Origin: Bythopirellula sp.
Lineage (GTDB): Bacteria > Planctomycetota > Planctomycetia > Pirellulales > Lacipirellulaceae
Assembly (NCBI GenBank): GCA_965216565.1
Contig: OZ244170.1
Coordinates: 4,736,001 to 4,800,000 of the forward strand
Direction: 5' to 3'
DNA: 64,000 nt
Shown here: in pieces, positions 1 to 64,000 of the stretch
Layout of the letters: every line of letters begins with the position of its first letter
Position numbering within the stretch: position 1 is the first letter of the stretch
Position numbers and translations under genes: made by a program
Notes under the pieces: generated by a model
The model's database searches: none
What the model saw: only the letters and a program-made list of their open reading frames with translations
Told to the model about the DNA's origin: nothing

Positions 1-743
1 GAACGTCGTCGCACGCTGCGAGTTTTGCCCGCAGACGTCTTAGTGACGACCCAGTGACAACAGTTTCGCCAATTGGGGTACCATCTACCAGCGACGGTCG
101 ACTTGAATAGGTGTGAGCCGTCGGGCATTAAGCAAGCCCTCATCGTAAGAAGATTGTCCCCGTTCCGCTAGGTACTGGAGCAGAATTGGGGGCAAAAACG
201 AGGGTCGCAGAAGGTGAATTCTGCATTGGAGGCTGACTGATGCGCCGGCCAAAATCGGTGTTCAGGTCGGAGACTCTACCGAAAACAGTCCGGTTAGGCC
301 GACCTGAGCTTAGTTTTCCGCCAATCGTGTCCAGAGGCCCAGAAGGAAGCAGGACTCTCAACCCTATCAGCGAATTGCAATCCTGGTGCCGTTTTTCCGC
401 ACTATCCGACGCGTAGCAACGTAAACTATTAGCGTGCATGAGTTTGTGCTCAGAAAAGTCCCAGCAACGATAGCGCACTGATTAGGGACCACTGCCTGAG
501 TTCCACGCATGGTCTGCTGACGCGACAGGCACGGCGGCTGTACTTCGACGTCGCTGAACATTGGTGTATGGTACAGGCAACAGCAGGAAGAGTTTCCGGA
601 GAAGTTAACGGCTTGGGGAACGAAGTTGGCAGAGAAACATCGCAAATCGGACTTGGAAATGTGCATTCTAGAGAGGCAAATCTCGGTGATCTCCCCGTTT
701 TCTCTACTTACGGTTGGCAAGGTTTGATTCCGGACTGCACACG

Positions 744-1724
744 ATGCCCAGCAAGCTGAAATTTATCCCCACGGCAACAACGTTTAAGCTGCTCGATCCG
801 CTCGGCGTGGGAACGGTCGGGACCGTGTATCGCGCCGAAAGTCCGGATCTCTCCGAACAAGTTGCGGTGAAGTTACTTCATCCGACGATCGCGCACGACG
901 AGAACATCGTTGAACGATTTCAGCGCGAAATCGTCATCATGGAACGGCTAAACCATCCGCATATCGTCCGTAACTATGGCGGCGGATTGATGGATGGTCA
1001 GTACTTCTATGCCATGGAGTTGCTAGGCCAAGGGTCGCTCAAGGAACGCATCAAACAACATGGGCCGCTACCATGGCCGCAAGCCGCCCTCTACGCAGCC
1101 CAAATTGCATCGGCCCTGCAGCACGCACACAATCATGGAATCATTCATCGCGATCTGAAAGCCAGCAATCTGTTCTTTGGAAAAGAAGGTCGTTTGATCT
1201 TAGGAGACTTCGGCATCGCGCGTGATACTCACGAAGCGGACGTCACGGGCGACGGCATCACGGTGGGCACCTATGCCTATATGTCACCCGAACAAATCTG
1301 TGCCGACAAAGACATTACCGGCCAGGCCGACTTGTATTCGTTAGGCTGTGTGATCTACGAGATGCTCACGGGCAAGCCGCCGTTTATGGGAGCGAATTTC
1401 GCTCAGATTTGGGATCAGCATCTTCACAGCCAACCGAAGAGCCTCAAGGAAAAGGCACCCGACTGCCCGCAGTGGCTGGAAGACCTGGTGATGAAGCTAT
1501 TGGAGAAAAAGCCCGAGCAACGTCCCTTCAACGCGCGGGCAGTTCAAGGCGAGATCAAAGAACATCTGATTGACGAGTTTGGACCCGACTTGGACAAACT
1601 CACGCAGGAATTGCCCCCATTGGAAGATGTGGCAGAGAAACCTCAATTCAACGTAAAACGCCTAGCGATCGGGCTCGCAGTGATCGCTGCGATTATCGCG
1701 GCGGTGGTGATGATGGATCGGTAA
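744..1724 (+). CDS. Ser/Thr protein kinase (Hanks type) with C-terminal membrane anchor
   Basis: GVGTVG loop, VAVK, HRDLKASN, DFG, GTYAYMSPEQ; hydrophobic C-terminus; ATG 744 preferred over track start 714. Confidence 0.93.
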   Translation: MPSKLKFIPTATTFKLLDPLGVGTVGTVYRAESPDLSEQVAVKLLHPTIAHDENIVERFQREIVIMERLNHPHIVRNYGGGLMDGQYFYAMELLGQGSLKERIKQHGPLPWPQAALYAAQIASALQHAHNHGIIHRDLKASNLFFGKEGRLILGDFGIARDTHEADVTGDGITVGTYAYMSPEQICADKDITGQADLYSLGCVIYEMLTGKPPFMGANFAQIWDQHLHSQPKSLKEKAPDCPQWLEDLVMKLLEKKPEQRPFNARAVQGEIKEHLIDEFGPDLDKLTQELPPLEDVAEKPQFNVKRLAIGLAVIAAIIAAVVMMDR

Positions 1725-1842
1725 ACCATCTTTCGAGGTGTCCAGATTCGAAAAGATGCGCAGTCGCTCGAAGTCGCCGAGGAGTTTCACTTCGTCGCTG
1801 TTCTCTGCAGACATCAATCCCAAGAAAGCGAAGCACCTAAGG

Positions 1843-1929
1843 CCCCCTCTCCCAGGAATTGTCATCCGACTGTACTCTACCAGGAGAATTTGATGCCTCG
1901 ATAGATTTGGGAGAGGGCTGGGGTGAGGG
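1843..1929. repeat. REP-like palindromic element (CCCTCACCCCnnCCCTCTCC family)
   Basis: ccccctctccc (1843-1853) pairs with gggagaggg within gggagagggctggggtgaggg (1909-1929); related copies at 21660 and 54706. Confidence 0.55.
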
Positions 1930-2058
1930 AGCCATCTCACAGCCTGCAATCGCTATGCAATTCGATCGCGACGAAGCGAGCCTGGCTGGGTGCCGTGGTC
2001 ACGCCGAACGGTATTGTATTTTTGAAAAGCCCGCGGCATGACGCCTGGCTGACGGATC

Positions 2059-3000
2059 TCAGTTGACGCTGGCCGCCGTTTCGCCGCCGTTCATGGTGCC
2101 TAACGCTTGGTAAATGCGGAGGTCGATGTCTTCGCTCACCGTGTGGACGCTGCCGTCGCAGAGTAAGAATTGTGATAGCCCAGCGTGGGAAGCGGAGACG
2201 TCGCGGTCGTCGCTGTCCGAGGCGTTGGGAGTGTGCCCCGTTTGGAACAACACCATGTGGCCATGGTCGTCGGTCGATTCGTCGATGTCGCGGACTGCGC
2301 CGATCCAGGTGGTTTCATATTCCGTGTGGCTGCCGTTGACTCCAGCGGTGCGGAAGGGTCCGTTTTGCCGCTCGCCGACCATCAGTGTTTGCGACGTGCC
2401 GTCGGTAATCTCCGACAGCTTGGTTTGGCTATTGCGATAGAACGGTCCCCACGGGCCCTCATAGGTACCTAGTCCGGGAGCGACTTCGAGGCTTTCGCCG
2501 GCTTGGACTTGATCTAGGTCGAGATCGGGCACGCCGAAGTTGGCGACATAACATGCCATTGCGTAGCTTTCGTCTCCCATCTCGACAAAGCCGGTGGGCG
2601 AGACATCGTCGGTGGGACAGAGCAGTGTGCTGATGTGCTCGGCACGTACAATTTCGTTGATCGGGTCGTAAATTGGCTTGTTGAAGTCGATTCGATCGTA
2701 GAGATTACCGAGCTCCATGAACGGAAGAATCCGGGCACCCCAGGAATAGCCAAGTTGGTTACCCTCGCTGCCCAATTCGTACTCGTAGCCGGGTGGGAGT
2801 GATTTGAACGAAATTTCGTAATTGTGCATCGCCACGCCAACCTGCTTCAGATTGTTCTTGCAGGTATTGCGACGGGCGGCCTCGCGAGCAGATTGCACGG
2901 CCGGGAGCAGCAGGGCCACCAACACGCCAATGATGGCGATCACTACCAACAACTCGACCAGCGTAAAGCCACGATTTTTACTGGGGGGGAGATTCTTCAT
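2059..3000 (-). CDS. DUF1559 / prepilin-type N-methylation domain protein
   Basis: GFTLVELLVVIAIIGVLVALLLPAVQSAREAARR..C.NNLKQ; ITDGTSQT..VGE; H-x9-DG motif (SHAGLSQFLLCDGSV); start set at ATG 3000. Confidence 0.93.
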   Translation of the reverse strand: MKNLPPSKNRGFTLVELLVVIAIIGVLVALLLPAVQSAREAARRNTCKNNLKQVGVAMHNYEISFKSLPPGYEYELGSEGNQLGYSWGARILPFMELGNLYDRIDFNKPIYDPINEIVRAEHISTLLCPTDDVSPTGFVEMGDESYAMACYVANFGVPDLDLDQVQAGESLEVAPGLGTYEGPWGPFYRNSQTKLSEITDGTSQTLMVGERQNGPFRTAGVNGSHTEYETTWIGAVRDIDESTDDHGHMVLFQTGHTPNASDSDDRDVSASHAGLSQFLLCDGSVHTVSEDIDLRIYQALGTMNGGETAASVN

Positions 3001-3235
3001 CTTGTTCCTGGGATGCCTCCTCGGGATGGCTATGTTCGTGTCCGTGGCCGGTGAATTCGTCGTCTTGATGCTCGTGTTCGTGCGAAACGTCCACACTGTG
3101 CACGTGATAATGCTCGTGCGAGTCTTCAAGCATGACCGAATCGTCGCTGCCACGCTTGTGGTCTTGGGGATCGGTTTTGCTACATCCTATTACGAAGAGA
3201 AATGAAGCGGCGATGCAAAATTTCGGCCAATACAT
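2978..3235 (-). CDS. Small His-rich lipoprotein, putative metal binding
   Basis: AGGAG RBS, lipobox-like FVIG-C, 12 His in 85 aa mostly as HxHxH runs; overlaps the DUF1559 start. Confidence 0.7.
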   Translation of the reverse strand: MYWPKFCIAASFLFVIGCSKTDPQDHKRGSDDSVMLEDSHEHYHVHSVDVSHEHEHQDDEFTGHGHEHSHPEEASQEQDEESPPQ

Positions 3236-3413
3236 ACAAGTTACTCCTGCTCAGAAGAGACTTCTGTGCAATGGCTTACAAGCCATAGTTACACCATCAG
3301 GCCACAAGACAACCCTGTCATATTATCAATTTGGTGCCAGCACGTCTGCTGTCGACAATCTTCCGAGTCTCAATAGACGTTCTCTGCGGCCCGAAACCCG
3401 ATATAAATAGTGC

Positions 3414-4073
3414 ATGGGAGAATACGAGTTTCGAGACAATTTGGTCACGCTGGCGACATTCCAATCTGCCACCGAAGCGATGATGCTAAAATCTCGCCTA
3501 GAGGTCGATGGAATTGCCGCCCAGGTCGATGGCGACGTAGCAGCCACCGCTCTCAATCACATCGGGGCAGGGTTGGTCAGTACACGCGTGGTCGTGCGGC
3601 AGGGAGATTTGACTCGGGCCCGAGAGGTGCTCGAGAATATCCGCCCACTCAGCGAAGACGAAGCGTTACCCGACCACGGCGGAGAGGACTATTCAGAAGA
3701 TTTAGGGTATGACACCGACGAGGACTACTATGCCGACGACTGGTCGGGAGAAGACTGGGCAGATGACGAGGAGGACGATGATGAATGGGAAGAAGATGGC
3801 TGGGAAGAAAACGACGAACCTTACAGCGAAGAACCCCACGTCACACCGCCGGTGAAGCGCGCCTTTCGGGCCGCGGTGATTGGGGCCTTTCTATTGCCAC
3901 CCCTGCTTACGATCTATTCGCTGGCAATCATCTTTCGGCATCGGCTCTGGGAACCGGCCGAGGGCGAGGACGACGTCGACTGGCGAGTGTATGCCAGCTT
4001 TTTGTTTCACATCATTGGTTTGCTCTTTGCTTGGTGGTTGTTTGGCTCGCCCAAATCTTGGCTAGAAAATTAG
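3414..4073 (+). CDS. DUF2007-like signal-transducing domain protein with acidic linker and two TM helices
   Basis: LVTLATF..ATEAMMLKSRLEVDGI N-terminal pattern; D/E/W-rich middle; hydrophobic C-terminus. Confidence 0.65.
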   Translation: MGEYEFRDNLVTLATFQSATEAMMLKSRLEVDGIAAQVDGDVAATALNHIGAGLVSTRVVVRQGDLTRAREVLENIRPLSEDEALPDHGGEDYSEDLGYDTDEDYYADDWSGEDWADDEEDDDEWEEDGWEENDEPYSEEPHVTPPVKRAFRAAVIGAFLLPPLLTIYSLAIIFRHRLWEPAEGEDDVDWRVYASFLFHIIGLLFAWWLFGSPKSWLEN

Positions 4074-4161
4074 CCGTGGTGGTATCGGCTGAAATCTAGC
4101 CGGCTCGCCAATTCTAGAACCTCTGCTTGCTATCGCGATCGGAGGGCCTTAGGTTTGTGTC

Positions 4162-5478
4162 ATGCCGGGCCGGAGATCTCAACGCCGCAAGCTGATGAAT
4201 CGCTTCTATCTGAATGGGGCGCTCTGGGGACTCGGCAATGGGTTGGTGAGTTCGGCACTGATCGTTTATCTGGCAACGTCTTATGGTGTGCAGCGAGGAT
4301 TCTACACCAGTTTGATTATTGCGGCCCCTCGATTCGTGGGCGTACTGCGCCTGGGCACTCCGCTGTGGATTGCGAGGGTTGGCAACACACAAAGATTTTG
4401 CGTTGCCAGTTTCCTAGCAGCCAGCGCTATTCTTCTATTGCTCCCTGTCGCTACGGTACCAGGTACGCTACCAAGCGTGCGCATGTCTCTGATAACGCTG
4501 GTGACTTTGTGGACGCTGTATCACTTGGCGGAGTATTTTGGCATCGTGTCCCTGTGGGCTTGGATAGGGCAGGCTGTGCCCGGGGCGATTCGAGGTCGGT
4601 TTATCGGTCGGCGTTTGGCATTCTTAAACGCTTGCCAAGTGGTGAGCATGGTTCTCAGCGGTTGGGGAAACATCGAGTGGCGAGAGTACTGTAACGAGGC
4701 TGGACGTCCCGATGACTATTGGTATGGCTATGTTTTTTGCATCAGCTTAGGCGCATTGCTACTGGCGTGTGCTGTGTGGCCCTTAGCGAAGGCACCCGCT
4801 TTCGCGATCAAGCCGGCAACGGCGCGGGTTTCGGTTGCCATTCGTAGTATTTTTGCACCCTACGCGGACCGAGCGTATTGGCGGTTTCTTATCTATGGCG
4901 CGTGGTTTTCTTTGTCGAATGGACTCCCGTACACGGCTACCTTGTTGTACCGCATTCAAATATTAAATATCCCTTACGGCGTGCATCTCGCTATGGATGG
5001 CACGTCGCAAGGTGTACAGTCTGCAGTGATGCCGTGGGCTGGCAAGTCATTGGACCGTTGGGGTGGCGTGCCGGTGCTGACGATTTCGCAAATTTTGGTG
5101 GCGTTGAGCATGGTGTTTTTTCTGCTTGCCACGCCGGAGGCCAGATGGTGGATCGTGGGGGCCTATGTCATGTGGATCGCTTATGCCGGCGTCAACACTG
5201 CGATGCCCAAGCTGATGCTGGCGTTCAGTCCCAAAGGCCAGTACGCGGCCTACTCTGCCGCGTGGTTTGCTTGGCTGGAATTGATCTATGGGATGACAAC
5301 TTTGGTAGGGGGATTGTTGTACGACTCGATGAAGGAAAATTTCGCGCCAATCAGCATTGGATCTTGGGAGATCGACCACTTTGCAGCCCTGTTTCTTTTG
5401 GGGCTGTTCTTGCGACTGACTGCTGGCTTGTGGGCAAGCCTGATCCGAGAGCCGCAGCAGGTTGGCTCTGCTTCGTAG
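4162..5478 (+). CDS. MFS-type transporter
   Basis: About 12 hydrophobic segments; RGRFIGRR and GKSLDRWG loop motifs. Confidence 0.75.
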   Translation: MPGRRSQRRKLMNRFYLNGALWGLGNGLVSSALIVYLATSYGVQRGFYTSLIIAAPRFVGVLRLGTPLWIARVGNTQRFCVASFLAASAILLLLPVATVPGTLPSVRMSLITLVTLWTLYHLAEYFGIVSLWAWIGQAVPGAIRGRFIGRRLAFLNACQVVSMVLSGWGNIEWREYCNEAGRPDDYWYGYVFCISLGALLLACAVWPLAKAPAFAIKPATARVSVAIRSIFAPYADRAYWRFLIYGAWFSLSNGLPYTATLLYRIQILNIPYGVHLAMDGTSQGVQSAVMPWAGKSLDRWGGVPVLTISQILVALSMVFFLLATPEARWWIVGAYVMWIAYAGVNTAMPKLMLAFSPKGQYAAYSAAWFAWLELIYGMTTLVGGLLYDSMKENFAPISIGSWEIDHFAALFLLGLFLRLTAGLWASLIREPQQVGSAS

Positions 5479-5602
5479 GCTCACATCCTGTAAAAAGCGG
5501 GTTTCCACTAGCAGTTGGCCCCTTTCATCCTTACCGGGACAAGTATAATGAGGGTTTTCCGTCAACAAAAAATGGCGTTCAGCCAGTTTGCTACCTTTTC
5601 CC

Positions 5603-7336
5603 ATGGCTCACTCTGTCACGAATCGAATTCTCGTTCTAATCACCTTGGTGTGTTGTGGGCTTTTGCAACTTGGTTGCGAGCGTTCGATGGCACCCTCGGC
5701 AGCTCAAGCAGAAGCTCCTCCGAGTAGAACTGATTCGAGTAAAACTGAAACGAGTAGAACTGAACCGATCGTAACTGCATCAAAGCCTGCGATCGATCAT
5801 GCCGGCGTTGCCAAATCAAAGATACGCAATGTGATTGTGATCGTCGGCGATGGCATGGGCCCCCAGCAGCTAGGGCTGTTGTTTGCTTACTCGCATCTAG
5901 CCCCCAACTCTGTGGTAGCCGACCGTACTCCAGCCGTGGAGTTGCTCAGCCAAGATAGCACGATTGGTTTGGTGCGCACCGAGCCTTATGGAGGCATCGT
6001 GGTCGACTCGGCCGCCTCCGCAACTCAATTGGCCACAGGCGAGATGGCGGGATCGGAAATGATCGGTGCCAACTACAACGGCGACGCCGTGCCAACTGTG
6101 TTAGAGATTGCCAAAGAGTCTGGCAAAGCGACGGGACTGGTCTCCGATACGCGGATCACCCATGCCACCCCCGCCTCGTTCGCCGCGCATCAGCCACATA
6201 GGACGCGGGAAAATGAAATTGCAGTCGACATGCTCGAAAACCGAGTCGATGTGATGCTCAGTGGTGGGCTCAGAAATTGGGTGCCGGAGCTAGTGAACGA
6301 AGACAAGTCACCGACGCAAATGTCGATCATTCAAATGATCGGCGGAGCCTTTCGTCCCTCTTCCAAGCGGCAAGACAATCGCAATCTCCTCCTGGAAGCC
6401 CGCGAAGATTACCAATTGGCGTTCGACCGCGACCAGCTTGAGAAAGTTAAGGAAGGCCGTCTGCTGGGACTGTTTGCCGACTCGGCCATGGACGATGCAA
6501 TCTCCGTGCGAGACATTGCTGATGAAGATCGCAAGGAACCCACTCTAGCGGAGATGACTTCCAAGGCATTGGAATTACTTTCTCAGGATCCGGACGGGTT
6601 TTTCCTGATGGTTGAGTCGGGGCAAATCGACTGGTGCGGCCACAACAACGACGCTGGTAGTATGCTACAGGAACTCTTGCGGCTTGATGCCGCAGTGCGG
6701 GTGATTTACGAGTGGGCCAAAGATCGCGACGACACGGTAGTCGTGTTGACTGCCGACCACGAGACGGGGTCGTTTGGTTTTAGTTACTCAGGTTCCCCAC
6801 TGCCTGAGCCCGCCGATAAGGAAGGCCAGCTGTTTAGCGATAGCCAATTTCAACCACAGTTTAACTTCGCGGATCCTATTGTCCTCGATCAACTGTACGA
6901 CCAGCGTCGCAGTTACTTCAAAATCTTCTTAGAGTTTGATTCTCTCAGAGAAGAAGAAAAGACACCCGAGAAGCTGTTGGAAATAGTCAATGCGGGAATT
7001 GCACCGTTTACGATCACTCTTGAGGATGCCAAGCTGCTGTTAGAACGAGTGGCCAATAAACAGTATGCGGAGGGTCACAGCTATCTGGGCACAGAAACGT
7101 TGCCCTTAATTCCCGGTCAGGAATCATTCTACGTCTACGGCGAAAATATTCGCATGAATCATCTGGGCCACATCATTGGCTCGCAGCAGAATGTCGTTTG
7201 GGGAACGGGGACGCATACGAATACACCAGTCGTTTTAATTGCGAATGGGCCTTCCAGGGCAACGAAGCGATTCTCTGGCCTCATGCACATGACCGACGTC
7301 GGCAAAGCATTGATATCGCTGGTACGCGGCGAGTAA
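5603..7336 (+). CDS. phoA: Alkaline phosphatase (PhoA family), probable lipoprotein
   Basis: IVGDGMG, VDSAASAT (catalytic Ser), THATPA, ESGQIDWCGH, TADHETG, GTHT motifs; LQLG-C lipobox. Confidence 0.92.
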   Translation: MAHSVTNRILVLITLVCCGLLQLGCERSMAPSAAQAEAPPSRTDSSKTETSRTEPIVTASKPAIDHAGVAKSKIRNVIVIVGDGMGPQQLGLLFAYSHLAPNSVVADRTPAVELLSQDSTIGLVRTEPYGGIVVDSAASATQLATGEMAGSEMIGANYNGDAVPTVLEIAKESGKATGLVSDTRITHATPASFAAHQPHRTRENEIAVDMLENRVDVMLSGGLRNWVPELVNEDKSPTQMSIIQMIGGAFRPSSKRQDNRNLLLEAREDYQLAFDRDQLEKVKEGRLLGLFADSAMDDAISVRDIADEDRKEPTLAEMTSKALELLSQDPDGFFLMVESGQIDWCGHNNDAGSMLQELLRLDAAVRVIYEWAKDRDDTVVVLTADHETGSFGFSYSGSPLPEPADKEGQLFSDSQFQPQFNFADPIVLDQLYDQRRSYFKIFLEFDSLREEEKTPEKLLEIVNAGIAPFTITLEDAKLLLERVANKQYAEGHSYLGTETLPLIPGQESFYVYGENIRMNHLGHIIGSQQNVVWGTGTHTNTPVVLIANGPSRATKRFSGLMHMTDVGKALISLVRGE

Positions 7337-7370
7337 AAAGCCTTTCCCGCTAGAGTCAGAGCATGCAGGC

Positions 7371-7399
7371 GTGGCACTCTTTTCCGCATGGCGTATAAT
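7371..7399 (+). promoter_or_regulatory. Putative sigma70 promoter for the small ORF/nucleotidyltransferase pair
   Basis: GTGGCA-17 nt-TATAAT, 47 nt upstream of ATG 7446. Confidence 0.45.
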
Positions 7400-7445
7400 T
7401 AAAAGTCACCAGCACCCCAACCTTTTCTAGCCCGTCATTGATGCA

Positions 7446-7607
7446 ATGCCAACGTTTGGTCCAGACCCAGTAGTCGAAGTTTATAAACGCGATGTTGACC
7501 GATCGTTATTGCGTGAGAACCTACGCATGACGATCGAGGAGAGGATTAGACAACACGACCGCATTGCACGAATGGCTGCTGAATTGCAAAAGGCGAAGTC
7601 TAAGTGA
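7446..7607 (+). CDS. 53-aa protein, putative antitoxin/partner (below ORF-track cutoff)
   Basis: Read by hand: MPTFGPDPVVEVYKRDVDRSLLRENLRMTIEERIRQHDRIARMAAELQKAKSK; its TGA overlaps the next GTG start (GTGA). Confidence 0.7.
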   Translation: MPTFGPDPVVEVYKRDVDRSLLRENLRMTIEERIRQHDRIARMAAELQKAKSK

Positions 7608-8107
7608 GTAACGAGTCTTCTAGCAGAATTGTGGGGCTCTTAGAAACACTGTTGCAGTCTGAAGTAGAGTTCATTCTTGTAGGTGGTGTCGCAGCGATTG
7701 TGCATGGTTCAGCGCGTTTGACTTTTGATATCGATCTAGTTTATCGTCGTTCTCACGAAAATAACCAGCGGCTCGTAACTGCTCTGAAAGATCTACAGCC
7801 CTATTTGCGTGGCGCACCAGCAGGACTGCCTTTTCGATGGGACCTTGAGACAATCGAACGTGGTTTGAACTTTACTCTTTCAACAAGTTTGGGCCCACTC
7901 GATCTATTGGCAGAAATTCCTGGTGGCAACTATAAGGTGCTGTTGCCTCATTCTGAAGAAATCGAAATCTACGGATTAAATTGCTATTGCCTCAGTCTGG
8001 AAAAACTAATTGAGGTGAAGCGAGCAGCTGGTCGTCCGAAGGACTTGGAAACAATTGCCGAACTTGAAGCTCTGCTTGAAGAGCGGGACAATTCCTATGA
8101 AGAATAG
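7604..8107 (+). CDS. Pol-beta superfamily nucleotidyltransferase (DUF6036/AbiEii-like)
   Basis: FILVGGVAAIVHGSARLTFDIDL (GG..A..HG..R.T.D.D) and LIEVKRAAGRPKD motifs. Confidence 0.8.
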   Translation: MSNESSSRIVGLLETLLQSEVEFILVGGVAAIVHGSARLTFDIDLVYRRSHENNQRLVTALKDLQPYLRGAPAGLPFRWDLETIERGLNFTLSTSLGPLDLLAEIPGGNYKVLLPHSEEIEIYGLNCYCLSLEKLIEVKRAAGRPKDLETIAELEALLEERDNSYEE

Positions 8108-8146
8108 GGATAAATACCGAGGATTGTGAAGCGGTTTTAGGAATCA

Positions 8147-8227
8147 ATGCGCCGAACGCACTAGCGTAGGCTAGTATCGGAGTGATACCTAGACTTACGC
8201 TACTCGCGGCTAGCGCCGTCGGCTCAC
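8147..8227. repeat. Imperfect inverted REP-like pair (GGCGCTA(A)GCCGCG core)
   Basis: atgcgccgaacgcactagcgtaggctag versus reverse complement gtgagccgacggcgctagccgcgagtag; similar core at 20323-20337 and near 113-133. Confidence 0.5.
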
Positions 8228-8401
8228 GCAGAACGTTTTTTGATTTTTGAAACAAGTGCTAGTTAGAATGAGATGATACAGTTGGCTTCACTACGAAGTT
8301 CGTACGCAAGTCCGGAACTAATGTGCTACGGCGGTGTTCAATAGTTATCCCAGCCCGTATCTGGGAAACATCCGACGTTTTTCAACGAGGGAACTATACC
8401 G

Positions 8402-9226
8402 ATGCTTTTTCGCCTACTAATCCTGTTTGTGGTTGTTTCATTATGGTCTGGGCTAGCTGATGCCCAACCCCCAGAATTCGAGCCCGGAGACAGCTTCGAC
8501 ACAGAGAGCGATTTGGGGTTAGAACGCGGACCACGCGAGGGCGAAGAACGCGATAGAAATGGCCGACGGGGTCCGCCGCCCAATCCTATGTTCGAGGCAA
8601 TTGATGCCGATGGCGATGGTGTTTTAACAAAAAGAGAGCTGCGTAAAGCCGCGGCCGCACTCAAAACCCTTGATGCCGATGGTGATGGAAATGTCACCAT
8701 GCAAGAGGTGACTCCTCCGCGAGGTCCCAGGCGTGGCGGACCGGGTGGACCGGGTGAAGATCCAGCCGAGGCAATTGAGAGAATTATGCAACACGATGCC
8801 GACGGAGACGGCCTGCTGACCGTTAAGGAAGTACCAGAGCATGTGGCGAGAATGCTCTCTGGTGCCGACACCAATGGCGATGGCGCGATTAATCGGCAAG
8901 AACTTACTCAAGCCTTGGAGAACAACCGTGAGCAGTTTCGTGGTCGAGGACGGCAAGGTGGCAATGGTGGAGCTGGTGGTCCGTTGGGTCGGGGTGGCTT
9001 TGGAAATGACGATCAGGACACCTTGCTCAAGCAATTGATGGCGGGCGATCAAGACAATGATGGCCGTCTCTCTCCCCAAGAAGTTCCAGAGCGAATGATG
9101 GGTATGTTGCGCGGAGCAGACAAAAACGGAGACGGCAAGCTCGACGCTGGAGAAGTCCGCAAGGCGATGATCAAAGCCCGAGAACGGCGTCTGAAATTGC
9201 GAGATCGTTTCGGCGGTCAGGAGTAG
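8402..9226 (+). CDS. Secreted EF-hand calcium-binding protein
   Basis: Signal peptide (ADA-Q); six DxDxDG..E-type loops (e.g. DADGDGVLTKRE, DTNGDGAINRQE, DKNGDGKLDAGE). Confidence 0.88.
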   Translation: MLFRLLILFVVVSLWSGLADAQPPEFEPGDSFDTESDLGLERGPREGEERDRNGRRGPPPNPMFEAIDADGDGVLTKRELRKAAAALKTLDADGDGNVTMQEVTPPRGPRRGGPGGPGEDPAEAIERIMQHDADGDGLLTVKEVPEHVARMLSGADTNGDGAINRQELTQALENNREQFRGRGRQGGNGGAGGPLGRGGFGNDDQDTLLKQLMAGDQDNDGRLSPQEVPERMMGMLRGADKNGDGKLDAGEVRKAMIKARERRLKLRDRFGGQE

Positions 9227-9320
9227 AGAGAGTTGAGCAGTAGGTGACCCAAGTCTCTCACTCTGGATTCTTAACTTTCAGCTCACGCCAATGATTGCGG
9301 TGTTGGATTTTCGTCTGGCA

Positions 9321-11099
9321 TTATGTCCGATCTTGGGTTTGATCATTGCCGGTACGAGAAATCGCATCTTCGAGGAAATAGTTGATGTCCGCTGCTTCGT
9401 CGGCATGAAGCACGTCGTATGCATGAGCCGCGCTGCGAGCGTGGTATAGCTGCTCCCGCAGGTTCACGTCGCGCGTGATCGCCGTGGCAAATGCGGCCAA
9501 GACTTCAAGGTGGCGCTGATGGTCCGACTTGGGCGTGGCCAGCAGCAACACGGCATGAATGGGGCGGCCGTCTGGCGCGCCCAGGTCTAATCCTTTGGAG
9601 CTAATGCCCAAGATCCCTGTTACTGCTTCGCCACTTTCCAAAACAGCGTGAGGTACCATTAACCCTTCAGATAAGCAGGTCGTAGCCTCTTTTTCACGTT
9701 CCAGTACCTTCAGCACAAACTCTTCCTGCTCGACCGAGGGCGTTACTTTCGTTTTGTATAACTGGGCGGCCAGTGAGCGAACCACCTCTTCTTTGGTCGT
9801 CCCAGCGACATTGACAGAAATGTGGTGTTCATCCAGGAAGTCGAGGAGGCGTGGATGAGCTTTGCCAGCTTCGCCGGCTTGAGACAGCGCAAATCGTGCT
9901 CCACTTGGCCCCACAAGCTGATTGATCGCTAAGGCAGCCAAGGCAACTGTAGTAATCGTGGGCGAGATATCGCTTAGCCGCGGATTGTTTTGCACTAAGA
10001 GAATCAAACCAACGGCAACCCCGCCATGGGGAATTAATGCAAGGCCAAGATAGTTTCTTACGCGGTTGGGCACTCCGGCGATCGCCATCGCTGTGTAGGC
10101 GCCTGTGTACTTGCCTACGAACCGAGCAACGAAGTAGAGGAGAACAAGCCCCGTCGCCTGCAGCACTAAAGAGAAGTCTAAGTTCATCCCAGCAAACGTA
10201 TAGAAGGCCGCGAACAATACGCCCCCAATCGAATGCAAGTACGCCTCGGTAGATCGTACTGTGTCGTGGCGAACATTGGACACGGTGATCCCGGCGATGG
10301 TACAAGCCAGAATGCCTGAAGCTTCAAATCCTACGGCTCCGCCCCACGCACCGAGAATAACCGCGACCATCGTAGGTCCCAAGAATGCGGGACTCACCAG
10401 CGTGCGTGTTAATCCCAGGGCAATCAATGCACTCACGGTACCCACGGCCAGGGCGACCCCAAATTCGCGGCCGACGGATATAAGGGCCAAAGGCCAAGTT
10501 TCCTGCCAAGACAGATCTCCACTGCCTCCCTCCACTACAAATGACGCAGCAAAAACGAATGCTCCGACGGCTATCATGTCGATCAACGCTACGGCGGCTA
10601 CTAAAGTGCGGGTGAGGATACCCCGAGCTCGCGCTTCCTGAACCACCAAGATGGTTGTTCCCGGCGCACCCGCAATCGCGATGGCGGCCAGCAGCATGCT
10701 GGTCCGCAGGGTCATTTGCTCTGGGGCCATCCAGCCGCCGATCACGTACATGGCGGCAATAACAATCGAAGGAGTAATTAATGCTTCGCCTAACAGCAGC
10801 AGGCTCAACCTTCCGGTGGAGTTTCGTAAACTGGCAAAGTGCAAAGCAGCCCCGACCGTAAAGGCGATATAGCCCAGCACGAAGCTCATGTACGGGCTGA
10901 ACATGGAAACTGTTTCCGGCGTGAAACCGGTTGTGGAGTTATGGTACGGCGCAAATGCCCGCAGTAAGATTCCAGTGGAAATCCAGCCCGTGACTTTCGG
11001 TAAACGAATCAGTCCAAACAATTCGCCGCCAATGATTCCAGCAACTAGCACAATTGCGAGCTGAAATAGTGGGTCGTGTGGTGAGAATTGGAAATTCAT
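9321..11099 (-). CDS. Cation:proton antiporter fused to PTS EIIA (Ntr/Fru-type) domain
   Basis: About 12 TM N-terminal domain (LPKVTGWI, PHGGVAVGL); C-terminal LERE..TTCL..GLMVPHA and GAPDGRP. Confidence 0.82.
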   Translation of the reverse strand: MNFQFSPHDPLFQLAIVLVAGIIGGELFGLIRLPKVTGWISTGILLRAFAPYHNSTTGFTPETVSMFSPYMSFVLGYIAFTVGAALHFASLRNSTGRLSLLLLGEALITPSIVIAAMYVIGGWMAPEQMTLRTSMLLAAIAIAGAPGTTILVVQEARARGILTRTLVAAVALIDMIAVGAFVFAASFVVEGGSGDLSWQETWPLALISVGREFGVALAVGTVSALIALGLTRTLVSPAFLGPTMVAVILGAWGGAVGFEASGILACTIAGITVSNVRHDTVRSTEAYLHSIGGVLFAAFYTFAGMNLDFSLVLQATGLVLLYFVARFVGKYTGAYTAMAIAGVPNRVRNYLGLALIPHGGVAVGLILLVQNNPRLSDISPTITTVALAALAINQLVGPSGARFALSQAGEAGKAHPRLLDFLDEHHISVNVAGTTKEEVVRSLAAQLYKTKVTPSVEQEEFVLKVLEREKEATTCLSEGLMVPHAVLESGEAVTGILGISSKGLDLGAPDGRPIHAVLLLATPKSDHQRHLEVLAAFATAITRDVNLREQLYHARSAAHAYDVLHADEAADINYFLEDAISRTGNDQTQDRT

Positions 11100-11892
11100 A
11101 TCGGAGTATCATCAATCCTAATTGCGTTCTGTAACTCTAGCTAACGCCCTACATCTTTAGACTAAAACATAGTGGGCGTTCGCCATGCGAAGTCATTGGT
11201 CCGCGAATACCCTCTGACTGGGCACTTCGAACGGAGATGACGAATTTTATCGCCCAATACGGTCAAGCCAATCTCCCCAAGCGTCTCGGCCCTGAGCCGG
11301 GAATTCCCTCTCGGATCGGCCGAAAACGCTCCGGTTCAGTTGGGTTCCCATTGTAGTCACTGCGTCTCGTCATGTCTGTTGTGTGGAGATTGTTGGACAT
11401 ATTTCTTGTGTCTGGATGGGCTAACGGGTGAAGTGGTCTCTTGCCGGAATCAAGTTCGAACGCGGCGCAGCCTAGCAAGTTGGAGGAATCGTCCAGGCAG
11501 GCCGATCGCAGTTGTTGCTTCGTGTTCTCTTTCGTTCAATCCTTTATTACGTCTGCGGTCTAGTCCTTTATTAGCTTGCCCGGTTGTAGAGGAATGTCTG
11601 CTACTGAGCGGACGATACCTTCCGTATTGCGTTCAGCCATGTTGAGCAGGCAGATTCCTTTTGCGATCGCATTTCGGAGAAATCCTAGGAATCGTCTCCC
11701 CTTTTCGTTCCCAGTATCAAACATTTTCAATTTTGGTAGCCAACGGCCCGGGAGTCCCTCGGCAGGCAGATATCTTCGACAATTGCATTGGTCAAGGCAA
11801 TTGCAGTTACCATCTTAGCGAGACAGTCGAATTCTGCTGCTTTCCCTGGCGGGAATTGCCGAATAGAATAGCATATCTGCAAACGCATCTCA

Positions 11893-12250
11893 GGGGGCGA
11901 ACAGGGTTCGACCGGATACTTGAAGCGTAGGTGGCGTGTCGTGGTTGATCAGTGGGCCACGTAAAAAGCTGATCACATTTTTAGTTGCCAATGGCAATTA
12001 TGCTTTGGCTGCCTAAATAAAGGCTGCCCGGACTAGAGGCTGCTGTCGCGGTGGCCTGGACGTCCGTCACCAATCGCGACTCGCTGTCTGTCATTGCTGA
12101 GCACGCAGGCAGCTAAATTAGTTCTTGGCTAGCCATCCTCTAACCTGGTCGACTGGGTGATTGGATGTGCGAAATTAAACCAGACGACTACACACGTAGA
12201 GGCTTGCGTGGAGATGTCACGGGACGCGGGTTCGATTCCCGCCGCCTCCA
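11893..12250 (+). ncRNA. ssrA: tmRNA; tag peptide (A)ANGNYALAA at 11987-12016
   Basis: 5' GGGGGCG pairs with 3' CGCCTCC-A including the G3:U alanine determinant; T-arm GCGGGTTCGATTCCCGC; TAGTT then GCC resume codon, tag ends YALAA-stop; CCA not fully encoded. Confidence 0.96.
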
Positions 12251-12388
12251 CTTTTAGTTTATTACAGAATGAGCTGTCTATTCAATTGCTTAAGTAGCTT
12301 CTCAAGAGTCTATCTATTAATGTATCTGTAGGCAGAGTATTCACTGGTAATTCCATAAATCTGATATGGTTTGTAGAAAAGGTAGTTC

Positions 12389-12892
12389 ATGACGATTATT
12401 AAGCATTGGAGGCGATTGTTTTTTGTCTCTCCGGCACTTCTATTGATTAGCCTTTGCGCAGGCCTGTGGGCAATTTCAAACCTCACTGCGGCCCCCATTA
12501 GCGCTTTTAAGAAAAACTTGAGTTCTAAGCCTATTGTTCGATCGGCTGCCTATGTGCCCCAAACAGTGGCGGCTTACGTTGTGCGTCTTGATCCGGATAA
12601 CAAAGAAAGCACACCGACTGTAATCTTAGTTGGCCAACTTGTAGCAGACGTAGTAATGCCCGGGGAGTCAGAGGCTGCTAAGGTGAAAGCTCTCGGATAC
12701 ATGTACGTTACAGAGAATAATCTCCATGAGTTTCCAACGGCCGAGGAAATTGCAAAAAAGGATCGCATGGAATGCCACGCAATTGACACTCTCGATATGC
12801 CAAAGGCTCTTAGGCAACTTAGGAAGGTTTATGCAGATGCACATGGTGTTCCTGTCGCGGAACTAAATCTTGTAAATCGATCAGAGCCTTAG
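12389..12892 (+). CDS. Hypothetical exported protein in AT-richer segment after ssrA
   Basis: 167-aa ORF with N-terminal hydrophobic segment; no family recognised. Confidence 0.55.
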   Translation: MTIIKHWRRLFFVSPALLLISLCAGLWAISNLTAAPISAFKKNLSSKPIVRSAAYVPQTVAAYVVRLDPDNKESTPTVILVGQLVADVVMPGESEAAKVKALGYMYVTENNLHEFPTAEEIAKKDRMECHAIDTLDMPKALRQLRKVYADAHGVPVAELNLVNRSEP

Positions 12893-13013
12893 GTAATCCT
12901 ATAAAATGCAGAGCTCCGTGCGATATCTTGAGAGGTGGGAAAAATTTTAGCCGCACCGCTCTCAACCAATCTCTAACGTGTCTTTTCAAAGTTGAATTGC
13001 GGTTATTGCGTTT

Positions 13014-13439
13014 TCAAAGGCACATCCAGCACACCAACACGCCTCGAAGGCTCCAGGCGAATGTTCGTACCCAGTTGGTCGTGACTAGTTTGCGATGTAC
13101 TCCGGAGTCGAAGCCGGTGTCCAATGCCCGGTGGGCTGGCATTTGCCAGAAGATTGTTGAGAGCCAGATTGCGAATACTAGCGCGAGTCCTCCGGCATTC
13201 AAAGCCCAAGGAATCTCCTTAGGCTGTAGCCAGAACAGCCAACCCGCGACTGCGGCCTCTGTGAGCATCGGCACTGCCACTACGATCGAAGTCAGCGATT
13301 GATGGCGTCGCTCGTACTCTGCAAATCTGTCTTCACCCACGTTGGCCATCAAGGGGTAGTGCACCACCTGGACAAACCAGATTAACCCACACATAAATAG
13401 AGTTGAGACAAGCTGCAGTAGCAGAAGCGTATCAATCAT
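13014..13439 (-). CDS. Small membrane protein (DUF1772-like)
   Basis: Start reset to MIDTLLL; GLIWFVQVVHYP and TNWVRT..W motifs; 4 TM. Confidence 0.7.
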   Translation of the reverse strand: MIDTLLLLQLVSTLFMCGLIWFVQVVHYPLMANVGEDRFAEYERRHQSLTSIVVAVPMLTEAAVAGWLFWLQPKEIPWALNAGGLALVFAIWLSTIFWQMPAHRALDTGFDSGVHRKLVTTNWVRTFAWSLRGVLVCWMCL

Positions 13440-13446
13440 CGCAGGC

Positions 13447-13860
13447 TCAACGATCGGTCTTGCGGGCACGAAATGCGGCATACAAGATAGCCGTGAATGG
13501 AATCCACCAAATGAGATCATTGGTGAGCAAAGTAACGCCAAACCGCAATGGCAACTCGCCATGGTACAGGGCCGAGGCAAATCCGATGGGGCCGAATATT
13601 TTGCCCAGTAACCCAACCAGTGTGATGGGCCAGTGCGTCAGAGGAGCGTTAGCTGCGATGAGGTAGCCTATCCCATAGACTCCCACAATCATCCCCACGC
13701 ACTGCCAGATTTGAGGATAACGGGGCGGCTCAATTTGAGAAAACTCAAATAGAGCGTTCGGAAACGCAATCACCGCAAGGCCCCAGACCAAGTTGTAGAT
13801 GCCTGCCCCAATCAGCACATAGCGCATCCATGGGCGTGCAGGTTCTTGGAGGGTATTCAT
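13447..13860 (-). CDS. Conserved 4-TM membrane protein
   Basis: QIWQCVGMIVGVYGIGY, HWPITLVGLLGKIFGPIGF, NDLIWWIPF. Confidence 0.7.
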   Translation of the reverse strand: MNTLQEPARPWMRYVLIGAGIYNLVWGLAVIAFPNALFEFSQIEPPRYPQIWQCVGMIVGVYGIGYLIAANAPLTHWPITLVGLLGKIFGPIGFASALYHGELPLRFGVTLLTNDLIWWIPFTAILYAAFRARKTDR

Positions 13861-13872
13861 AGCAGAAGCGGC

Positions 13873-14904
13873 TTACTTTGATCCGTGCGCCGGGTGTTCA
13901 AATCGTCCAAAGACCATGCGTCCCGCACTCGTTTGCAGCACGCTAGTAACATTGGCGACGACGAGCTGGTTCACATATTCGCTCCCATCTTCGATCACGA
14001 CCATCGTTCCATCTTCTAGATAGCCAACGCCTTGGCCTGGCTCTTCGCCGACTTTGATTACTCGTACCTCCAGCATTTCACCTGGCAGGAAGACAGGTTT
14101 CAAGGCATTCGAGAGGTCGTTGAGATTGATCACCCCCACCTCGTGCAGCTTGGCAACTTTGTTGAGGTTGTAATCATTGGTGACGACTTTGCCATCGAGG
14201 TGCTTGGCCAGCAGGACCAGCTTTTGATCGACGCTCTGGCCACTAAACTGGGGCAATTCGCGATCGTAGACTACCAAATCGGTCTTGGGATCGCTGCGGA
14301 GGCGATTCAATATGTCGAGGCCCCGTCGTCCGCGGCCGCGCTTCAGTCGATCGCTCGAATCGGCAATCGCCTGCAGTTCTGCAATGGCAAACTGAGGCAT
14401 AATCAGCTGATTGTCGATTACGCGTGTCTCAACCACATCGGCAATGCGGCCATCGATGACGACACTCGTATCAAGGACGTATGGCTTGAGTCCTTTGATT
14501 TCCTTGGCGAATTCTACGTAGGGAATGATAAACCGAAAATCGTCTTTTGTTTGCAGGAGGACGCTGATGCAGGTGTAGCACACCACTGTGGCTAACGCCA
14601 GATTGATCCACTCGACGAGCCAAGCCGGCTCAGTTGGCAATAGTGGGGACAGCGCAATTTGCAACACGTAGGTCAAGAACAGACCGATCACGATACCAAA
14701 ATAGAATGCAGTGATGGTATCGAGCCGCTTGCGTTTAATTAACCAATCGCCGAGCAGTACGGCAAAGGCAAGTACCAAGACACCAATAAACGCCAGCCAA
14801 GGAAGTAGGGCGTTCTCACTGCGCAACGCGTCGGTTTGTAGTAGTTGAAAACCAAGCGTAATTGCGAGCATCAAGAAGACACAACGCAGAATAACTAAGG
14901 CCAT
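13873..14904 (-). CDS. Membrane PIN/TRAM domain protein (YacL family)
   Basis: 4 TM, LDTSVVIDGRI, RGRRGLDIL, TNDYNLNKVA, GVGYLEDGTMVVIE, QTSAGRMVF. Confidence 0.92.
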   Translation of the reverse strand: MALVILRCVFLMLAITLGFQLLQTDALRSENALLPWLAFIGVLVLAFAVLLGDWLIKRKRLDTITAFYFGIVIGLFLTYVLQIALSPLLPTEPAWLVEWINLALATVVCYTCISVLLQTKDDFRFIIPYVEFAKEIKGLKPYVLDTSVVIDGRIADVVETRVIDNQLIMPQFAIAELQAIADSSDRLKRGRGRRGLDILNRLRSDPKTDLVVYDRELPQFSGQSVDQKLVLLAKHLDGKVVTNDYNLNKVAKLHEVGVINLNDLSNALKPVFLPGEMLEVRVIKVGEEPGQGVGYLEDGTMVVIEDGSEYVNQLVVANVTSVLQTSAGRMVFGRFEHPAHGSK

Positions 14905-15151
14905 GATAGGATGTATGGTGAGGGTAGGTAGGGGAAGGGAACTCATCCTCGATAATGATGAATTCCCCGGATGGATTCAGGGATGGATGATGGATAGGGA
15001 AAGATAATCGTTGGTGCCCCTCAACAACTCCATCTTATCAAGCGGACTTGGTAAAGTCAGCCCTGGCAACTGCCAGATTTCGGATGATGTGCCTCTCCTG
15101 AGATGGGAGAAAGGGCTTATCTGGCTTGAAACACGGCGGGTCCAATCTATC

Positions 15152-16243
15152 TCACATATTGCGGTGAGTTTCCCAGGCGAAGCGGTCTGTCATGTTGGCC
15201 AGATAGTCGCAGGTGCTCCGCACGGCTCCTTCCGCAGTGATCTGCTGAGCGTATTTTTCAGGTAAGCTCTCAGGCTCTTTGATGTGACGATCAAATAGCT
15301 CCTGAAGTACAGCGCAGGCTGTGTCTCTCTCTTCTAAGACCGTCTTGTGCCGATAGACATGTCGAAATAGAAACCTCTCCAATTCCGTCTTCTGCTCTGT
15401 GTACTCATCAGACGGAGTTGCTAATTTTGCGTCGTGTTCGACGACCTGGGCTGTACTTTTGATCGCCGACTCTTGGAGTCGCATCTGAGTGGCACGAATG
15501 ATATCGCTGACTAGCGTCTCGATTAACTGGTGGATAACGGCGCGACGAAAATCCTCGGCACCGAGGTTCGTGTATCGCGATTCGACCTGCTGTGCTGCTT
15601 CTTTCCAAAGGGGGACGGCCAATAGCTCGTCGAATTCCAGCAGGCCCAACTCCAGTGCGTCATCCGCATCGTGTGTGTCGTAAGCAATGCTGTCAGCCGC
15701 ATCGACCACTTGTGCTTCAAGCAGCGGTTGATTGTCGGGGTGTGTCTGCCCTTTGACTCGTCGTCGTTGACTGGCGAGCACCTCGGCCGAAAGATTTAGC
15801 CCAGGGAATTCCGGATAGCGATTTTCCAGCAAAGTAACAATCCGCAGTGCTTGACCATTGTGATTGAATCCGCCGCAGCCCTGGCAGCACAGATCGAGAA
15901 CTTCTTCGCCAGCGTGGCCAAAGGGGGGGTGGCCGATATCGTGCATCAGAGCGAGAGCTTCGATCAAATCTTCATTGAGGTTCAAAGCACGTCCGATCGT
16001 CCGCGCAATGGATGCAACCTCTAGGGTGTGTGTGAGGCGCGAACGATGGTAATCGCCCATGTGGCCGGTGAATACTTGTGTCTTGTGAGCCAGTCTTCGG
16101 AATGCGCTGCTGTGGACAATGCGATCTCTATCGCGACCAAAGGGGCCCCGGTAGGGATGATCGGTCTCTGGGAATTGGCGACCTGCCGTTTCCCGAGGGT
16201 CCATAGCATAGGGGGCGAGATTCAATAGTTGTGTTTGGTCCAT
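15152..16243 (-). CDS. dgt: dGTP triphosphohydrolase-like HD protein
   Basis: RDRDRIVHSSAFRRLAHKTQVF, RSRLTHTLEV, HDIGHPPFGHAGE; ATG 16243 overlaps the HIT stop. Confidence 0.92.
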   Translation of the reverse strand: MDQTQLLNLAPYAMDPRETAGRQFPETDHPYRGPFGRDRDRIVHSSAFRRLAHKTQVFTGHMGDYHRSRLTHTLEVASIARTIGRALNLNEDLIEALALMHDIGHPPFGHAGEEVLDLCCQGCGGFNHNGQALRIVTLLENRYPEFPGLNLSAEVLASQRRRVKGQTHPDNQPLLEAQVVDAADSIAYDTHDADDALELGLLEFDELLAVPLWKEAAQQVESRYTNLGAEDFRRAVIHQLIETLVSDIIRATQMRLQESAIKSTAQVVEHDAKLATPSDEYTEQKTELERFLFRHVYRHKTVLEERDTACAVLQELFDRHIKEPESLPEKYAQQITAEGAVRSTCDYLANMTDRFAWETHRNM

Positions 16244-16797
16244 CAGTTGTCTTCGAAAGGGGCGTCTTCCGCCAATGATTGCCAAATCGCGTCGAGGGAT
16301 TGAGAGATCATCCGCGTCCCAGCCAGCGTCGGCATGAAATTGTTGTCGCCGTGCCAGCGTGGTACGAGGTGCCAATGCAGGTGACCCGGCACACCGGCGC
16401 CCGCTACACGACCCAGGTTCAATCCGATGTTGAAGCCCTGAGCATTGATTTTCTTCGCAAGCACTTGGCTAAAATGCCCCAGCATTTCCATCCCCTCAAG
16501 GTGCTCTGCGGAGGAAAGATTGTGCAGCTCTCCCGAATGACGCAGCGGCGATACCAGCAGATGTCCGTTCGTGTAGGGATACTTGTTGAGCACCACCATC
16601 ATCTGGCTGCCAATAGAGACGACTAGGTTTTGCCGACGTGCTGCGGCATCGTCTTCAAATTCGGCCGCGGCCTGGCACAGAAAGCAGGAAGGCTCTGCGC
16701 CCTCTCGCAGGGACGTCGGCTGCTGGTTGGGTTCGGACGCATTATCACCCTTGATATATCCGATGCGCCATGGTGCCCAAAGTCGCTGTTGATCCAC
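16243..16797 (-). CDS. HIT family nucleotide hydrolase/phosphorylase
   Basis: LWAPWR, NKYPYTNGHLLV, GFNIGLNLG.AGAG, HLHWHLVPRW. Confidence 0.92.
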   Translation of the reverse strand: MDQQRLWAPWRIGYIKGDNASEPNQQPTSLREGAEPSCFLCQAAAEFEDDAAARRQNLVVSIGSQMMVVLNKYPYTNGHLLVSPLRHSGELHNLSSAEHLEGMEMLGHFSQVLAKKINAQGFNIGLNLGRVAGAGVPGHLHWHLVPRWHGDNNFMPTLAGTRMISQSLDAIWQSLAEDAPFEDN

Positions 16798-16974
16798 TTC
16801 GCAATTCCTAGGAAATAAGCACTGAGGTTGTCAAAGGATAGTGAACTGGCCCGCCATAATATTCGGTGGCCAATTATTCTGCTATGCTGGTTTCTGACTG
16901 GAATTATAGGAAGCCCCTTCCATCAGGGGCCCCATTCCTACAGAGGCTAAGTTCCGATTAGTGAGCAAGAGACT

Positions 16975-17643
16975 ATGGCTGCCAATAAACCTGTTGAGAC
17001 GCTGATTCCGCCGCGATATATGTTCCGATTTGCGGTGGACATACACCACTGCAAACCGATTTGGTCCCCGAAAGGTGTGTCGCTCGGTGAACAATATCAA
17101 TTGCCAAATCTAGGGCAGTTGGATCAAGATCGGGCGTTTGCTGAGGTCCGGATGGCTTGGTCGCCGGAAGGGGTGGCGTGGTGGGTGCGAGTCGAAGACA
17201 AACTACAGGTGCCCTGGTGCCGCGAATCGAGACTCGAAGAGAGCGACGGCTTGCACGTTTGGATCGATACTCGCGCCACAACGAATGTCCACCGTGCGAC
17301 GCGCTTTTGTCACCGGTTTGTGTTCTTGCCCGCCGGCGGAGGGCGCGATGCGCAGCAACCGGTCGCTGATCAGTTGTTGATCAATCGGGCACGAGAGAAT
17401 GCCAGGCCCGTCCGTGCCAGAGAATTACAAGTTGCAAGTCGCGTGACGAAGTCGAATTACGAACTGTCCGCGTTTGCTCCGGCCGAGGCGCTGGGTGGCT
17501 TCGATCCAAGTAGTCAGCCGCGGTTAAGCTTTACTTATGCCATTGTCGACCGCGAGCGGGGACTGCAAACATTTTCTGCTGGACCAGGAATTCCGTACGA
17601 AGAAGATCCAAGCTGCTGGGCCGAGGCCCATTTAGTGGAGTGA
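16975..17643 (+). CDS. DOMON/CBM9-like hypothetical protein
   Basis: VRMAWSPEG, DGLHVWIDTR, FTYAIVD pattern typical of CBM9-like beta sandwiches. Confidence 0.55.
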   Translation: MAANKPVETLIPPRYMFRFAVDIHHCKPIWSPKGVSLGEQYQLPNLGQLDQDRAFAEVRMAWSPEGVAWWVRVEDKLQVPWCRESRLEESDGLHVWIDTRATTNVHRATRFCHRFVFLPAGGGRDAQQPVADQLLINRARENARPVRARELQVASRVTKSNYELSAFAPAEALGGFDPSSQPRLSFTYAIVDRERGLQTFSAGPGIPYEEDPSCWAEAHLVE

Positions 17644-17655
17644 AAATTCTAGAAT

Positions 17656-17688
17656 AAAAAAACCCGCCAACCGAAGTCAGCGGGTTTT
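17656..17688 (-). terminator. Rho-independent terminator (possibly bidirectional)
   Basis: Minus strand CCCGCTGAC-TTCG-GTTGGCGGG followed by T7; lies between convergent genes. Confidence 0.85.
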
Positions 17689-17717
17689 GAATGATCTTAC
17701 TCGGACTGACGCACTGT

Positions 17718-18206
17718 TTAGACGAGCAATTCTTCGTCATCTTCGTGGTCGTCATCTTTCTCGCACTCGCCACAGTGGGCTAGCAACTCTTCTTCGTCGC
17801 CGTCGTCGTCCTTTTCGCACTCACCACAGTGGGCTAGCAACTCTTCTTCGTCGCCATCGTCGTCCTTCTCGCACTCACCACAGTGGGCTAGCAACTCTTC
17901 TTCGTCGCCGTCGTCGTCCTTTTCGCACTCACCACAATGGGCCAGAAGCTCTTCTTCGTCGCCATCGTCGTCTTTTTCGCACTCACCACAGTGGGCTAGC
18001 AACTCTTCTTCGTCGCCATCGTCGTCCTTCTCGCACTCACCGCAATGGGCTAGCAACTCTTCTTCGTCGCCATCGTCGTCCTTTTCGCACTCACCACAAT
18101 GAGCATAGGTGTCGAGGGTTTCGTCGCTGACGGACAGGTCGTTATTGCCAAATGCAAAAAGAGCTAGCAAAGACAAGCCAAAGATAGATGTGATCAATTT
18201 CTTCAT
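17718..18206 (-). CDS. Secreted acidic tandem-repeat protein, 7 x HCGECEKDDDGDEEELLA
   Basis: GGAG RBS, MKK-hydrophobic signal peptide, 6 identical plus 1 variant unit, synonymous-only DNA variation, own terminator. Confidence 0.88.
   Translation of the reverse strand: MKKLITSIFGLSLLALFAFGNNDLSVSDETLDTYAHCGECEKDDDGDEEELLAHCGECEKDDDGDEEELLAHCGECEKDDDGDEEELLAHCGECEKDDDGDEEELLAHCGECEKDDDGDEEELLAHCGECEKDDDGDEEELLAHCGECEKDDDHEDDEELLV
17721..18101 (-). repeat. Coding tandem repeat, 54-bp unit, 7 copies
   Basis: Unit visible directly, e.g. tcgcactcaccacagtgggctagcaactcttcttcgtcgccatcgtcgtcctt on the plus strand. Confidence 0.95.
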
Positions 18207-18506
18207 CGAATTGGACTCCCTAATAATTGTTTACGAGAACCCTGTTCTCGAATGGTAGGCGAATGCACCAGTGGCTCTTGAACGTGGTTCTAGGTGACCT
18301 CGGTTCGCACGTCTAAGCCTAACGAATAGCTTGTATTATATCGACTCGACTGAGCCGCCAAGGTGAAAAGCAATACAGTTTTCCGAAAGAGTTTTGAGAA
18401 ATCTCGTTGAAATTCGGTCGGAACTCATCTCCCCTTCTGGCCTTGGGGTTCAAGTTGTAAGGCGAAACGTTCTAGACACTTGCCGAAAACGTCCATAAAA
18501 GGACCC

Positions 18507-19664
18507 TTAGCTCAGCTTTTCTCTCGCTGAACGTGCCAGTAGCAGTGCTTGCTCGGCGTTCTCTGCCAGCACCGTAAGGTGTCCCATTTTCCGGCCCGGT
18601 TTTGCTTCGGCTTTGCCGTAGAGATGCAGGTGCAGATTGGGCTGAGACAATATGTCGCCCCAGCGAGGCACCCCATCTTCCCAAAGGTCTCCCATGAGGT
18701 TCGCCATGGCAGCGGCGCGATGCAGTTCGGTGCTCCCCAGCGGCAGGCCGCAGATGGCTCGGACTTGCTGTTCAAACTGAGAAGTCACGCCGGCGTCGAT
18801 TGTCAGGTGGCCTGTGTTGTGGGTGCGGGGCGCGATTTCGTTCACCAACAATTGCCCTTCTTTGGTTAGAAAAAACTCAACCCCCAGCACTCCGATGGCT
18901 CCGAGTTCGGTGGCGATCAATCGCGCCATCTGCTCGGCCTCGTGGGCTGCTCTACCCAGTTCGGGGGCCGGGCAGTGGGAGATGTCGAGAACGTGGTTGA
19001 CGTGATCGTTGGCGATTGCCGGGTAGCAGGCAATCTCACCGACAGCGCTGCGTGCCACCATGACCGAGAGTTCTTGCTGGTATTCGACCCATCCCTCGTA
19101 GATGACCGGCTGACGCCCCAAGTCTTCCCAGCTCTTGATTGCATCGCCGTCTACCGTCAATTTGACTTGGCCCTTGCCATCGTATCCCCATGACGTGGTT
19201 TTTAAGACGGCTGGCAAGCCAATTTTTTTGATTGCCTCGGCGAGTTGTTCCTCGGAAGTGACTTCGGCGAAGGGTGTGCACGGAACATCAATGGACTGTA
19301 GAAATCGCTTCTCGCGAAGTCGATCTTGAGTGATGTGCAGCACCTGGCTGGAGGGATGCATCGCTGTATGCTGCGCTGCGGTATCGGTTGCCGCGGTGGG
19401 TACGTTTTCGAACTCCAGCGTCGCGACGTCAACTGATTTGGCGAACTTGGACACGGCGTCTAAGTCGTCGTACTCGCCGACCGTCTGCAGTGTCGCCACT
19501 TGCCCAGTGGGACTTTGTTCGTTGGGAGAATAAACATGGACCTTGTAGCCCATCGCAGTCGCCGCCATGGTAAACATGCGGCCAAGTTGTCCGCAACCGA
19601 ATACGCCGAGCGTGGCTCCCGGCTGGAGCACCTGCGATTTCCCAGATGATGCGGACGTGGCCAT
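18507..19664 (-). CDS. purK: N5-carboxyaminoimidazole ribonucleotide synthase
   Basis: GCGQLGRM, TLEFENVP, GYDGKGQ, NEIAPRTHNTGH, HLYGK..KPGRKMGH; follows purE. Confidence 0.96.
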   Translation of the reverse strand: MATSASSGKSQVLQPGATLGVFGCGQLGRMFTMAATAMGYKVHVYSPNEQSPTGQVATLQTVGEYDDLDAVSKFAKSVDVATLEFENVPTAATDTAAQHTAMHPSSQVLHITQDRLREKRFLQSIDVPCTPFAEVTSEEQLAEAIKKIGLPAVLKTTSWGYDGKGQVKLTVDGDAIKSWEDLGRQPVIYEGWVEYQQELSVMVARSAVGEIACYPAIANDHVNHVLDISHCPAPELGRAAHEAEQMARLIATELGAIGVLGVEFFLTKEGQLLVNEIAPRTHNTGHLTIDAGVTSQFEQQVRAICGLPLGSTELHRAAAMANLMGDLWEDGVPRWGDILSQPNLHLHLYGKAEAKPGRKMGHLTVLAENAEQALLLARSAREKLS

Positions 19665-19682
19665 CGTGGCGAATCCTTGGGG

Positions 19683-20183
19683 CTAATCCTTAGGAAGTGT
19701 GTCCTGACGCACCTGTTCAGTGAGCCGCAGGTGATACGCGTGGAGTTTCTCGCGGAGTTCGGGCCGATTGTTGGCGAGAATTCTCACGGCCAGCAGCCCC
19801 GCGTTCTTGGCCCCGGCAGTCCCAATGGCAAGTGTTCCCACGGGAACTCCCCCCGGCATTTGGGCGATCGACAACAGCGAATCCATGCCCTTGAGCGCCC
19901 GGCTCTCCACCGGCACACCCAAAACGGGCAGCACCGTTAGCGATGCTACCATCCCCGGCAAATGGGCGGCCCCGCCGGCACCGGCCACAATGACCTGCAG
20001 GCCTCGCGATTCCGCTTCCTGAGCGTACTCGTTCATCCAGAGCGGTGTACGATGGGCGGAAACGATTTCGCACTCATGGGCAACGCCAAACTCCTCCAAC
20101 ACCTCGGCCGCAGCCCGCATGGTTTCCCAATCGCTCTTGCTGCCCATGATGACGCCCACCAGCGGTTCGGTTTTGTCGGGCAT
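19683..20183 (-). CDS. purE: N5-CAIR mutase
   Basis: [35 protein letters not shown]. Confidence 0.97.
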
Positions 20184-20398
20184 GATCGCGTCTGAAAACA
20201 GTTGGGCCTGGAGAGGGGAGGAAGACAATCACAATTCGTGCAAATCATCTTGAAACGTTCGCGGCAGATTGTCAACTCGCCGCTACTCCCGCCTGCGGTT
20301 TCGCTGGCTTACCTCTCGCCAAGGCGCTAAGCCGCGGCGCACCACTGGGGCTACTAGAACAACCTCATGTAGTCTGCACACGGAAGAGTTCGCAGTCG

Positions 20399-21607
20399 TC
20401 AGCCTCGCTCGCGGATGGTTGTGCCGTCGGCGATGTCGTCGCCGGGGTGGACGATGACTTGATCGCCGGGCTCTAAGCCCCTCAGGACTTCCGCCGCTAA
20501 GCCGTTCTGCAGGCCGAGCTCGACTTCCCGCAGGCTGGCCGCCCCGTCTTTGGCAACGAACACGGCCCACTGGTCGCCAATTCGGAACAGAGCGCTGGTC
20601 GGTACCTTCAGCACGTCCGCGGCTTCCTCCACTATGATGCGGGCCTCGACGCGGAATCCATCGCCCAAGCTTCGTCGGTCTTGTGGGGGGTCGAGCAGGT
20701 CGACGATCACGTTCACGCGCTGCTCTTCCACACCCAGGGTAGAAATCTTAGTGAAGGCAGAGGGCTCGACGAGTCGTACCCTGCCCTCCAGAACTCTTGT
20801 GCCACCCCAATGTTCCAGCAGCACACGTGCACCGGCGGGGATCTTCACCGCGTCGCGCGAGAGGACGTCGATCTCCACCTCCAAATCGTGCGGGTCGCCA
20901 AGTTCCAGGAGTGCGGTGCCGGCGTTCACCACCGCGCTACTCTCCTGAAACACTCGCAACACGAGTCCATCGATGGGGGAGCGAATCGTGAAATTCCAAC
21001 CTCCGCCAGGCGAAGGCTGGGCTCGGTCTTGTGGACGCGAACGGATGAGGGCTGCCCGTGCTTGCTCCAGTTCGAAGCGAGCGATCTCTTCGTTGTGCCT
21101 GGCGGCGCGCAACATCGCCTTGCGGCTACGCAGCGCGAGAAGTTTGGCCTCCACCTCGCTTTGACTAATCGCTTGAGCCGCGTCTTGGGCTCGTTGCAAT
21201 TCTGTTTGGGCATACTCCATGTTTGCCTGAGCTTCTTCCAGCATCGGCACCATTTTTTCCAAGGCAGCTTCCGCGGCATTGACTCGCGCCTCGGCTTGAG
21301 CGATCGAGCGAGAGTCGAGCAACTCGGGATCGCGCGGCTCTACGGTGGCCAGTAGTGTTTCGCTGCTGGTCACTTCATCGCCAGGGTCGAGATCGATCCG
21401 TAAAAGTCGACCTGCTAGGGGTGTGGAGACTATATATCGCTCGCGAATTCGGGTCTTGCCATCCTGATCGACGGTCACTCGAATCGTGCCGTTCTCGATC
21501 TGCGCTAAATCGACCTCTTTCGGTTCCGGGACAAAGCCATACCCAACCGCGGCAACAATGGCCACGGCTACGAGCAGGAGCGATAGTTTGCGGAAAGTTG
21601 ATTTCAT
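20399..21607 (-). CDS. Periplasmic adaptor (HlyD/MacA family)
   Basis: N-terminal TM, lipoyl-like halves, coiled coil, IRSPIDG, SAFTKISTLGVEEQRV. Confidence 0.9.
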   Translation of the reverse strand: MKSTFRKLSLLLVAVAIVAAVGYGFVPEPKEVDLAQIENGTIRVTVDQDGKTRIRERYIVSTPLAGRLLRIDLDPGDEVTSSETLLATVEPRDPELLDSRSIAQAEARVNAAEAALEKMVPMLEEAQANMEYAQTELQRAQDAAQAISQSEVEAKLLALRSRKAMLRAARHNEEIARFELEQARAALIRSRPQDRAQPSPGGGWNFTIRSPIDGLVLRVFQESSAVVNAGTALLELGDPHDLEVEIDVLSRDAVKIPAGARVLLEHWGGTRVLEGRVRLVEPSAFTKISTLGVEEQRVNVIVDLLDPPQDRRSLGDGFRVEARIIVEEAADVLKVPTSALFRIGDQWAVFVAKDGAASLREVELGLQNGLAAEVLRGLEPGDQVIVHPGDDIADGTTIRERG

Positions 21608-21659
21608 AGTGGGATGCTTAGTTATGTTGCTTTCTTACAGCTAATCTCACATGGTAAAG

Positions 21660-21700
21660 CCCCCTCCCCTAGCCCCTCCCCCGAAAACGGGAGAGGGGGA
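21660..21700. repeat. REP-like hairpin within the ABC operon
   Basis: ccccctcccctagcccctcccccgaaaacgggagaggggga; same family as 1843-1929. Confidence 0.55.
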
Positions 21701-21717
21701 TTGGAATGAGCTCTTGG

Positions 21718-24081
21718 CTATTCTCTTGCCTTCAATACAGCAATCAAGTCGAGATGGTCGAGTTTGTTGCGCACCAGCAGCCCCGAGACGACCGAGGCCG
21801 CCATCACCACAGAGGCAGCTAGTGCATAGGTAGTTCGCTCGATCACCAGCGGAAATCGGAACAATTCCAGGTCCAGCGTGCTCACTACGAGCGAGGCCAG
21901 TTGATAACCCATCCACAGACCCAGGGGAATGGCAATCAAGGTGACGATGGCCAGCTCGCCCAGCAAGATGGCGGAAATCTCACCCCGAGTGAACCCTATC
22001 ACTCGCAACGTCGCCAGCTCGCGGCTGCGCTCCGAAAGCGAGATGCGGGCACTGTTGTAAACCACACCAATCGCAATCACGCAGGCAAATATCAGATTGA
22101 TCGACCGCATCAACATCATGTTTTCGCCGATGGTTTTTTCAAAGCTATCGATTGCATGCTGTTTGACCGTGACGCCCGCGACGTTGGGAACTTGTTTGAG
22201 CTGACGAAACAAGGTGTCTTCCACGCGCGAATCGACAACCATATGTGCGCCGTTTACCAGCGGTCCTTCGCGCATCATGTTGCTAAGGGCATCGATGCTC
22301 ATGTAGGCGCTGACACCGGCGAAGTCTTGGAGTTGCCCGGCGACCACCACTTCCCGCACGGGTCGTTTTCCCTCCAGCACTTCTACCTGAATATGGTCGC
22401 CAATTTTTACCCCTAAGATATCTCCTAACTTCCGAGAGATTAGCAGTCCGTCGGTGGGGAGTGCGATTTCCTTGCCGTCAATATTCACCAGTCCGTAGAG
22501 CTTGCTGTCGAGCGGGATTCCCTGGATGCCAACACGACGTTCGCGAGGGCCGACACGGAACCGCGTGGAGACCGACCGCGTCGGTTCCGCATAAATCACC
22601 CCCGGCATGCTGCTCACTTCGTGAATAGCGCGACTGGAGACTGGCTCGTTTGTCACGATGGACATGTCGTACCGCTGCACTAACCGAAACTGGGCGTGGA
22701 TGACGTAGTCGACCGAATCTTCCATGAAGTTGCCCAACACAATGATGGCAACCGCCATGGCAATGGCCGTTACGGAGAGCCCCGTTTTGATCGGGTGACG
22801 TTCCAGTTGGCGAATAATCATGCGTCCCACGGGCGGGACAAGATGGCCGAGCCGAATCCGCTCCAAGAGCGTCGGGCCATAGGTGGTGGGAGGCTCGGCC
22901 CGCATCGCTTCGGCGGGTGGGAGGCGAACGGCTCGAATAATGGCGCTCGCAGTGCCCAGCGTGGCCGCAACTATGCTAACAAGGGTGGCCGTCAGTGCCA
23001 CATCGTAAGTCAATTGATAGGTGAATGAAGGGAAGTGAAACAGCTTGGCATACATACCTGTAACGCCCTGCCCTAGCCATGCCCCCAGTGGCAATCCAAT
23101 TGCCAGGCCGAACCCGACGATCAGCAGCACTAGCTTCAGATAGTGCCAACCGACTTCCCAATTGGAATAGCCAAAAGCCTTTAGCGCAGCAATTTGCTCG
23201 CGTTGCAGATTGATGATCCGAGTGAGAACCACATTCAACAGAAACGCAGCGACACCCAGAAACACCGAAGGCATGATCAGCCCTAGTTGCCGATTCTGCT
23301 CAATTTCGTTATCCACAAACATGTGCGATGGTTGATCCTTGCGCGTGAACGAACCAAGTCCGCCGTACGGTTCAATCAACTCATCTAGCCGCGCCAGCAC
23401 TTCATCTGCCAACGCGCCACGCAATAGCGATAAGGTGACATCGTTAAAGGCACCTTCCAGATTGTAGGCCACGGACAATGCCTCGTGGTTCATCCAAAAA
23501 ACGCCAAAATGCTTGTTGTCGGGGAGTAGGTCGCCGGGTTTGATTTCGTAGATGTACTCTGGAGAGAGGGCGATGCCGACGATGCGCAATCGCTTTTGTC
23601 GGCCATTGATCACGGCGAGAATGTCGTCTCCTACGTGAAGATCATTGGCCAGGGTGAACGCCTCGCTGGCCAGCACTTCGTCGTCGCGACGCGGCTTGAG
23701 CCAGCGGCCTTTGCGCAAATAGAGTTGGTTGAGTACGGGCTTGCGGGTGTCGGGTAGCGAAACCAGCCGCCCTGTTGCTGGTTCGGAGACTCCGGGAACA
23801 GTCAGATTGACGTTGACGACGATGCGGGTTTCCAGCCGGCCCACGCCGGGGATTTCTGCAATCCGATCGGCGAGAACATCGGGAGCACGCTTGAGCGAGG
23901 CAAACACGTCGGCAAATAGATAACGCTGGTAGTACGTGTCCTGGGTGAGTTCCAGCGAGAACAGCATACTCCGCGACAGGGTGAACAGCGCGATGCCACA
24001 GGCAATCACCATGGCAATCGCCACTGCCTGTCCCTTCATGTTCCAAAGATCGCGAAACGTTTTTCGATTGAGCGCTGTCAT
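21718..24081 (-). CDS. ABC transporter permease, duplicated MacB/FtsX type
   Basis: Two FtsX-like halves (QREQIAALKAFG; ERSRELATLRVIGF). Confidence 0.9.
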   Translation of the reverse strand: MTALNRKTFRDLWNMKGQAVAIAMVIACGIALFTLSRSMLFSLELTQDTYYQRYLFADVFASLKRAPDVLADRIAEIPGVGRLETRIVVNVNLTVPGVSEPATGRLVSLPDTRKPVLNQLYLRKGRWLKPRRDDEVLASEAFTLANDLHVGDDILAVINGRQKRLRIVGIALSPEYIYEIKPGDLLPDNKHFGVFWMNHEALSVAYNLEGAFNDVTLSLLRGALADEVLARLDELIEPYGGLGSFTRKDQPSHMFVDNEIEQNRQLGLIMPSVFLGVAAFLLNVVLTRIINLQREQIAALKAFGYSNWEVGWHYLKLVLLIVGFGLAIGLPLGAWLGQGVTGMYAKLFHFPSFTYQLTYDVALTATLVSIVAATLGTASAIIRAVRLPPAEAMRAEPPTTYGPTLLERIRLGHLVPPVGRMIIRQLERHPIKTGLSVTAIAMAVAIIVLGNFMEDSVDYVIHAQFRLVQRYDMSIVTNEPVSSRAIHEVSSMPGVIYAEPTRSVSTRFRVGPRERRVGIQGIPLDSKLYGLVNIDGKEIALPTDGLLISRKLGDILGVKIGDHIQVEVLEGKRPVREVVVAGQLQDFAGVSAYMSIDALSNMMREGPLVNGAHMVVDSRVEDTLFRQLKQVPNVAGVTVKQHAIDSFEKTIGENMMLMRSINLIFACVIAIGVVYNSARISLSERSRELATLRVIGFTRGEISAILLGELAIVTLIAIPLGLWMGYQLASLVVSTLDLELFRFPLVIERTTYALAASVVMAASVVSGLLVRNKLDHLDLIAVLKARE

Positions 24082-24087
24082 GGTTGG

Positions 24088-24807
24088 CTACCAGGTGAGC
24101 TCGTGCGCTTCGCGGCGTGTTGCATTTTGCTCGACTCCGGTTATGAGTCCCCCGGAAAGATGAATCACTCGGTCTGCCATTTCTGCGATTACTGCATTGT
24201 GGGTGATCACTGCGGTGGTCGTCCCTAGTTCTTGATTGATTCGCTGGATCGCCTCGAGCACCAACACGCCGGTCTTCACGTCAAGGGCACCGGTCGGTTC
24301 GTCGCAGAGCAAGACGTCTGGCTTCTTGGCAACCGCGCGTGCAATGGCCACGCGTTGCTGCTCACCCCCTGACATTTGCGCCGGGAAATGATCTTTTCGG
24401 TCTCCCAGGTCCACAAGTTCCAACGCCTCCAAAGGCGTCATCGGATTGGCCGCAATCTCCGTGATTAGTGCGACGTTTTCCAGCGCTGTGAGGCTTGGAA
24501 TCAAATTGTAGAACTGAAACACGAAGCCGACGTGGTCGCGGCGATAGCTGGTCAGCCCCGCATCGTCGAAGTTGGTGAGCTCCTTATCCCGGTAATGAAC
24601 AGAGCCCGCCGACGGCACATCGAGCCCGCCCAGGATGTTCAGCAGAGTACTTTTGCCACTCCCCGAAGGGCCCAGCAAGACGACAAACTCACCCGAATGC
24701 AGATCGAGGTCTACTCCGCGCAAGGCTTGCACGTCCACCTCGCCCATATGGTAGACCTTGGTGATTTCTCGGGCAGCAAATACTGATTGTGCTTGCGTTG
24801 TTTCCAC
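24088..24807 (-). CDS. ABC transporter ATP-binding protein (LolD/MacB type)
   Basis: [34 protein letters not shown]. Confidence 0.95.
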
Positions 24808-24853
24808 AGGATCTAAACCGCAAGAGGGGAGGTGGGATCACTCTGGAGTCGAG

Positions 24854-25915
24854 CTATTGGGCTTCGCTCTTTGCTTCGGCCATATCGGCTTCGACCATCA
24901 TCTTAGCAAGCTCAACAAGCCCCACCCTGGGTTTCCAGCCGAGTTTGGACTGGGCTTTGGAAGAATCGCCCAAGAGCAAATCAACCTCGGCGGGTCGGTA
25001 ATAGTTAGGATCGACGGCGACGATCGTCCGTCCTTCGGCATCTTTACCAACTTCAGATTCGCCGATGCCTTCCCACTGGAGCGGCAAACCTACTTCTGCA
25101 AAGCAGAGCTCGCAAAACTCCCGGACCGAATTGGTTTCGCCGGTGGCAATAACATAGTCTTCAGGTACGTCCTGTTGCAGCATGAGCCACATGGCTTCGA
25201 CATAGTCGCCAGCGAATCCCCAGTCCCGCTTGGCATCGAGGTTGCCTAAAAAGAGACAGTCCTGATTGCCCAGCTTGATGCGAGCAGCTGCCCGGCTAAT
25301 TTTACGAGTGACGAATGTTTCGCCACGGCGGGGAGACTCATGGTTGAACAGAATCCCATTCACGGCAAACATGCCGTACGACTCGCGATAGTTTCGAGTG
25401 ATATGAAACGCGTACGCCTTGGCTGCCGCGTAGGGGCTGCGCGGATAAAAGGGTGTCGTTTCGGTTTGCGGAGTTTCCACCACCTTGCCGTAGAGTTCGG
25501 AAGACGAGGCTTGATAGAACTTGGCGTCGAGCCCCGATTCGCGAATCGCTTCTAACATTCGAACCGTCCCCAGGCCGGTGACGTCCCCCGTGTATTCTGG
25601 GATTTCGAAGGAGACTTTCACATGCGACTGTGCGCCTAAGTTGTAGATTTCGTCGGGTCGTATCGTGCGGATGATATGGTTGATGCTGGAGGCATCATTG
25701 AGATCGCCATAACAGAGTCGCATACGGATATCAGTTTCGTGAGGATCCTGATAGATGTGGTCGATGCGACCGGTATTGAAAGACGAACTGCGGCGAATGA
25801 TGCCCCAAACCTGATAGCCTTTGCTCAGTAACAGTTCGGCCAGGTATGAGCCGTCTTGTCCCGTAATGCCGGTGATCAGCGCGCGTTTGCCAGCTGGAGT
25901 TAGGTTTTTGCTCAT
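24854..25915 (-). CDS. gmd: GDP-mannose 4,6-dehydratase
   Basis: [51 protein letters not shown]. Confidence 0.97.
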
Positions 25916-26024
25916 CGAATAAATGTTTTCCAAAAAGGCGAGGCGTTGTCTGGGGCGGTCGTTGACTCACTAGAGTAAGAGCGAACCCTTCCGGCATATC
26001 CGGCAGGTGGGCTTGCCGTCAAGA

Positions 26025-26972
26025 TTAATCCTTGGGCGGATGTTCAAGAAACCATTCGTAAGTGGTTCGAATCCCCTCGGCCAGTTCAATCTTATGTTTC
26101 CAGCCCAGGGCATGAAGTCGGCTTACATCCAACAGTTTTCGAGGTGTGCCGTCTGGCCTGCTGGTATCGTAGACGAGCTTGGCTTCTGGAAATACGGTCT
26201 CGCGCACTAGCTCGGCAAGCTCGGAAATAGCGATATCCTCGCCGCTACCCACATTGATGGTTTCAGCGTCGTCGTAGTTCTCAATGAGAAACAGGCAGGC
26301 TGCCGCTAGATCGTCGACGTGCAAGAATTCCCGGCGAGGCGATCCGCTACCCCAAATTTCAACTTCGTCCCGGTTGGCTAGTTTGGCTTCGTGGAATTTT
26401 CGAATCAACGCGGGTACCACATGCGAGCTAGCAAGACCAAAATTGTCCCTCGGTCCGTAGAGATTCGTGGGCATGGCCGAAATAAAATTACAGTCATATT
26501 GGCGACGATAATACTCGCAAGATTTGAGCCCCGTAATCTTCGCTAAGGCGTAGGCTTCGTTAGTTTTTTCCAGAGGACCTGTCAATAAATAGTCTTCCTG
26601 GATGGGTTGAGGGCAATCTCTTGGATAAATGCAGGAACTTCCTAGGTAGAGAAGCTTCTTAACTTTATGCTGGCAAGCGCTTCGTAGGACCGTTGCATGG
26701 ATCAACAAGTTCTCGTACATGAAGTCCGCTGGATAAGTAATGTTGGCATTGATGCCTCCCACCTTGCCTGCGACGTGAATTACGTATTCAGGTTGGTGCT
26801 CTGCGAACCATTGATCGACGGCAAGCGGATCGCATAGGTCGAGTTCAGACCGGGTTGCTCGCAAGAGGTTGGTGAAGCCCCGGTTCTCCAGAGAGCGAGT
26901 GATGGCCGAGCCAACTAGACCTCGGTGTCCGGTGACAAAGACTTTGGCATCGCGTGAAATGGAATTGGTCAT
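26025..26972 (-). CDS. fcl: GDP-L-fucose synthase
   Basis: [44 protein letters not shown]. Confidence 0.96.
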
Positions 26973-27140
26973 AAGGGTTTTGAGAGTAGTTGACGTTGAT
27001 GACGCTACGAATAAGTGGTTGGAAGCTTATCTCAAGTTGTTTTTCGACCTGCAACAGGATAAAACTTCTACTAAGTGTCTGCCTAAGTTGGCATCGATAG
27101 CAGCGGTTGCTGAGCTAGATTCTCGGCAGTTGCAAGAGTC

Positions 27141-28880
27141 ATGTTTTGCGAAAGAATCTTGTTTATGGTGATACGCCGTTATCGATATATTTTGATTGTT
27201 GCCGTCGTACTTGGTTTGGCAGTGCAGGGGGGAAACTCGTCTGTATGTGTTGCGGGAGGCGGGCCAGAGAACGTGTTTCTGCTGGTGAATTCGTCCAGTA
27301 TAGACTCGATGACGGTAGCCAACCACTATATCGATCTGCGAAAGCTTCCCCCTCAGAATGTCTTCTACTTAGACTGGCGAAGGTCCAAGGGGGATACCCA
27401 AGGCAGCGTGTTTCGCGAGGAGATTCTGCAGCCTGCCCTCGAGGAGATCAATAAACGGAAGCTAGGCGGGCAGATTGACTACCTTGTCTATTCTTGCGAT
27501 TTTCCCTGGCGAATCAATTTTCAAAGAGATTTCCCCAACGAGAAGTTTGGCCGCGGAATGCGGCCACTGGCCTCCACAACCGGTGCGACGTTTCTGTGGC
27601 CCTTTACGATGGGCAAGCGAAAGGAAATGTTTGGCCTAAATACCAATTTCTATTTCTCGGCCCGTCGCGCGGGGATGACGTTCACGCGGGGGTTCAAATC
27701 TAGCTACTTCTGGAATGCCGAGGGACGCCGCACAACCAAGGATAAGGGAGTGCCCTATCTGTTGTCGACCATGTTGGGAGTGACGTACGGTAGGGGCAAC
27801 ACGGTCGACGAAATTATCAGGTATCTAGAAAGAGCAGCCCAGGCGGATGGCACAAAGCCAAAGGGGACTATTTATTATGTGAAGAACGATTCCCCTCGGT
27901 CGACGCCGCGGCACGATGATTTCCCGCAAGCGGTGGCTGACTTGAAAATGTTGGGAGTCCACGCCGAGATTGAGCAGGGAAGATTCCTCAGGAATAAAAC
28001 GCAAGTCATGGGAGTTACCTGCGGCGGACCTGTTTTGAAGATTGCAGCCTCTGGAACTCGTTTCTTACCTGGTGCCCTGGGCGACAACCTCACTAGTGCC
28101 GGCGGCAACTTGGTGATTCGCAAAACCAAAGGTCCCGACCAAACACCCATTAGCGAATTCCTGCGATTCGGTTGCGCGGGTGCCTGTGGCACGGTTGCCG
28201 AACCGCTTAACTTCCCACAGAAGTTCCCCTCCGCGTTTTTGCATGTTCACTATGCTCGAGGGAGTTCCCTGGCCGAAGCATTTTATCAATCGATTGCGGG
28301 TCCCTTTCAGCAACTCATCATCGGCGATCCGATTTGCCAACCCTGGGCTAATATCTCTGAAGTGTCACTCGAAGATATCACCGAGGGACAACGCGTCTCG
28401 GATACTCTCAAGATCAAGCCATCCCTGAGAAAGGGGAAGGCCAAATTCTTCGAGTTCTTCGTCGATGGTCGACGTATTGGGCGTCGCCCACCAGGCGAAG
28501 AATTTTCGATTGATACGAAAACATTGCCGGACGGTTACCACGAATTGAGAGTCGTGGCGACGGACAATACACCCTTTGAAACTGTGAGCCGTTGGGTCGG
28601 CGAAATCGTTGTGAAGAACGGCATGGATGCACTCCAGTTGTCCACCGATGTGGCATCAGTGGATTCGTCGCTGAAGGCACTCAACCTGACAGTGGCATCA
28701 TCGGCCGAAGGGAGTGTGGCGATACTGCATAATGGACGCAAGCTAGCCTCGGTGAATCGGGGTAATGGCAGCGCGCTAATTCCAATCGATAAACTCGGCA
28801 AGGGGCCGGTATCCCTCATCGCTGTTACAGAAGGTGAGAAGCGACTGCAGTCGCGGCCTCTACGCGTAGATATCCCTTAG
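27141..28880 (+). CDS. TIGR03790-like exported protein (exosortase-associated family)
   Basis: GGGPENVFLLVN..S.DS..VANHY, PGALGDNLTS, GTVAEP, LAEAFY, IGDP; true start may be 27165. Confidence 0.75.
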   Translation: MFCERILFMVIRRYRYILIVAVVLGLAVQGGNSSVCVAGGGPENVFLLVNSSSIDSMTVANHYIDLRKLPPQNVFYLDWRRSKGDTQGSVFREEILQPALEEINKRKLGGQIDYLVYSCDFPWRINFQRDFPNEKFGRGMRPLASTTGATFLWPFTMGKRKEMFGLNTNFYFSARRAGMTFTRGFKSSYFWNAEGRRTTKDKGVPYLLSTMLGVTYGRGNTVDEIIRYLERAAQADGTKPKGTIYYVKNDSPRSTPRHDDFPQAVADLKMLGVHAEIEQGRFLRNKTQVMGVTCGGPVLKIAASGTRFLPGALGDNLTSAGGNLVIRKTKGPDQTPISEFLRFGCAGACGTVAEPLNFPQKFPSAFLHVHYARGSSLAEAFYQSIAGPFQQLIIGDPICQPWANISEVSLEDITEGQRVSDTLKIKPSLRKGKAKFFEFFVDGRRIGRRPPGEEFSIDTKTLPDGYHELRVVATDNTPFETVSRWVGEIVVKNGMDALQLSTDVASVDSSLKALNLTVASSAEGSVAILHNGRKLASVNRGNGSALIPIDKLGKGPVSLIAVTEGEKRLQSRPLRVDIP

Positions 28881-29028
28881 CGAATCGAGAATTCCCCCGA
28901 GAAATCACTGTCCTACTGCATCCGTATCCAAGTGTCCTCTGTCCTATGAACTTCCCTAGTTACGCAGGTTCAATAATCGTTGTGTTGACTACGTCTGTCA
29001 TAGGTTTTGGCGAGAGGTTTAGCCATCG

Positions 29029-29056
29029 TTGACAGGCACCCACAGCGGGATACGAT
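29029..29056 (+). promoter_or_regulatory. Putative sigma70 promoter of the TPR gene
   Basis: TTGACA-16 nt-TACGAT. Confidence 0.5.
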
Positions 29057-29240
29057 GAAGAGTTGGCCAAATATGGCTTTGGCCCGCAATAGATAGTGCT
29101 TTTCGGAATCATGGCCCTGGTCAGGGAACAATTGCCTCCGCGATCGACCTTTCGGTTTCGAGGTAGATAAATCGTGACCCTATATAATTCATTTCGGCTC
29201 TGCAGCTAATTCATATTTTAATTTTGGTGAGCTTTCCAGC

Positions 29241-32200
29241 ATGCAACAATATCGGATCAATTACAAACTCTTGCTGGGCCTGTTCGTAGGTAGCATCGTC
29301 CTGACGATTTCGTTGTTTCTCATTTGGAAATGGCAAATCAGCCGCAAGGCAACCTGGTATCGAGATACTGCCATGGTGGCCTTGGAGGAAGATGACCTGC
29401 TCAAGGCGTTCGAGTACATGCAAAAGTTTGTGCAGCTCAGAAGAGAAGACGAAGAAGCCCGCGTGGAGCTTGCCGCCATTGCCTACGATGTCGTGCAACT
29501 CGAAGGTGTGCCTCGCGAAGAACAAGGTATGGCCTTTGGCGTCCTCAGCGATACCGTCCGGCGTACCAGCGACCCCCAGTCTCGTCGCAATCTGGCCGAC
29601 CTCTATTTTAAGAGCGGGCAAGCTCAACAGGCACTTGTGCATTACGAAGAGTTGGTGAAAACCGACGACGATCCCGAATTGAAAGGGCTGCTCGTCCGAT
29701 GCTTGTTCTTGGCCAAGGACTATGAGTCGGCAATGACCGAGGCTTATAGTTTGATTGGTTTCGATCCGGAAACTGAGGAGTTCGATGACGAAAAGGCAAC
29801 CGTCACCGACCAGCCCGAAATCTATTTCACCCTCGCATCCGTTCTGTTGGGGCGAGAAGACGAACCTGAACTTGCCAGGCAAGTCATTGAGAAGATGATT
29901 GCCAACAACCCAGACTCAGCTATTGCACATCTTCGGAAGTCGATGTTCCTGTTCGGGGTCGATGAAAAAGAAGAGGCGAAAGAAGAGTTAGAGAAGGCCT
30001 ATCAGCTAGACCCAGATAATTCAGACATTATTTATCAACGCGCAACTGTTGCCGTTTCGGAAAAAGAATACGAAGAGTCGGTCGCTATTGCAGAAGACGC
30101 TATCAAGAGATTTCCCAAGGAGATGCGGTTTTACAAACTTCAGTCTTCGACTTACCGCGTACTCGAAAAATTCGACGAAGCCATCGAAGTTCTCGACAAG
30201 GGCCTGAAAGAGTTTGGCAATAATCGCGCAATCGATCTTTTGGTCAGTAAGCATGAGGTACTCCTCACCAGTGGGGACTTCAAAGCCGCGCGAGGCGTGA
30301 TAGACGAGATTGAAGGGCTCCGAATGCCACAGCTACAGCCCCTCATCGATTTCCAAAAGGCCCAAATTACGTTTGCGAACAGCGATTGGGCGGGAGCCGC
30401 TCGTGAGCTGCGCAAAGTTCGTCCCAAGCTGGTTGGTTTTGGCTCCTACCAAGCACGAGCCGGCCTGTTGCTAGGTACAGCCTACGAGAAGTTAGGCAAG
30501 CCAGACTTGGCACGTGAAGTCTATGGCATTGTTCTAGAAGACGAAACGATTGCAACGCATCCGTTGAGAAACAACGTGCAGGCACGTCTCGAACGCATTG
30601 ATAAGAAGCTCGGGATTAGCCGAGGCTCAGATACTGGTGGGTTGGATTCGGTAGTTCAGAAGATGCTGGAACAGCCGGAAACACTCCAAGACTGGGACAG
30701 GGTGGAAGAACTCATCGAAGAGGTCGTTGAAAAGAATGAACTTTCCGAGGTGCGAGAGCTGCTGATGCGATCGCGGGTTATGGCGTTGAGGGAAAAATTT
30801 GATGAAGCCAAGAAGCTTATTCAGCAAGCTGCCAAGCTCGATCCCGAGGACATGTCAATTCGACTCGAGGCAGCCAGACTGCTGGTGAACGATCCACCAG
30901 ATGGTCCTCCCAAGGCAGTCAAGTTGCTGCAGAAAATTGAAGACCGATCTGAGATCTCGTACATGTCCCGAGGATTGTTGATCGAGGCGATTTGGGCCTC
31001 CAGGCCGGAGGATCTAAAAGAGCAATTGCTCGAACAAACTCAAGGAATCGAGGACTTAGCTAAATTCGAGCAAGTTAAGGTTCTCAAGCTGCTGGGTAGC
31101 AAATTCTTGCAGCTCGCAGACTTTGATCAAGCATCGACCTTTTTTCTGCAGGCAGTGGAACTAGAACCGAATGACTTGCCTTTGCGGATGCAGTTGTTTG
31201 ATATTGCCTACCAGCAGAAGGATGACGATGCGATGCGTCTCGCTCAGAAGGGCATTCTAGACGTGTTAGGTACTAAGGAAGATGGCAACTACATCCTAAC
31301 CGAAGTCAAAAGACGGCTCATCAATTTTAAGGGCAAAGAATCGCAACGCAAGGAACTTGAGGAAGGCGTGGCGATGCTCGACGAGGCACTGAAGCTACGT
31401 CCCCAATGGCACGAGCTTCACATTCTTTACGGGCAATTGTTATTAACCCTCCGCAGGGATGTTGAGCTAGCGCTCGATCATTTCGACGACGCGTTGAAAT
31501 ACGGGCCTCCCAATCCGCGGGCAGTTGCTCTCCAGGTTAAGCTGCTTTTCGAAAGTGGCCTTAGCAAGCAAGCGTATGAGCGAGTCAGGCTAATTCCCGA
31601 AAGCATTCGTACTCAGTTGCTAGGCCCCACAGAAGCCGATCTCTTGCTAGCCCGAGGCGAGAATGAAGCCGCGTTTGAAAGCGCTAAGAGCACTGCGGAA
31701 GCGAATCAGGGCGACGCAAAAATTCAAGCTTGGTTTGGGACGATCGCTTCCAGTATGGAGGAGCTCGACGCAGCAACCGAAGCGTACGAACGAGCGGTGG
31801 AGCTGAATCCCAAGGCGCACGATTACTGGATGAAGCTGATTGCGGTGCACGCTGCCCGCAAGGATGCCGCCAGCTTGGAACAATCATTCCGAGATGCTCA
31901 ATTGGCACTTGATGCTGAACTCTTGCCACTCGTCCAGGCAAAAGTCTACGAGGTTCAAGGACTGTGGAAGAGTGCGGAAGGCATCTACAAAACGATGTTC
32001 GGAGACAGTTTCGAATCGAACTTATTCCGAGCACGACAGATGGCTCAGTTTTACCTCGTCTGGGGACAGTCTGAGAGCCAAATGCTGCCCTACGCCTTCC
32101 CGTACTTGAATATGATCTTACGGGCAGGAAACGAGGAAAGGATACCACCGGCTAGTCCCAACCTGATATGGGCCAAGCAGCAAGCCGCCAATTACCTGGT

Positions 32201-33518
32201 GGGGACGAATGATTTCAAGAATACAGGCAAGGCACTGGAGATTATTCGACAAGGTTCTCCGGATGGAGAAATCGCTGAGCCTCTCCTGCCCTTGTATCTT
32301 CGCATACTTCCATCCCGGGGAGACCCCGAGTCGTTGCTGGAATCGATCGACATGCTTGCCAAGCTCTACGAGCAAGGCAGGCTCGACAAATCGCAGCAAC
32401 TTCTATTGGCTAAGCTCTACGAACGGACCCATCGTTGGGAACAGGGCAAGGACCTGATGCTCAACACGCTGAGCCGATATGGGACGGACGAGGAAGTTTG
32501 GTCTACGTACATCAGTTTGTTGATCAAGCAAGGTGAGTATTCGACCGCCAAGGCGCGTATTAATCGATTTTCGGACATCACAAAGAATCGCGGGCTGATT
32601 GCCAATTTGAGTGCTTCGCTTGCCTACGAGCAAGGAGATCAATCAGGCGTTCAACGCGCGCTACGTTCGATTCTTCCGTCGAAGTTGTCGGGTGCTTTGA
32701 GTGATGCGGAACTCGGAGCGATCCGATCTGTGGCAGGCATGGCCATGAAGTATGGGGAGTACGAGTTTGCAGAAAAATTGCTTCGCCTGTACGTCACGCG
32801 CAAAAATCCTGAGGGTATCTTCGAACTCATCTCAGTCCTTGCCTTTCATGGCAACGCAGAAGAGGCATTGCAATACATGGAGAAGGCGGTCTCGGCTGAA
32901 CCCATGCAGGTGGCAAGAATTGCGATGCAAGCGCTTAGAACTCGCCGCAATGAACTCGATCAAGCAGTGCTCGATCGACTATGGGGCCTAGTCCAAAAAG
33001 TTGTTGCTGAGGATCCAGAAGACCCAGTCCGCGTCATGATGAAGGGCGAAGGATTCGAGACTCTTGAGAAGTATGAAGAAGCAATCGCAGCCTACGACTC
33101 AGCAATCGAGAACTCAGATATTTCGCCGCAACAGAGAGCGATTGCCAGCAATAATCTTTCCTACTTGCTTGCTCAAAAGGGGCAGAGGCTTGAGGATGCG
33201 GAGCGTCTGATTAGCGATGCCGTCGATATATTGGGTCCCTTAGCCGACATCTTGGATACTCGCGCCGTTGTTAGAATAGCCAGGGAAAAATACGACGAGG
33301 CCATTGAGGACATGGAGCTAGCATTAGCTATCGACCCCACCGCCTCGAAGTACTACCACATGGCCCGTGCACAGGCCCTTGCCGGCAACGAAGACAAGGC
33401 CGTCGAAGCCTGGAACCAAGCCAATGAAATGGATATCTCCAAGGAGGATCTGCCGAAATTGGAGCAACCGGGTTACGACGCAACAGAACGGCTAATCAAG
33501 AAGATTCAAGCTCAATAG
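29241..33518 (+). CDS. Large membrane-anchored TPR protein
   Basis: N-terminal TM; many A..LDP-type helical repeats; C-terminal NNLSYLLA..ILDTRAVV. Confidence 0.85.
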   Translation: MQQYRINYKLLLGLFVGSIVLTISLFLIWKWQISRKATWYRDTAMVALEEDDLLKAFEYMQKFVQLRREDEEARVELAAIAYDVVQLEGVPREEQGMAFGVLSDTVRRTSDPQSRRNLADLYFKSGQAQQALVHYEELVKTDDDPELKGLLVRCLFLAKDYESAMTEAYSLIGFDPETEEFDDEKATVTDQPEIYFTLASVLLGREDEPELARQVIEKMIANNPDSAIAHLRKSMFLFGVDEKEEAKEELEKAYQLDPDNSDIIYQRATVAVSEKEYEESVAIAEDAIKRFPKEMRFYKLQSSTYRVLEKFDEAIEVLDKGLKEFGNNRAIDLLVSKHEVLLTSGDFKAARGVIDEIEGLRMPQLQPLIDFQKAQITFANSDWAGAARELRKVRPKLVGFGSYQARAGLLLGTAYEKLGKPDLAREVYGIVLEDETIATHPLRNNVQARLERIDKKLGISRGSDTGGLDSVVQKMLEQPETLQDWDRVEELIEEVVEKNELSEVRELLMRSRVMALREKFDEAKKLIQQAAKLDPEDMSIRLEAARLLVNDPPDGPPKAVKLLQKIEDRSEISYMSRGLLIEAIWASRPEDLKEQLLEQTQGIEDLAKFEQVKVLKLLGSKFLQLADFDQASTFFLQAVELEPNDLPLRMQLFDIAYQQKDDDAMRLAQKGILDVLGTKEDGNYILTEVKRRLINFKGKESQRKELEEGVAMLDEALKLRPQWHELHILYGQLLLTLRRDVELALDHFDDALKYGPPNPRAVALQVKLLFESGLSKQAYERVRLIPESIRTQLLGPTEADLLLARGENEAAFESAKSTAEANQGDAKIQAWFGTIASSMEELDAATEAYERAVELNPKAHDYWMKLIAVHAARKDAASLEQSFRDAQLALDAELLPLVQAKVYEVQGLWKSAEGIYKTMFGDSFESNLFRARQMAQFYLVWGQSESQMLPYAFPYLNMILRAGNEERIPPASPNLIWAKQQAANYLVGTNDFKNTGKALEIIRQGSPDGEIAEPLLPLYLRILPSRGDPESLLESIDMLAKLYEQGRLDKSQQLLLAKLYERTHRWEQGKDLMLNTLSRYGTDEEVWSTYISLLIKQGEYSTAKARINRFSDITKNRGLIANLSASLAYEQGDQSGVQRALRSILPSKLSGALSDAELGAIRSVAGMAMKYGEYEFAEKLLRLYVTRKNPEGIFELISVLAFHGNAEEALQYMEKAVSAEPMQVARIAMQALRTRRNELDQAVLDRLWGLVQKVVAEDPEDPVRVMMKGEGFETLEKYEEAIAAYDSAIENSDISPQQRAIASNNLSYLLAQKGQRLEDAERLISDAVDILGPLADILDTRAVVRIAREKYDEAIEDMELALAIDPTASKYYHMARAQALAGNEDKAVEAWNQANEMDISKEDLPKLEQPGYDATERLIKKIQAQ

Positions 33519-33719
33519 ACTCGTGTTTCTCGCGGCTATTACAGTCTGTTCGCAATTGGGTTCGATTTGAACTAGAATTTCAACTTGCCAGCAATCATGC
33601 TCCATTTTGGGGGCGCTACCGGTTGCGGCTCTGGATTCGACGGAATCGGAACCGCGTAGAATTCGTAGTGCCAGGCAAGTCTTAGCAACGTAACGCTCTC
33701 GTTAGGGAATCACAGACCC

Positions 33720-34964
33720 ATGAAAAGTTCGATCCTGCCGCTATTTCAGGCAAACCTAAGGTCCCTATTTCTGATTGGTTTTGCAGTAAGTCTTTGCACT
33801 GCAGATCTTTTCGCTCAGTTGCCGGCGCAAGATCCCGCTGCACTGAGGGCGACCTATGGCCGAGGAGTGCATGCCTATTTCAGAGGGCAATCTTTGCAAG
33901 CCGACAGGTTGCTTTCTGAGGTCGTCCATTCGGGATCCACCGACCCCCGAGTATTTTATTTCCGAGCCATGGCACGCATGCGTTCGGGCCGTACTTATGA
34001 AGCAGAGAGCGATATGCAAATCGGTGCCGCTCTGGAAGCCAGAAATCCCGGTCTAGGAAGCACGATCAGTAAGTCGTTGGAAAGAGTTCAAGGCACGCAC
34101 CGCAGAAAACTGGAGCAATATCGGCGTCAAGCTCGTGTGCAGCGAGTCGACGATCAGCGGCAACAATCGACCACTCGCTACGAACAACTCAGAGACCGTG
34201 AACCAACCGTGCTTCGTCGCGAAGTCGATGTCCCCTTAGAGCAACTTACCGGCCCAGGGCTACCGACGCCTGCCGTCACGCCAGGACCGGCGTCTTCTAC
34301 GCCGCCTGCAGGCCAGAAAGCTCCCGCTGCAGATCAGCAGTTTGACGACGACCCATTCGGCTCGAAAGAGCCTCAAAGTTCGGAGGCCGGTTCGGAGGCC
34401 GTCGAAGAGGAAGGCGATCCGTTCGGTACCTTCGAAACTCCCGCCGAAGAAGCCGAAGAAGAATCAGAAGGGAATATCTTTGACGAACCAGAGTCAGCCC
34501 CGGCAGAAGATGACGACGATCCCTTTGCCACGAACGAAATCGAATCGGCAGATCCCTTTGGCAATAGTAACGCCGTAAGAACCGAAGAATTCGAAGCTGA
34601 AGTCGCGACTTCCGGAAAAGTGAAGCCCAGCAAGTTGATGGGAATCTTAGGCCGCGTGGTCGGCAGCGCCATGCCGTGGCAGGGTGTCGAAATACCACAG
34701 ATGCCAATTCCGGGCGTCGGGCCTACCCCCGAAATCCGTGTTGCTCAGGTTCCTGAGAGCGACGAGATTGCCCTGGGGCCATTTGAGGACGACACGAACG
34801 TAATATCCGCTTCTGCGACTGAGCCCGCCTCTGCAACCGAGCCCGATCCATTTGGAGAGTCGAGCCAGTTAGAACTGGAAGATCAAGACTCCTCCATCCA
34901 GGAAGCGAGCTTCGAAGATGTCGAAGAAACCGAAGAGTTTGACGATCCGTTTGGAGATTTTTAA
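33720..34964 (+). CDS. Secreted hypothetical protein with TPR-like N-domain and acidic DPF-repeat tail
   Basis: Signal peptide; YGRGVHAYF..DPRVFYFRA; six DPF motifs. Confidence 0.7.
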   Translation: MKSSILPLFQANLRSLFLIGFAVSLCTADLFAQLPAQDPAALRATYGRGVHAYFRGQSLQADRLLSEVVHSGSTDPRVFYFRAMARMRSGRTYEAESDMQIGAALEARNPGLGSTISKSLERVQGTHRRKLEQYRRQARVQRVDDQRQQSTTRYEQLRDREPTVLRREVDVPLEQLTGPGLPTPAVTPGPASSTPPAGQKAPAADQQFDDDPFGSKEPQSSEAGSEAVEEEGDPFGTFETPAEEAEEESEGNIFDEPESAPAEDDDDPFATNEIESADPFGNSNAVRTEEFEAEVATSGKVKPSKLMGILGRVVGSAMPWQGVEIPQMPIPGVGPTPEIRVAQVPESDEIALGPFEDDTNVISASATEPASATEPDPFGESSQLELEDQDSSIQEASFEDVEETEEFDDPFGDF

Positions 34965-35024
34965 TTTTTCCCTAAGCGTTCCGAGAATCTCTATCTATTC
35001 TCACTCAACGTTTCTACGAGAATC

Positions 35025-35642
35025 ATGGACAGATTGCTGCTGATAATCTTAATGGGGCTCACCGTTCTCGGCTGCGATTCCCCGCGAGCCTCACTCCCTC
35101 CCAGACGCATTGATACGACAACGCCCGAAGGCCAGTTCGATTGGATCATGCAACGTCTCGAGCGGGTCGTGCTCGATTTCAGCTCAGGGGAACGGTCTGG
35201 ATTGAGGATTGGTAAGCGAACCCTGGATCACGAGCTGTTCCCTCCCAACGACGAGATTTCCTACTACACAGCCAAAGTGACTGTCTCATCCGAGAAGGGC
35301 TACGTGCCGGAGAAACCTTTGCCGCTGATCGACAAAGAAGAAATCAAAGAGAAGCGCCGTCGGGCGATGAGAAGATTCAATAAACAAGCAGGTCTGGAAG
35401 ACGAGGAAGAAGAGTTCTTCGATCCCATCAAGAAAAGATTTGATACAGAAATGGAAGACATCGCGGCACGCCGTGGCGGGCCGATTCAGAGCAGTGTGGA
35501 TATTGAAACGCCTGTCTTAACGGACGTGGCCGTCTATGAGCTGGCCTACCAAGACGACCGTTGGCAATTGCAGACCGAATTGGAAACCGAGTACGAGCAA
35601 CTCTGGTTCGAGTACGCCCTGGGCCCCGAGGCGAGTGACTAG
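35025..35642 (+). CDS. Hypothetical lipoprotein
   Basis: Lipobox VLG-C at residue 17. Confidence 0.65.
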   Translation: MDRLLLIILMGLTVLGCDSPRASLPPRRIDTTTPEGQFDWIMQRLERVVLDFSSGERSGLRIGKRTLDHELFPPNDEISYYTAKVTVSSEKGYVPEKPLPLIDKEEIKEKRRRAMRRFNKQAGLEDEEEEFFDPIKKRFDTEMEDIAARRGGPIQSSVDIETPVLTDVAVYELAYQDDRWQLQTELETEYEQLWFEYALGPEASD

Positions 35643-35653
35643 CGGCCGTTCGC

Positions 35654-36679
35654 CTAACGCCCGTTGGTAGACGCAGTTTCTAAGTTACCTTGTCGGAATG
35701 CCTCTGCCATGGCCTTTGGCACTTCGGCTCGTGCCAAGAAGACAGCCGCTCGATTTTCGGCAACCTTGGCTTTCATTTCCTGTTCGTGAGCAATGGCATT
35801 AGCACGTCGTTGCTCAGCCAAGGCCTGGGCCTTGCGTGTATCTGCCTCCGCTTGATCTGCTTGCAGTCGGGCACCAATGTTTTCTCCGATATCGATGTCG
35901 GCAATATCGATCGAAACAATTTCAAATGCCGTGTGTGCGTCTAAGCCACGTTCAAGCACAGCTTTGGAGATGCGGTCAGGATTTTCCATCACCGCAAGAT
36001 GATCTTCTGCGGATCCGATCGAAGTGATAATGCCTTCGCCAACCCGGGCAATGATCGTCTCTTCGGTGGCCCCGCCGATGAGTTGCGATAAGTTGGTGCG
36101 GACAGTCACCCGAGCACGAATTCTAAGCTCTACACCATTTCGGGCGACAGCGCTCAGGGTTGTCTTAGGAGATTTTTCTGGGTCGGGACAATCAATTACT
36201 TTTGGATAGACGCTTGTGCGAACGGCATCTAGCACATCGCGGCCAGCCAAATCGATTGCGGCAGCACGGTCGAAGTCGAGGTCGATGTCTGCACGCTGGG
36301 CGGCGATGATGGCATTGATAATCCGAGGAACGTCACCACCAGCCAAATAATGCGCTTCAAGACGACGTGTCGTTATACCCGTGTTGGGATCCGTGCCAAC
36401 GCCGGCCTGCATCGCCATAATTTTCCCCTCGACGATCGTACTCGGCCTGACTTGCCGCAGGCCCATCCAGATGAGTTCGAGCCAGCCGACTCGGGCGTTC
36501 GACATGTAGGCTTGTAGCCAAAGGGTGAAATACTTCAGAAGAAATACAGCCATCACAATCAAACACATGATCGCAACAGCACCAAAGAACAATCCGGCAA
36601 TCCAGCCGTAGTTCAGTTCAGCAAACAGAATCTGGGGAGTCAGATTGGCGAAGTCTGATAGCTGGATGGACGAAATCAT
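35654..36679 (-). CDS. floA: Flotillin-like protein FloA (YqfA family)
   Basis: [54 protein letters not shown]. Confidence 0.93.
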
Positions 36680-36983
36680 TTATGTTTCCTCGTTACCCGA
36701 TGCATCTGCCGGGAAGGCGGAATTGTGACAGCAGTCGTCTAAGGACACTACTATCATAGTGAAATTCTCAGCGCGGCAACACCTTCAATCGCCTCCGAGC
36801 AAATCGACACTTGCCATCGCCGGCGTCAAGGCCAAGGATGGTAGTGAGATTCACAGATAATCGACGGGCAAATGTTGGAGAATAGCCTGAAATCGAGTCG
36901 TGTTTTCAAGCTGAAGTATCTCTCAATCTCAGTATCTCTCAATCTCTGTACGATATCACCAAGCAATGAAGGGAATTATTATC

Positions 36984-37601
36984 ATGAGAACCGCCCTAGG
37001 ATCTTGCACGTTGTTGTCCGCGATCTTGTGCCTACCGCAGGTGTCGGTTGGCGAGATGTTCGTCATCGACAATTCGCATACCTCAGTCATTTTTGGAGTG
37101 AGCCATTTCGGCTACAGCTACACATACGGTCGATTCAATAAGGTCAAAGGTGGTTTTAATCTCGATAAGGGAAATCCAGCCGCCAGTCAGTTCCAGATTG
37201 TGATCGATGCTACTAGTATTGATAGCAACGATCAAAAGCGAGACGAGCACCTCAAGGGCCCCGACTTTTTTAATGTGAAACAGTTCCCGGTCATCAACTT
37301 TCAGAGTACCGGAATCAACATCGAGTCGAGTGAAAAAGGCCAGATGTACAACATAGCGGGCAAACTCACCATGCACGGCGTTACGAGAGACGTGGTGCTA
37401 CCTGTGGAGAAACTCGGTGAAGGCAAGGGACCCTATGGGAAATACCGTAGTGGTTTTTTGTGTCAAACTAAGCTCAAACGTAGTGATTTTGGAATGACAA
37501 ACATGGTTCCCAGCATTGGCGACGAGATTGCCGTTACGGTGAGCTTCGAAGGAATTCGCCAAGAGGCTCCTGCTGCCGCTCAGTCAGCCATTCCTCAGTA
37601 A
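36984..37601 (+). CDS. YceI family lipid/polyisoprenoid-binding protein
   Basis: IDNSHTSVIF, GRFN, RDEHLKGPDFF, LTMHGVT, KRSDFGM. Confidence 0.92.
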   Translation: MRTALGSCTLLSAILCLPQVSVGEMFVIDNSHTSVIFGVSHFGYSYTYGRFNKVKGGFNLDKGNPAASQFQIVIDATSIDSNDQKRDEHLKGPDFFNVKQFPVINFQSTGINIESSEKGQMYNIAGKLTMHGVTRDVVLPVEKLGEGKGPYGKYRSGFLCQTKLKRSDFGMTNMVPSIGDEIAVTVSFEGIRQEAPAAAQSAIPQ

Positions 37602-37616
37602 ACAAGCGAGGAAGCT

Positions 37617-38591
37617 TTGATTGATATACCGACCGTCTTCTGGGGCGGCGTCGTGCCCGCGATTGTGGCAGGCGGATGCGTTGCGTTGATTTGGAAATAC
37701 CGATCCCACGCGTCCGCGGCCTGGCTCGTTGGGCTGTCCGCTGGCTACCTCGCGGGGCACCTGGGGCTCGACTTTGCTGCGCAGATTGAACTCGACCGAG
37801 GTTTTGGTGGGTTGAAGATCGCGCTGCTGAAAGTGTTTCAACCCGCTGAGGCGCGAGATTGGTTGCCGGCGCTAGTCGTCACAGCAACGGCCATAGAACT
37901 TCTTGCTCTGGTAGATATCAAAGCCGCCAAGGTTGCCTGGGTGTTGCGTATTACGTTGTGTCTATTCTTGCCATGGGTATTGCTTCGCGGCAGCGTTTAT
38001 CTTCCCAACCAACAACTCGATTTTGGGTTCGAGACAGGAGCGTGGAGTGCAGTCGAAGCCACAACCTGGCTGGGTGGCACTGCGATGTTGCTGTTTGCGC
38101 TTTGGAGTTCGGCAAAGATGGTCGTGGACGGGTCTCTGTGCCGACTCCGGGGCTCGTTGGCAACTCTAGTGGGATTGGGGGCGACGGGGACGATCGCGCT
38201 TTCGGGTTCACTTACGACGGGACAATTGCTGGGAACCCTAACAGCGTCTTTGGTAGGCTGTGGGATAGCCGCAGGCGCGTTGAAAGTGCCCCGTGGCCCG
38301 GAGGTCGCAGCAGGGCCGATAGTTGCAATATTTGGAGGAGTCTTGGTAATTGCCAAGTTCTTACTCTCGCCCGAACTTGCTGCTAGTTCTTCGGTACTGC
38401 TGGTGTTAGCCATGGCCGCTGCGATCGGCTGGGTTGGCCCTGCGAATGTGGCTGCCAAGCGCACTCAGTTCGCTCTACGCGCATTGATCTGCGTTCTCTG
38501 TTTGACGCTAGTCGTTGTGCCAGCAGCAAGAGAATTCGCCGCTTCCCAGGCTGCGGAGGAATCGAACCCCTACCAGAGTTTTGAACCTTAG
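37617..38591 (+). CDS. Hypothetical multi-pass membrane protein
   Basis: About 10 hydrophobic segments; 15 nt downstream of the yceI-like gene. Confidence 0.7.
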   Translation: MIDIPTVFWGGVVPAIVAGGCVALIWKYRSHASAAWLVGLSAGYLAGHLGLDFAAQIELDRGFGGLKIALLKVFQPAEARDWLPALVVTATAIELLALVDIKAAKVAWVLRITLCLFLPWVLLRGSVYLPNQQLDFGFETGAWSAVEATTWLGGTAMLLFALWSSAKMVVDGSLCRLRGSLATLVGLGATGTIALSGSLTTGQLLGTLTASLVGCGIAAGALKVPRGPEVAAGPIVAIFGGVLVIAKFLLSPELAASSSVLLVLAMAAAIGWVGPANVAAKRTQFALRALICVLCLTLVVVPAAREFAASQAAEESNPYQSFEP

Positions 38592-38622
38592 AGCTTAAAC
38601 TGCTTGGGGACTTGAGAATGAC

Positions 38623-39432
38623 CTAGAGGTCGAGGGCATCATCGCCAGCGGACTCGTCGGTGTCAGATTCTTCTGCTGCGAAATCCTCTTCCTCGTCTTG
38701 TGCCTCTTCGCTGGTAGGATCGTCTTCGACGGGACTGGACTCAGCCATATCTCCAGCAGCTGATTTGAGTTCAGGGAACAGTGCAGCATCGATCTCAGGA
38801 AGCATCAGTCTTGCAAAATCAACTGCTACGTTATCATCGACCGTCAATTCTTCCGTCGTGACTTGGCTTGTGAAATAGAGTTTGTAGAGAGCAGGCTCAA
38901 CCATTGTAAAGTAGAAGCGAGCGTTATCGGGTGCTTCCCACTTTTTAGTGTCTGGGTGATTCCACGCCCAATAGACCCGCAATGTTTGGCGAACTGTGGC
39001 GTCTTCTTTTTGGTACTTGCTGGTGAAGAAATCAGCGGTCCGATCGTCTGCGTACGATACCGAATGCTGGAGTTTCTCGCTTTGAGATCGAAAACCGGCG
39101 CTCGGATAGCAGATGTCAGGAGTATGTCGAATGATATCGCGAGAGTGGCCAACAATCAGCCATAGGTTCACTGTTTCGTTTGTCACACTGTTCTTGTAGT
39201 TCCTGCTCACGAAACTTACTGCACCGGAACGCTCTTGAACTTCCTTTTCAACGGGCATGTCGACGCCGGTCCAGTCGCCAATTTTCTTGGGAACTCCTGC
39301 GAATCGTTTGCCTAGTTCTGCAGCTTCAACACCGGGCTCTCCCCAGCGATCTTTTAGGTAGACGCCTTCGACGACCGTCACCACAGAAATTAGTACGGCA
39401 GTGATAGCCGCGGCTACATAGAGATTTTTCAT
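38623..39432 (-). CDS. Exosortase-associated EpsI-like protein
   Basis: N-terminal TM, VPKKIGDWTG, HTPDICYPSAG motif; near the exosortase. Confidence 0.82.
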   Translation of the reverse strand: MKNLYVAAAITAVLISVVTVVEGVYLKDRWGEPGVEAAELGKRFAGVPKKIGDWTGVDMPVEKEVQERSGAVSFVSRNYKNSVTNETVNLWLIVGHSRDIIRHTPDICYPSAGFRSQSEKLQHSVSYADDRTADFFTSKYQKEDATVRQTLRVYWAWNHPDTKKWEAPDNARFYFTMVEPALYKLYFTSQVTTEELTVDDNVAVDFARLMLPEIDAALFPELKSAAGDMAESSPVEDDPTSEEAQDEEEDFAAEESDTDESAGDDALDL

Positions 39433-39728
39433 AGTCAGGACCAAGTGTCTAGAATCGGCGGAGTATGGGGGCCCGGAGTAGATCGAGTGGGCCCGCGTGG
39501 GCGAGATGGAGATCACCGCCCACTAATCTCACGGTAGGCGCGAAGTCCCCGAGTGTCAACACTCAGGGACGTCCGCAGTTGCTGGCTGCAAAGAGAAGCC
39601 GAATTCTAGCCCTGGAGGCATATTCAGCGTTTCAGCTAGGAGCACGAGTCAAATGCCTAGTCGGAGGCACACTTGCCTCCGGATACCAGTCGACCGTTCA
39701 AAGGTCCGCTGCCCAGCTATCTAGGTGC

Positions 39729-40484
39729 TTAGTTAGCTAAAGCCACGGTAGTAGCCGATCGATAGCCGGGGCGGCGAATGCCCCTTCGCTGTGAAGGAGT
39801 GGGCCGCATCGTCTGCGACAGCTTTTGTAAGCTTGCCGGCAGGGAGGGAGGTCCCGAGGCAGGCAGCTGCGGCGTAGTTGCGGCAGGCTGCTTTACGGTC
39901 TTGGGAGCACGCATCCTTTGGTTGATATCGCTGAACGGATCAAAATCATCCAACGGCTCTTCTTCAGGCAGCGGAGCATCTTCTGCCGGTGCTTCTGCTT
40001 CTGGCAAATCAAAGCCATCCAGTCCACCGGGCTGCGCCACAGGTTGCTGAGGTTCTGCAGCAGGGATTTCTCCTGGAACGGGACCGCCCAAGTCTTGGCC
40101 GGCTCCACCTAGAGGATCAGAGATGATCGCCCCGCCATCGCTCTTGGGCTTCTTCTTTCTAGATTCGGGAGTCTCGGCTCCGCGTAGCGCTTCCTTTTCA
40201 GGAATTGGAGTTTCGTAGGGTTCCAGCATCAATTGCTCTTGTTTTTCTTCCTCTTCTTGAGTGGATTGTTTGGAATCGATCACATCTCCCGGCCAGGGAC
40301 GCCATCGCGTTTGCGAGTGGCCCCAAGGTCCCTGAGGACGGCAAGTACCGTCCGCTGCACAAGGGCAGGGAGTAGCAGGCTGGCAGTCCAGGGCGTTGAC
40401 CTCAGTTTCACATGCCAGACCCAGCAGTGTTACGAAGAAGCCAATCAAAATAACGTTTTTGAATTTCCCCAATAGGCGAGACAT
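39729..40484 (-). CDS. Exported hypothetical protein, Cys-rich N-domain and Pro-rich tail
   Basis: GGAGG RBS; signal/lipobox-like LAC; CQP..CPC..C.P..WG..TRWRPWP. Confidence 0.6.
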   Translation of the reverse strand: MSRLLGKFKNVILIGFFVTLLGLACETEVNALDCQPATPCPCAADGTCRPQGPWGHSQTRWRPWPGDVIDSKQSTQEEEEKQEQLMLEPYETPIPEKEALRGAETPESRKKKPKSDGGAIISDPLGGAGQDLGGPVPGEIPAAEPQQPVAQPGGLDGFDLPEAEAPAEDAPLPEEEPLDDFDPFSDINQRMRAPKTVKQPAATTPQLPASGPPSLPASLQKLSQTMRPTPSQRRGIRRPGYRSATTVALAN

Positions 40485-40602
40485 CGCTGCTAGCCCTCCC
40501 TTTGAATCAATGTTTATCACGATCTATTTAGTTCCACTCTTCGTGCGACTCCGAAATTAGCAGGCCCCTAAATCGAGACCTCCGCAAGAGTCAGCAACAG
40601 GC

Positions 40603-41667
40603 TTAAAATGTGTTACCCAATCCGAATCGAACGATACGGTTACCCATGGAGGTGCCCAGGGATACGAATCCGAAGATGGACTCGAAGGGTCGAATCAGGT
40701 TTGCAACCGCCGCTGTGGCACGGTTGTACTTGTTTTCTGCAATGAAAAGTCGATCGCCGGGCAACATCTGGTAATTGGTTGCGGTGGATGCTCCCCGCGT
40801 AATTTCCTGCCAGTCGACGGGTAGTATCTGCTCGCATCCCATTCCGTTCGGTGCAGGTCGGGCAATCCAAAGTCTTGTAGAGGAGACTTGTGAGATTCCT
40901 CCGATGGCTGCCACTGCGTCGAGAACAGTTTCGTTACCGGTGATTGGGGCTCGAACAACATTGTCGCCGAAGCCGCCACCCTGTGTCACGATGTAATAGA
41001 CTTTGCTGTTATAAGCCAACACATCGACAAACACCTCGGGATCTTCGAGTTCGAGGGATAGCTGTTCCTCGATCGCCTCGCGAGCTTCTTCTAAAGTCTT
41101 GCCCGCAACATAAACCGAGCCATAAGTGGCCAGGTTGACCCGTCCATCAGGACCGACCAGGTGCTGCCCTGTGACTGCTTGGGCCCCAGAGGATTGAACT
41201 AGCGAAACTGAGACATCCACCTCGGATAGAATCTGAGATAAGTAAGAACGGATTTCGTCCTCCGCTTCTTCAATGGTCAAATCAACAATCTCGATGCGGC
41301 CGTAACGAGGGCCCAAGTTCACACTGCCATCGGCATCCACCGAGAAGGCATCGTCAATCGGATATTCTGGAAAGGCACCCGAGACACGTACGAGCATCAC
41401 ATCGAAGGTCTCGATCCGATGGGGAGACTTGGGAACCAGCTTGACGCCCTCGATCAACAGAATGTCTGGTGGTTCGACGACGTATCGCGGTAGCGTGACC
41501 TTGTCCAATTCACGAGGCACCAAGCTCTCAGCCGGCGGCCCTGGTGGATTGGCGGGATAGGGGGACCTCGGTTCCAGGAAGGACGTGCATCCCGTGGTTG
41601 CCACTACGAGGGCAAGTATCGAAAATGCCGTGGCCAGTTTTTTACAAGTTGTGATAAGCGGCTTCAT
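40603..41667 (-). CDS. wza: Polysaccharide export lipoprotein (Wza/OPX family)
   Basis: ATTG-C lipobox, YVVEPPDIL, two poly-export domains (PDGRVNL..G.V.VAG), ETVLDAVA, LPGDRLFI. Confidence 0.88.
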   Translation of the reverse strand: MKPLITTCKKLATAFSILALVVATTGCTSFLEPRSPYPANPPGPPAESLVPRELDKVTLPRYVVEPPDILLIEGVKLVPKSPHRIETFDVMLVRVSGAFPEYPIDDAFSVDADGSVNLGPRYGRIEIVDLTIEEAEDEIRSYLSQILSEVDVSVSLVQSSGAQAVTGQHLVGPDGRVNLATYGSVYVAGKTLEEAREAIEEQLSLELEDPEVFVDVLAYNSKVYYIVTQGGGFGDNVVRAPITGNETVLDAVAAIGGISQVSSTRLWIARPAPNGMGCEQILPVDWQEITRGASTATNYQMLPGDRLFIAENKYNRATAAVANLIRPFESIFGFVSLGTSMGNRIVRFGLGNTF

Positions 41668-42069
41668 TGTCGCGTCTCGTTTCGTGGAATCGAGGTTTAC
41701 CTGTGACTCTCCAGCGCAGGAATTGCAAACCGGCAATCTCGCCCTGAGAGTCATAGTCCTTGTAATCGGTAAAGTTTGACATCGACTTTGGGCTGTCTGC
41801 CGGGAAAGCGGAATTTCCTGCAATCAGTGCTCTTTGCCCGCTAGCATTGCCTGCTAAGAACCACGCAGATTCGCTTCGCGTATGCATATTGCGATGCGAA
41901 CATTCGCCGGATTCCCAGCCGCAGCGGACGGGCATTGCTGACGCCGGAGCAGGTTGAATGATCCCGACTACAGAGGAGCGGTTTGAATCGAGCGGAATTA
42001 GCCCTGGGCGGCTGGACGCAACCCTATTGATTCAGGGACTTTGCGGCGTTTTGTTTAGCGTCCGACTCA

Positions 42070-42098
42070 TTGACAGATACTTCATCTAAGCATATTCT
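42070..42098 (+). promoter_or_regulatory. Putative sigma70 promoter of the exosortase gene
   Basis: TTGACA-17 nt-TATTCT. Confidence 0.5.
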
Positions 42099-42367
42099 CA
42101 ATTAGATCAGATCGCTTCTGCGAGCGGCCCCTAAGAGATTAGCTTGCCTAGGCTACCAATGGCATGGTCCGCTGTGTCGACGCGACGATAACCTGCTGAA
42201 TTCCAGGCTTCGGCCCTTTTCACAAGATGCGAGCAGGAATAACGGAACATTTTCGCTACCGCTGGCATCTAAGTCCTGCGGAAGCCAAGTATTCAGATAG
42301 CAAAGTTGAGATAGACGTCCATCACGGTATTTCGGCTGTTTTCAGCAGAGATTGAATAGAACGAATC

Positions 42368-43306
42368 ATGGATTTATCAGGCTCTCCGCAAGCAGGTGCA
42401 TTTCAAACGGGTGAAGAGATTCGGGATCTCGACGATACCGAAGCGACCTATGCGTGGGTAGTATTCGGTGCGTTAGTGGCGCTGCTGGTCTACTGCTACC
42501 TTAATATGCTCTCGTATACGGCGGTTTCTTGGAAGAATCCGCTTTACTCGCATGGTTATTTGGTACCCGCGTTTGCGGGATTCCTGTTTTATGTTCGCTT
42601 TAAACCGTTAAAGAACATCGAGGTTAGCGAACGGTGGATTGGCGTTGCCATTATTGTGGTTAGTCTCGGAGTTCGCCTTTGGGCTTCGAACTACGATTTC
42701 AACCCCTTCGACCGCTTGAGCTTTGTGGCCGCATTGATCGGTGTCTGTCAGTTGGTCGGTGGAACCTCAATGGTGAGTTGGGCATGGCCGGCCGTGGCTT
42801 TCTTGCTATTTATGTTTCCGATGCCTTCGGTCGTCGAGCACTCGGTCTTGTTGTTCCTGCAAAAGTTGGCTGCGATAACCAGCACTTGGGTTTTGCAATT
42901 GCTAGGCGCACCCGCTTTGAGAGATGGGAATCGCATCATGATCGATCGAGTCCCCTTAGAGGTAGCGGATGCTTGTAGTGGTTTACGGATGAGTACCATC
43001 TTTGGTGCGATGTCGTTTGCGATGGCGGTTTTGATCAAACGACCCTGGTGGGATCGATTTGTGATCCTGCTCAGTGCTATTCCCATCGCCCTCGCGACTA
43101 ACGTAATCCGCATCACGATCACAGCCCTGATATTCATGATGTTTCCCGATAGCGATTTGATTCACCAAGCAGTTCACGACTGGGCGGGGCTGGCGATGAT
43201 GCCGATTGCCCTGGGCTTGTTGTGGATAGAGCTACAAATACTGGAACTGATTACTGTCCCGATTGAAATGGATGACTACGTGGCTTTTGGAACAGCTCAA
43301 GCCTAG
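42368..43306 (+). CDS. Exosortase (EpsH family)
   Basis: YSHGYLVP, EVADACSGLR (Cys), NVIRI (Arg), HDWAG (His); about 8 TM. Confidence 0.93.
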   Translation: MDLSGSPQAGAFQTGEEIRDLDDTEATYAWVVFGALVALLVYCYLNMLSYTAVSWKNPLYSHGYLVPAFAGFLFYVRFKPLKNIEVSERWIGVAIIVVSLGVRLWASNYDFNPFDRLSFVAALIGVCQLVGGTSMVSWAWPAVAFLLFMFPMPSVVEHSVLLFLQKLAAITSTWVLQLLGAPALRDGNRIMIDRVPLEVADACSGLRMSTIFGAMSFAMAVLIKRPWWDRFVILLSAIPIALATNVIRITITALIFMMFPDSDLIHQAVHDWAGLAMMPIALGLLWIELQILELITVPIEMDDYVAFGTAQA

Positions 43307-43698
43307 TGCTTTGGCATCATGGAAGAACCACAAAGCACTCGAATTCGACGGGCGCAGGTAATCTCTCACGGACGACGAGGCGTTGCAAGAATGCAACATC
43401 GAGGTTGAGGCTTTTCACCGTAATACGGAAAACCTCGGCCCTTTTATAGGCTGATATACGGCGCAGCAAGGCTGCTCGATCGTTTGGCCCACAACTTGCT
43501 TCGAATACGGCGTAGAGTGCCAGACTCATCGGTTCGATGGTGTTGTCTCAACAGTATCGCCGCCTGTGTACTCTAACCGTTGGCATTTGTGCCGAGAGAA
43601 GTCAGGCCTAATAGCCCGGGTGGATCCCCGACTAGGGAATTCAAGTTCGAGCTGTTAGTGCCAAGGCGTTATCCGATCGATTTAGACAGAGGTATTCG

Positions 43699-46122
43699 AT
43701 GACGAATCAAGATTCTGGTATAGGTCGCAGTGACGTAATGTATCCTGCTGTACTAAGTAATGGCGACGCATCCAATGCGATGGTCCCTGCCCAACCGTAT
43801 CCAGCGATGCCCATGCCTGGGTTTGGTGGCGCTGGACCCCGTGGGCCTGAGATTGTTACAGGTAGTATCAATCAAACTTGGTTCCTCAATTCACTCCGAC
43901 GAAAATGGCTGCCTGCGTTGCTGCTAGGTTCACTGGCATCGCTGTGCATGTTCGGCTTTCTTTGGTGGTTGTTCCCCGAGTCTTCCTCAGTGACTGCCTA
44001 CCTGCGTGTGAAGGCCGTTGAGCCGGAAACACTGTTCGACCAAAAGAAGGTCATCAACCCCAAAGAGTACGAGATCTTCCAGCAAACGCAGTTGGCGTTG
44101 TTCAAATCGCACTTTGTGTTGAATGCCGCTTTAAACCGCAGCGAGATCTCTCAGCTCGATGCGGTTGTAAAAGAACAGCCCTACGAGCTGAAATGGCTTT
44201 CCGACGAAATTCGCGTCTCCTTCCCCGGTGAAGGTGAAATTATGGAGGTTCGCTTCGATGGCGAAGAGGACCCCGAGGAGATTATGAAGATCGTCGACGC
44301 GGTTATCGAATCTTACACTTTCGAAGTGATTCACAAGGAGCGTACACGCTCCAGCGAAACACGCGAGAGCATGGAAAAGCTGCACAAACAGTTGAAGGAA
44401 GAGTTGGAAGAGAAGCACGATCGCTACTTGACGTTGTCCAAAGAGTTGGATTCCTCGACAGGTGCCACCGAAAGTGCCGTGCTGAGTATGTTGGCCAGCG
44501 ATGTGCGTATGATCCAACAGCAGATCATCGAGAAGAAGCAAGAGCTGATTGACTTGGAAGTCACCAAACAGTTGGCCGCTCAAAATGCTAACAGCCCGAC
44601 GGCTTTGGAAGCTGCCATTCAGGAACAGTTGGATCAAGATCCTATGTTTCAGAATTTCCAGCAGGAAGAATATGCATACACCCAGCAGCTAATGCAGCTT
44701 CAGGCGATCACCAAAGGTAATCGCAAGTCGCCCGAGCTCAAGCGTCTGCAATCTCAGTTGAGCTCTCTACGGTCGCAAATTCAGGAGTACCGTATTACGA
44801 AAACAGCCGAGCTTCGTGATCGGCTCAAGAATGCTCCGAACGAGATGCTGCAAAGCGTGATGATGGAGTACATGCTACGTCGGCAGTCCGTCGGCAACGA
44901 TATCGCTGAGCTCGAAGCGAAGTACGAAGACAAGATGGCCGAAGTAGAACGAAAAGGCCAAACCTCCGGTAAGCTCGCGATCTTGAATACGGAAATTGAG
45001 CAGCTTTCGGAAGTAGCCCAGACTATGGAATTGAAGATTCGTGGCTGGTCACTCGACGAAAAAGCTGGCCAAGACCGTGTACGGATTCTTCAAAAGGCAA
45101 CGCCTCAGGAGAAGATCAACACCATCGAGCGATACACCATCGTCACGATCGGTGCTCTGACAGCCTTCTGTGTCACTTGTTTCGGAATCGCTTTGTTAGA
45201 ATTCCAACGTCGCCGGCTTAATGGCCCGACCGACATCGATGAAGGCTTAGGAATTCGCGTTCTTGGTGTCCTGCCATCGGTTTCATCGCGGAAAGCGATG
45301 GTGCCAGGCAGCCCGATTGCAGCTCAGCTCTCTGAGTCGATCGACAGCGTCCGAGCCGCATTGATGCATGATTCCACATTTCAGGCACGGCAAGTGGTAC
45401 TGATCACTAGCCCGGCTTCGATGGAAGGCTGCACAACAGTCGCTAGCCACTTGGCACTAAGTCTCACTCGGGCTGGCCGTCGGACTTTGCTGATTGATGG
45501 TGACTTGCGAGAGCCGGCTCTGCATAAGCTCTTCGGCATGCCATTGGAAGATGGTGTGAGTGAAGTCTTGCGTTCGGATATTGATGTAACGGACGCCATT
45601 CGGCCCACGAGCACCGAAGGCCTATGGCTGATGACCGCTGGTCAGTGCGATATGGGTGCTATCCACGCATTGGCGACGGAACAACTGCAGCCGATTTTCG
45701 AGAAGCTACGTGCTGAGTTCGATTTTGTGATTATCGATGGTGCCCCGCTACTGGGTATGTCCGATTCGATATCGATCGGCCAGCATGTTGACGGAGCGAT
45801 CTTGACGCTACTCCGCGATCAGACCGAGATTCGCAAAGTGCTTCAATCCTCCGAGTTACTGAAAGCGATGGGTATCCGACTCTTCGGAGCGGTTGTCAAC
45901 GGCGTGCGACAAAAGGCGGACCGCCGCGTGGCTCGTCTGCATCGTTCCGCAGCCAGACCCCCTCGTCCGCAGCTTCCAGAAAAGGCCGAGACTCCGGCTA
46001 AAGCTCAGCAACCTGTAGCGGCTCGCACTCCAGCAGCCCCTCAGCAACCTGAGGTCAGCGATGAGCTGGAAATTGATGTGTCGGACATCGAAGAAATCGA
46101 CGTAAAAGATTTCGAACTGTAG
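43699..46122 (+). CDS. Wzc-like polysaccharide co-polymerase with degenerate BY-kinase domain
   Basis: Two TM flanking a coiled-coil domain; ITSPASMEGCTT, LLIDGDLREP, VIIDGAP. Confidence 0.88.
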   Translation: MTNQDSGIGRSDVMYPAVLSNGDASNAMVPAQPYPAMPMPGFGGAGPRGPEIVTGSINQTWFLNSLRRKWLPALLLGSLASLCMFGFLWWLFPESSSVTAYLRVKAVEPETLFDQKKVINPKEYEIFQQTQLALFKSHFVLNAALNRSEISQLDAVVKEQPYELKWLSDEIRVSFPGEGEIMEVRFDGEEDPEEIMKIVDAVIESYTFEVIHKERTRSSETRESMEKLHKQLKEELEEKHDRYLTLSKELDSSTGATESAVLSMLASDVRMIQQQIIEKKQELIDLEVTKQLAAQNANSPTALEAAIQEQLDQDPMFQNFQQEEYAYTQQLMQLQAITKGNRKSPELKRLQSQLSSLRSQIQEYRITKTAELRDRLKNAPNEMLQSVMMEYMLRRQSVGNDIAELEAKYEDKMAEVERKGQTSGKLAILNTEIEQLSEVAQTMELKIRGWSLDEKAGQDRVRILQKATPQEKINTIERYTIVTIGALTAFCVTCFGIALLEFQRRRLNGPTDIDEGLGIRVLGVLPSVSSRKAMVPGSPIAAQLSESIDSVRAALMHDSTFQARQVVLITSPASMEGCTTVASHLALSLTRAGRRTLLIDGDLREPALHKLFGMPLEDGVSEVLRSDIDVTDAIRPTSTEGLWLMTAGQCDMGAIHALATEQLQPIFEKLRAEFDFVIIDGAPLLGMSDSISIGQHVDGAILTLLRDQTEIRKVLQSSELLKAMGIRLFGAVVNGVRQKADRRVARLHRSAARPPRPQLPEKAETPAKAQQPVAARTPAAPQQPEVSDELEIDVSDIEEIDVKDFEL

Positions 46123-46155
46123 TCCGTTTCACGAGCAATACTTCGTAGCAATTCC

Positions 46156-46189
46156 AAGCACCGAGCCATTTTGGCTCGGTGCTTTTTTT
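46156..46189 (+). terminator. Rho-independent terminator
   Basis: GCACCGAGCCA / TGGCTCGGTGC stem followed by T7. Confidence 0.88.
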
Positions 46190-46329
46190 GCTTCTAGCGG
46201 AAGCCTGGACTGTTTCTGGTCCTGACAGGGCTCCGCCAAGAAAACTGAACGGCTAGATAGCTTCCAGCCAAGCCACTACGATCAGGAGTGCTGCGACAAG
46301 TCCTTCGAAACGACTCGAGTCTCCCCGCC

Positions 46330-48633
46330 ATGCTGTACCAACTAGGGCACAAGATCCACGAATACCGCTGGCTGGTCATCGCAGCGTGGATTGTGGCAGT
46401 GGTGTTGCTCAAGCAATCTTCTCCTCCCTGGGGAGAAGTTGCCATGGATGGCGACCTGGAATATTTGCCGTCTCATACGACAACCGTCCAGGCAGCCCAA
46501 CTCATTACTCAGGCTTTTCCCCGCGACAATAGCAAGAGCCAAATCGTCCTGGTGTTTGCGCGCGATTCGCAACCGTTGACTCCTGAAGATCGTCAGTTCG
46601 CACTCGATATCGGTCGGGCAATCGAAGAGATCCCCGATATCGGAGTGGTCGACGTTTGGACGGAAAAAACTCCTGTCGTCGGTAACCAGCTACCTAGCCA
46701 AGATGGTCGCGCGGTACGGATTGTCGTTCGGCTATCCAACGAATTTATGGCGACCGACAACATTCGTGTATTGGACAAGGTTGAACAAGTTGTCGAACAG
46801 CAGAGGGAACAGGCGCCTGCAGGGGTGCGAGTTGGCATCACCGGCTCCGCCGCCATCGGGGGCGATATGCTTACCGCCGCGGCGCAGAGCGTTTCCAGTA
46901 CGCATTACACGACGATAGCTTTGGTGACCATCGCTCTGCTGCTCATCTATCGCTCGGCCTGGTTGGCTTTGGTGCCGTTGTTGACGATTGGAATAGCTGC
47001 CACGGCATCGTTGAATTTGCTCGCCCTCGTGGCTAGTCTATCGCAAAGTGCGCCCGACTTTCTGCCAATCGTCCGCGTGTTTACGACCACTAAGATTTTT
47101 GTCATCGTCTTGCTCTTTGGCGCGGGAACAGACTACTGCTTGTTTCTGACCGCCAGATATCGGGAATTGCGTTCCCAGGGATTGGACCAATCTCAAGCCA
47201 TTGCGTCGGCAGTATCAGGCGTGGGGATCGCCTTGCTGGCAAGTGCCCTAACAACCATCGTTGGTTTGGCCATGATGGGCTTTGCCGAGTTTGGAAAGTT
47301 CACCTACAGTGGCCCGGCGATTGCCATTTGTCTCGCCATTACGCTGTTGGCTTGTTTGACCCTGGTTCCGGCTTTGCTCTCGACTCGCCTCGGCACAGCG
47401 GTGGCTGGCCAAGGTATGGGGGAAATGCCGGGTCGCTGGCAAAGTGTGTGGGAACGACTAGCCGATTTCATTATGCGACAGCCGCGGAAGATTCTGTTAA
47501 TTAGTTTCCTCGTCGCTGCGCCGTTGGCCATCTATGGCAACACGGTAGATGTGACTTACGATTTGCTCGGTGAACTTGACCCCTCCCGAGTCAGTCGCCG
47601 AGGAACGGCCCTGCTGCAGCGCCACTTTCCCGAAGGAGAAATTGGTCCTTTGGTGGTCCTGGCTCATAGTGCGCAGGGCGATCTCGATTCCAAGGAGGGG
47701 CAATTCCGTATCGCTGAATTGGTGAAGCCTCTGGATGATTTGCCAGAGATCGCGCAAGTTCGCAGCCTCTACCGTCCAACAGGCAAAGCGCCAGGAGCCG
47801 TGAGCGTATTTTCTGCCGAGGGAATCCAATTGCTTGCCGCGCAAGGCAGTCCACTCACGAAAGCGGCGTTCGTCTCGCAAGAAGGTCCGTACTCCGGTCG
47901 CGTCACTCGGCTGTTCCTGGTCCCCAAAGCCGCTCCTTTTTCGCAGGAAGCGATGCGGGTGTGCGATCGAGTTGAAGAAGTACTCGAAAGTCTCAGCCAG
48001 GATCCCGATTCGCCCTGGCATGGAGCCGAATTCGAACTGGCGGGCACCTCGGCCGGTTTGCGTGATTTGCGAAATGTGACTGTCGCCGATCGTAAGCTCA
48101 TCCAGATATTGGTGGCGGGAGCTGTGTTTCTGGTGATCCTCGTGCTACTTAAACGGCCACTCGTCTGTGTCTATCTGATCTTTACTGTCCTGCTGAGCTA
48201 CTTTGTCACCATGGGAATTGCGGGGCTTGTGTTCGAATTCTTGCGAGGACCGGCCTATGTGGGACTCGACTGGAAAGTACCCCTGTTCTTGTTTGTCATC
48301 CTGGTGGCAGTCGGGCAAGATTACAATATTTATCTGGTAAGCCGAGTTCTGGAAGAACAAGACCGACATGGGCTCCGTGACGGACTGCGCAGAGCGATTG
48401 TTCAGACGGGCGGCATTATCACCAGTTGCGGTATCATCATGGCAGGTACTTTTGTTTCCATGACGACTGCCGAATTACACGGGATGGTGGAACTGGGGTT
48501 TGCTCTGTCGCTGGGGATTCTGCTCGATACGTTTATCGTGCGCACGATTTTAGTGCCCGCTTTTCTAAGCCTATTGGTGCCAGGCTCAGCGAGCCCTGAT
48601 GCCGAGAGTTCTACGGCAAATGTTAAGGCGTAA
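46330..48633 (+). CDS. MMPL family RND-type transporter
   Basis: FGAGTDYCLFL..RYRE and AVGQDYNIYLVSRVLEE; GGIITSCG; LLDTFIVR..LVPA. Confidence 0.92.
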   Translation: MLYQLGHKIHEYRWLVIAAWIVAVVLLKQSSPPWGEVAMDGDLEYLPSHTTTVQAAQLITQAFPRDNSKSQIVLVFARDSQPLTPEDRQFALDIGRAIEEIPDIGVVDVWTEKTPVVGNQLPSQDGRAVRIVVRLSNEFMATDNIRVLDKVEQVVEQQREQAPAGVRVGITGSAAIGGDMLTAAAQSVSSTHYTTIALVTIALLLIYRSAWLALVPLLTIGIAATASLNLLALVASLSQSAPDFLPIVRVFTTTKIFVIVLLFGAGTDYCLFLTARYRELRSQGLDQSQAIASAVSGVGIALLASALTTIVGLAMMGFAEFGKFTYSGPAIAICLAITLLACLTLVPALLSTRLGTAVAGQGMGEMPGRWQSVWERLADFIMRQPRKILLISFLVAAPLAIYGNTVDVTYDLLGELDPSRVSRRGTALLQRHFPEGEIGPLVVLAHSAQGDLDSKEGQFRIAELVKPLDDLPEIAQVRSLYRPTGKAPGAVSVFSAEGIQLLAAQGSPLTKAAFVSQEGPYSGRVTRLFLVPKAAPFSQEAMRVCDRVEEVLESLSQDPDSPWHGAEFELAGTSAGLRDLRNVTVADRKLIQILVAGAVFLVILVLLKRPLVCVYLIFTVLLSYFVTMGIAGLVFEFLRGPAYVGLDWKVPLFLFVILVAVGQDYNIYLVSRVLEEQDRHGLRDGLRRAIVQTGGIITSCGIIMAGTFVSMTTAELHGMVELGFALSLGILLDTFIVRTILVPAFLSLLVPGSASPDAESSTANVKA

Positions 48634-48982
48634 CGCGCTTGTCGATTGTCTCGCGCGGTGCTTAGAGAAACTGATGATTCCTCATGGATTTGGCCGTCGT
48701 TCTTGCGTGGCATCGGGTATTGTTGTTTTGTTCAGCAAGTGATTCCACCTGTTGAAGACTCATGCAAAAAGCACTTATCACTATTCGGTCCAGCAAGAGT
48801 TCCTCAGCAGAATCGAGCTGGGCACTTCGTCTTCGAACAGCATCCGACGCGACTTCTCGACTCAGACGATCACTTTCGCACATGAACCTGCCCCTGCGGC
48901 ACGTGTCACCTAGTGTAGAAGCAGATGCGCTGCGCCGGCCCTTGGGTCACGCAGCCAGTCATAGACAAGTGATACGAGGAGA

Positions 48983-49396
48983 ATGCGGATGACCACCAAT
49001 AACGACAACTGGCTGGGGCAGCACGCGATGCCGATGAATAAGCCTAACTCGAATAGACGTGCTCAGCTGTCGAATAAGCTGAATAACTTTATTCAGCAAG
49101 GCATAGCCAACGAATCAAACGATCAAGCCCAAACCGTCGCGGCCAATCTCACGCCGCTAGACGACCGAGGACAACTGGGCAAATCGGCACAGATAGAAGT
49201 CAGTCACTTCGATGGAAGAGAAATTTCATTTCACCACCCTCTTCCACTCGCTTCCCGGCGGGCCTTTGTTTCCATCGAAGACGAACGGTTTGGCAGCTGG
49301 GAAGCGCTAGTGGAGCTTGGCTGGTGTCGCTTCAATCGCATGGGAAATTATACAAGCGGAGGTCGGTTCGTTCGGCCAGCCGCTAAGACAGCCTAG
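48983..49396 (+). CDS. Hypothetical protein, possible degenerate PilZ-like fold
   Basis: GGAG RBS; ISFHHPLP..LVELGWCR..YTSGGRF. Confidence 0.5.
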   Translation: MRMTTNNDNWLGQHAMPMNKPNSNRRAQLSNKLNNFIQQGIANESNDQAQTVAANLTPLDDRGQLGKSAQIEVSHFDGREISFHHPLPLASRRAFVSIEDERFGSWEALVELGWCRFNRMGNYTSGGRFVRPAAKTA

Positions 49397-49664
49397 TATG
49401 CAATCGGTCCGCGCGAGTGCGTCGCTCACGCGGGTCGGGTTTCTCCTCCCTCCCTAAGCGGCGGCCGCCTTCGGGCGGCCTCGCTGTTTATTCTGCTTCC
49501 TCAAATTGCGACCCCATTCTATTGGGACACTACCCTTCGAGGAAAAACTTGACCTCGTTTCTTGAGGTCTGCTAGTCTACAGCTTTCCAGGGTGGCAGTG
49601 TTCGGAACCATTGCCGTCCAATTTCTACGTGTCTCTCTAGGCTAGTGAATATGAGGAGAGAAGA

Positions 49665-50693
49665 ATGTCAAAGATTCAGGTAGTTGTCTGTAGTTCGATG
49701 GTGGTACTCTGGGGCTTTGGGTTTTCTGGTGAGGTCAGATCACAGGACCGTTTGGGAGAGTTCGTCTCAGAGTCCAGGCCGCCGACGGAACTTACAGTAG
49801 AAGATCGCATCGAATCGGTACTCGACGCTCAATTGAAATCGCCACTAGATTTCACAGAGCTGCCACTGAAAGAAATCCTCAGCATTTTGCAAGAGGATTA
49901 TGACATTCCGATCATCCTGGACCTAGCAGCACTAGATGAATTGGCGATTTCGCCGGATACAGAAACAACGATTAACTTCAGGAATATTTCGCTGAGGAAC
50001 GCTCTGGATCTGTTGCTGCGACAACCGGGCTTGGAAGACTTAACGTTCTATATTAATCACGAAGTAGTATTGGTAACCACCAAAGATCAAGCCAACAGCT
50101 TCCTAACAACAAAAGTGTATCGAGTAGACGATCTGGGCGTTTATTTGCCCGTGCCCAAGGGAGCAAGTGCTTGGACCGCCTATAGCCCACTCATGGACAC
50201 GGCCACTAGTTGTGTTGAGAAATCGAGTTGGCAGGAGAATGGTAAGGGAGATGGCGAAATCCAGCTAGTGGCACCAGGTATTCTGGTGGTGAGTCAAACC
50301 CCGCGTGTTCATTCTGAGATCGAAAAGTTGTTTAAACGAATACGTAAGGTTCGCAACGAAATTTCCGCAAGTGCCGCGGACGAGGCTCAATCGAAGTTGG
50401 AAACCCAGGGCTTCCATGTCGACCAAGGTCTTGCCAAATTATCTGAGGAAGCGAAAAAGCTCATCGTGGCTTCTATAACCGAATCGGTCGATTGGAAAGA
50501 ACAGACCGAAGACAATGTATGGGTTCGTTTCGTAGGGAATCGGATCTTAGTCCGTCACCGGGCTGATGTCTTGCAGCAAGTTCAGGAAGTGATCGGTAAA
50601 ATGGGTTTAGCTGCTCCCCATGCATGTGTTGGAACTGGTGGCGGTGGATTCGGTGGCGGTGGATTCGGTGGAGGGGGAGGCGGTTTTTTCTAA
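49665..50693 (+). CDS. Exported hypothetical protein with STN/secretin-N-like segments and GGGGF tail
   Basis: AGGAG RBS; LDFTELPL..IPIILD, TKVYRVDDL, LVVSQT..VH.EI. Confidence 0.65.
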   Translation: MSKIQVVVCSSMVVLWGFGFSGEVRSQDRLGEFVSESRPPTELTVEDRIESVLDAQLKSPLDFTELPLKEILSILQEDYDIPIILDLAALDELAISPDTETTINFRNISLRNALDLLLRQPGLEDLTFYINHEVVLVTTKDQANSFLTTKVYRVDDLGVYLPVPKGASAWTAYSPLMDTATSCVEKSSWQENGKGDGEIQLVAPGILVVSQTPRVHSEIEKLFKRIRKVRNEISASAADEAQSKLETQGFHVDQGLAKLSEEAKKLIVASITESVDWKEQTEDNVWVRFVGNRILVRHRADVLQQVQEVIGKMGLAAPHACVGTGGGGFGGGGFGGGGGGFF

Positions 50694-50749
50694 ATCGCCT
50701 TGCGGACTCACACCTTGCCCATTTTGACCATCAAAGCGATGATGGCGTG

Positions 50750-51637
50750 ATGAAGCTTGGTTCCACGTTGATTGTCGACACCTTTGCTGAAGCGTTCCGG
50801 ATGCGCTATGCGCGGCTGATTGTGACAGCGACGGACGATTACTGGCTCGACGCGGCACTGCGCGAGTTCACTGGCTATGGTTCGTCGGTCATAGGCTGCG
50901 ATTCGGAAGTGGGCATCGAGCATTATCTCGAGAGCGCGGAGAGCCCCGATGGTCGGCCAGGCGCCGCTGTGTTGGCTTTCGGTTTCTCGACGGATGCGTT
51001 GGGCAAGGCTGTTCCCAATCGGGTGGGGCAATGTTTGATGACTTGTCCCACCACCGCAGTCTACAACGGCTTGCCTGAATCTGAGGAGGCGCTTCCGCTG
51101 GGCAAGCATCTTCGCTACTTCGGCGATGGATTTCAAAAGAGTAAAGTCATCGACGAGCGCCGCTACTGGCGAGTGCCGGTGATGGATGGTGAGTTTGTCG
51201 TTGAAGAAACAGTGGGCGTGGCCAAGGGCGTGGCTGGAGGGAATATCATTATTCAAGGAACCTCCGCCGAAGGGGCACTTGCCGCCGCTCGCCGCGCGAC
51301 CGATGCCATCGCTCCGCTTCAGGGAGTAATCGCACCGTTCCCGGGCGGTGTGGTCCGCAGCGGAAGCAAAGTGGGATCGAAATACAAAGCGCTCGTCGCC
51401 TCGACCAACGATGCATTCTGCCCCAGTCTGCGCAGCCAGGTAGAAACAGAATTGGTGGAAGACGCTCAATGTGCCTATGAGATTGTGATTGATGGCACTA
51501 GCGAAGAGGCGGTGGCCAGCGCGATGCAGGTTGCGATCGAAGCCGCTGCGGGTGAGGGTGTGCCAGCCATTTCGGCAGGCAACTACGGGGGCAAGCTCGG
51601 TAAGTTTCATTTTCATTTGCGGGAGTTGGTTTCTTGA
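50750..51637 (+). CDS. fhcD: Formylmethanofuran:tetrahydromethanopterin formyltransferase
   Basis: IVDTFAEAF, SVIGCDSE, SPDGRPG, RVGQCLMTCPTT, GGVVRSGSKVGSKY, AGNYGGKLG. Confidence 0.95.
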   Translation: MKLGSTLIVDTFAEAFRMRYARLIVTATDDYWLDAALREFTGYGSSVIGCDSEVGIEHYLESAESPDGRPGAAVLAFGFSTDALGKAVPNRVGQCLMTCPTTAVYNGLPESEEALPLGKHLRYFGDGFQKSKVIDERRYWRVPVMDGEFVVEETVGVAKGVAGGNIIIQGTSAEGALAAARRATDAIAPLQGVIAPFPGGVVRSGSKVGSKYKALVASTNDAFCPSLRSQVETELVEDAQCAYEIVIDGTSEEAVASAMQVAIEAAAGEGVPAISAGNYGGKLGKFHFHLRELVS

Positions 51638-52869
51638 ACTCGCGCAACACAATTACCCTCCTCGGTCTTCTAGCTGGGGTGAGCTTTGCATTCCTCCTCC
51701 CAACTTCGTTATCGATCGCCGACGAACCCTTGGATGGTCGTGACGGACGGCCCCTCTCTCTGGAGAACTTTCGCCCGAAGTCTTCTCTCGAATTGCCAAG
51801 CCATACTCCCACGCAAGCTAAGTTTTCGGCAGTCGATGTGCATGTTCATGCACGCTACAAAATGCGACCCGTACCCGCCTTGCTCGATGCGTATGTGAAA
51901 TTAATGGACGCGCAAAACATCGCGGTTTCGGTGAGCCTGGATGGGAATCTAGGCGAAGCTCTCGAAGAACATAAAAAATTCTTATGGACCAACCATCGAG
52001 ATCGGTTCGTCATCTTTGCCAATATCGATTGGTTGGGCGACGGCGATCCGAACAAGCCTGCCACTTGGGACTGTCAACGGCCCGACTTTGGTCGTCGCAT
52101 GGCGATCGCTCTGGCAGACGCCAGAGAGCGCGGCGCGGTGGGACTCAAAATTTTCAAACGGTTGGGGCTCTATTACCGCAATCCGGATGGATCGTTCTTG
52201 AAGATCGACGATCGACGTTGGGATCCGATCTGGGAGGCTTGCGGAAAATTGCAAATGCCAGTGCTGATTCATTCGGCCGACCCAGTTGCTTTTTTCGAGC
52301 CGATCAATGCCACCAATGAACGTTGGGAGGAGCTTAGTCGTCATCCGGAATGGAGTTTTGCAGACGACAAGTTTCCTACACACGACGAATTAATTACTGC
52401 GCGAAATCAAGTCGTAGAGCGGCATCCCCAAACGAAGTTCATCGGCGCTCATGTCGCGAATTATGCGGAAAATCTGGCGGAAGTAAGTCGCTGGTTAGAT
52501 AAATATCCGAATCTCACCCTCGATATTTCGGCGCGAATTGCTGAATTGGGGCGACAACCTTTTACAGCTCGTAAATTCTTCATAAAATATCAGGATAGAA
52601 TCCTTTTCGGGACAGACGGTCCTCGCGAGCCTGGGCGGCTCAATCCGCATTGGCGGATGCTGGAAACTGCGGACGAGTATTTCACGTATGCAGAAAATCA
52701 GTATCCTCCTCAAGGTTTGTGGAATATTTATGGCCTCGATCTACCTGACGAGGTGCTCCGCAAAGTTTATGCCGAGAATGCTGCAAACTTGATTCCTGGA
52801 GTGCGAGAACGTCTGAATCGCTTTGCCAGTAAGGCTACGGAGCATCCGCCCTCGAATGCCAAGCAATAA
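51634..52869 (+). CDS. Exported amidohydrolase family protein
   Basis: Signal peptide; DVHVH, GLKIFK, LIHSAD, GAH, ILFGTD; start overlaps the fhcD stop. Confidence 0.85.
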   Translation: MNSRNTITLLGLLAGVSFAFLLPTSLSIADEPLDGRDGRPLSLENFRPKSSLELPSHTPTQAKFSAVDVHVHARYKMRPVPALLDAYVKLMDAQNIAVSVSLDGNLGEALEEHKKFLWTNHRDRFVIFANIDWLGDGDPNKPATWDCQRPDFGRRMAIALADARERGAVGLKIFKRLGLYYRNPDGSFLKIDDRRWDPIWEACGKLQMPVLIHSADPVAFFEPINATNERWEELSRHPEWSFADDKFPTHDELITARNQVVERHPQTKFIGAHVANYAENLAEVSRWLDKYPNLTLDISARIAELGRQPFTARKFFIKYQDRILFGTDGPREPGRLNPHWRMLETADEYFTYAENQYPPQGLWNIYGLDLPDEVLRKVYAENAANLIPGVRERLNRFASKATEHPPSNAKQ

Positions 52870-53008
52870 ATAATATCGCTGATCTATTCTCTCATCCCCT
52901 CTCACGTCTGACCAAACTGTTGCACAACAGTGCATGCCGAGGTTAAACTTGCTGCGCTAGGCTTGTTTCGTTGCCTGGCACTTATTGAGCCACCGCAGGA
53001 TTTTTTCG

Positions 53009-54667
53009 ATGATGCCCCCCGAAGCCGAAGCAGAACCAACAAACCCAATCCCCTCCGACTCTCAGGTTGAAACGACTGCTGCAGAGACATCTGTAGCACC
53101 AGAATCATCAACCGAACCCCCGCCAGCCGAGGCCGCGGTTGCGGCAACTCCGTTGCAGGATGTGGCGCAAGAGTCTCCCGAGCTTCGAGCCTCTGCCGAA
53201 GCCGAATCGAGTTCGCCCACAGATTCGGGAGCAAGCGATTCTTCAGAGATTGCGGCTGCTACCGGTAGCGAACATCGGCCTAGCGAGCGGTTGCAGATTG
53301 GTACCCAACGCGCAGACGATAGCGAACCTGCCGTTGCCAAACCGGTGACTCCTGGGAACGCGTCGAGTACACCTCAAGCCACCGAGCCCAAGACACCTCC
53401 CCCCCAAGTACCCAGCGTTCGACAGGAACTTCCTCCCGAACTCTTGCAAGAAGTCGAAGCAGCACTGGGAAGCGAGTCTGTGGACTCGTTGATCGAGCAG
53501 TCAGCGGCCGCCGCAGGTGGAGAAAACGAACTGGCCTCTGGGGCACGCCTACAGGCGAGCGTCGTAAAAATACACCGCGAAGATATCTTTGTGGAGTTGG
53601 GGGGACGCAACCAGGGTGTCCTACCTGCCAAGCAATTCGAAGGGAAGGACCTTCCCGAAATTGGCAGCCAAATCGAGGTCGCCGTTTCACAATTCAATGC
53701 CGAACAGGGTCTCTACGAAGTCTCCTTGCCCACAGCCGCTGTATCGGTAGGCAATTGGGACGAAGTGGAGGAAGGGCAAATCGTAGATGTCAAAGTCACC
53801 GGCCACAACAAAGGCGGCTTGGAATGCGAAGTGTCTGGGATTCGCGGCTTCATTCCTCTCGGCCAAGTTTCAATCTACCGTGTTGAGAATGTCGAGGAGT
53901 ACGTTGGCCAACGCCTGAGTTGTGTGGTGGTCGAGGCCAAGAAGAGCCGCAAGAATTTAGTCTTAAGCCACCGTGCACTCATGGAGCGAGAGCGGAAAGA
54001 AAAACGCGAACAGCTACTAAGCGAACTTGCTCCTGGCCAGATTCACGAAGGTGTGGTCAGAAGTCTACAAGACTTTGGCGCCTTTGTAGACTTGGGCGGC
54101 GTCGATGGGCTTGTCCATGTGAGTCAGCTAAGTTGGGAACGTGTGGCACATCCTAAAGATGTGCTGTCCGTTGGCCAAACGGTCAAAGTACGAATCGAAA
54201 AAGTGAACAAAGAGAGCGGTAAAATATCGCTGGCCTATCGCGATCTGGGAGCCAACCCCTGGGAAGACGTCACCTCGAAGTATCCAACCGGTGCCAAGAT
54301 AAAGGGGACGGTTTCTAAGCTGATGCAGTTTGGTGCCTTTGTAAAACTTGAACCAGGTGTAGAGGGCTTGATTCATATCTCTGAGCTTGGACATGGCCGC
54401 GTTCACCGCACGGGTGATGTACTGAGCGAGGGTCAGGAAGTCGAAGTCAAAGTGCTTTCGGTCGATGCCGAGGCTCAGCGGATCGGTTTGTCGCTCAAAG
54501 CCCTGATGCCAGCGCCCGCAAAGCCGGAAGGGAAGTCGAAAGGCAAAGACAAGGACATCCCATCTATCGACGAGATCGAATCGCGCAAACCCCGAGAGAG
54601 CGACAAGCATCTCAAAGGCGGTATTAGCACTCCCAGTGGTGGCGAGAAGTTTGGTCTGAAGTGGTAG
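53009..54667 (+). CDS. S1-domain RNA-binding protein (ribosomal S1-like, 4 domains)
   Basis: Four S1 repeats incl. FGAFVDLGGVDGLVHVSQL and FGAFVKLEPGVEGLIHISEL; long low-complexity N-terminus. Confidence 0.88.
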   Translation: MMPPEAEAEPTNPIPSDSQVETTAAETSVAPESSTEPPPAEAAVAATPLQDVAQESPELRASAEAESSSPTDSGASDSSEIAAATGSEHRPSERLQIGTQRADDSEPAVAKPVTPGNASSTPQATEPKTPPPQVPSVRQELPPELLQEVEAALGSESVDSLIEQSAAAAGGENELASGARLQASVVKIHREDIFVELGGRNQGVLPAKQFEGKDLPEIGSQIEVAVSQFNAEQGLYEVSLPTAAVSVGNWDEVEEGQIVDVKVTGHNKGGLECEVSGIRGFIPLGQVSIYRVENVEEYVGQRLSCVVVEAKKSRKNLVLSHRALMERERKEKREQLLSELAPGQIHEGVVRSLQDFGAFVDLGGVDGLVHVSQLSWERVAHPKDVLSVGQTVKVRIEKVNKESGKISLAYRDLGANPWEDVTSKYPTGAKIKGTVSKLMQFGAFVKLEPGVEGLIHISELGHGRVHRTGDVLSEGQEVEVKVLSVDAEAQRIGLSLKALMPAPAKPEGKSKGKDKDIPSIDEIESRKPRESDKHLKGGISTPSGGEKFGLKW

Positions 54668-54727
54668 CCATTCCACTCAGCATTACTAGCCTCGAACTTC
54701 CAGAACCCCTCACCCCCTGCCCTCTCC

Positions 54728-55690
54728 ATGTTCCACTGGGATAATGGGATTTTTCTCACGGGAGCCAACCTGGCGCTCGATGTCCGACGTCGACAAGCGC
54801 GGGGATTTATTTCGCATGCCCATGCCGATCATATTGGCCCTCACGAATTGGCGCTCTGCACGCCCGCTACTGCTCGGTTGTACCAGCATCGCCGCGGCAT
54901 GCATCGCAAAACAAAAGAGATGCCATTCTTCGAACCGTTAGAGTTTGGCCCGCTCAGACTAACGACATATCCCGCCGGCCATTGCCTAGGTTCCGCAATG
55001 TTGCTGGCCGAGGATGGCGAAAAATCGCTGCTCTACACGGGCGACTATAAATTAGGTCCTTCGGCAACCAGTCGAGAAGCTCAATTGCCACAGGCGGACA
55101 TTCTGATCATGGAATCGACGTTCGGTCGCCCCAAATACCGCATGCCGCCGCGTGAAGAGGTCATTCAGCAACTGCTAGAACTGGTCCATGAAACCTTGGA
55201 ACAAGGCCGCACTCCTGTTTTGCATGCCTATGCGTTGGGGAAGGCCCAAGAGGTGACCAAGCTCTTAACCGATCAAGGCATCTCGGTGCTGCAGCATTCG
55301 CAGACCTTTGCTGTGAGCGAAGTGTACCAGAAGTGTGGCATGGAGTTAGGGGACGTGGCCGAGTATCGGAGCAAACTTGTGCCGGGACGGGCGGTCGTCA
55401 CGCTACCCCGTGGCGTGCGGGGCTTTCGCCTGGCGGGCATCAGCGAACCTGTCAGCATTGCCGTCACCGGTTGGGCCATCGACCCGGGAACGTTGTACCG
55501 ACTTGGCGTCGATCATGCGTTGCCGCTTTCCGACCATGCCGACTTCAACCAACTGCTGCAAACGGCTGAAGAAGTTGGTGCTCGGGAAATCTACTGTACG
55601 CACGGGCCCCGCGAATTTGTCGAACATTTACGGGCGGAAGGATTCAACGCCTTCCCAGTAACCGGCAGCTACCAAACACGAATGTTCTAG
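54728..55690 (+). CDS. MBL-fold beta-CASP-like nuclease
   Basis: SHAHADH, PAGHCLGSA, YTGDYK, ESTFG, YALGKAQE, LSDHADF, THG. Confidence 0.85.
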   Translation: MFHWDNGIFLTGANLALDVRRRQARGFISHAHADHIGPHELALCTPATARLYQHRRGMHRKTKEMPFFEPLEFGPLRLTTYPAGHCLGSAMLLAEDGEKSLLYTGDYKLGPSATSREAQLPQADILIMESTFGRPKYRMPPREEVIQQLLELVHETLEQGRTPVLHAYALGKAQEVTKLLTDQGISVLQHSQTFAVSEVYQKCGMELGDVAEYRSKLVPGRAVVTLPRGVRGFRLAGISEPVSIAVTGWAIDPGTLYRLGVDHALPLSDHADFNQLLQTAEEVGAREIYCTHGPREFVEHLRAEGFNAFPVTGSYQTRMF

Positions 55691-55767
55691 GGCTTTGCGT
55701 CCTCATCAAGTTTCGGTTTGTTGCGGTATCGGGGGATGTTTGAATGAATTCATTCGCGTGAAGAGTT

Positions 55768-55799
55768 CTGTCATCCCTCGGCAGACCTCGGGATGACAG
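55768..55799. repeat. Intergenic inverted repeat
   Basis: CTGTCATCCC-12 nt-GGGATGACAG; no U-tract. Confidence 0.55.
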
Positions 55800-56065
55800 G
55801 TAGGACATGACAGGTGGGTCAGAACTCAGGTCTCCAAAATCGAGTCTGCAGGCGATCTAGTTTGACGGTTACAGCGGGTGCTAGCAGAGCGAGGCGGAGG
55901 GCTGTACCGCCTGTAGTGTCCGCCTAGTGCCTTCGCTAGCACAATCGTATGGGTTTTGCTGGTTTCGCATGCTTGCGTTAGACGAATCTGAAATTGCCGA
56001 GCGCAAATTCCGTCGGGCCGAGCGCAGGGACTGTGAGCCGAATAGTATCCCAAGGAAGGGAATCG

Positions 56066-57757
56066 ATGACCCAAAAAAGCGGGACAATAGTCTCCATCTT
56101 TCGCCGCGCGCATCGATGCCTGCCATTACTCTTCGTGTTGGTAGTACTGTCCTGCTGTGCGCTGTTATTTTTTGGACATGCGTCATCAAGAGCTCCGAGC
56201 AGAACTTCCACAGTTGCACTCAAGTCCGACCGGACGGCGACCCCAGCTATTGATAAGGTTCGCCGTCCAGAGATGCAGAAGGACAGCGAGGTCCAACTGG
56301 TAGGTCTACTACCTGCGTTACCTGACGTGGATTTCGAGCCCGGCGAAGCGAATTCCAAGCAGCCCGCCAGCCAGACGGAAGAAAACCTCTATTGGGAATT
56401 CACCGTTGAGGTTTCGGCTGATGAGGTTGAGGTTTCCGCTGATAAGACCGCAGAGGAAGCTGCCGAACTGCAGAGCGATAGCTCGCCAAGTGAGACGGCC
56501 GCGTCGACGGAGCCGTTTGCCTTTCTGCTCGCACCTCAGCCAGTTCCACAAGAAGAGTTGGAAAATCATGAGCCAGAGCAACAACCCACGCTTACTACCG
56601 AGGAGCTGGCTCTTGAGTTTCCCCCCGAAGCGAATAGCGGGACAGACCTGCCAAAAGTAGCTTCCTCAAACGAACCCGAATACGTAACAACGCCGACCTT
56701 CAGCAATCCAAATGACAGCCTCGAACGAGATGTCGAGAGTGACCTCAGCATAAATCAGAGCACCAAAGAATTCGCAGAAGTAGTTACCGAAGAGCAGCAA
56801 CTGGTCGCTCTGATACTTCGGGAGTCAACCAACGCCACGACTGGCAATCTCACGAATTCTCGCGTTAATCAGCTGGCTATCGCGAAAATAGCCGAAGCGA
56901 ATGTGCTGGCAGATCGAGGTGCCACGTTCGCGGCGCGGCAACGATTGATCGAGGTCTTGCGATTGGTTTCACAATCGAAAGATGCAGCCCAAGGCAAGCG
57001 CGAGCACTCTCTGGCGCTGAGATCCGGATTGCGGGCGCTGGAGGAAGCGGAAGACTTCTCGCCGCGCGGCTCGCAACTGGAAGCTGAGCTAAACATCGAG
57101 CTTGTGGTCGATGCCCATCAGACCCCTGTGGCTGAGCAGCTCGATTTGGATCGAGAGCTTCCACGTCAAATGGTAGAGCGGTATCTGCGGTACGCTCAAA
57201 TCAAATTGTCGATGTCGGTCGCCGGCGATCCAGCTGGTTCGATGGCACTCTACGCGTTGGGCAAGGTCACCAGTCGCATGGGCAAGAGTGAAAAGTTGGC
57301 GAATCCGTTGGCTCATCAGCAGGCGGTTGCTTTTCAGCAGGCGGCCGTACTTTCGCGAAGTGATAACTACTTTGCGACACACGAGCTGGCGGTTTTACTC
57401 GCCGAGTCAGGCCATCTGGGGCAATCGCTCGAGCTGCTGGTAGGGTTAGCAAACTCGCATCAAAACCCAACGCTGTTTCGGAATTTAGCCCGGGTACAGG
57501 AGCAACTGGGGCTGCCTGAACAGGCCGCAGCAACCCGCTCGATGGCCATCGCCATGACCAGCAACAACCCGCAACAGAGCGGTCGCGTTCACTGGGTTGC
57601 CCCGCATCAGTTTGGAAGTTCCTCCGTGCCTTCTCAGTATGCAACACCCAGCAATATGGTGATGAAGCCAACTCACGATCGGCGTACTGCCCAAGTTCCA
57701 ATCAGCCGAAACGCCGTGAGAACCCCTCACCACTTACCCCCACAACAGTGGCGCTAA
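56066..57757 (+). CDS. Membrane-anchored hypothetical protein, acidic linker plus TPR-like C-domain
   Basis: N-terminal TM; helical C-terminal region (ALYALGK, HELAVLLAESG, RNLARVQEQLG); 21 nt before the second wza. Confidence 0.65.
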   Translation: MTQKSGTIVSIFRRAHRCLPLLFVLVVLSCCALLFFGHASSRAPSRTSTVALKSDRTATPAIDKVRRPEMQKDSEVQLVGLLPALPDVDFEPGEANSKQPASQTEENLYWEFTVEVSADEVEVSADKTAEEAAELQSDSSPSETAASTEPFAFLLAPQPVPQEELENHEPEQQPTLTTEELALEFPPEANSGTDLPKVASSNEPEYVTTPTFSNPNDSLERDVESDLSINQSTKEFAEVVTEEQQLVALILRESTNATTGNLTNSRVNQLAIAKIAEANVLADRGATFAARQRLIEVLRLVSQSKDAAQGKREHSLALRSGLRALEEAEDFSPRGSQLEAELNIELVVDAHQTPVAEQLDLDRELPRQMVERYLRYAQIKLSMSVAGDPAGSMALYALGKVTSRMGKSEKLANPLAHQQAVAFQQAAVLSRSDNYFATHELAVLLAESGHLGQSLELLVGLANSHQNPTLFRNLARVQEQLGLPEQAAATRSMAIAMTSNNPQQSGRVHWVAPHQFGSSSVPSQYATPSNMVMKPTHDRRTAQVPISRNAVRTPHHLPPQQWR

Positions 57758-57778
57758 GCAACATAGGAAAGCCCACGC

Positions 57779-59023
57779 ATGCGACCCGAATCTAACGAAC
57801 AACAAAACACTGGACGACGCAAAATCGCACAGAGATGGTTGGGACTCTGTTATGCGCTGACGGTGATTTCAGCTTGTTGCCTGATACTTGCTTGCTCGCC
57901 GCGGGCGCACGCGCAAGCGCTTGGTCCTGCTGCCCCCCACAGTATTTGGGGAGTCGATAGTATGAGCGGGTTTAAGTGTGGCTGCCCTCAAGGGGAAGTC
58001 GGCTGGGAAACCCGAGGCTGCGTCGATTGGCAAGCCTACGCCCAAGGCGAGTATGTGGGCCGTGCTCGAATTCAGCACGTGCCGGAATATCGTATCCGCG
58101 TCGACGACCGTATCGCATTTGTGTTTCGACTAACGCGTGAGGAATCGGTACGTCCGTACGAATTGCAGGTGGGTGACGAGCTACGGATTGAGTCGCTCAC
58201 CGGCGATAGCCCTGCGCCTGGCGAGCAACGAGACGAAAACGACAATATCCGACGTGAATTAATTATTCAGCCAGACGGTACGATTAGTTTGCCCTTGCTG
58301 GGTCAGGTACGGGCAGCACGGATGACCATCGATGGGCTGCGCGAGCACTTGGAAGAGCGTTACAAGAAGTTCTATCGTGTCCCTGCCATCACAGTGACTC
58401 CGCTGAAGGTCAATACTCGGCTGCAAGACCTTATCGAGTCGGTCGACGCCAGGCAAGGCACTGGTGGTTTACAGTTAGAGGTGAATGTCACCCCGGCCGG
58501 AAAGCTTTATCTGCCTGGACTTGGTGCCGTTTTTGTTCAGGGTCTTACCTTGGAGGAACTCAAGGCAGAGATCGACGCCCGTTACTCGGCAACCATACCC
58601 GGCGTGGCGATTACCCCCGTGCTTACACAGCGAGCTCCTCGTTTCGTCTACGTGCTGGGTGAAGTCGCTCAACCAGGACGATTCACGTTGGAAGGTCCTA
58701 CGACACTGATGGGTGCCATCGCGCTGGCGGGCGGGTGGAACCAAGGTGCAAATCTCCGCCAGGTGGTGGTCTTTCGCCGCGGCGAAGACTGGCGATTGAT
58801 GGCCACCATGCTCGACGTGCAAGGCGCTTTGTACGGTCGTCGGCCCACGCCTGCAGACGAAATCTGGCTCAGCGATACCGATGTGGTGGTCGTGCCGAAG
58901 ACGAAAATCCAGGTCGCCGACGAAGTGATCGATCAATTCTTCAGCCGCGGACTTTATAGCCTGTTTCCGCAGTTTTCGTTTGGTCAGTTCAACTTCGACA
59001 ACTTCCGCTCGATCAGCAACTGA
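57779..59023 (+). CDS. Second polysaccharide export protein (Wza/OPX family)
   Basis: YELQVGDEL, IQPDGTISLPLLGQV, VYVLGEVAQPG (SLBB), AIALAGG. Confidence 0.87.
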   Translation: MRPESNEQQNTGRRKIAQRWLGLCYALTVISACCLILACSPRAHAQALGPAAPHSIWGVDSMSGFKCGCPQGEVGWETRGCVDWQAYAQGEYVGRARIQHVPEYRIRVDDRIAFVFRLTREESVRPYELQVGDELRIESLTGDSPAPGEQRDENDNIRRELIIQPDGTISLPLLGQVRAARMTIDGLREHLEERYKKFYRVPAITVTPLKVNTRLQDLIESVDARQGTGGLQLEVNVTPAGKLYLPGLGAVFVQGLTLEELKAEIDARYSATIPGVAITPVLTQRAPRFVYVLGEVAQPGRFTLEGPTTLMGAIALAGGWNQGANLRQVVVFRRGEDWRLMATMLDVQGALYGRRPTPADEIWLSDTDVVVVPKTKIQVADEVIDQFFSRGLYSLFPQFSFGQFNFDNFRSISN

Positions 59024-59052
59024 CATCCGTCGACATCCGCTCGGCTTGCCAA

Positions 59053-59325
59053 TTAGATTTCGATGTGAGTCACTCCCGCCACTTCATCGAAATGCCCAAT
59101 CTTGAGCACGGTCCCGCCTGAACCAGGCATTTCAGCCACGAAAGCCGGATCACACACCATCACTGGTGGAGTCAACGCAAGCGTCAGTGCTGAGCTGACT
59201 GCCGAGGCATAGGCCGCACCAAGAGATAGCGTCACAAACCACGGCATGGCACCCGCCGCCAACTGGAGCAGATGGTCCCGCTTAATTTGCGAGAGCTGTT
59301 CCTCAAGGCGAGCGAACTGTATCAG
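59053..59325 (-). pseudogene. Possible C-terminal gene remnant
   Basis: Protein-like frame ending MVCDPAFVAEMPG..LKIGHFDEVAGVTHIEI, bounded upstream by an in-frame TGA with no convincing start or RBS. Confidence 0.35.
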
Positions 59326-59476
59326 TCAATGAGAAACGTCCGTACTAAGAGCTTTGTTATTCCGCGCAACTGTAGTCGCCACAGGTTGGTAACCCGTAGC
59401 CGTTAACGTTTGCGATTCGGTTTGAAGGAGACGATATTGGGGAGAATCGAAACGAATCCCATAAAGGTGAATGAGC

Positions 59477-59797
59477 CTAAAAGTCCAACTCCCCGTCGAG
59501 CCATCGGAGGTAGCTTTCCGATCCAGCCGTAATCGCTACGGCAAGCACCTCCGGACAGTCGTAGGTGTGAACTTCACAGATCGCTGACTCCACTCGCGCG
59601 AATAGAGTCTCACGAGTTTTCGCCGTGCAGAGCCATTCTTGGGAACGTTCCACGTTGCCTTGCCAGCGGTAGACGCTTTCGATCGGGCCGGTGATTTGCA
59701 CGCAAGCGGCAAGCCGTTGCTCAACAAGTGCGGTGGCAATTTCCTGCGCTCGTTTTGCACTGTCGGTTGTTGTCGAGACTTGGATGAACTCACTCAT
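59477..59797 (-). CDS. cutA: Divalent-cation tolerance protein CutA
   Basis: LVEQRLAACVQ, SVYRWQG, HTYDCPE, YLRWL; ATGA overlap with the upstream gene. Confidence 0.93.
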   Translation of the reverse strand: MSEFIQVSTTTDSAKRAQEIATALVEQRLAACVQITGPIESVYRWQGNVERSQEWLCTAKTRETLFARVESAICEVHTYDCPEVLAVAITAGSESYLRWLDGELDF

Positions 59798-60975
59798 ACA
59801 TAGGCTCCGTAGAATCGATCGGCCACCTCCAAACAGTGAAACGGTAACCACTCTCGTCGCGTGTACACAGCGTGACCCCAGATGCGCAGCTTGAGGCCTT
59901 GCTCGCGGTAGTCGACTAGCAGTGTCGTGCCCTCATTATGCACGCGGGTCCCATGTCGCAGCCGCCGGAGGATATTCTCGCGGGTAAGTTCTGACTGCAG
60001 GAGTTGATTAAGCCGCAAGTCGGCAAGCAGGGTCCGTACAAAGATTGGGATGGGAATAAAGTTGGTCCCCGAGATGCCGATCTGCTGTACATAGTCGCCG
60101 TACTTGGCAAATAGCAGAGGCAGTATCCTCATCGGTACCGGTGTTTGATATTCGATTCCTTGCGGCGGCATGCGATGGTGAACGAAGTGCAATAGCATGT
60201 CGTAGCCGTCGGTGTCCCAGCCATAGCGGATCGGTGTGCCAAAGGTGACGATGTCTATCTTAAGTCGTCGCAGCGGGTGATCGGACGTGGACAATATTTC
60301 CTGAACCTCTTTCCAGGCGGGCATATCGACGTGCCGGAGGATCCAAGGTGTGAAAAAAGATCGTGCGGCCGTGAAGAAATCGGCAAGTGATTCTTCATCG
60401 GCTCCTAACAGATTCGTTAATAGCGAGAATACGTTGCCCCCATGGCTGTGACCCCAAAGTAGCACACGTGGAGTTTCGCGCGACGATTGATTCTCGCTGA
60501 ATACTTGCTCTGCATGGCGAGCAAGTACTGCGATGAGCCTAATTGCGCCGTCGGCTCGGCCAATATGATTGTTTTGGCTCGACCAATTGAAGAACCGAAC
60601 CGGAATAGTTTGCTCTGCGCCGGTAGCAAGTCCTTCTTCGAATTCGCGAGAATATCGGGGCGTGAAGTTGCCTGCTTCGCCGGCAAAAAGATTGACCGTC
60701 CCTTTGCCTAATCGGGCAATGGAGCCACTAATGCGTGGAGCGATGCGTTCTAACTCTGTCACGAATCCCAAGGAATCGCTTCCCGAGAACGTGCCATGGA
60801 CGCAATAGATCGCAGTGACCCCGGCACGACCGAAGACCTCGCCTGCCTGCCGAAGTGCCTCGTCGTACTCAGCCGACGATGGGGTTGTGGGAGATACTTC
60901 CGGGAGCAATTGGTACGGCGAAGTGGGGCGCTCGGGCCGGTACACCTGGTGTCGAAATCGGTTGCCCGTGGGCAT
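59794..60975 (-). CDS. Alpha/beta-hydrolase-like protein
   Basis: VHGTF oxyanion-type motif, WGHSHGG nucleophile elbow, VTFGTP, GDYVQ, WGH. Confidence 0.7.
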   Translation of the reverse strand: MPTGNRFRHQVYRPERPTSPYQLLPEVSPTTPSSAEYDEALRQAGEVFGRAGVTAIYCVHGTFSGSDSLGFVTELERIAPRISGSIARLGKGTVNLFAGEAGNFTPRYSREFEEGLATGAEQTIPVRFFNWSSQNNHIGRADGAIRLIAVLARHAEQVFSENQSSRETPRVLLWGHSHGGNVFSLLTNLLGADEESLADFFTAARSFFTPWILRHVDMPAWKEVQEILSTSDHPLRRLKIDIVTFGTPIRYGWDTDGYDMLLHFVHHRMPPQGIEYQTPVPMRILPLLFAKYGDYVQQIGISGTNFIPIPIFVRTLLADLRLNQLLQSELTRENILRRLRHGTRVHNEGTTLLVDYREQGLKLRIWGHAVYTRREWLPFHCLEVADRFYGAYV

Positions 60976-62374
60976 GGGGCTCGGCTCCTCGTTGGCTGGC
61001 GCCGTCGATGCGATAGGTGGCTGTGGTAAGTGGGTGAATCCCCAGGGTGCCGGTCCAAGTTTCGTAGGGGCGTCCGCTGCGTTCGTCGTCCTTGAAGAAC
61101 GCCAGGTAACTCATGGTATCCGCGGAGATGAACTCATGCTCACGCGGCGCGAAGCGTGTTTGTTCGTAAACTCTCCTCCATGTGCCGGCATTGAAGTAGG
61201 CCTGGTGCAACACGAACCCGTCGGCATGGCTGGCATCCAGCGGAACGACTTCCGCACGGTGCGTGTGTCCATAAACGATATGCCGAGCCCGCCGATTGCG
61301 GAAGTCCTGTTCGGTTAAGGCATGTTCAAAAAACGAGCCGGTCTTGGCCCCCCGTAGTTCCGCCATCCACATCGCAATCCAGCTGGCCCAACCTACGGAG
61401 AGCCGGCGACTGAATTTCAACGCCTTTTGCAGTCCGTCGACAATATCTACCGGGCACCAGGTATCGCGCCGCCGCACAAAGGGGTGGTCGAGAAACTCAT
61501 CGGCCAGTTCGTCCCAGATGCGTTTCACTTCTTTGCGAAGTGAGGGATGCGGGCAACTTCGTTCCAACAGGCCGTCAATCCAAACGGGAATCAACAGCAG
61601 CGGACGGATGTTGTCGATCTCTCGCAGGCCACGTAGGGCAGAGGCCGGTAGCTCGTCGGCGAGTTGTTCGCTCACTTGCCGCCCGAACCGATTCAGCAGT
61701 TCCACGACGATCACATCGCCCAAGCTACTGGCGTCTCGATCGCCCTCGTAATTGAAGGGGTCGTAGACATCGCCGTGACGCGCGAACACTTTGTGCTTCC
61801 GCATCACCTGCACTAGCTCATTGCTTTCCCAAGCCTCGTGTGGGAAAGGTGCGTCGGCGTACGTCGTGAGACCCATGTGGGCCACAAGTTGCCGGCGCAG
61901 GCGGTTGTAATTTTCTCCTGGCAGATGAAAGAACCAGTCGTGATTCCCTACCATATAGTGAATTTTTACCGGCACAGGTTCCAGTTGCCCTGCGGCAGCT
62001 TTGCCTTCGCGCGTCGCCGGCGGCAACGCGATTCCTTGGTTCGCCAATTGGCGGAAGTGCGAGAAGGAGGGCTCATTCACGCGGAGAATATCGCCAGTGA
62101 TCTGCGATACGGTTTCGAAGAGTGCGGCATTCTTGGTGTCGTCCCAGGGGCGTTTCTGACCCCCTAGCCATTGGGTGGAACGAACCACATCAATCACATC
62201 ACCAAGCAACACCAGGTCGACGCGATCCACAGGTCGGTAGGAACCGTCCCGCCTCTTGGAAGCGCTGCGGGCCAAATCGGCGAGCCGTTCTCGCAATAGT
62301 TCGAAGGCACCTGGAGAGATGGTCGAACCACTCGTCCCGTCGGTGAGATGTAAGTCGCTAATGATTACCAGCAT
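60869..62374 (-). CDS. Calcineurin-like metallophosphoesterase
   Basis: ISDLH, LLGDVID, GNHD, HGD, GHTH, NAGTW. Confidence 0.87.
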   Translation of the reverse strand: MLVIISDLHLTDGTSGSTISPGAFELLRERLADLARSASKRRDGSYRPVDRVDLVLLGDVIDVVRSTQWLGGQKRPWDDTKNAALFETVSQITGDILRVNEPSFSHFRQLANQGIALPPATREGKAAAGQLEPVPVKIHYMVGNHDWFFHLPGENYNRLRRQLVAHMGLTTYADAPFPHEAWESNELVQVMRKHKVFARHGDVYDPFNYEGDRDASSLGDVIVVELLNRFGRQVSEQLADELPASALRGLREIDNIRPLLLIPVWIDGLLERSCPHPSLRKEVKRIWDELADEFLDHPFVRRRDTWCPVDIVDGLQKALKFSRRLSVGWASWIAMWMAELRGAKTGSFFEHALTEQDFRNRRARHIVYGHTHRAEVVPLDASHADGFVLHQAYFNAGTWRRVYEQTRFAPREHEFISADTMSYLAFFKDDERSGRPYETWTGTLGIHPLTTATYRIDGASQRGAEPHAHGQPISTPGVPARAPHFAVPIAPGSISHNPIVG

Positions 62375-62526
62375 GGCTCTGGCTCTTGTGTGAGAATAAA
62401 ACCTTTCTGCGCACTAGTGCCCCTCCGGGAGCGCGTGGCATCTTCTACGACTGTGATCGGATAGACATCAGGTAAAGGTTGAGGATTATTCGGATTGCAA
62501 CGGAATCGCCGCTTAGCCGGCGCATG

Positions 62527-62564
62527 AAAAACCACCTGCTAGCTCTGGGGGAACTAGCAGGTGG
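62527..62564 (-). terminator. Rho-independent terminator
   Basis: Minus strand CCACCTGCTAG..CTAGCAGGTGG followed by T5, downstream of the 62630 gene. Confidence 0.75.
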
Positions 62565-62629
62565 CTAGGCTTGTCCGTGTCCCGCACACACTCACACGGA
62601 CGGCTTATTGGGTAAGGAAATTCAGGTGC

Positions 62630-62869
62630 TTACCAAACGTAGACACCAGTTCCGTAGTACACAGGGGCCGGAGCGGCGTAGACCACTGGGGTACGATACA
62701 CAGGGCCTGCTACTACGCGTCGTGCAACGGGGTATGGAGGCAAGACGGTTCGAGCGACAGCCCGACGAACAGGTGCTCGGCGGCGAATCACCCAGGCGTC
62801 GGCGTCTTGAGCCGCGGTGAAACTGAACATTCCGATAACTGCCAGCGAGAGTAGTACTTTCTTAAACAT
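62630..62869 (-). CDS. Small secreted Arg/Val/Pro/Tyr-rich protein
   Basis: AGGAG RBS; MFKK signal peptide ending ADA; mature part ends GVYVW. Confidence 0.75.
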   Translation of the reverse strand: MFKKVLLSLAVIGMFSFTAAQDADAWVIRRRAPVRRAVARTVLPPYPVARRVVAGPVYRTPVVYAAPAPVYYGTGVYVW

Positions 62870-62947
62870 GATGGGTCTCCTTTTCTTGTCCCCCAGCGGC
62901 GATTGGACGTGTGGTTTGTTGATGGGCCGCTTCTGAGTAAGAACTAA

Positions 62948-62963
62948 TGCATTCACCGTGCCA
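62948..62963 (-). promoter_or_regulatory. sigma54 -24/-12 promoter
   Basis: TGGCACG-GTGA-ATGCA, 11 of 12 consensus positions; IHF-like TATCAAACAATTT at 62984-62996. Confidence 0.72.
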
Positions 62964-63209
62964 ATTGATCTAGAATGGACTGTAAATTGTTTGATAATAA
63001 TAAGTTACGGCCATTTTTGCGTCTCTGGCGATTGGGCAATTGGCTCGGAATGACACCATTATGAGCACACTTGATTCCAATAATGAGTCGTCGATTATGC
63101 GGCGCTAAGCAAGGGGTGGGGGGCCAAAGAAAAAGGCTCCCTGCTTTGCATTTTGGGGGGGAGGCATGCAAAACAGGAAGCCAGGGGGCAAATCTTGCTT
63201 GAGATGGCA

Positions 63210-63491
63210 TTAGAAGCCGAAGGACAGCGAGATCCCACTTCCGCCACGATAATAGCGGGAACCACCATAGTAGCCAGGTCCACCGTGGTAGTAGCTAGGG
63301 CCACCGTAGTAGCGAGCACTACGGTAGTAGCTGGGTCCACCGCGATAATAACCGCCACCGCCGTAGTAGGCTCCATAGCCGCCGCCATAGCCACCGCCGC
63401 GATAACACCGGCCCGCCTGGGCTTCTGAGCCATTGCTGACGATGAATGACGCACCAACAACTGCCAGAACGAGTAACATCTTTCGCATCAT
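63210..63491 (-). CDS. Small secreted Gly/Tyr-rich protein
   Basis: AGGAG RBS; signal peptide ending AQA; seven YY dyads; ends ISLSFGF. Confidence 0.82.
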   Translation of the reverse strand: MMRKMLLVLAVVGASFIVSNGSEAQAGRCYRGGGYGGGYGAYYGGGGYYRGGPSYYRSARYYGGPSYYHGGPGYYGGSRYYRGGSGISLSFGF

Positions 63492-63590
63492 ATCTGTCTC
63501 CTTGGAGCCAATCGGGCTCCGCTTACTTTGGGGAGGGGAATCTACGGCCAGCTGCTGTCAATTCCCTGCTCGCTAGCCAGGGGACTTAAT

Positions 63591-63606
63591 TGCACGACCC
63601 GTGCCA
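63591..63606 (-). promoter_or_regulatory. sigma54 -24/-12 promoter
   Basis: TGGCACG-GGTC-GTGCA, 11 of 12 positions; IHF consensus match TATCAGTGTCTTA at 63626-63638. Confidence 0.75.
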
Positions 63607-63875
63607 GTCTTGTCAGAAAATCTCGTAAGACACTGATACATAGGTCTTTAGGACGAATCTGATGCCAAGCTAGCCTTGATCGGGAATATGAATAATGCCC
63701 TCGCCGTGACGACAAGTGTGGTCAATTGGGCCACGCTTCGAGAGGTGTAAACTATTGCCTGAAAAGGGTTTAAGCTTTTCTGGTTGTCGTCGTGCTATTG
63801 GATACTGAAGAGCTAACGGTGGGTGAAAGCGGTTGGAATAGGGCGAGATCAAGGAATACCAATGCCGCCAACTTT

Positions 63876-63891
63876 CGGCACGGGCTTTGCA
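63876..63891 (+). promoter_or_regulatory. Divergent sigma54 -24/-12 promoter
   Basis: CGGCACG-GGCT-TTGCA, 11 of 12 positions; target extends beyond the window. Confidence 0.62.
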
Positions 63892-64000
63892 TTATTTACA
63901 AGCAGAGCCGACAGGCAGTGCAGATTCCATTTGAAGAGGCAAACGACGATGGGGTCGGAACACAGAAGAGGTAGCACTGGGGTCGGACACAAAGAGGCAG

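Follow-up and report, generated by a model that had tools for sequence, protein, structure and literature searches.

The window, the whole stretch of 64,000 nucleotides analysed here, comes from a Bythopirellula genome and contains a real gene under selection, which encodes a small protein of seven near-identical Cys-pair units behind a predicted export signal (Table 1). The N-terminal hydrophobic stretch reaches a 12-residue mean hydropathy of 2.54, which fits a Sec signal, and Tandem Repeats Finder reports a 54-bp period with 6.5 copies and 91% matches. The six identical units plus one variant described in an earlier note on this DNA are confirmed by ORF translation and Tandem Repeats Finder, the signal peptide described there is predicted from hydropathy, and a residue count agrees with its statement that nine of the 18 residues in each identical unit are acidic (D/E). 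It was also right that this is not a heme-c motif; the unit reads H-C-x-x-C-E and CxxCH is absent from it. An AlphaFold model has a mean pLDDT of 48, with a sole helix at aa 3-19 and no fold beyond this signal helix, and the protein is predicted to be disordered and Sec-exported. Two further readings were rejected: a lanthipeptide, since Ser and Thr are absent from the unit, and a lipobox (LLA-H-C), since the stretch ahead of it is an acidic run and not a hydrophobic helix. Public contigs over the gene agree with it letter for letter, but not one of them crosses the whole array, and the number of seven units therefore depends on the assembly. Contig depth in one run of undefined kind was higher over the repeat gene than over its flanks, although contig depth cannot rank genes.

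Table 1. Features at the repeat locus (window positions)
Feature	Position	Strand	Basis
Precursor gene, 162 aa	17718..18206	-	ORF and orthologues in relatives
Predicted Sec signal peptide, about aa 1-20	18147..18206	-	Hydropathy; cut after ...AFG placed by eye
Short acidic pro-segment, 15 residues, junction-like T-Y-A at end	18102..18146	-	Sequence
Six identical 18-aa units, HCGECEKDDDGDEEELLA, 54 bp each	17778..18101	-	Tandem Repeats Finder and sequence
Variant seventh unit, 19 aa, junction motif ELLV at free C-terminus	17721..17777	-	Sequence
AGGGAG, ribosome-binding-site-like	18216..18221	-	Sequence only
TATAAT, -10-like hexamer; TTG ends 18 nt upstream	18335..18340	-	Genome-wide hexamer/TTG spacing
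Candidate site for a CRP-family protein or Rex: imperfect palindrome TGTGA-N6-TCACA (7 of 10), 21 nt ahead of the -10	18362..18377	-	Layout recurs upstream of relatives
Intrinsic-terminator-like hairpin, 13 bp and T-run, probably shared with convergent gene 16975-17643	17659..17688	-	Sequence scan

The six identical units vary at eight nucleotide sites, which lie in His, Cys, Glu, Lys, Asp and Leu codons and are all synonymous; with about 9.3 of the 54 sites of a unit synonymous, the rough neutral chance of this pattern is 8e-7. Two Leu codons are altered synonymously in unit 3. Over 17 groups of near-identical units (grouped at ≥80% identity), codon variants number 94 synonymous against 13 non-synonymous. 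The core has a pN/pS of 0.007, the spacer one of 0.036 and the junction one of 0.065, values that the grouping biases downward. Purifying selection on the peptide, as previously proposed, is thus shown, and it acts on the core, spacer and junction of the units.

The neighbours of the gene in the window are purK, a hypothetical protein and a HIT protein, and naming them with Pfam and NCBIfam upholds the earlier observation that no maturase is adjacent. From the sequence the gene is likely to be monocistronic, and the earlier description of it as monocistronic with its own terminator stands in part. There is a terminator-like hairpin and a promoter-like element of its own, but the hairpin is probably shared, and no terminator-like site was found between the gene and purK, which lies 300 bp upstream on the same strand. 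The convergent gene, on the forward strand, encodes a 222-aa hypothetical protein with no Pfam or NCBIfam match, a clear relative of which is also found downstream of the repeat gene in two other genomes (G033 and G325). Elsewhere in the window, 8402-9226 (+) encodes an exported protein with many EF-hand motifs.

Family membership and conserved features

Judged from its sequence, the repeat protein belongs to an unnamed Cys-pair/junction family of planctomycetes and verrucomicrobia. No Pfam or NCBIfam model names the window protein, in keeping with the earlier statement that no family was recognised. Csx1_HEPN was rejected, its cut-off being passed only through summed repeats with zero passing stretches. 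A PDB sequence search with the window protein gave only weak zinc-finger matches (E 0.19-0.36), and ESM Atlas had no usable match for it; a relative used as query there gave unnamed clusters at 0.81-0.85. Protein searches recovered 7, then 18, unnamed relatives, including one from Bythopirellula goksoeyrii (Lacipirellulaceae). No description of the family was found in the literature searched, which includes few subscription papers.

The gene is present in at least 17 of 120 genomes of its own taxonomic family. Wider samples, in which only about 10-11 candidates per genome were scored, yielded it in at least 9 of 401 genomes across the order, all within that taxonomic family, and in at least 1 of 401 across the phylum, namely its own genome. 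These ranges are lower bounds, because three carriers (G012, G006 and G211) escaped earlier searches. A DNA pattern scan of metagenomes found at least 122 loci, among which five family members were recognised by eye (L039, L057, L088, L123 and L148), three of them of a Lys-rich type with an EGTLA-like junction; among the eight viral loci, the four frames inspected included no family member. A search seeded by the Lys-rich metagenome members gave 170 clusters at 90% identity, and among the best 120 of these, which were examined, the few names are mostly Verrucomicrobiota or Luteolibacter, together with one planctomycete and one labelled cyanobacterium. We note that the latter (P0123) looks verrucomicrobial. 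More than 100 proteins of the verrucomicrobial type are known in this way; when 50%-identity representatives were searched without a filter, 72 matches were obtained, again of these two types. At a minimum, these 170 clusters represent a conserved, unannotated family deserving a model.

For comparison, 150 family sequences, near-duplicates included, were divided by leader and junction type, not by taxonomy, into 37 of planctomycete type and 113 of verrucomicrobial type. A profile built from the 113 verrucomicrobial-type sequences alone scores the window protein at 109.7 bits, against a maximum of 21.2 among 720 shuffles that kept the signal peptide intact, and 29/36 and 111/113 real sequences scored above the shuffle maxima. 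Because these scores exceed those of the shuffles, the two groups share residue order and not composition alone. The similarity thus spans phyla, with convergence as a possible cause.

Across the sequences compared, strong acidity and His are not family-wide; the conserved parts are the Cys pair, the H or D that precedes it, and a junction that is hydrophobic and has Ala or Val at its end. Exactly two Cys are present in 70 of 92 internal units of planctomycete type and 255 of 318 of verrucomicrobial type, most often at a spacing of 2 (range 2-5). Of 162 units that start xCGxC, 155 have H or D as x, a count inflated by the search seeds and the DNA pattern used; HCG occurs in 22/37 planctomycete-type and 47/113 verrucomicrobial-type proteins, and many units begin G-K-C or are without the first Cys. 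Of the His-Cys-x-x-Cys core noted earlier, the Cys pair is thus conserved, but not the fixed form, since His alternates with Asp and the spacing varies. Median net charge per residue is -0.27 in planctomycete-type members, which have acidic spacers, and -0.02 in the verrucomicrobial-type members, which are Lys-rich with spacers near neutral; several orthologues have His/acidic spacers such as DHEHEGDDEE.

The repeated acidic-hydrophobic-Ala junction also survives in a modified form: it is conserved and in register with both ends of the protein, but LLA is not fixed, with LLA, SFV, TFA, LLV and GTLA all seen across the family. Most hydrophobic residues lie in the junctions, 604 of 675 in the verrucomicrobial type and 267 of 411 in the planctomycete type. 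The protein itself ends in hydrophobic-[A/V] in 137 of the 150 sequences and in 33 of 43 further representatives, compared with 83 of 2425 long ORFs of the window's own genome and 0.8% of shuffles; among the 150, Ala is the last residue in 114 and Val in 26. At the other end, a recognisable Pro...AxA is present in 101 verrucomicrobial-type proteins, and in 81 of these the first Cys stands two residues past the predicted cut of signal peptidase; past internal junctions the distance is 1-2 residues in most cases. With signal-peptidase site, junctions and C-terminus in register, the first, inner and last units would have equivalent ends. Units are uniform within a gene and different between species, their number differs even inside 90%-identity clusters (64, 83 and 102 aa in one cluster, for example), and in G820 and G821 two unit types alternate.

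The same genome also encodes a 72-aa look-alike without Cys (3404014-3404232, -), which has a signal peptide, two KSGKKD-acidic units, VLV/VLA junctions and the end ELRIV; it is divergent from a DUF3179 gene and has a similar palindrome and -10 upstream.

Gene neighbourhood and candidate regulators

Among the 17 carriers the upstream neighbour is purK in eight (named by eye outside the window), lpxB in four, nadA in two and an aldose epimerase in two, and at a verrucomicrobial-type locus the repeat gene is near tgt/yajC, with NUDIX and DUF1549/DUF1501. It stands alone among housekeeping genes that change between lineages, and in the flanks of relatives inspected no conserved neighbour is metal-related or encodes a receptor, sensor or transporter. 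At three loci of genus g39 (L163, L164 and L167) lpxB and a CYTH-domain gene flank the repeat gene (CYTH confirmed in L163 only). One locus (L009) titled as a Granulosicoccus MAG has ABC/RND genes, purE, purK and the repeat gene in the order of the window, and because of this match its label is probably wrong.

The palindrome and -10 layout recurs in 7 of 22 upstream regions, those of six family genes including the window gene and of the Cys-free look-alike, compared with 2.3% in shuffles, for a pattern that was chosen after inspection of the data. Seven of 21 family genes have the right half, TCAC, at the same distance, and promoters across the genome show no enrichment of it; TTG, genome-wide, peaks 19-21 nt ahead of TATAAT-like hexamers. 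Perfect TGTGA-N6-TCACA palindromes are enriched between genes of this genome (8 intergenic, 3 coding). Both CRP-family and Rex proteins read this palindrome, and the genome encodes two full CRP-family proteins and one Rex-type protein (gene 5140257-5140991). The spacing from palindrome to -10 upstream of the repeat gene is what we take to be a class II CRP position. ECF, sigma-54 and Fur-like patterns are absent upstream of the window gene, and a regulon scan of its genome with the strict promoter layout gave only four intergenic sites and no metal theme. The upstream sequence points to global redox or carbon control of the repeat gene, rather than to a metal sensor, which slightly weakens a role in metal stress.

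Other occurrences of these elements in the genome may be recorded here. Perfect palindromes precede apparent respiratory genes, such as an NqrA-like ORF at 1130958 (named by eye), which suggests a Rex regulon. At 116437-119276 the second CRP-family gene lies beside a gene for a YHS-domain (seleno)protein, with two 9/10 palindromes in the same promoter layout. A CRP-family gene preceded by a perfect TGTGA-N6-TCACA lies in a cluster at 3400000-3413000, together with DUF3179, DUF547, a 79-aa ORF for an exported Cys-rich product, a BBP2 porin whose N-terminal repeat is rich in Cys-Cys, and two GT2 glycosyltransferases, one of which reaches 164 bits on TIGR04283 (cut-off 182).

Proposed processing and possible function of the units

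The explanation we tentatively prefer, while giving it somewhat less than an even chance, is that the protein is a disordered, exported polyprotein; a housekeeping tail protease of the periplasm would cut it behind every junction and so release unmodified H/D-C-G-x-C peptides that probably bind soft metals (Ni, Zn or Cu) outside the cytoplasm. The precursor would be exported by Sec and cleaved by signal peptidase, after which a PDZ protease of the Prc/CtpA or DegP type could grip the hydrophobic C-terminal tail and cut after the next junction Ala; release would be processive, since each cut after a junction Ala regenerates the same tail. The freed N-terminus (amine, His or Asp, Cys2 and Cys5) might then chelate one metal ion in the manner of a shortened nickel hook of NiSOD, while the acidic/His-rich spacer would offer a second, weak site; the peptides would serve to buffer metal or thiols, and a CRP-family or Rex regulator would control their expression. 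In favour of this explanation are the purifying selection on core, spacer and junction, the register of the junctions with both protein ends and the near-confinement of hydrophobic residues to them, the Cys pairs with H or D and the His/acidic spacers as potential metal ligands, and the disordered model. In a bolder form, which we regard as decidedly unlikely, this is a maturase-free system in the periplasm of two PVC phyla, in which a self-regenerating C-terminal motif read by a housekeeping PDZ tail protease frees identical nickel-hook-like metallopeptides singly, to store metal or dismutate superoxide.

According to PMC12460800, E. coli Prc degrades its substrates from C to N, leaves in vivo termini that are solely Ala (15) or Val (5), and acts on unstructured chains with an apolar Ala/Val tail; after the cut it favours small hydrophobic or uncharged polar residues and shuns bulky aromatic and positively charged ones. 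The repeat protein has the attributes of a Prc/Tsp substrate, with an apolar Ala/Val tail and an unstructured, predicted periplasmic chain, and its genome encodes three S41 peptidases. It would, however, place His or Asp after the cut, and these are not residues that Prc prefers. For the metal site, NiSOD binds Ni through His1, Cys2 and Cys6, and 7-mer peptides with these residues bind Ni and are active with His1 replaced and inactive with an acetylated N-terminus, according to PMC5722923. The exported NiSOD of this genome (gene 3898791-3899165, ordinary signal peptide) begins HCEVPCG after ...YLAA, and no SodX over the cut-off was found in the genome. A strict nickel hook fits poorly, because Cys spacing ranges from 2 to 5 and many units are G-K-C or without the first Cys; nor does the repeat protein match PF09055, and its disordered model has no four-helix bundle. 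NiSOD (PF09055) is present in 55 of the 120 genomes of the taxonomic family and in 14 of the 17 carriers, being absent from a 95%-complete carrier (G211). Within the genus its presence in 9 of 10 carriers compares with 12 of 17 non-carriers, and co-occurrence as a link to the repeat gene, which vanishes at this level, was discarded. That NiSOD does not track the repeat gene within the genus, and that metal-related genes are not conserved neighbours, both count against the preferred explanation.

Two other readings dispense with cleavage or with metal. The protein could stay intact in the periplasm and bind several metal ions with its Cys pairs, as a polymer resembling metallothionein; the junction would then be no more than a C-terminal degron or contact motif duplicated together with the units. 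If an entire mini-protein was duplicated, the same register would arise with no cleavage at all, a point that also tells against the preferred explanation, and the variable unit number within 90%-identity clusters and the disordered AlphaFold model fit such a polymer as well. Purifying selection on internal junctions (pN/pS 0.065, and the two synonymous Leu changes of unit 3) counts against it, and Prc attacks substrates of just this kind, unstructured and with an apolar Ala/Val tail (PMC12460800); we think this polymer unlikely, if far from negligible. The same can be said of a reading in which oxidation turns each Cys pair into a small disulfide loop; the units, whether cleaved or still joined, would then be a thiol/disulfide buffer of the periplasm or secreted signal peptides specific to the species, and not metal chelators. 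The genome encodes VKOR, so exported Cys pairs may be oxidised, which also tells against the preferred explanation. Two Cys per unit at a free spacing, units that are uniform in a gene and differ between species, and an upstream palindrome that fits Rex or CRP and not a metal regulator all favour this reading. The Cys-free look-alike with the same junctions in the same genome speaks against the preferred explanation and suggests that the frame has a role of its own. On the other hand, the H or D beside the Cys and the His-rich spacers would be superfluous for a loop, and a signal or buffer of this kind has no receptor, sensor or transporter as a conserved neighbour.

The two remaining alternatives, both raised in the earlier note, have fared worse. 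The first is a RiPP precursor with cysteines altered in trans, by an MNIO of the bufferin/oxazolin type or another maturase. The combination of signal peptide and Cys repeats resembles HvfA and bufferins, and the best-scoring relative on the HvfA model, a verrucomicrobial member, reaches a weak 15.1 bits (cut-off 95); the window protein has no match to DUF2282, HvfA NF050188 and similar precursor models. Yet MNIO (PF05114), in searches where positive controls worked, is present in 4 of the 120 genomes and in none of the 17 carriers, including the window's own genome (G000; 94% complete, one contig), and in PMC12452194 just 67 of 2583 Buf_EGKCG-precursor genomes are without MNIO. In the window's own genome YcaO is absent and no PqqD/RRE exceeds the cut-off, the single PqqD match lying below it, and the flanks inspected contain no maturase near the precursor gene. 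D/E at Cys+4, a ranthipeptide-like motif, is not family-wide either (0.25 against a background of 0.30 in verrucomicrobial-type members). With MNIO in 0/17 carriers, and YcaO and above-cut-off PqqD missing from the window's own genome, modification in trans is not supported for the planctomycete branch, and we consider it very improbable. We give an equally small chance to an acidic protein that binds calcium or templates a biomineral. D/E make up half of each unit and planctomycete-type members are strongly acidic, but this acidity is lineage-specific, which weakens the biomineral template; the Lys-rich verrucomicrobial-type proteins are near neutral, and it is the Cys and the junction that are conserved.

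Comparison with known systems

Bacterial metallothioneins and nickel stores (SmtA, Hpn and the SlyD tail) are cytoplasmic, small, disordered and rich in Cys, His and acidic residues, with no junction-delimited units. The repeat protein shares this small, disordered, Cys/His/acid-rich character but differs by its junction-delimited units and predicted export, and it has no Pfam match among metallothionein family models.

Buf_EGKCG/oxazolin (HvfA) and bufferins are MNIO-modified copper-binding RiPPs (passages of PMC12452194 and PMC11252979). They have in common with the repeat family a Sec signal peptide, repeated Cys motifs, small size and sometimes stand-alone genes; by hydropathy and sequence the window protein shows the Sec signal and Cys repeats of such precursors, and some verrucomicrobial members contain EGKC-like words, as in Buf_EGKCG. 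The repeat family differs in being without MNIO in the 17 carrier genomes and without an above-cut-off model match, and its hydrophobic junction, also conserved at the C-terminus, is not described for bufferins/oxazolin in those passages. The family would thus have the outline of exported Cys-rich metal peptides, but not the MNIO that defines them. In the same passages, metal peptides with a signal peptide and Cys repeats depend on MNIO, and the repeat family, in planctomycetes, does without it.

Like Prc/Tsp and DegP substrates, the repeat protein is an unstructured, predicted periplasmic chain with a C-terminal hydrophobic-Ala/Val, and it also bears the motif at regular spacing. In PMC12460800 these proteases carry out quality-control degradation, whereas programmed release of equal products would apply to the repeat protein. 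The junction motif would let a generic periplasmic protease free multiple peptides from one gene and, if the preferred explanation is true, this would be a bacterial multi-core peptide logic without dedicated enzymes.

The nickel hook of NiSOD (His1-Cys2-x3-Cys6) is the closest parallel for the metal site. A cleaved unit would expose a His-Cys N-terminus after Ala with a second Cys near, and the NiSOD of the same genome also has ...AA followed by HC, resembling the start of a repeat unit. The repeat unit is one residue shorter (Cys5), has no Pro and no helical bundle, often has Asp in place of His, and is present in multiple copies; the likeness is an analogy alone, with no homology detected. 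If the preferred explanation holds, the released peptides would be a natural counterpart of the peptide mimics of NiSOD made by chemists.
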